Shown here: one piece after another, positions 1-10,767 of the stretch
Position numbering within the stretch: the first letter of the stretch is position 1
Layout: each line of letters starts with the position of its first letter
IMG/VR virus record: IMGVR_UViG_2579779035_000009
Strand: one strand, 5' to 3'
Length of the DNA stretch: 10,767 nucleotides
From: a virus
Lineage: Duplodnaviria; Heunggongvirae; Uroviricota; Caudoviricetes
The notes under the pieces: generated by a model
Databases searched by the model: none
What the model was told of the DNA's origin: nothing
Seen by the model: only the letters and a program-made list of their open reading frames with translations
Made by a program: the position numbers and the translations under genes

Positions 1-65
1 TCGTGTTCAGAGTCATGTGAAATCTGGGGTGATCAATTGGAATTGGAATTCGAAGAGGTAGGGGT

Positions 66-410
66 ATGACAACCGAAATTAACTACCATGCACTGCTTGA
101 GCGCGCACGGAATAAAGTGCAGAGCATTGAGTTCGCCTTAACACAGAGTGCATTCGCTGAGATTCGCGCTGAGCTTGAAAATGATTTAGAACTGGCACGG
201 ATTGCACTGGCATCTCTGGAAGTTGAGCCAGATGAACGCGCAGCCTATGAATTATTTATGGAAAAGCGTTTCGGTAAAACAGTCGATCGTCGGAGAGCAA
301 AAAACGGCGATAACGAATACATGGCATGGGATATGACTCTCGGTTGGATCGTCTGGCAGCAACGAGCTGGTATCCGTTTTTCAACAATGTCACAGCAAGA
401 GGTGAAATAA
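66..410 (+). CDS. hypothetical protein (114 aa), function unknown, possibly island-associated
   Basis: ATG at 66 is preceded by a purine-rich Shine-Dalgarno-like run (GAGGTAGGGG). The 114-codon ORF has balanced, helix-prone composition and is co-oriented with the AlpA-like gene downstream. No family recognised by eye. Confidence 0.45.
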   Translation: MTTEINYHALLERARNKVQSIEFALTQSAFAEIRAELENDLELARIALASLEVEPDERAAYELFMEKRFGKTVDRRRAKNGDNEYMAWDMTLGWIVWQQRAGIRFSTMSQQEVK

Positions 411-541
411 TGGAGCCATACAGCCTCACACTCGATGAGGCCTGTCAGTTTCTTAAAATATCCTGATCTACCATCGCCGTCATAGAGCGTATTTTTATTA
501 CCTGATTTGCAGGTTCGATTCCCTATTCGGAGATAGCACTC

Positions 542-742
542 ATGCAACACGAACTACAGCCTGATTCACTGGTTGATTTGAAATTCATCATGGCTGATAC
601 TGGCTTTGGTAAAACCTTCATCTATGACCGGATTAAGTCAGGCGACCTGCCAAAAGCCAAAGTTATCCACGGGCGAGCAAGATGGTTATATCGTGACCAT
701 TGTGAATTCAAAAATAAGCTCTTAAGCCGCGCCAATGGGTAA
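542..742 (+). CDS. AlpA-family DNA-binding protein (phage/island excisionase-regulator-like), 66 aa
   Basis: Translation contains the AlpA-type pattern: TG-x5-IYD-x-IK-x-G-x-LPK followed by G-R-x-R-W (FIMADTGFGKTFIYDRIKSGDLPKAKVIHGRARWLY). Size of about 66 aa is typical. GGAGAT lies 8-13 nt upstream of the ATG. Assignment is from motif memory, not a search. Confidence 0.65.
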   Translation: MQHELQPDSLVDLKFIMADTGFGKTFIYDRIKSGDLPKAKVIHGRARWLYRDHCEFKNKLLSRANG

Positions 743-1140
743 AATAGCGGGTAAAATATTTCTCACATCTAAAAAACACCATTCCAATCAATCCCCTGCT
801 GCTTCAAGTAGATGTCTGCAGGGGACACCATTTATCATCCCCCTCGCAATAACCCACTTACAATCAGTGAGTTATCTTAAAATCCTTAGTATAGTCAACC
901 AGTACTTCGATATGTGAACGCAAATCATCATGCATTCGTGAACTTAACTGGAAACCTCCCCCATTCGATGTCAAAATGACTACCCCAATAAGTTGCCAAT
1001 AATCAGGCTAATCAATACGGGTCAGTCTTGCTGGTCAGTGATCATAAAAATGTCACCTCATATTAGACTCAGCAAATAATTGTGTCGATTAAACATACTA
1101 CCTTCAGCATAACCGTTCCTGAAAAATTATTATATTCAGT

Positions 1141-1233
1141 AATCTGAATAAATTACTGGCCTGCTATTTTTCTTAGCAACCATATTTAGCAGCAAGCCAG
1201 CAAATCTGAATGATTACAGATGCTGGCCTGCTG
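1141..1233. repeat. Intergenic repeat cluster: two imperfect direct repeats plus a 13-bp imperfect inverted repeat
   Basis: AATCTGAAT..TTAC..CTGGCCTGCT occurs at 1141-1166 and again at 1203-1232. CAGCAAGCCAGCA (1190-1202) is the reverse complement of TGCTGGCCTGCTG (1221-1233) with one mismatch and an 18-nt spacer. Read directly from the sequence. Confidence 0.55.
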
Positions 1234-1267
1234 AATCTCCCTTCTGGAAATCGTCAGAATCTAGTGA

Positions 1268-1798
1268 TTACTTACTTTGTTCTGGTTTCTCTTCATTCTT
1301 ATTGTGCACTTCCACTTTGGGTAATTTATTAAAAACCAGATTTTCTTTTTCAACCAGAGTCATGACTTCTTTGGTGATATCAGCTGACTCGTTATGCGCA
1401 AGCACAACACCTGAAGACAATACGGCAATATTTTTAGGATTGTCTTTTCTCCATGTGCCTATGGCATTATCTATCGCACGGGATAACACCATTTTTGCGC
1501 TATTTTCCTCAATAACATATTGTCGTTCCAGTTTTTGTCTGGCATCAAGAAGCAGCGCCTCTTTATTCGCGTTATCTGCGAATGTTTTTTGCGCATCCTC
1601 ATATCCTTTTTCAAGAATACTCTTAACCTCATTCAGATGCTTTTTGGCCATGTCTCCGGCGGTAGACTGATTATAAATAGCATCGATATTAACAACTGCA
1701 ATTTCTTTTGACTTTTTCATATAAAAAACACCAGTAAGTACAATCAGCAACAGCAGCACTACTGCATTAACAACAGAAAATTTCATTACAGAACTCAT
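1268..1798 (-). CDS. Skp/OmpH-family-like periplasmic chaperone paralog with N-terminal hydrophobic anchor or uncleaved signal (176 aa)
   Basis: N-terminus MSSVMKFSVVNAVVLLLLIVLTGVFYMKK is one roughly 20-residue hydrophobic helix with no obvious AXA cleavage site. After it, KEIAVVNIDAIYNQ resembles the Skp N-terminal strand (IAIVNxxxxxxQ), followed by a K/E/Q/A-rich helical middle. The C-terminal AHNESADITKEVMTLVEKE resembles the Skp C-terminal motif (AYNSSDVKDITADVLKQVK, recalled from memory). AGGG Shine-Dalgarno 8 nt upstream of the ATG; 47 bp downstream of the autotransporter stop on the same strand. Confidence 0.55.
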   Translation of the reverse strand: MSSVMKFSVVNAVVLLLLIVLTGVFYMKKSKEIAVVNIDAIYNQSTAGDMAKKHLNEVKSILEKGYEDAQKTFADNANKEALLLDARQKLERQYVIEENSAKMVLSRAIDNAIGTWRKDNPKNIAVLSSGVVLAHNESADITKEVMTLVEKENLVFNKLPKVEVHNKNEEKPEQSK

Positions 1799-1815
1799 TA
1801 TGACAACCCTGAGGT

Positions 1816-1836
1816 GGCAGGAGGGCCCCTCCCGCC
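1816..1836 (-). promoter_or_regulatory. GC-rich intercistronic stem-loop between autotransporter stop and chaperone RBS
   Basis: GGCAGGAGGG (1816-1825) pairs with CCCTCCCGCC (1827-1836). As minus-strand RNA this gives up to about 7-9 G-C-rich pairs including one G-U wobble. No U-tract follows on the transcribed strand, so it is not a canonical intrinsic terminator. Confidence 0.4.
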
Positions 1837-1845
1837 CCTGTGTGA

Positions 1846-4800
1846 TTAGAATATATATTTAATACCCAGCATTGCCTGGGCATCACTGTACCCTTTATCG
1901 CCAGCCTGAACACCAACATTGCCCCAGACACTCAGGTTATCTGACAATTTACCCTGAACACCCGTTTTGACTTCAGCAATATTTGTAGCTCCGTCCTGAC
2001 TGAGTGCCGTATTATCCATTTTGACACCCCAGCTCCGTGTATTATGGATCCAGTTAACTTCCACAAATGGCTCAAACTGATGCGCCTTATTATCATCAGA
2101 CGCACTCTTACCTTTCAGGTAAGTTCTGACGCCCAGACGACTCTGGATATTACCGTCTCCGCTGAGCTGAACTTTCGTGCCATTCTTCTCCGTATGCTCA
2201 CTGGCTCTTACATTCATCCACGTGATCTGGGACTGCGGCTGAATATACCAGTCATAGTGGCTACCCTGGCTACCGATAAATTCGCCGGCTTTAAAGGTAT
2301 AACCCGCTTCCACTGAACCGGTAAATCCACGGGATTTCCAGGACTCCGCAGCCAGTTTTTCACCATTAACGGTATTATTAAACCATCCGTACTGGATCCA
2401 GGTATCGACATAAGCCCCGTTGTCACTACCGTCATTCTGCTGCCACGTTCCGTATAAACCGGTGCTGTATCCATTGATCGCACCTTTAGATTTATATCCC
2501 GAAAGCGAGGATGTCGTGGAACTCTTCTCATTTCCATAACCGGCCATAATCCCCAGTTGCAGACGGTCCTGACCGTCAGTCCATTGCGCAATGCTGCCAC
2601 CCAGTTGCACAACATAACGGTTACTTTGCGTATTCAGCTGTGAACTGCTGTCCTTCCAGCGATTATGACCGCCGATATGACGCATCCACATACTTGTTGC
2701 TTTCTTCTCACCAGTAAACACATCGGTATAGTAAGTTTCCCCCTCACGATCGTGCATTCTGATGTTGAACAGCGTGTTGGCTGCCGCTATGTTCGCAATA
2801 TAAGAGCCCGCTTCCGGACGATAGACCTTCTGTACAGGTTTATCCGGCGTGGGGTGTGGCTGTGGCTGCGGTTGTGGCTGCGGCTGCGGTTGTGGTTCTG
2901 GCGGCAATTCAGAACGCAGATACCAGTTACCGTCAGTACCACCCGCATTACCTTTATGCAGGAAATATTCCCATGCCCCTGCCACCGCACGGTTCTGCAG
3001 TCTGAAGTTACCGTCAGAATGCCCACCGACATGCACAATCTCAATGCCGTCAGCGGTCTGAGCCCCCTGGCCCCGGACATTATTCACCACCACGCCGGTA
3101 TCACCGGAGGTGTTACCCGTGACAATCAGTTTGTCAGTGGCAGAAGTATCATCCCCCAGCACGGTATTGATAATTAACGTACCGCCACCGGTGTAATCGC
3201 CATTTACGGTCAGGGTATTTCCTGTCTTACCACCGGCCAGACGAATGACGCCGGTATTGGTCAGTGAACCAACCGTAAAATTGCTCGCCTCTGCCGTTTC
3301 ATAACCTGAGAGAGCATTCAGTGATGCCAGTGTTCCCTGGTTATTAACCTGACCCGAAACGGTCCCCAGCCCACTCAGTGTGCCGCCATTAAGAACATGA
3401 ATGTTTTTGGATCCTGACAACGTCGCACCAGCGGCACGGGTGACTGAATCATCACCGACAATCAGAACGCCATTCTCAACCGTGGTATCACCGGTATAAG
3501 TCAGCTCATGATTAATAATCAGATTACCCGCCCCCTGTTTCACCAGAGCGCCGGAGCCAGTAATATCATTCTTCAGTAACCAGTTTCCACTGGCGGTAAG
3601 CCAGGTGACACCATCACTGTCAATCAGCCCGGTGCCCAGGTGTTTTTCATCTGAAGCCCGCAGAGCAGCATCTTTCTGCACACGGAATTCACCGCTGAAA
3701 TTACTGTTATCCCCGGAAAGCGTCAGATCAGTGGTGTTCAATATACCCACTGAACCTTTTCCGGAAAGCGATTTACTCAGGTTACTGCTGACTCCGCTAC
3801 CGTCGGCGATATCAATCGCCAGGCGATCACTAAGGCTTTCAAAGCTGATGGAACCCTGGCTTCCCAGCCCCTGTGCGCCGTTCATTTCAACCAGCGCCCC
3901 CTGGGTAAGGCTGGCATTACCGGTAAACCCGATATTGGTGCCATGTACCGTCAGGTCGCTGCCCGTGACAGCCAGCGTTCCCTCACCGGACAGCACGTTG
4001 TTTTCAATGACGCCACCATTATCATCGCCCGGCTGACGCTGCGTGCCGCTGACCGTTAGCACACTACCGCTATCAAGCTGAATGTGCGATCCCGTTTCTG
4101 TCTGCAGTACACCGACAGTCTGGCTGTATCCGTTTGTTCTGAAGACGGCATTGCTGGCGACGTTCAGATTACCTGTTGCGCCAAGAACATTGTCATTTGC
4201 CATCTGTAATGTGCCGCTGCGCACCAGCGTATCCCCGGTATAGTTATTACCGCCGTTAGACAGTGTGACAACCTGCCCCGCAGCTTCGATGGCCAGATCC
4301 CCTGCCCCCGTTAACTGTGCGCCAAGATCTGTCTGCAGTCCTTGGGCATTCGCTCTCGGTGTCAGCACCAGCGCTTTATCACCGGTTCCCTGTAAATCCA
4401 GCGACTTCAGCCCATAGCCTATGTACAGTCCGTCACCTTTAATCCCGTCGGAGCTTCCCAGCAGCTTATAGTCATAATTTCCCTGAGCTACAACTTCACC
4501 GCCCTGAGTGACATCAAACGTCTGACTGTGAGAAATAGCCTGCCCGTTTTCATCCACCAGTTGCAGTTGCCCGCCAGTACCGGTGACGGTACCCGCTGCA
4601 TTCACCAGTGTGACCAGGGTCTGCGCATCATCCTGCTCCAGCAAATTCTTACGGGTATCAACAGCCGGAATATCATTAATCACTTCATCTGGCATGGTGA
4701 CCTGAATTGTGCCTTTCCCCCGAATATCCAGCGTACCTGCAGCAGAGGTTTCAATACTGTTGCTGGCAATGGTATCGCCCGGCATAACGGAACCAAAAAT

Positions 4801-7800
4801 CAGCGTTCCGCCATTGAACCCAAGACCGCCAATCTGCTGAACACCGGAGCCAACCGTTGTGATATTCCCGCTTTCAGACATCAGCATTGCATGGGTTAAC
4901 CCGCTCGTATTCAGCCCTTCCAGAGCAAAGCTACTGGTACCCAGCTTCAGAGTTCCGGCAAATTGATCCCCGACGTTATGGCTGAATTCAAAAGCAGATG
5001 TGTCGGCATCAAGACGGGCAGACAGTGTTCCTTTGCCTGTTAACAGTGGATCAAAGGTAAAGTTGCCTGCAACTGCAGGAATAATGGCCAGTTCGCTGCC
5101 CGATTCAATATCGACGGACCCCGGGCCGGTCCCCCCATCGGTCAGCACAAGAGCTTCCTTCAGAGTGACAAGTGAACTGTTCTTCAGCCCGACATGTTCA
5201 AAATTCTGTAGTTTTACAACAGAATCCAGCGTATGAATGGCGTTATCAAAAATCAGGGAATCAGAATCTCCCTGCCCGCCATCCAGCAGGTTCCAGGTTG
5301 CCCCTTCGCCTTTAATGGTGAAGGTGTTCTTCCCGGTACCGGCAGTAACCTGATCAACATGAGCCTTACCATTGAGTGTTACATTATTATTGCCATTTCC
5401 TGCAGTCACTTCTCCTGTCAGTGTGCTGCCATCATCAAATAAAAATGTATTGTTACCCTCTTTTGCACTGACGGTTCCGGTAATACTGCCTTTATTGGTG
5501 AATGTGTTATCACCGCCGTTCAGAGCCACAACCCCCTGAATTTCAGCACCGCTGTCATTCAGTACGGTGGTATTCACTGCGTCATCAAACGCCATTGCAG
5601 TCCCGGTGGCGGACGCAGCTTTAATCTGACCTTTATTGGTAAAGGACTGTGCTTTTGAAGCATCCACTACGGCATGACTCAGAGAAGCAGAGATGAGATT
5701 ACCGCTCTGAACCACTTCACTGGCCGCATTGTTAACCACCAGAGCGGAACCGCCATCGGCCTGTGTAACATTGACACTTGCACCACTCTTCACGACAGCA
5801 CCATCTTTAGTGTTGGCAAAAATACCCGTGCCGCCCGTGCCTTTCAGATTAATGACTAATCCAGCGGAGTCAGACATATCCAGGTTAATATCGGTTTCAC
5901 TTCCGTCAGCTTTCTGGAACGCCAGTGCAATTCCACTGCCGTCTACATTAATAGTGCCGCTGTTGGTCTTGGCCAGAGAAGCAGAAGTCCGCACACCAAT
6001 GCCATCAGCCACATTAATTTCAGTCGTATTGGTTAACTGAATGCCTTCAATTTCTGCACGGTTCTCAATCCCGTGACCGACCGCACCTGCAGCATTAACA
6101 TTGATTTTCGCACCATCAATAACCAGCCCCACAGCCCCTGTATCCAGCAGGATGCCATGCGCATTTTTCTGACCTTCGATCGTTCCCAGGCCACTCCCTG
6201 CCAGGTTCAGTGACGCGCCCGCCCCCAGCTTAATGGCAGCCTCACCATCCACAGCGACGATATCCCCTCCCGTGCTGGTAATCTGAGCGTGTTCACCTTC
6301 AACAAATAATGCAACGCCATTGACCGCTATACGGCTTCCTGTATTTTCAAAACGACCATTATCAACCCAGACGCCGATATTATCTGTACCGGTAGTGAAA
6401 TCAATGTTGCCGCTGTTAATCAACAGTCCCTGATTACGCGTAATAAAGCCCTTGGCATTATTCAGCGGCGAAGAGATATCTGCCTCATTGGTAATAACCG
6501 AGCCAGTATTCGTTTGTGTAATACTGCCATCCAGAGCGTATTCATTTCCGTCAACTTCCGCGACAACAGCGCCATCCCCTACAAGGTTAACTGATGCCCC
6601 CTGTTTCAGCGTCGCTGTCGCACCACCAGTTACATATAATCCCTGAGCCTGAGCCCCCAGGATCTGGAAATCACTGCCAGCATCAGCCAGGACATTGCTC
6701 CCTTTCCCTGTGGCCCAGATACCACGGCTGCCTGTCCCGGAGGTTTTCATCAGCAGAGAGCCGGCCTGTTTTGCCCCATCTTCAATACGGAAAAGTACAG
6801 AACGTTCCCCACTAGCATCCAGCAGAGTTCCCGCTGCAATATTCGTCTTAATGGTTGCACCATCTCCGATAATACGAAAAGCAATCTGATCGGTAATACC
6901 AGAGCCGTCAGCAGCAAAGTTCGGTACTGCCGAACCATCAAGGTTAACAGTCCCTTTATTGCTGGCCTCAACGCCAATCGCCCCCTGTCCCTGCAAAGAT
7001 ATAGTACCCGCGGTCATATTAACCGTTGTTGTTGTACCAGATGCTTTTATACCCGTTGTACGGTTAGCATTATCTCCCCCCTTGAGAACGAGATTTCCCG
7101 AGTTATTAATCGTTGTAACATCTTGTGTGGCATTAGCAATTAGTCCCACACCACCATCCTGAACTGTAATATTTCCGCTGTTGGTACCAACAGCCCCCTC
7201 CTCAACCCGGACGCCCACTGTATTCTTTCCAGTAAAGATGATATTACCGGTATTATTTAGAGTGGCCCCATTACGGGCGATATACCCGGTCACTTTATCC
7301 TGGGTGGAACTTAACTGAGCCCCCGCCGTTAATAGTGTGGTCTTGTCCTTCGGATTAATGAGTTTGCCGGAAATATCATAGCCATTGCCATCCGCAATAC
7401 CGGCTATCGCACTGGCATTATCCATATTGATAATGGCATTACTTTCAATTGTGCCCTGCGCTCCCCCTTCAATTAAAGTCGCTGTAGCCCCCTCACCCGT
7501 CAGGTTGATGGTCATTCCTCCAGACGTTACTGTCGAGGCCACACCGCCATCCGATTTTCCCGTGGCAATAAGTGCATAAGAGTTCTTACCAGACGCCGTA
7601 AGTGCAGAAGAAGCATCTGCAGTTCCCTGGAATGTCGCACCGCTGGCAATACGGAATAATGTTGAGTTTTCAGTGGACACATCCATAACACCGCTTCCGG
7701 TATTATGAATGGCAGAGTCCTTTCCATAAACATAAAAGCCTATCTGATCGCTGCTGCCAAATAGCACTGCACCATTGCCTGACAGGGTCAGACTGCCGCC

Positions 7801-10767: not shown

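Follow-up and report, generated by a model that had tools for sequence, protein, structure and literature searches.

The locus analysed here raises the question of whether an excisionase-like gene lying next to an adhesin module marks that module as the cargo of a mobile element. The window, by which we mean the whole stretch of 10,767 nt analysed (virus record IMGVR_UViG_2579779035_000009), begins with two small open reading frames, one of which had been read as an AlpA-like regulator; from this the original prediction placed the adjacent adhesin module, as cargo, on a P4-like genomic island with its integrase and attachment sites beyond the left edge. We reach a different answer: window 1-837 is almost certainly the right end of a prophage integrated in the tRNA-Arg gene argW of Escherichia coli, and everything to the right of 837 is older island DNA.

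Positions 1-1300 showed 100% identity to the complete genomes of strains C4, T-HYM1, HYM1 and 300033, and the best match to the whole window was strain 300033, with 99.9% identity over 1-10499. As predicted, both open reading frames, at 66-410 and 542-742, are real and correspond to annotated genes in identical E. coli genomes, the first (plus strand) as a hypothetical protein (WP_000206059.1) and the second (plus strand) as torI (WP_001163428.1). The features of the window are as follows.

1-69, plus strand: 3′ end of a PAPS-reductase-family prophage gene, cut by the window edge (annotated in C4; full length, 879 bp, in 300033).
66-410, plus strand: YfdT / SfV-orf28-like prophage gene for a putative phage protein of 114 aa (PHROG 660; identity to YfdT).
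410-466, plus strand: remnant of an SfV-type excisionase gene, 18 codons, in the K-12 ypdJ region (alignment with SfV xis and IME10).
507-522, plus strand: 16-nt exact copy of argW 46-61 (T-arm), TTGCAGGTTCGATTCC, with a GTTCG pentamer at 513-517 (sequence match).
542-742, plus strand: torI (66/66 identity to PDB 1Z4H; annotated as torI in RefSeq).
719-837, plus strand: attR, P arm and core (left limit set at the attR-IHF2 primer site of the in vitro attR substrate).
816-831, plus strand: attR core, CTGCAGGGGACACCAT, the published 16-nt KplE1 core, equal to the last 15 nt of argW plus T.
838-1267: intergenic, outside the prophage (RefSeq annotation).
1268-1798, minus strand: ompH-like (OmpH-family) gene (RefSeq annotation).
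1846-9759, minus strand: upaE, 'phase-variable autotransporter adhesin UpaE' (RefSeq annotation).
9784-10404, minus strand: ipuR, a LuxR-type regulator (RefSeq annotation; role from PMC6083910).
10493-10767: ipuS switch (role from PMC6083910).

Three of these, the excisionase remnant at 410-466, the argW T-arm copy at 507-522 and the attR core at 816-831, had gone unnoticed in the original prediction.

The 66-aa product of the second gene is TorI, with 100% identity over 66/66 residues to PDB 1Z4H ('Tor inhibition protein') and a match to PHROG 66, 'excisionase and transcriptional regulator' (E 2.7e-8). In Pfam searches, TorI scored 12.7 bits against Phage_AlpA (PF05930; E 0.12), below the cut-off of 21, and 16.9 bits against HTH_17, below the cut-off of 27; E. 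coli AlpA (from CP4-57), the positive control in the same run, scored 83.9 bits. BLASTP aligned just 20 residues of TorI and AlpA, at 30% identity and with an E value of 0.003 that applies to a one-sequence comparison, a similarity that would be compatible with a common HTH superfamily only. Because the Pfam scores are below threshold and the alignment spans 20 residues, 'AlpA-like' is a fair functional analogy but not a family assignment; NCBIfam, for its part, returned no family for either TorI or the YfdT-like ORF. By its identity, torI is predicted to be the recombination directionality factor (excisionase) of the KplE1/HK620/Sf6 module, and an inhibitor of TorR as well. The earlier view of the small gene as an excisionase for a tyrosine integrase is thus borne out, both by the identity to TorI and by the presence of an IntS partner in the closest complete genomes, and so is its orientation, since torI (plus strand) is convergent with the minus-strand ompH-like and upaE genes.

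The KplE1 prophage of K-12 occupies argW and has a 16-nt core, CTGCAGGGGACACCAT, repeated at its two borders (PMC2951348). We found exact copies of this core at window position 816 and in argW of both C4 and K-12; the window copy, which begins 74 nt beyond the stop codon of torI, has torI on its left and the adhesin genes on its right. Identity of the window with attL and phage attP runs past the core to 837 (22 nt), and the 3′ end of C4 argW together with the sequence that follows it, CTGCAGGGGACACCATTTATCA, is the same 22 nt as window 816-837. In a three-way alignment with HK620, the window and K-12 were identical over 466-831 (366 nt) and unrelated from 832. The attP modules of HK620 and Sf6 showed 98.3-98.6% identity over approximately 492-837, with homology ending at 837, beyond which HK620 continues with the P′ arm and then the int gene; the annotated attP core of HK620, and that of Sf6, falls exactly on 816-831. 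Although tRNA fragments are present, ARAGORN detected no tRNA or tmRNA gene within the window, and an Rfam search of 1-1300 at E values up to 10 returned one chance snoRNA match and nothing else.

Primer attR-IHF2, CTCTTAAGCCGCGCCAATGG, marks the start of the attR substrate used in vitro (PMC3509656), and its sequence was found at window 719-738. Two direct GGGTAAAATA repeats, at 737-746 and 749-758, coincide with a repeat feature labelled 'attP' in HK620 and contain the TAAA motif that is carried by arm-type IntS sites (PMC2951348); we infer that they are P-arm, arm-type sites for IntS. Matches to the window in other genomes break at 831 where the prophage is present without UpaE, and they begin variously at 1, 212, 410-423 or 492. 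These varied starts indicate different prophage bodies with one common torI-attR end, as expected of the recombination module of mosaic phages. A search of the 41-kb C4 locus, which reaches evgS, for another core with no more than 2 mismatches in 15 found none. Judging from these alignments, the prophage boundary can be fixed to the base, at 816-837; it was read, like the identities, the att repeat and the distribution among genomes described below, directly from the sequences compared.

Since the genome from which the window derives is absent from the complete-genome collection, IntS and attL had to be inferred from near-identical relatives, and C4 and 300033 (99.8-99.9% match to the window) served as proxies for the far end of the prophage. 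Relative to window position 1, intS and argW lie 30.3 kb and 31.6 kb to the left in 300033, and approximately 37 kb and 38 kb to the left in C4. Inspection upstream did therefore reveal a tyrosine integrase and a tRNA gene with a 3′-end repeat, as had been anticipated, but farther away than the roughly 20 kb that the original prediction had allowed; and while the integrase and argW are indeed beyond the left edge, one of the two attachment sites, attR, is inside the window at 816-837. C4 IntS was 99% identical to K-12 IntS, and the attL regions of C4 and 300033 were nearly identical to the experimentally dissected attL of K-12. IntS contains the Pfam domains Arm-DNA-bind_3, Phage_int_M and Phage_integrase, the same three as IntA of CP4-57, to which it is 33% identical over its full length (E 2e-68), indicating that it is a P4-type integrase.

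The resemblance to P4 ends with this integrase and with the use of a tRNA site flanked by a repeat, because the gene content is not P4-like. Continuous phage genes extend over approximately 39 kb in C4, ending with intS and tRNA-Arg, and comprise a lambdoid cI/cro/Q region, lysis, terminase and portal genes, an HK97-type protease and capsid, and genes for tail sheath, tail tube, baseplate, tail fibres and an acyltransferase. The prophage of 300033 is smaller (about 32 kb) and degraded, with many pseudogenes and no head genes. No P4-type gene content was found in the annotated prophage body of these relatives, which carries virion genes instead. From this content, the element is best described as a mosaic prophage of 32-39 kb, with lambdoid control, HK97-type head and Mu-type tail genes. 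The copy in the source strain may no longer form phage.

The mosaic character extends into the left part of the window. The stop codon of the PAPS-reductase-family gene overlaps the ATG of ORF 66-410, which matched PHROG 660 (unknown function; E 5e-23) and whose C-terminal 81 aa are 81% identical to K-12 YfdT; Pfam yielded no family for this YfdT-like ORF or for ORF 735-917. Phages SfV and SfIV showed 93% DNA identity to window 201-466. The excisionase remnant that follows is closed by a premature TGA at 464-466, where SfV xis and phage IME10 read AGA, and homology to SfV xis stops near 472. The SfV-like early region (1-466) is thus joined, near 472-492, to an Sf6/HK620-type torI-attP module (492-837), a join recorded in the window by an SfV-type xis broken off at 464-472 with the Sf6/HK620-type module beyond. 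A hairpin terminator, clean in HK620 and decayed in the window, lies near 472-492, immediately to the left of 492. The GC content is 46% in 1-465 and 42% in 492-837, then 37-39% in 838-1798, 49% in upaE and 32-38% in ipuR/ipuS, so that the compositional mosaic noted originally is real (32-49% across segments).

Previous work has established that a recombination module consisting of attL, intS, torI and attR is common to KplE1, HK620, Sf6 and CUS-3 (PMC2951348; PMC3509656), and that IntS, TorI and IHF recombine attL and attR both in vitro and in vivo (PMC2951348). Five TorI sites have been mapped in attL, with GTTCG, GATCG and GTCCG as key pentamers, and the intS promoter is repressed by TorI (PMC2951348), which also has a documented anti-TorR activity (PMC3509656). 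Excision and its regulation at the locus of the window would be expected to follow this literature, which concerns the identical sequence of K-12. IntS, encoded at the far left beside argW, would act together with TorI and host IHF to excise the prophage by recombination of attL with attR; TorI would take part in excision through GTTCG-type sites in attL, and would in addition repress intS and be able to inhibit the response regulator TorR. The island DNA to the right of 837 very probably adjoined argW before the phage integrated, and excision of the prophage would leave it in place, rejoined to argW. A 2013 study by Menouni et al. reportedly showed that torI is kept silent by Rho-dependent termination. 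Bicyclomycin raises the copy number of KplE1, as described in a 2024 paper that cites Menouni et al. 2013 (PMC11551753).

The genes to the right of attR have a separate history. Beyond the window, C4 continues with ipuA, ipuB, dsdC, dsdX, dsdA, emrYK and evgAS. The invertible ipuS element confers phase-variable expression of ipuR-upaE (PMC6083910), and a review names the island PAI-CFT073-argW, with IpuA, IpuB and DsdA among its products (PMC7545054); a variable argW-dsdCXA island is attributed to Moritz & Welch 2006, as cited in PMC7545054. The adhesin module (ompH-like, upaE, ipuR, ipuS) belongs to this known argW-dsdCXA island. In the window, ipuS lies in the ON orientation.

To compare the distributions of prophage and module, we surveyed 5,426 complete E. 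coli genomes. The torI gene with the P arm (query 523-815) was present in 1,405 of them and the UpaE flank (query 838-1900) in 233-253, but the junction of torI, attR and UpaE (query 560-1100) in only 36. More than 1,300 genomes, K-12 included, carry torI without the adhesin module. Conversely, a 701-nt query for the empty site, composed of yfdC, argW and the sequence after window 831 (coverage at least 80%), detected 186 of the 5,426 genomes in which yfdC-argW runs straight into the UpaE flank and the prophage is absent. E. coli 042, one of these, has argW followed by the OmpH-family gene, a truncated upaE and then IS1, with no integrase, and in K-12 the order is torI, attR (annotated as pawZ) and dsdC, with no UpaE. 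Comparison with genomes lacking the region had been expected to define an island around the module; instead, torI and the UpaE flank vary independently, and the boundary falls at attR. Because attR stands between torI and the module, and because the two are independent in the population, the adhesin module is a neighbour of the mobile element and not its cargo, as had been proposed. It is accessory DNA beside a tRNA gene, a matter separate from torI.

How this accessory DNA arrived can be explained in more than one way. It is quite conceivable, although we do not favour it, that the locus holds two elements in tandem: UpaE-IpuR-ipuS-IpuA/B would be an early argW-targeted island whose integrase and distal repeat have since disappeared, and the torI prophage would have entered the regenerated argW later. 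The block begins right after the argW 3′ end, with the window and K-12 diverging at 832; it occurs in just the 233-253 genomes given above; and its GC content of 32-49% departs from the E. coli average of about 51%. Its cataloguing as PAI-CFT073-argW points the same way (PMC7545054). Yet the 41-kb locus contained no phage-type integrase and no distal att repeat for the UpaE block, the only candidates being the FimB-like invertases IpuA and IpuB. Nor does K-12 offer a clean empty site: its homology to the window locus stops at 831 and restarts inside dsdC 12.3 kb on, and 108 bp of unrelated sequence occupy the place of the UpaE block. An exchange of the segment through homologous recombination in flanking genes would account for the data just as well. 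The tandem alternative bears on where the adhesin module came from and does not conflict with our explanation of 1-837 as the right end of a prophage.

We consider it unlikely that torI is kept mainly as a domesticated host regulator, serving as TorR inhibitor and intS repressor in a decaying, immobile prophage. In its favour, the 10-kb defective prophage of K-12 carries an identical protein and an identical 366 nt of DNA, the prophage of the closest genome is degraded, and the anti-TorR activity of TorI is documented (PMC3509656); but IntS and TorI remain able to excise the 10-kb remnant of K-12, both in vivo and in vitro (PMC2951348), and attL, attR and intS are intact in the relatives. In the active phages HK620 and Sf6, moreover, conservation of the gene is 100% (PMC3509656), so that no host function is required to explain why it has been kept. 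Finally, a P4-like integrative island, with an AlpA-like gene, an integrase and att to the left, and the adhesin module as mobile cargo, is highly improbable: torI is an excisionase partnered with a P4-type integrase, and the adhesin region, low or mosaic in GC, adjoins a tRNA gene, but attR separates torI from the adhesin genes, the module stands beside an unoccupied argW in 186 genomes, more than 1,300 have torI-attR without it, the 41-kb locus to evgS has no second core even at 2 mismatches in 15, and the prophage body is without P4 genes.

The sequence upstream of torI within this prophage end contained a further trace of argW. The T-arm 16-mer at 507-522 had one match in the window against 0 expected from 200 shuffles, and it is kept in K-12, HK620 and IME10. 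The last nucleotide of the 16-mer corresponds to the first of the att core (argW 61-76), so that joining 507-522 to 817-830 would restore the 3′-terminal 30 nt of argW; the two argW-derived pieces are separated by torI and the P arm (293 bp). We also considered thrW, the target of SfV, as the source of the 16-mer and set it aside, since, by eye, its match needs gaps, as opposed to 16/16 for argW. A promoter and terminator scan of 1-1300 gave results not above those of shuffled sequences, with none upstream of torI.

Using TorI as the query, we retrieved 24 loci from other species, 21 of which were aligned. In 11 of these 21 loci, a GGTTCGA box stands 27-36 nt before the ATG of xis, most often at -29 or -30; the box-bearing loci are from E. 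coli, an Erwinia phage (two tandem copies), Enterobacter, Serratia, Citrobacter, two Pantoea, two Edwardsiella and a MAG, and the sequence 5′ of the box is unalignable among them. In four of these loci, another GTTCG or GTCCG follows the box at a distance of exactly 12 nt, overlapping the ribosome-binding site; the window has ATTCG (525-529) at this position. The 35-nt segment that holds the box in Enterobacter is missing from Dryocola, indicating that the box is dispensable. In HK620 and Sf6, the depositors labelled the site as a putative pI promoter, a cII site or a 'boundary sequence'.

The GGTTCGA box could be a TorI auto-operator, another cis-element, or a relic of a longer tRNA-derived attP. 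We suggest, tentatively and with more doubt than confidence, that the box CAGGTTCGATT(C/T), at 510-521 and about 30 nt before torI, is an unrecognised cis-element and/or a relic; an auto-operator would be its likeliest role, given that GTTCG, a TorI pentamer established by experiment, lies within it and that a second one often follows downstream. If it is a relic, torI and the P arm may have entered an ancestral attP that had a longer copy of the argW 3′ end, at the precise left boundary of its core. Such an insertion would explain the unusual xis-attP-int order in this phage subfamily.

Everything central to this locus is already known, as the torI/IntS system, the argW hotspot and the ipuS-UpaE switch have all been published; the T-loop-like box is the sole possible addition, and a small regulatory detail. 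Annotators should count neither the UpaE adhesin nor its phase switch as phage- or island-borne cargo that torI/IntS mobilises. The locus also illustrates a general trap, in that an excisionase gene found beside a virulence module at a tRNA hotspot can stem from a later, independent insertion; the way out is to locate the att repeat and to seek genomes with an empty site.

These results can be set against several named systems. With P4-like satellite prophages, the element shares a P4-type integrase and insertion at a tRNA 3′ end with a direct repeat of 16-22 nt, but its relatives carry terminase, portal, capsid, tail, baseplate, lysis, Q and cI/cro-type genes. AlpA and IntA of CP4-57 are likewise a small wHTH protein and a P4-type tyrosine integrase acting on an att site in a tRNA or tmRNA gene; there, however, alpA is 1.2 kb from intA at the same end, whereas torI and intS are at opposite ends of the prophage. 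HK620 and Sf6, with their hkaC and gene 18, respectively, are P22-like and have the same order of xis, arm repeats and core, followed by int in the phages; unlike our element they are podoviruses, and their relationship to the window stops at 492, to the left of which the window is SfV/SfIV-like.

The closest counterpart, KplE1/CPS-53 of K-12, is identical over 466-831, including the xis remnant, the T-arm-like 16-mer, torI, the P arm and the core, and is inserted in argW as well. It differs in being a 10.2-kb remnant with gtr genes, while the relatives of the window's prophage span 32-39 kb with structural genes and an O-antigen acyltransferase, and in having yfdS upstream of YfdT, where the window has the PAPS-reductase-family gene upstream of the YfdT-like ORF. 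The K-12 core is followed by dsdC and that of the window by the UpaE island, and it is this difference in flank that makes the att identity 22 nt in the window's arrangement and 16 in K-12. As for PAI-CFT073-argW, the window contains ompH-like, upaE, ipuR and ipuS, with ipuA, ipuB and dsdCXA next in C4, as in CFT073 (PMC6083910; PMC7545054); what sets the present locus apart is the prophage between the island and argW, an arrangement shared by only 36 of the approximately 233 complete genomes that bear the island.

At the right end of the window lies the switch element of the island:

10493-10767, ipuS invertible element, in the orientation opposite to that of all close complete genomes

Alignment to strain C4, a near-identical complete genome, showed that the C4 segment is the exact reverse complement of window positions 10500-10760, the inverted segment being bounded by 7-bp inverted repeats (TGACCCA / TGGGTCA). 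The best complete-genome matches to the window all end at 10499, and the right end of the window is exactly the distal inverted repeat of ipuS. With ipuS in this orientation, ipuA, which lies on the minus strand past the right edge, is predicted to read TTT TGA, replacing K with F and losing 11 residues. An ipuA with F for K and 11 residues fewer is, by definition, the ON state (PMC6083910); the predicted reading matches that state, and so the window carries the UpaE switch in its ON position.

The distal side of the island has undergone a large IS-associated deletion in E. coli 042, whose locus (L004 17091-23946) is devoid of the ipuR-ipuS-ipuAB-dsdCXA-emrYK-evgAS stretch and has a truncated oxc directly adjoining IS1. 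At the same locus, IS1A truncates upaE at its 5' end.

At the prophage end of the window, torI is preceded by two short elements and the remnant of another gene:

410-466, dead second excisionase gene: SfV-type xis, first 18 codons
507-522, 16 nt copied exactly from the T-arm of argW, 19 nt ahead of the torI start codon
525-529, ATTCG, at the place where other torI-type loci often have a second TorI-binding pentamer

In argW itself, the stretch copied at 507-522 ends at the first nucleotide of the att core. Of 21 torI-type loci from several genera, 11 have a conserved GGTTCGA box at about -30, and the DNA upstream of it cannot be aligned among them. This box contains the TorI-binding pentamer GTTCG, often followed 12 nt downstream by a second one. 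From these sequence features, the box may be either a TorI auto-operator or the remnant of a longer tRNA-derived attP. The xis remnant, ended by an AGA to TGA change at 464-466, corresponds to ypdJ of K-12, and SfV xis belongs to the HTH_17 family; the remnant marks a mosaic joint between SfV-like and Sf6/HK620-like DNA.

One further reading frame spans the junction with the chromosome:

735-917, 60-aa ORF, overlapping the torI stop codon, crossing the attR core and entering bacterial DNA

Its phage version, 46 aa long and lying across attP, is annotated as hkaB in HK620 and as gene 17 in Sf6. This ORF is probably not a real gene, because its C-terminus differs with the integration state and a Pfam search found no match.

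In the C4 assembly, the part of the prophage that lies between the yfdQ-like gene and the PAPS-reductase gene (L001 18442-19785) includes 719 N bases. These account for the pseudogenes that the annotation reports in that region as "partial" or with "ambiguous residues"; the corresponding genes are intact in strain 300033. In both prophages, an acyltransferase-family gene directly adjoins intS (L002 16232-17353 in C4; L010 30070-31137 in 300033). The C4/300033 prophage is probably serotype-converting; the place of its acyltransferase gene is occupied by the O-antigen acetylase gene oac in Sf6 and by the gtr genes in KplE1 of K-12.

Follow-up and report, generated by a model that had tools for sequence, protein, structure and literature searches.

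A Skp-like gene downstream of the autotransporter gene upaE encodes a candidate inner-membrane-tethered holdase for type V secretion

The open reading frame (ORF) that follows the autotransporter gene upaE in the window (the whole stretch of E. coli DNA analysed, 10,767 nucleotides) is a real gene, and structure modelling supports a Skp/OmpH fold for its product. On balance, this product is probably a divergent Skp-fold protein that acts as an inner-membrane-tethered accessory holdase for the adjacent autotransporter, a reading in which we infer trimer formation, topology, tethering, client, and activity. The recognition of the fold is not new, as the gene carries an OmpH-family annotation in RefSeq; what is new here is the linkage of the Skp-like gene to type V secretion genes. 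The literature searched contained no paper describing this gene, nor any reporting that type V secretion genes have a Skp-like gene as a neighbour.

The Skp-like gene in the upaE locus

The features of the locus are as follows.
1190..1233, minus strand: strong hairpin, 35-78 nt past the stop codon of the Skp-like ORF, likely 3' end of the transcription unit (folding).
1268..1798, minus strand: Skp-like ORF, 176 aa plus stop codon (dN/dS 0.14-0.35, RefSeq annotation).
1812..1839, minus strand: GC-rich stem-loop in the 47-nt spacer between upaE and the Skp-like ORF (folding, comparison of 8 loci).
1846..9759, minus strand: upaE, encoding a 2637-aa classical autotransporter, the presumed client (ESPR, PATR, autochaperone AC_1, and beta-domain matches).
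9784..10404, minus strand: ipuR, encoding a LuxR/GerE-type regulator, the first gene of the transcription unit (domain matches; PMC6083910).
10493..10767, no strand: ipuS invertible promoter element, in the orientation opposite to the CFT073 reference (PMC6083910).

The stop codon of upaE occupies positions 1846-1848 and is followed, after 47 nt, by the start of the Skp-like ORF downstream. A megablast search of complete E. coli genomes returned the large gene annotated as 'phase-variable autotransporter adhesin UpaE', and the RefSeq names for the Skp-like ORF are 'OmpH family outer membrane protein' and 'membrane protein' (WP_000100043/45). The housekeeping skp gene of E. coli sits in the bamA-skp-lpxD envelope cluster. 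In contrast, the Skp-like gene lies outside this cluster, between argW and upaE, in both CFT073 and 042; the gene order in CFT073 is tRNA-Arg (argW), the OmpH-family gene, upaE, ipuR, ipuA, and ipuB.

The Skp-like ORF is under purifying selection, with dN/dS values of 0.35, 0.14, and 0.34 against orthologues that are 79%, 63%, and 43% identical, respectively. Among 5426 complete E. coli genomes, 253 contain its region and 249 contain a segment of the upaE passenger, a ratio of approximately 1:1. In EAEC 042, the Skp-like gene is intact although an IS1 element disrupts upaE.

That the gene merely hitch-hikes or is decaying, without a role in UpaE biology, is hardly credible in view of this selection and of its integrity in EAEC 042. 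Furthermore, the pair of autotransporter and Skp-like genes is kept where the regulators differ, and the adjacency to type V genes recurs in relatives only ~22-33% identical, as described below. The observations that would agree with hitch-hiking are the GC content, which is 37% for the Skp-like ORF and 48.7% for upaE, and the dispensability of the gene for UpaE display in K-12.

The published account of the locus describes ipuR-upaE as a two-gene operon (PMC6083910). A third gene is unmentioned in that paper, and the words OmpH, Skp, and chaperone do not appear anywhere in its text. The best explanation is that the Skp-like ORF is an overlooked third gene of the phase-variable ipuR-upaE unit.

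In five loci, two of which are very distant, the Skp-like gene starts 47-48 nt after the stop codon of the autotransporter gene. A GC-rich hairpin of 8-12 bp was found in this spacer in eight loci, with the pairing kept while the sequence differs by lineage (z from -2.4 to -5.5). No U-tract follows the hairpin in any of these loci, and the terminator scan did not call it. An intrinsic terminator, which would make the Skp-like ORF a separate unit, was rejected on these two grounds, and the hairpin may instead be an intercistronic stabiliser or an attenuator that sets the adhesin-to-helper ratio.

Strong hairpins occur at the locus only after the Skp-like ORF. For the 136-nt region after the ORF, z was -4.5, and none of the 200 shuffled sequences folded as well. 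This hairpin likely marks the end of the transcription unit.

Skp/OmpH fold, arms, and charge

Within the Skp-like protein, three segments were distinguished from the structural model and the alignments.
1271..1351, minus strand: C-terminal extension, residues 150-176, missing from E. coli Skp (motif F156-x-x-L159-P160-K-V162 and a charged end).
1352..1702, minus strand: Skp/OmpH-homologous domain, residues 33-149 (Pfam, AF2 model, hhalign, structure search).
1442-1663, minus strand: helical hairpin ('tentacle'), residues 46-72 and 79-119 (AF2 model).

The sequence-only reading had taken the protein for a Skp paralogue, and the likeness holds at the level of the family, although the protein's own PF03938 score (27.5 bits, E 4.2e-6) is below the gathering cut-off of 32.4 bits. 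The full HMMER scan gave 217 representative relatives; a word-indexed homologue search gave close relatives only. PF03938 was matched by 80 of the 83 family members at E<=0.01 (best 4.9e-11), and when the family profile was aligned by hhalign to E. coli Skp, the sequence of which was verified against 1SG2 and 1U2M, the probability was 93% (E 3e-7). In a profile search of the PDB, the four best matches were all OmpH proteins, though with E values of only 0.07-0.27, and the PDB search with the single protein sequence returned no Skp and chance matches only (E>0.2). The NCBIfam matches to RseP and SctR (E~0.01) were regarded as noise, and so was a sub-threshold Pfam match to DUF1993 (E 0.001), which was attributed to helical repeats.

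The AF2 monomer model calculated from the family alignment (pLDDT 92.8, pTM 0.78) consists of a helix at residues 4-27, a strand at 32-36, helices at 46-72 and 79-119, and a strand at 123-128. The two strands form the body and flank a long alpha-helical hairpin at both of its ends, which is the body-and-tentacle arrangement of the Skp jellyfish fold. With an earlier, poorer model, Foldseek placed Skp first, with a probability of 1.0 to both 1SG2 and 1U2M. These results support the Skp/OmpH fold for the modelled protein.

Compared with E. coli Skp (HlpA/OmpH; 1SG2, 1U2M), to which it is only 15-20% identical, the Skp-like protein differs in its arms, its charge, and its C-terminus. Residues 28-149 align to Skp residues 19-160 with 18 gap positions, all of which fall within the helical hairpin. 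The arms are ~20 residues shorter than those of Skp, roughly 10 per helix, and the shortening is estimated at ~15 A. The tentacle had been expected to be shorter and richer in K and E from the sequence alone, and both expectations agree with the data, the K and E contents being 13.4% and 10.7% in the Skp-like protein versus 10.6% and 5.7% in Skp. Net charge is the more telling difference: residues 28-176 have a net charge of 0 and a pI of 7.05, whereas mature Skp carries +5 and is basic (pI 9.5). Because the protein is neutral and Skp is basic, the client-binding chemistry may differ from that of Skp.

The alignment to Skp stops at V149, and the conserved 27-residue tail that follows is specific to the family. 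Across the 83 sequences P160 is nearly invariant, and the confidence of the model is high over the tail. Two further OmpH proteins with known structures were matched. CC_1914 of Caulobacter crescentus (4KQT) is an OmpH-like protein of 12% identity, described in its structural-genomics entry only as 'putative'. SkpA of Flavobacterium johnsoniae belongs to the extended translocon of the type IX secretion system (T9SS; 8GL8), sits at the outer-membrane translocon, and holds the folded N-terminus of SprA instead of chaperoning; its operon is unlinked to substrate genes.

Given the neutral charge, the short arms, and the conserved tail, a role in docking or scaffolding, comparable to that of T9SS SkpA, is conceivable. 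In such a co-option of the Skp fold, the protein would be a structural adaptor, or a tether or sensor linking the autotransporter with peptidoglycan or Sec/YidC/TAM, with the F-x-x-LP-x-V tail as a docking motif instead of a holdase function. SkpA, which is among the three best structural matches of the Skp-like protein, demonstrates that a Skp scaffold can be a fixed component of a secretion machine (PMC10994853), and a gene for a TpgA-like peptidoglycan-binding protein accompanies the Skp-like gene in the trimeric-autotransporter loci. However, the model fully keeps the body-plus-arms architecture that forms the client cavity, and co-option is in our judgement rather unlikely.

N-terminal anchor, tethering, and topology

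The N-terminus reads MSSVMK-FSVVNAVVLLLLIVLTGVFYM-KKSKE-IAVVNID..., and is divided as follows.
1703..1717, minus strand: KKSKE, residues 28-32, the Lys-rich linker from the hydrophobic helix to strand beta-1 (alignment with relatives).
1718..1780, minus strand: hydrophobic helix, residues 7-27, FSVVNAVVLLLLIVLTGVFYM, 21 uncharged residues, a putative uncleaved signal anchor (hydrophobicity, modelled helix 4-27, conservation).
1781-1798, minus strand: residues 1-6, MSSVMK, ahead of the hydrophobic helix.

The single long hydrophobic helix noticed in the sequence-only reading, with one Lys before it (K6) and KKSK after it, is thus present as 21 uncharged residues, 7-27, unlike the N-terminus of E. 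coli Skp. Its best 19-residue Kyte-Doolittle mean was 2.67, versus 1.17 for the E. coli Skp signal peptide, and the approximate Hessa dG was -1.6 versus +6.2. A long hydrophobic N-terminus is retained among orthologues down to 43% identity.

The absence of an A-x-A cleavage site, also stated in that reading, proved correct. The sole site near the end of the hydrophobic segment that obeys the -3/-1 rule is VLTG/V (here and below, the slash marks the cleavage position), which is not conserved in the orthologues; it is lost in three of them, all with Phe at -3 (FTG, FIG, FIS). Signal peptidase I does not accept Phe at -3. A polar c-region is also absent, the hydrophobic run continuing through VFYM to the Lys cluster. 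In the relatives with clear signal peptides, cleavage falls 2-6 residues before strand beta-1 (AMA/TEVAVVDV, AFA/ADYGVVDV, AQA/ASTSVYVVDV), whereas this position is filled here by the KKSKE linker (FYM-KKSKE).

The same anchor design, a hydrophobic run of 21-28 residues followed by Lys, was observed in the relatives P0027, P0028, P0053, and P0087 and in the gene of locus L012, where the anchor-coding segment is present but frameshifted in that assembly. Every anchor-type member of the family has a positive flank, whereas the flank is acidic or neutral in the signal-peptide members. Hydrophobicity alone is not a clean discriminator between anchors and signal peptides within the family, since two signal-peptide members also score negative, and the flank and the cleavage-site pattern were therefore relied on instead. 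Because the orthologues have no conserved small-x-small cleavage site, an uncleaved N-terminal anchor is likely from these comparisons.

An internal start at the invariant Met27, which would yield an anchorless protein, was considered unlikely. No Shine-Dalgarno-like sequence was found upstream of Met27, and in L012 the upstream anchor segment is present and merely frameshifted.

About half of the family members carry a lipobox, with Asp as by far the commonest +2 residue; a crude regular-expression count gave Asp+2 in 27 of ~72 lipobox-bearing relatives. In a rough NJ tree, the E. coli protein groups with a Yersinia ruckeri lipoprotein, the plasmid copy of which has the lipobox LSGC-D, and with lipoproteins that are mostly Asp+2. 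All members of this group with known context are autotransporter-linked. In Enterobacterales, Asp at +2 is an inner-membrane retention signal. Since the sister lineages use two unrelated anchoring devices, tethering itself appears to have been selected, and the relatives would thus provide independent support for inner-membrane tethering. The tethering put forward in the sequence-only reading accordingly stands in part: it agrees with the lack of a recognisable signal-peptidase I site and with the Asp+2 sister lipoproteins, while cleavage is excluded by rules of thumb only (the -3/-1 rule, hydrophobicity, and flanking charge).

We regard it as unlikely that the protein is an ordinary soluble periplasmic Skp paralogue, with an atypical cleavable Sec signal (e.g., LTG/V), that serves UpaE or outer-membrane proteins generally. 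The L-T-G/V site is weak, with Phe at -3 in three close orthologues, although better sites are aligned with it in P0027 (VGG/W) and P0028 (AGA/L). Undoubted signal-peptide relatives, P0044 and P0032, are equally hydrophobic (approximate dG -1.4), and the autotransporter-linked P0174 has a classical AQA/A signal; nevertheless, the missing c-region and the positive flank shared by all anchor-type members argue against cleavage, and the mostly Asp+2 lipoboxes of the sister lineages point to selection for tethering.

The topology had been called ambiguous from the flanking charge, and this ambiguity is real. In the E. coli clade, the flank of the hydrophobic helix carries +1 on the N side and +2 on the C side, and the positive-inside rule does not favour an N-in orientation. 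Lys residues just after an export signal normally hinder Sec translocation. In a reversed topology (N-out, C-in), the Lys cluster would retain the Skp-like domain on the cytoplasmic side for action ahead of export, and the excess charge of KKSKE over the N flank agrees with this orientation. Conversely, the relatives with a lipobox or a classical signal peptide all export the same domain, and C-out was preferred on the basis of this homology. In P0028 and P0053, the N-side charge is +3 and the C-side charge +1, and the matched Skp/OmpH structures (E. coli Skp, T9SS SkpA, CC_1914) are all of periplasmic or envelope proteins. A reversed topology is thus very improbable.

Linkage to type V secretion genes and a proposed role

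A type V secretion gene adjoins the Skp-like gene in 12 of the 13 homologue lineages looked up, 10 of them with a classical autotransporter (1 divergent) and 2 with a trimeric one; the loci were sampled by hand, not randomly, and the contigs are short, which makes the adjacency frequency indicative only. The N-termini of the linked homologues are of three kinds: an anchor resembling the present one, an Asp+2 lipobox, or (in a single case) a classical signal peptide. Besides upaE in E. coli, the linked loci are as follows.
S. enterica diarizonae: integrase, GerE regulator, and 2632-aa autotransporter genes, then the Skp-like gene.
Second Escherichia lineage: autotransporter and Skp-like pair, with PapB/FaeA-like regulators and P1/P7-like phage-plasmid neighbours.
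L010, L011, and L012: Skp-like gene directly 3' of a classical autotransporter gene.
L024 and L026: Skp-like gene directly 3' of a classical autotransporter gene.
Y. ruckeri plasmid p17Y0159.2 (L019): Skp-like gene directly 3' of a classical autotransporter gene.
Y. ruckeri plasmid p17Y0159.1 (L020): split S6-peptidase (SPATE-type) genes, with a truncated Skp-like copy 1.6 kb downstream.
L025: Skp-like gene divergent from an ESPR/PATR autotransporter gene.
L008 and L022/L023: Skp-like gene 3' of a YadA-type trimeric autotransporter gene and a BamE-OmpA (TpgA-like) gene.

A copy 75% identical to the gene of the second Escherichia lineage is carried on a 102-kb E. coli plasmid. The sole exception among the 13 lineages was L007, in which no autotransporter gene was found within the 825 bp of upstream sequence. 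At four of the five Desulfovibrionaceae loci (L015 was left out), no type V gene was found among the larger neighbouring ORFs, which included ATP synthase, alkaline phosphatase, EF-G, or methyltransferase genes. The linkage to type V genes is thus not family-wide.

In the linked lineages other than the divergent L025, and across taxa, the Skp-like gene adjoins a type V gene in the same orientation, as helper-type genes do. Because this adjacency is conserved in 12 of the 13 lineages, the idea that the Skp-like protein serves the neighbouring autotransporter gains real support from these gene neighbourhoods. The relatives beside autotransporter genes in many bacteria suggest an undescribed dedicated helper for type V secretion. 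The wider proposal, an undescribed family of inner-membrane-tethered Skp-fold chaperones (by signal anchor or Asp+2 lipid) that serve type V secretion specifically and share a transcript with giant autotransporters, classical and trimeric, via a conserved intercistronic hairpin, is put forward tentatively, as a possibility somewhat short of probable.

Several published observations bear on the mechanism. EspP was crosslinked to Skp as the first periplasmic factor, before SurA and BAM, and EspP and IcsA are impaired in their biogenesis by skp deletion (PMC8151025, a review). According to the same review, proteins with ESPR signal peptides leave the inner membrane with a delay, an anchored chaperone, PpiD, is present at SecY, and the ESPR-bearing SadA has a helper in SadB, a trimeric lipoprotein of the inner membrane (PMC8151025). 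From the Skp-first contact, the ESPR delay, the anchored PpiD, and the features of the Skp-like protein, a tethered accessory holdase acting at the earliest periplasmic stage is proposed.

According to this proposal, the protein would trimerise, with its three helical arms enclosing a cavity for the client, as its likeness to Skp suggests (the model is of the monomer). The uncleaved N-terminal helix would hold it on the periplasmic face of the inner membrane, N-in and C-out, with only five residues between the anchor helix and the body domain. Produced together with UpaE whenever ipuS is ON, the tethered holdase would capture the 2637-residue ESPR-bearing UpaE (its beta-domain and/or passenger segments) soon after the SecYEG exit, a site of action also conjectured in the sequence-only reading, and would hand it on to SurA and BAM. 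It would raise the yield of UpaE surface display and would not be required for display.

The last point takes account of a published experiment in which upaE was cloned alone, with a reverse primer ending at the stop codon. UpaE was surface-exposed in K-12 MS427 and mediated biofilm formation and ECM binding (PMC6083910). Since cloned upaE alone is displayed and functional in K-12, the Skp-like gene is not essential for display, and the part left for a helper is to raise efficiency or to act in the native setting.

The general envelope machinery (Sec, Skp/SurA/DegP, and BAM/TAM) is usually described as sufficient for classical autotransporters, and the only dedicated helpers that we know of are those of trimeric autotransporters (SadB, TpgA). 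If the proposed role is correct, the Skp-like protein would be the first periplasmic chaperone known to be dedicated to classical (type Va) autotransporters, and UpaE biogenesis in uropathogenic E. coli (UPEC) would involve a three-gene, phase-variable module. The UPEC UpaE locus should accordingly be treated as ipuR-upaE plus a third gene. With a client-linked tethered Skp paralogue, genetics could be applied to the question of how polypeptides of 2000-3000 residues are kept secretion-competent from Sec to BAM, and to the purpose of the pause that depends on the ESPR at the inner membrane. Together with T9SS SkpA, such a paralogue would be further evidence for repeated specialisation of the Skp scaffold, and co-expression of the Skp-like gene might improve heterologous display of large autotransporters. 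A guilt-by-association survey of the flanking genes of trimeric autotransporters, a preprint of January 2026, names no candidates beyond TpgA, SadB, and DUF2827 and contains no mention of Skp or OmpH (10.64898/2026.01.22.700529).

In concept, the proposed holdase resembles SadB of Salmonella, an inner-membrane-tethered trimeric periplasmic factor that is co-transcribed with an ESPR-bearing type V adhesin and that enhances surface display but is not strictly needed for it (PMC3953254; PMC8151025). SadB differs in having an unrelated fold (MATH-like, with a coiled coil), in being a lipoprotein and not TM-anchored, and in being known only for type Vc. TpgA, the BamE-like plus OmpA-like helper of AtaA in Acinetobacter, is likewise a periplasmic helper whose gene is co-transcribed with a type V adhesin gene, but its fold is unrelated, it is a peptidoglycan binder, and its site of action is the outer membrane. 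At L008 and L022/L023, the TpgA-like gene lies between the trimeric autotransporter gene and the Skp-like gene. PpiD and YfgM share with the proposed holdase an N-terminal signal anchor and a periplasmic chaperone domain by the translocon (PMC8151025 for PpiD), whereas their folds are unrelated, their roles are housekeeping ones, and their genes have no linkage to client genes.

Skp-like genes and autotransporters in other loci

The pair formed by a UpaE-like autotransporter gene and a Skp-like helper gene appears to move as a module. A second such pair was found in three Escherichia loci (L004, L005, and L006), in which the helper is 79% identical, the regulators are of the PapB/FaeA type, and the adjoining genes are P1/P7-like phage-plasmid genes (C1 repressor C-terminal domain, DUF968, and integrase). 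In addition, a 75% identical helper copy is carried by the 102-kb E. coli plasmid NZ_CP127299.

A three-gene module recurs in metagenomic contigs, in which the gene for an ESPR/YadA-type trimeric autotransporter comes with a TpgA-like BamE-OmpA fusion and a Skp-like gene whose product is TM-anchored. Two further loci lie on plasmids of Yersinia ruckeri:

L008, 814-5792: trimeric-autotransporter module
L022, 1039-5994: trimeric-autotransporter module
L023, 422-5377: trimeric-autotransporter module
L019, 1280-7827: Y. ruckeri plasmid p17Y0159.2
L020, 2706-10039: Y. ruckeri plasmid p17Y0159.1

For p17Y0159.2, the autotransporter gene is followed by a gene for a Skp-like lipoprotein (LSGC-D) and then by a SapC-family gene. 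Plasmid p17Y0159.1 carries a truncated version of this lipoprotein gene, with split S6-peptidase (SPATE-type) genes located 1.6 kb upstream and a SapC-family gene again next after it.

The record MG710528.1, 'Escherichia phage GER2' (L021, 2447-12531), also contains ipuA, ipuR, upaE, and the Skp-like gene. There, ipuA is labelled 'integrasse', upaE is entered as a pair of 'long tail fiber proximal subunit' genes; ipuR and the Skp-like gene are each labelled hypothetical protein. This annotation looks like a mislabelling of chromosomal island DNA within a phage record.

The upaE/Skp-like gene spacer and Met27

Two features were located in and next to upaE:

1804-1848 (core 1812-1839), minus strand: intercistronic stem-loop, between the stop codon of the autotransporter gene and the start codon of the Skp-like gene
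2855-2895, within upaE: tandem repeat of period 18, encoding the (PQ)n linker PEPQPQPQPQPQPQPHP

The stem-loop was observed at the autotransporter/Skp-like spacer in eight loci (the window, L002, L005, L011, L012, L024, L026, and L028), where the pairing is kept despite differing sequences (z from -2.4 to -5.5); the spacer has kept a length of 47-48 nt in five of the eight. No U-tract follows the stem-loop in the eight loci compared. A possible role of the stem-loop is to make mRNA stability or translation differ between the autotransporter gene and the Skp-like gene. The (PQ)n linker joins the passenger of UpaE to its beta-domain, and its repeat could give rise to differences in length.

The hydrophobic helix of the Skp-like protein ends at Met27 (1718-1720). 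This Met occurs in every one of the seven close homologues, whose identity goes as low as 43%, and Tyr26 is kept alongside it in most of them. An internal start at Met27 is disfavored, since no obvious ribosome-binding site for it was seen, and Met27 is probably an interfacial residue.

The ipuS orientation and the 3' flank

The features at the two ends of the window are as follows:

10493-10767: ipuS invertible promoter element, inverted relative to the CFT073 reference (98.2% reverse-strand match)
542-742: 66-aa ORF with a weak HTH_17 match, overlapping a region annotated torI by RefSeq
66-410: 114-aa ORF

The segment 10300-10499 is colinear with the CFT073 reference, whereas the ipuS element matches on the reverse strand; the end of the window coincides with the distal repeat of ipuS. 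In the CFT073 reference, ipuA covers 30 nt of the element, and such an extension of ipuA into ipuS corresponds to full-length IpuA and the OFF state (PMC6083910). The window, in which ipuS is inverted relative to this OFF arrangement, is therefore probably phase-ON.

On the opposite side, the 66-aa and 114-aa ORFs, taken together, suggest that in this strain a prophage end separates the island from tRNA-Arg. The distance from the Skp-like ORF to argW is only about 440 bp in CFT073 and 042. The non-coding segment that follows the Skp-like ORF (917-1267) contains repeated CAGGCCAG motifs, which form strong hairpins.

Follow-up and report, generated by a model that had tools for sequence, protein, structure and literature searches.

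The spacer between the autotransporter adhesin gene upaE and the downstream Skp/OmpH-like gene harbors a stem-loop which comparison across loci identifies as a real, evolutionarily maintained RNA structure, single-copy and specific to this junction. The explanation tentatively preferred for it, at somewhat below an even chance, is that the hairpin could serve as a 3′-end element of the upaE cistron, i.e., an exonuclease barrier of the malE-malF kind. The proposal in a preliminary description of this DNA that the hairpin is a functional intercistronic element and not a chance palindrome was supported by selection on the stems, by compensatory changes and by private substitutions that preserve the fold of the sense RNA.

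The window (the whole stretch of DNA that was analysed, 10,767 nt) represents the upaE region of E. coli, and its positions 1–10499 showed 99.9% identity to E. coli strain 300033. The genes ipuR and upaE and the OmpH/Skp-like gene are all located on the minus strand (Table 1), and the gene layout described earlier, with a 47-bp gap at 1799–1845 between the autotransporter stop and the next start, was confirmed. In uropathogenic E. coli, UpaE acts as an adhesin subject to phase variation (PMC6083910), and the corresponding ORF of the window showed domain matches to ESPR, PATR, AC_1 and Autotransporter beta-domain. The upaE/skp-like junction was present in 253 of the 5426 complete E. coli genomes. 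In the published model, ipuR and upaE form a two-gene operon under the invertible ipuS promoter, and the gene downstream of upaE is not mentioned (PMC6083910). For this Skp-like gene, no sigma-70-like promoter was found above the threshold of the promoter scan, and reading the sequence by eye revealed no convincing promoter hexamers. Co-transcription is plausible since the Skp-like gene is without a detected sigma-70-like promoter, and ipuR, upaE and the Skp-like gene presumably share one transcript.

Table 1. Features of the upaE/skp-like locus, given as positions of the window.
Feature	Position	Strand	Description	Reference
ipuR	9784-10404	minus	LuxR-type regulator	
upaE	1846-9759	minus	Phase-variable autotransporter adhesin, 2637 aa; upstream cistron bearing the hairpin at its 3′ end	PMC6083910
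upaE stop codon	1846..1848	minus	UAA	
Linker	1839..1845	minus	UCACACA, 7 nt, from the upaE stop codon to the first stem base	
Stem-loop	1814..1838	minus	5′ arm 1838-1828 GGGGCGGGAGG, loop 1827-1825 GGC, 3′ arm 1824-1814 CCUCCUGCCAC	
Tail	1799..1813	minus	15 nt from stem to AUG, with Shine-Dalgarno-like AGGGU (1810-1806), no U tract	
Skp/OmpH-like gene	1268..1798	minus	176 aa, N-terminal transmembrane helix; downstream cistron	
Second stem-loop	1189..1238	minus	30-79 nt past the Skp-like stop, -28 kcal/mol over 50 nt, no U tract	

Positions 10500–10767 are the exact reverse complement of the strain 300033 DNA and are inverted with respect to the CFT073 record too, and positions 1–10499 are colinear. 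The comparison identifies this segment as the ipuS invertible promoter element in the opposite orientation. Full-length IpuA denotes the OFF state by definition in the UpaE paper (PMC6083910), and since the strain 300033 and CFT073 records, which have the opposite orientation, encode full-length IpuA, the ipuS switch of the window is probably in the ON state. At the other end, the end of a KplE1/CPS-53-like prophage (torI at 542–742, plus strand) occupies 1–1267 and follows immediately on the Skp-like gene. The argW tRNA-Arg gene takes the place of the prophage end in CFT073 and 042, ∼440 bp downstream; no tRNA is present in the window. Inside upaE, a short imperfect tandem repeat at 2853–2892 (plus strand; GCTGTGGCTGCGGTT...) gave the strongest plus-strand fold in the window as well as a false terminator call, and it is probably a repetitive linker-coding stretch.

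Read as mRNA, the 47-nt spacer and the codons on either side of it are UAA-UCACACA-GGGGCGGGAGG-GGC-CCUCCUGCCAC-CUCAGGGUUGUCAUA-AUG. The inverted repeat reported earlier, 1816–1825 against 1827–1836, was found at exactly those positions, with 10-nt arms that are 90% complementary and separated by 1 nt. The claim that it forms a stable GC-rich stem-loop in the minus-strand RNA also held on folding: the RNA of the window forms 9 bp, a bulged A, 3 bp and a 3-nt loop, with an energy of −20.9 kcal/mol in the 40-nt and 47-nt contexts, far from zero, and −23.4 kcal/mol in 66 nt. The canonical E. coli hairpin, GUGGCAGGAGG-GGA-CCUCCUGCCAC, which is present in CFT073 and Nissle 1917, has a perfect 11-bp stem. 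Among the 40-nt sense-strand folds of the whole 10.7-kb window, the hairpin ranked second in stability. Against dinucleotide shuffles, z-scores of −1.47 (spacer; an equally good fold in 16 of 200 shuffles), −2.23 (40-nt context) and −1.78 (66-nt context) were obtained; taken alone, the hairpin of the window only mildly beats the shuffles and is not exceptional for its base composition. The case that it is more than chance rests on stem conservation across loci and on compensatory changes, and the hairpin is convincing because of these other loci and not because of the fold score of the window itself.

The absence of a U tract after the hairpin and its location upstream of an AGGG Shine-Dalgarno sequence, both noted previously, were borne out. 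The tail following the stem (CUCAGGGUUGUCAUA) contains no U tract and the terminator scan gave no call here, and AGGGU, a weak Shine-Dalgarno sequence, is present at −12 to −8 from the Skp-like AUG. The stem is of the type found in intrinsic terminators (∼5–14 bp, GC-rich, short loop), being 11 bp in the canonical form and 9 bp, a bulge and 3 bp in the window, with a 3-nt loop and −21 to −22 kcal/mol. The U run that such terminators have, taken as at least ∼5 U among the 8 nt immediately after the stem, is absent in the window, where the tail CUCAGGGUUG contains 3 U in 10. Owing to this, the hairpin cannot be grouped with the canonical intrinsic terminators. The strongest sense-strand fold in the window was the second stem-loop (Table 1), and the two strongest sense-strand folds thus each come after one of the two stop codons. 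The second stem-loop is likely to be the 3′ end structure of the operon. Its counterpart in the E2593/pAPEC type has a different stem sequence (GGCCAGCAUCUG versus AGCCGGUAUCUG), which suggests compensatory change.

The 35-nt core was identical in 237 of the 253 complete E. coli genomes with the junction, forming a perfect 11-bp stem, and a metagenome scan yielded mostly E. coli copies with the canonical hairpin. Three further lineages retain the stems and the 47-nt spacer length and differ in the loop, namely, an E2593-type Escherichia lineage on P1-like phage-plasmids (Skp-like protein ∼76–79% identical; loop AUC), Salmonella enterica subsp. diarizonae (63% identical; UGU) and the metagenomic contig L009 (63% identical; ACA), as compared with GGA in E. 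coli. Among these four (E. coli, E2593-type, S. diarizonae and L009), variable columns accounted for 1 of 22 in the stems and 12 of 25 in the rest of the spacer (Fisher p = 0.001). Identity to CFT073 at 4-fold degenerate sites of the flanking genes was 0.66 for S. diarizonae and 0.63 for L009, and the 25 non-stem spacer positions, with 0.68 and 0.64, respectively, corresponded to this neutral rate. The stems showed 21/22 and 22/22 identity (binomial p for the excess over the 4-fold rate, 1.3e-3 for S. diarizonae and 3.9e-5 for L009). As only the stems exceed neutral identity, the comparison indicates purifying selection on the stems but not on the loop or flanks. Read on in the frame of upaE, the spacer closes with a UAA that shares one base with the Skp-like AUG (UAAUG, 1796–1801, minus strand); Salmonella and L009 have UGAUG in the same frame, and the more distant cassettes have no such overlap.

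A profile of the Skp-like protein found zero relatives in a scan of species genomes, and a full HMMER search with it uncovered a wider family. Members of this family located downstream of an autotransporter ending in ...GIKY(T/R)F* all share the hairpin design. In three distant cassettes, the Skp-like protein is ∼33–48% identical. In the cassette designated L084, the stop codon UGA is followed by a 6-nt linker, the hairpin GUGUGGUAGGG-GAAA-CCCUACCACAC and 25 nt to the AUG; in L089, the stop codon UAA is followed by a 7-nt linker, GUUGCCGGAGA-AUC-UCUCCGGCAAC and likewise 25 nt; and in Yersinia ruckeri plasmids, UGA is followed by a 6-nt linker and GAGGGGGCCCG-AUGG-CGGGUCCCUUC, then U6–7, with 32 nt to the AUG. 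The minimum-energy fold of each distant spacer is the hairpin itself (about −22 to −23.5 kcal/mol), and the shuffle z-scores were −7.2, −3.4 and −2.7 in L089, L084 and Y. ruckeri. Relative to E. coli, 3 of the 11 pairs in L089 and 6 of the 11 in both L084 and Y. ruckeri have changed on both sides yet remain paired, although these counts were obtained in a hand-anchored register set on the stem itself and therefore lean towards structure. The MAFFT alignment shifts the arms of the distant hairpins, and a covariance model derived from E. coli-type copies gave only 8.7 bits for L084 and missed Y. ruckeri. Since neither approach recovers homology, the distant hairpins could be analogous and not homologous. 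The recurrence of a perfect or near-perfect 11-bp stem of unrelated sequence at the same distance from the stop can nevertheless be regarded as robust within the four hairpin sequence types that were compared, several of which come from metagenomic contigs. The stop-to-stem distance was found to be 6–7 nt in all four types, whereas the stem-to-AUG distance varies (15, 25, 25 and 32 nt).

Stand-alone Skp-like genes, with no autotransporter upstream, are without the hairpin; in two cases, a promoter-like TTGACA precedes the gene. A trimeric-autotransporter/Skp-like pair of a high-GC organism has a terminator-like hairpin 18 nt past the stop in a 175-nt gap, and other E. coli autotransporters without a partner gene have GC-rich hairpins 9–17 nt past the stop with poor U tracts. 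The Y. ruckeri hairpin with its U tract resembles a canonical intrinsic terminator. A tblastn search of plasmids and phages added only Y. ruckeri and one E. coli plasmid. On P1-like phage-plasmids, a 76–79% diverged autotransporter/hairpin/Skp-like cassette is located near phd/doc, DUF968 and lpa (L086 on pAPEC201602, IncY; L005, L006, L010 and L097–L100), and the L084 cassette lies near a relaxase. As diverged copies ride P1-like phage-plasmids and L084 is near a relaxase, the cassette is mobile as a unit. In the Y. ruckeri loci L088 (2553–2892) and L087, the annotated autotransporter CDS runs frame-shifted through the hairpin to a UAA in the U tract, and the proper C-terminus, ...GGIKYRF*, is present in another frame ∼40 nt earlier; this mismatch implies a frameshift or a sequencing error near the 3′ end. 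In L089, a one-base frameshift in a T run splits the N-terminus of the Skp-like protein.

The copy of the hairpin in the window differs from every other copy seen at plus-strand positions 1825, 1833 and 1837, i.e., U>G, A>G and a loop A>C on the mRNA. Strain 300033 differs from the window at only 7 positions in 10.5 kb, and 3 of the 7 are these; the three AT>GC substitutions are clustered within 13 nt, in the 5′ arm and the loop. None of the three was shared by the 253 complete E. coli genomes with the locus, by 24 metagenome loci or by IMG/VR. Singly, the substitutions cost 0.3, 0.7 and 0 kcal/mol. Jointly, they leave the sense RNA at −20.9 as compared with −21.9 kcal/mol, whereas the antisense RNA loses stability (−17.5 instead of −23.0 kcal/mol), as does the DNA hairpin (−9.8 instead of −13.3 kcal/mol). 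A fold of −20.9 kcal/mol or better was kept by 0.8% of random triple mutants and by 14% of AT>GC triples. Together with the GNRA loop of L084, the private substitutions, which are a single observation, point to the sense-strand RNA as the selected form. The cluster itself may have arisen by a multi-nucleotide mutation or by evolution that was relaxed or compensated, or it may be a sequencing error in a GC hairpin.

Genomes with the hairpin had it at one place (median), and among the 5426 E. coli genomes it was confined to the 253 with upaE. A scan of 185,579 species genomes with the hairpin pattern returned 47 matches in unrelated taxa, about the chance number for a pattern of this length by a hand estimate, and zero in enterobacteria. 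Within the window, including the ipuR–ipuS region, no second copy or half-site of the hairpin was found. A dispersed repeat of the REP/BIME kind was ruled out by the single copy, the lack of enterobacterial matches and the lack of a REP consensus. Searching the whole window against Rfam gave 0 matches at the gathering thresholds; the sole sub-threshold match was ASpks, with 17.9 bits against a threshold of 52 and E = 0.38. The spacing of a recoding stimulator, with a structure 6–8 nt past the recoded codon, is present here (6–7 nt). Stop-codon read-through or SECIS-like recoding was nonetheless rejected because the in-frame extension past the stop is not conserved: it amounts to 15 codons in E. 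coli, up to the UAA overlapping the AUG, and to an unrelated 13 codons in L089, and in L084 an in-frame UAG within the hairpin is the fifth codon past the stop. For the loop and tail, evolution is approximately neutral.

The 176-aa ORF downstream of the hairpin matched the Pfam family OmpH with 27.5 bits, which is below the cut-off of 32.4. Structure prediction with AlphaFold (mean pLDDT 73) showed an N-terminal hydrophobic helix followed by a long helical hairpin on a small beta core, and the best PDB matches to this model were E. coli Skp (1sg2 and 1u2m; probability 1.0, E ∼0.01). On this predicted Skp-like fold and the sub-threshold OmpH match, 'Skp-like chaperone' is a reasonable label for the product, and the name 'chaperone' used in the preliminary description can be kept in that sense, though it is unproven. 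The N-terminal transmembrane helix looks uncleaved, in contrast to the lipoprotein signal (LSGC) of the Yersinia relative. Of the first two AUG codons of the gene, the first is the conserved start, as L009 has AUA at the second.

Three mechanisms had been put forward for the hairpin at the outset, i.e., an attenuator, an RNase processing or stability element, and a translational-coupling modulator setting the chaperone-to-cargo ratio. The sequence cannot separate them, but the last, as a modulator of the chaperone Shine-Dalgarno sequence, is the weakest of the three, as the distance to the start codon varies and the distance to the stop is fixed. By the same reasoning, the element appears to belong to the 3′ end of the autotransporter cistron and not to the ribosome-binding site of the chaperone gene. 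From the established geometry of the ribosome, a linker of 6–7 nt would place the first pair of the stem at ∼+13/+14 relative to the P site during termination, a little beyond the ribosomal helicase. A ribosome terminating at the upaE UAA would hence abut a hairpin located 7 nt beyond it and need not melt it, so that the hairpin would persist on translated mRNA. In the preferred reading, the process would be started by an endonucleolytic cut in the AU-rich downstream cistron, or by weak termination or pausing that does not depend on a U tract. The 3′-to-5′ exonucleases would then halt at the hairpin, a stable upaE message would be left, and the levels of the adhesin and chaperone mRNAs would be uncoupled. 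Both the barrier role and the direction of the stoichiometry are what we infer from the sequence.

Several observations are consistent with the preferred reading of an exonuclease barrier. As in protective 3′ structures, a stable structure is found at the 3′ boundary of the upstream cistron and is conserved in related species; intercistronic structures of this sort are common in the operons of E. coli and show conservation (PMC5927463). The Skp-like gene is most simply placed on the same transcript, as no promoter was detected and the Yersinia arrangement leaves no room for one. By analogy, a barrier would also fit the U-poor GC hairpins that follow other autotransporter genes and the Skp-like gene itself. 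Three points call for caution. The full U tract in Y. ruckeri points to termination, and not protection from decay, as at least an ancestral or alternative role. The fixed distance of 6–7 nt from the stop is needless for an exonuclease barrier and hints at an interaction with the ribosome. Finally, RNase E-like motifs flank the hairpin upstream as well as downstream and hence give no indication of which cistron is stabilised.

The main rival is a ribosome-gated attenuator, which is rather unlikely but carries some weight. The hairpin would then be a weak terminator or pause site, strong in Yersinia, that is held open by the ribosome trailing the polymerase to the end of upaE. The Skp-like gene would be transcribed mainly when the 2637-codon ORF is translated, and a lag in translation would lead to a stop after upaE. 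This agrees with Y. ruckeri, where the same 11-bp stem 6 nt past the stop is followed by U6–7 and where the 32 nt before the Skp-like AUG leave no room for a promoter, which implies expression by read-through. In E. coli, the tR2 terminator was found to be nearly fully repressed a few bp past a stop codon and to regain activity with distance (PMC4824070), a position effect that would explain the invariant spacing of 6–7 nt, and at mccA–mccB, ribosome-controlled intercistronic termination sets the product ratio (PMC4231749). However, the copies of the window, the E. coli type, L084 and L089 have no U tract, with 2–4 U in the first 10 nt past the stem; since the U tract is missing, the E. coli-type, L084 and L089 copies should terminate poorly, and the terminator scan was silent at the site. 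As selection on the stem persists where there is no U tract, termination cannot be the whole function.

It is unlikely that the junction acts as a translation-gated checkpoint. The hairpin lies right at the border of a ribosome halted on the upaE stop, and in this reading only a ribosome that finishes the 2637-codon adhesin ORF would hold it open, so that the Skp-like chaperone would be made one-for-one with completed copies of its very large client. In the Yersinia type, the held-open hairpin would permit read-through by RNA polymerase, and in copies of the E. coli type the region of downstream initiation would become accessible. If true, the checkpoint would represent a client-to-chaperone coupling device of the mobile autotransporter/Skp-like cassette.

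A role in the service of the downstream gene is improbable. The hairpin could be a 5′ stabiliser of a processed skp-like mRNA, as in papBA, or could, jointly with the linker, mask the weak Shine-Dalgarno sequence until it is opened by ribosomes that terminate on upaE, which would give translational coupling. RNase E-like RNWUU motifs are indeed located 13–16 nt before the stem, among the final codons of upaE, in the E. coli type, S. diarizonae, L084 and L089, but a 5′ stabiliser normally has to be only a few nt away from the newly formed 5′ end. Pairing between the stop-codon region and the core of the Shine-Dalgarno sequence is possible through an invariant 3-bp outer helix, AUC/GGU, and the L084 linker, ACAUC, is paired with GGUGU of the Shine-Dalgarno region. 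This helix, however, has only 3 bp, one of them G-U, encloses a large internal loop and is absent from the minimum-energy folds of the 40–47-nt contexts, and the Yersinia linker has no complementarity to its own Shine-Dalgarno region. A weak Shine-Dalgarno sequence (AGGGU) and the overlap of the AUG with an in-frame UAA or UGA in E. coli-type copies (UAAUG or UGAUG) would suit translational coupling, whereas the stem-to-AUG distance of 15–32 nt is not conserved and the stop-to-stem distance is.

It is very unlikely that the hairpin works as a brake on translation termination, stalling ribosomes before the upaE stop and leading to mRNA cleavage, tmRNA tagging and less UpaE. REP elements less than 16 nt from a stop codon stall ribosomes, with a limit of 15 nt, according to the account of Liang et al. 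(2015) given in PMC12306157, and by that account the hairpin, which starts 7 nt past the stop, lies within the limit. Its stability is comparable (−21 to −23 kcal/mol) and its spacing is conserved, but it is not a REP element, being single-copy and absent from other enterobacterial genomes. Judging from geometry, termination need not be blocked, because the first pair at ∼+14 from the P site lies outside the ribosomal helicase. Loss of a 2637-residue secreted protein at its last codons would moreover be very costly.

At the level of DNA, a perfect 11-bp inverted repeat with a variable 3-bp center and a sequence invariant across the E. coli-type lineages could be an operator for a dimeric regulator, e.g., the LuxR-type IpuR, or a cruciform or recombination site. 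This is highly improbable: no second copy or half-site exists in the window, the ipuR–ipuS region included, the distant cassettes preserve pairing and not sequence, the substitutions of the window break the DNA symmetry and spare the sense-RNA fold, one relative (L084) has a GNRA tetraloop, the position is fixed with respect to a stop codon, which is a landmark of translation, and the hairpin lies in the interior, not at the edge, of a cassette that moves between the chromosome, a P1-like plasmid and other plasmids. A small remainder is left for the absence of any present function.

What is new here is an unannotated, conserved stem-loop with a fixed offset from the stop in a mobile autotransporter/Skp-like cassette. 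Protective or attenuating intercistronic hairpins are already known, so that the finding adds no new principle and concerns an ordinary element of bacterial operons. The Skp-like third gene is missing from the published ipuR–upaE operon model (PMC6083910). The conserved stem-loop at the junction and the lack of a separate promoter for the Skp-like gene suggest a three-gene unit in which the adhesin-to-chaperone ratio would be set after transcription initiation. The design of a stop codon, 6–7 nt and an 11-bp stem recurs on the chromosome, P1-like phage-plasmids and Yersinia plasmids, and it offers a compact natural test case for how the distance of a hairpin from the stop may tune expression within an operon.

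Each of the known systems shares some of these features. Partial intrinsic terminators between cistrons and ribosome-controlled termination (the tR2 position effect, PMC4824070; mccA–mccB, PMC4231749) are similar in having an intercistronic hairpin a few nt past a stop that could set a product ratio; among the cassettes, hairpin and U tract are found together in the Y. ruckeri counterpart, whereas the window and the E. coli type are without a U tract. Termination at mcc is triggered when the ribosome binds; from the tR2 data, the reverse would be expected at the upaE junction. Stop-proximal REP elements, in the account of Liang, Rudd and Deutscher (2015) given in PMC12306157, place a stable stem-loop less than 16 nt past the stop (here 7 nt), but the upaE hairpin has neither the REP consensus nor the copy number. 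The 5′ stem-loop of papB–papA likewise belongs to the intercistronic region of an adhesin operon, and RNase E-like motifs also lie a short way upstream of the upaE hairpin; in papB–papA, processing by RNase E is followed by stabilisation of the downstream message, whereas the upaE hairpin is fixed to the upstream stop and not to the downstream gene. In the malE–malF system of differential operon decay (PMC5927463), the element is a REP/BIME with hundreds of copies, whereas the upaE hairpin is single-copy and locus-specific. The two are nevertheless alike in being stable GC-rich hairpins without a U tract that come right past the stop of the first cistron, are shared by related species and precede a second cistron that is AU-rich.

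Follow-up and report, generated by a model that had tools for sequence, protein, structure and literature searches.

A strain-variable in-frame (Pro-Gln)n repeat at the autochaperone/helix junction of the autotransporter adhesin UpaE

The upaE locus and its proline tract

The window, meaning the whole 10,767-nucleotide stretch of DNA analyzed here, carries a long minus-strand coding sequence that we assigned to upaE (Table 1). Positions 816-10499 are 99.9% identical to strain Ecol_316, whose coding sequence bears the RefSeq product name 'phase-variable autotransporter adhesin UpaE', and the gene order ipuA, LuxR-type regulator, upaE, together with ipuS, agrees with that of the described locus (PMC6083910). 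The regulator upstream of upaE in the window is of the GerE/LuxR type. A passenger-plus-translocator autotransporter had been proposed in the first-pass annotation from the letters alone, and Pfam bore this out by recovering an ESPR domain (residues 1-43, E=4.5e-13), PATR, AC_1 and the Autotransporter domain. With its ESPR signal peptide, its autochaperone end and its helix followed by a PF03797 barrel, UpaE is a classical (type Va) autotransporter of the AIDA-I type.

Within this gene, direct reading of the minus strand, which is the coding strand of the open reading frame, confirmed the proposed in-frame hexanucleotide repeat of the form (CCR-CAR)x6, running from 2895 to 2860 and encoding (PQ)6 with the codons cca-caa ccg-cag ccg-cag cca-caa ccg-cag cca-cag. 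The count of six units held, but the 39 nt originally given for the repeat did not, since six units amount to 36 nt; the span first assigned to it, 2848..2904, corresponds to PPE(PQ)6PHPT. The array is flanked on its 5′ side by ccg-cca-gaa (PPE) and on its 3′ side by cca-cac ccc-acg ccg-gat (PH PT PD), giving a Pro-X tract of 21 residues that concentrates 11 of the 37 prolines of UpaE. Tandem Repeats Finder reported periods of 6 and 18 nt at 2855-2895 and a period of 12 nt at 2861-2902, with a top score of 75 for the 18-nt period (95% matches). The 6-nt units thus follow one another head to tail, with higher-order periods of 12 and 18 nt superimposed, as expected of an in-frame coding VNTR. 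When the codons of upaE were shuffled, the longest dipeptide repeat comprised 2-4 copies, and six copies arose in 0 of 5000 shuffles.

On the opposite strand, the repeat is read as an open reading frame that translates to V(GC)7GSGG..., a mirror reading of the CCR-CAR codons. The Pfam search matched no family to this frame, and we rejected both it and the frame at 2665..3177 as genes, given the absence of a Pfam family and their position inside a domain-supported gene; the earlier view of the Gly-Cys frame as an artefact therefore stands.

Table 1 Features of the upaE locus in the window.
Feature	Position	Strand	Basis
upaE coding sequence, 2637 aa, AIDA-I-type classical autotransporter adhesin	1846..9759	-	ORF and translation; Pfam; RefSeq name
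Autochaperone domain, Pfam AC_1, aa 2163-2267	2959..3273	-	Pfam; match to PDB 4MEE and to IcsA autochaperone 3ML3
Last beta-strand WYLRSE, aa 2279-2284, directly before the tract	2908-2925	-	AlphaFold strand 129-134
Whole Pro-X spacer PPE(PQ)6PHPTPD, aa 2286-2306, predicted disordered/extended	2842..2904	-	Translation; AlphaFold; insertion relative to AIDA-I
Core hexanucleotide repeat (PQ)6, aa 2289-2300, unit string a b b a b c (a=CCACAA, b=CCGCAG, c=CCACAG)	2860..2895	-	Sequence; Tandem Repeats Finder; unit decoding
Alpha-helical linker PEAGSYIANIAAANT, aa 2315-2329, filling the barrel pore, 8 residues past the tract	2773..2817	-	AlphaFold helix 165-179
Beta-barrel translocator, Pfam PF03797, aa 2357-2615	1915..2691	-	Pfam E=2e-39; 4MEE E=1e-93; modelled strands
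Antisense ORF with (Gly-Cys)7 start, not a gene	2849..3061	+	Translation; no Pfam family; wholly inside upaE
ipuS element with 7-bp inverted repeats	10493-10767		

Structural setting of the spacer

The AlphaFold model of the UpaE C-terminal module (mean pLDDT 81.8, with confident barrel strands) places the tract between the last strand and the helix. Residues 2286-2308 (query 136-158) have pLDDT values below 50 and no secondary structure, and this is the sole long disordered or low-confidence stretch in the model. The order strand, tract, helix agrees with the placement first suggested for the repeat, just before the helical linker and barrel, as does the alignment to PDB 4MEE, which falls into two blocks that break exactly at the tract; block 2 begins with KVYRPE. 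In addition to block 1 of 4MEE, the IcsA structures 3ML3 and 5KE1 matched the autochaperone. AIDA-I (4MEE), the closest solved homologue, shares with UpaE the end of the autochaperone, the 'YRPE.GSY' helix and the barrel, but has only 2 residues at the junction where UpaE has a 22-residue insert, indicating that the spacer is dispensable for the basic secretion architecture.

Spacers of this kind recur at the same junction. Among 117 AIDA-type relatives, we found Pro-X linkers of 16-43 residues at the autochaperone/helix junction, including a (PT)3/4/5 allelic series, (PG)4(PD)2 in Yersinia and (PETK)3 in a plasmid-borne UpaE paralogue. This survey drew on a large protein search in which matches, clustered at 90% identity, were mostly paralogues of 55-60% identity. 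The Enterobacteriaceae AIDA-type paralogues share the junction with UpaE but differ in their dipeptide or tetrapeptide units, which suggests independent local expansions rather than one inherited repeat. A scan of one genome per species with exact peptide words of the C-terminal module returned a single locus, in Enterobacter sp., with the linker TVPDPVNPNPAPDV.

Two characterized autotransporters provide the nearest parallels. Region 2 of pertactin is found where the passenger beta-helix reaches its C-terminal end, a position equivalent to that of the UpaE tract. Like UpaE, pertactin is a classical autotransporter adhesin with an in-frame tandem repeat in a Pro/Gln-rich stretch, and the repeat number of its (PQP)n array differs between isolates of Bordetella pertussis (Prn; PMC3966384). 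UpaE accordingly resembles it in having a Pro-rich tandem repeat of allele-dependent copy number at the passenger's C-terminal end. Unlike the 6-nt unit of UpaE (PQ), however, the pertactin unit comprises 9 nt (PQP), and the two proteins come from different organisms and show no detectable orthology; moreover, variation in pertactin is tied to vaccine-driven selection and antibody recognition, and nothing comparable is known for UpaE. TibA of enterotoxigenic E. coli is an AIDA-I-type self-associating autotransporter that shares both architecture and subfamily with UpaE. A deletion study by Cote and Mourez in 2011 reportedly tied its proline-rich region to adhesion. That segment separates the junction region from the membrane-embedded domain (PMC3835316), and the UpaE tract is similarly located, between AC_1 (which ends at 2267, the last strand extending to 2284) and the helix at 2315; the TibA region, however, is about 50 residues long, and its description mentions no PQ dipeptide VNTR (PMC3835316). 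The UpaE tract is therefore a further example beside the PQP repeats of pertactin and the proline-rich domain of TibA.

Length polymorphism among E. coli genomes

We detected upaE in 251 of 5426 complete E. coli genomes and surveyed 89 of 250 chromosomal loci, taken as two systematic samples and one allele-specific ranking; the resulting allele frequencies are sample-based, and the sampled genomes are phylogenetically non-independent. The 89 loci fell into 11 length classes, with matched-length differences relative to the window of -24, -18, -12, -6, 0, +6, +12, +18, +30, +36 and +54 nt, every one a multiple of 6 nt and together spanning 3-15 PQ copies. All sequenced differences were confined to the tract: in the 15 chromosomal loci that were read (the window, L001-L007 and L009-L015), the adjacent anchors were kept while copy number varied, and intact upaE coding sequences measured exactly 7914 nt plus the tract difference. 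The expectation that length would vary between strains without loss of frame was thus realized, and a uniform repeat number, which would have spoken against it, was not observed across homologous loci.

Alleles tended to recur. At least 99% identity to the 6-copy query was found in 74 genomes, and the ST73-like haplotype was represented by about 75 genomes with 12 copies against 6 with 9, 5 with 11 and 2 with 15 copies. Very recent clones showed no length heterogeneity among the isolates compared: the five sampled Nissle-labelled assemblies shared a single 12-copy allele, as the clone D isolates i2 and i14 shared one of 9 copies. The tract probably changes too slowly for PCR size variation to be expected within one culture.

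Decoding of the units showed that length steps comprise blocks of 6, 12 and 18 nt. From abbabc, the window's string, the series extends to abbabcc, ababc, abbabbabc, abbabbabbabc and abbabbabbabbabc, and a second haplotype displays an (ab)n series. Two distinct 11-copy structures and two distinct -12-nt structures show that tract-change events recur. IS-truncated or frameshifted upaE pseudogenes also keep in-frame multiples of 6, which suggests that the mutational process itself, and not selection to preserve the frame, imposes the rule. Furthermore, five genomes separated by only 13 SNPs and 3 small indels over 40 kb carried 9, 9, 11, 12 and 15 copies, so that their tree, with its 13 SNPs per 40 kb, must accommodate at least 3 length changes. 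Although the comparison is crude and not a measured rate, four tract lengths amid so few substitutions place tract change above the background and indicate that it is far faster than point substitution.

Origin and consequences of the length changes

Collectively, these observations support, at a probability of about 80%, the reading that the tract is an in-frame coding VNTR forming a disordered (Pro-Gln)n spacer at the autochaperone/helix junction, which changes block-wise, is near-neutral and exerts no control over expression. Copy number shifts by gain or loss of a 6-nt unit, a 12-nt 'ab' block or an 18-nt 'abb' block, most likely through replication slippage or misaligned exchange between short direct repeats, and the least stable arrays are those that are longer and purer, like the 12-copy ST73-type allele. 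Each such change preserves the reading frame and leaves the spacer only longer or shorter, between 3 and 15 PQ in the genomes surveyed. On geometric grounds, the spacer would set the distance from passenger to membrane, and a length change would likely alter the flexible barrel-to-passenger tether by a few nanometres, which is little beside a passenger of about 2200 residues. Spacer length probably has only a small functional effect; a change is probably tolerated and nearly neutral, given that homologues function with anywhere from 2 to about 40 residues at the junction.

The name of the protein might imply that the repeat is an on/off phase-variation switch, since 'phase-variable' is part of the UpaE product name and simple-sequence repeats drive phase variation in other autotransporters, for example Lav. 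The Lav GCAA contingency repeat does resemble the UpaE array in that units are gained and lost inside an adhesin gene; units of such loci, however, are not multiples of 3 and switch expression on and off at high frequency, whereas the 6-nt unit of UpaE is frame-safe and slow. Each of the 11 length classes differs by a multiple of 6, so the frame stays intact throughout, and unit length consequently rules out a switching role for the repeat to near certainty. The published upaE switch is a 260-bp invertible element, ipuS, lying upstream (PMC6083910). On/off control of upaE resides in this upstream invertible promoter element, not in the PQ tract.

Just as implausible is an origin of the length differences in faulty sequencing or assembly of a repetitive stretch. 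Some assemblies can miscall repeats, but the tract is 36-114 nt long, far below read length, every difference is an exact in-frame unit block, and the alleles recur in independent complete genomes (the 74 matching the 6-copy query, the roughly 75 with 12 copies and the 6 with 9), which effectively refutes this reading. An origin by homologous recombination of whole upaE segments between lineages, rather than by mutation of the tract, is very unlikely as a general explanation. In its favour, recombination is frequent in E. coli islands at tRNA loci, and alleles of differing copy number are often found on different flank haplotypes separated by 10-29 SNPs per 1.9 kb. Yet alleles of 9, 11 and 12 copies occur on one haplotype with identical 1.9-kb flanks, the five closely related genomes show no SNP cluster around the tract despite their four lengths, and variants differ by exact internal repeat blocks. 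Segment exchange can explain only part of the differences between haplotypes, and recombination between alleles could be the source of some variants.

A further alternative holds that spacer length is an adaptive tuning knob or a site of antigenic variation, carrying the passenger past lineage-specific O-antigen or capsule or enabling escape from antibodies, as has been suggested for the pertactin PQP repeats of Bordetella. Several observations are consistent with it: variation in repeat number between strains is established for pertactin (PMC3966384), extraintestinal-pathogen strains of the ST73-like haplotype hold the longest arrays (12-15 copies), unit variants within the PQ array are synonymous only, and paralogues repeatedly show Pro-X spacers at the junction. 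The last two suggest that some property of the spacer is probably selected, and length could matter. Length follows lineage, however, and an association with surface type is here inseparable from ancestry; AIDA-I works with 2 residues at the junction, and pseudogenized upaE copies vary likewise. The maximum difference of 12 PQ, or 24 residues, corresponds to about 7 nm when fully extended. A beta-helix passenger of about 2200 residues is estimated to be tens of nm long. We thus regard adaptive tuning as unlikely, and the same holds, if slightly more so, for its specific form, in which heritable tract lengths would be under selection: arrays would have expanded to 12-15 PQ in extraintestinal-pathogen lineages and contracted in others, either adjusting how far or how flexibly the UpaE passenger stands off from the O-antigen or capsule of each lineage, or changing an antibody epitope.

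Under the preferred reading of a near-neutral in-frame VNTR, the difference between strains is real but ordinary variation, of a kind already known in other autotransporters. The tract is nevertheless the source of every length difference among the intact 7.9-kb upaE alleles examined, and, being easily sized by PCR, it provides a simple marker for splitting upaE-positive lineages such as ST73 into subgroups. It is unlikely to be identical to a generic E. coli MLVA marker, because MLVA markers amplify in ST131-type lineages and upaE is confined to a small minority of genomes. The 'phase-variable' label of UpaE has no connection with the PQ repeat; if spacer length did affect display, it would add a second, graded layer of variation over the ipuS on/off switch, and if the adaptive reading were true, adaptive length variation would be a general feature of AIDA-type junction spacers that has evolved repeatedly. 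Among AIDA-type autotransporters, Pro-X repeat spacers are tolerated at the autochaperone/helix junction and have been acquired there repeatedly, a property useful for surface-display engineering.

The Pro-Gln repeat of upaE

The repeat lies within a minus-strand ORF belonging to a segment shared with E. coli strain Ecol_316, whose matching CDS bears the annotation 'phase-variable autotransporter adhesin UpaE', and the gene order at the locus is ipuA, a LuxR-type regulator, upaE and an OmpH-family gene. The gene upaE occurs in 251 of 5426 complete E. coli genomes. Battaglioli et al. 2018 (PMC6083910) characterised UpaE, which a 2022 review (PMC9289746) describes as a matrix-binding adhesin. 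Its 'phase variation' refers to the upstream 260-bp ipuS invertible element (PMC6083910), and neither proline nor a linker is mentioned anywhere in that paper.

Read on the minus strand, the tract runs CCG CCA GAA, six Pro-Gln units (abbabc, where a = CCACAA, b = CCGCAG and c = CCACAG, all PQ, and h = CCACAC, PH), CCA CAC, CCC ACG and CCG GAT, and is translated as PPE-(PQ)6-PH-PT-PD. The (CCR-CAR)x6 array reported in the first-pass annotation was thus read directly, although its size is 36 nt and not 39 nt. Tandem Repeats Finder (TRF) assigned periods of 6, 12 and 18 nt to the array, the 18-nt period scoring highest with 95% matches. Because the longest dipeptide repeat reached at most four copies in 5000/5000 codon shuffles of upaE, the (PQ)6 run is far above chance expectation; 11 of the 37 prolines in UpaE fall within the 21 tract residues. 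The overlapping plus-strand Gly-Cys ORF, which had no Pfam match, is the mirror image of CCR-CAR codons that belong to a well-supported gene, and its earlier labelling as an artefact is therefore right.

Features of the window and of UpaE
Feature	Window position (strand)	UpaE residues	Detail
Left end	1-815		no match in reference loci
AATTGG x3.3 tandem repeat	35-54		TRF score 33; in non-matching left end
ORF	542..742 (+)		weak HTH_17 (excisionase/AlpA-like) match
tRNA-Arg gene of reference loci	equivalent of 756-830		last 15 nt retained, 816-830: CTGCAGGGGACACCA
Segment matching Ecol_316	816-10499		99.9% identity
OmpH/Skp-like gene	1268-1798 (-)		47 nt downstream of upaE; Pfam OmpH score 27.5, under 32.4 cutoff
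upaE	1846..9759 (-)		2637 codons
ESPR extended signal peptide		1-43	Pfam
Passenger-associated transport repeat			Pfam
AC_1 autochaperone domain		2163-2267	Pfam
End of autochaperone beta-strands		2284	AlphaFold, query 134
Pro-X tract	2904..2842 (-)	2286-2306
(PQ)6 core	2895..2860 (-)		36 nt
Region without secondary structure		2286-2308	AlphaFold, query 136-158; pLDDT <50
Helix, then barrel strands		2315-2329	AlphaFold, query 165-179
Autotransporter beta-domain		2357-2615	Pfam
Gly-Cys ORF	2849..3061 (+)		starts V(GC)7GSGG
ipuS	10493-10767		last 275 nt of window
ipuS 7-bp inverted repeats	10493-10499, 10761-10767		TGACCCA, TGGGTCA

The distal ipuS inverted repeat forms the very end of the window. 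In the Ecol_316 and Nissle 1917 genomes, ipuS has the opposite orientation, which encodes full-length IpuA (209 aa). In the published scheme (PMC6083910), full-length IpuA marks the OFF state, and a truncated form of 198 aa, whose terminal residue is F instead of K, marks the ON state; by this criterion, the orientation in the window would give a 198-aa IpuA ending in F, corresponding to ON. The left end, where ARAGORN detected no tRNA, resembles the border of an element inserted at tRNA-Arg, with an att-type partial copy of the tRNA. The OmpH/Skp-like gene was retained at every chromosomal locus examined, and a gene also occupies the equivalent position beside the plasmid paralogue; possibly, its product is a periplasmic chaperone that serves UpaE, a giant autotransporter, specifically.

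Copy-number variation among E. coli genomes

An 801-nt query around the tract matched at 100% coverage in all 251 genomes, with matched lengths differing by multiples of 6 nt, and two more queries, one narrowed to 300 nt and one allele-specific, added further length classes. Among 89 distinct chromosomal loci, the union of two systematic samples, 27 had the length of the window, and the others differed from it by +6 nt (20 loci), +36 nt (25), -6 nt (6), -12 nt (3), +18 nt (2), +30 nt (2), and +12, +54, -18 or -24 nt (1 each), bearing out the strain-to-strain variation anticipated from the single sequence. Representatives of every length class were fetched and the segment between fixed flank anchors was excised; the anchors were kept on both sides, and the whole length change lay inside the tract. 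In all nine intact fetched alleles, the annotated CDS length equalled exactly 7914 nt plus the tract difference, so that, among the intact alleles examined, all length variation of this 7.9-kb gene is explained by the tract.

Array structures of the fetched alleles (unit code as in the text)
Array	Copies	Remark
aba	3 PQ
abc, then two h units	3 PQ + 2 PH
abbb	4 PQ
ababc; ababa	5 PQ
abbabc	6 PQ	window
abbabcc	7 PQ
ababbabb	8 PQ
abbabbabc	9 PQ
aababababab; abbababbabc	11 PQ	two different structures
abbabbabbabc	12 PQ	Nissle 1917 sequenced; CFT073 inferred from +36-nt match
abbabbabbabbabc	15 PQ

Several genomes carry upaE pseudogenes (loci L005/L021, L011, L012, L014 and L015). The gene is truncated by an IS21-like element in CE0026f and by an IS3 element in EC15, and is frameshifted in UID2309220036 (an AT insertion, visible in the 40-kb comparison), A41 and SC406. 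A few genomes, e.g. A41, SC406 and C4, have a second UpaE-like C-terminal region, with two matching places per chromosome.

Mode and rate of tract change

Tract length steps were exact repeat blocks, comprising single 6-nt units (6 to 7, 6 to 5 and 12 to 11 copies), 12-nt 'ab' units in one haplotype family (loci L006, L011 and L015) and 18-nt 'abb' units in another (9, 12 and 15 copies). Judging from array structure, equal lengths arose more than once, because two 11-copy alleles and two -12-nt alleles each share a length and differ in structure. Even where upaE is truncated by an IS or frameshifted at another place, the tract varies only by multiples of 6; therefore, the in-frame pattern reflects the mutation process and not only selection on frame. 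We infer that the tract changes by replication slippage or by exchange between misaligned tandem copies of a short direct repeat, of which block-wise steps would be the expected signature; for repeats this short, these processes are largely RecA-independent in E. coli.

Some loci with 9, 11 and 12 copies had identical 1.9-kb flanks, from which those of further loci with 15 and 9 copies were one SNP away. Over ~40 kb, Nissle (12 copies), KE51 (11), CU39ES-1 (15), clone D i2 (9) and UID2309220036 (9) differed in total by only 13 SNPs and 3 small indels, with no cluster around the tract, yet had four tract lengths. At least three length events on a tree with ~3.3e-4 substitutions per site imply, for the tract as a locus, a rate of change about ten thousand times that of one nucleotide site. 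Given a per-site mutation rate of ~2e-10 per generation, an order-of-magnitude guess would be ~1e-6 tract changes per generation. In this ST73-like haplotype, ~75 genomes have 12 copies, six have 9, five have 11 and two have 15. All 27 sampled six-copy loci have the same length despite at least two flank variants, 5/5 sampled Nissle-labelled assemblies have 12 copies, and 9 copies are present in each of the two household isolates, clone D i2 and i14. The tract is a slow VNTR, less stable as array length and purity rise, rather than a fast contingency switch, and sizing by PCR in a single culture would most likely reveal nothing.

A spacer at the autochaperone-helix junction

The C-terminal 487 residues of UpaE match the AIDA-I transport unit (PDB 4MEE, E=1e-93) as two blocks, the first stopping at ...WYLRSELPPE and the second resuming at KVYRPEAGSY, with 2 intervening residues in AIDA-I and 22 in UpaE. 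In an AlphaFold prediction from a 33-sequence alignment (mean pLDDT 81.8, pTM 0.79), the pore helix starts 8 residues past the tract end. With no secondary structure and low pLDDT between the autochaperone strands and this helix, the tract emerges as a disordered or extended spacer at their junction; alignment and model confirm its initial placement just before the alpha-helical linker and barrel.

Because the unit is 6 nt, on/off switching of upaE by the tract is impossible, and copy-number changes only lengthen or shorten a Pro-rich tether that lies extracellular to the barrel. A polyproline-II-like conformation extends about 0.31 nm per residue; if it applies, the range of 3-15 PQ copies spans an estimated ~7 nm, whereas the passenger, with ~2200 residues of predicted beta-helix, would measure tens of nanometres, and the effect on passenger reach is therefore modest.

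Comparison of relatives indicates that this junction tolerates widely differing lengths, down to the 2 residues of AIDA-I. Across 117 AIDA-type relatives surveyed, the WYL and RPE anchors are separated by 16-43 residues, mostly Pro-X periodic, including a (PT)3/4/5 allelic series and (PG)4(PD)2 in a Yersinia protein. The (PT)n series occurs at the same junction in another E. coli AIDA-type paralogue (proteins P0030, P0025, P0014 and relatives), as ...PEPTPTPTPDSK, ...PTPTPTPTPDSK and ...PTPTPTPTPTPDSK for (PT)3, (PT)4 and (PT)5, respectively. A frameshifted UpaE paralogue on plasmid pAPEC201602 (NZ_CP127299.1; locus L008, 1372-1482), ~91% identical in the C-terminal region, has a different repeat, PEPGTKPETKPETKPTPD, with (PETK)3, at exactly the junction of the UpaE tract.

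In kind and position, the tract resembles the PQP repeat in region 2 of Bordetella pertactin, whose number varies between isolates (PMC3966384), and the 'proline-rich domain' that TibA, an E. coli autotransporter of the AIDA type, has between its junction region and membrane domain (PMC3835316); it differs in its PQ unit of 6 nt. Contingency repeats, in contrast, are defined by frame or promoter disruption, a feature that the tract lacks. No description of the polymorphism was found in the searchable UpaE literature. The variation is best read as a tolerated, near-neutral spacer polymorphism. The unit variants inside the PQ array are only synonymous ones and Pro-X repeats have emerged repeatedly at the junction, which would allow for selection on the properties of the spacer, possibly including its length.
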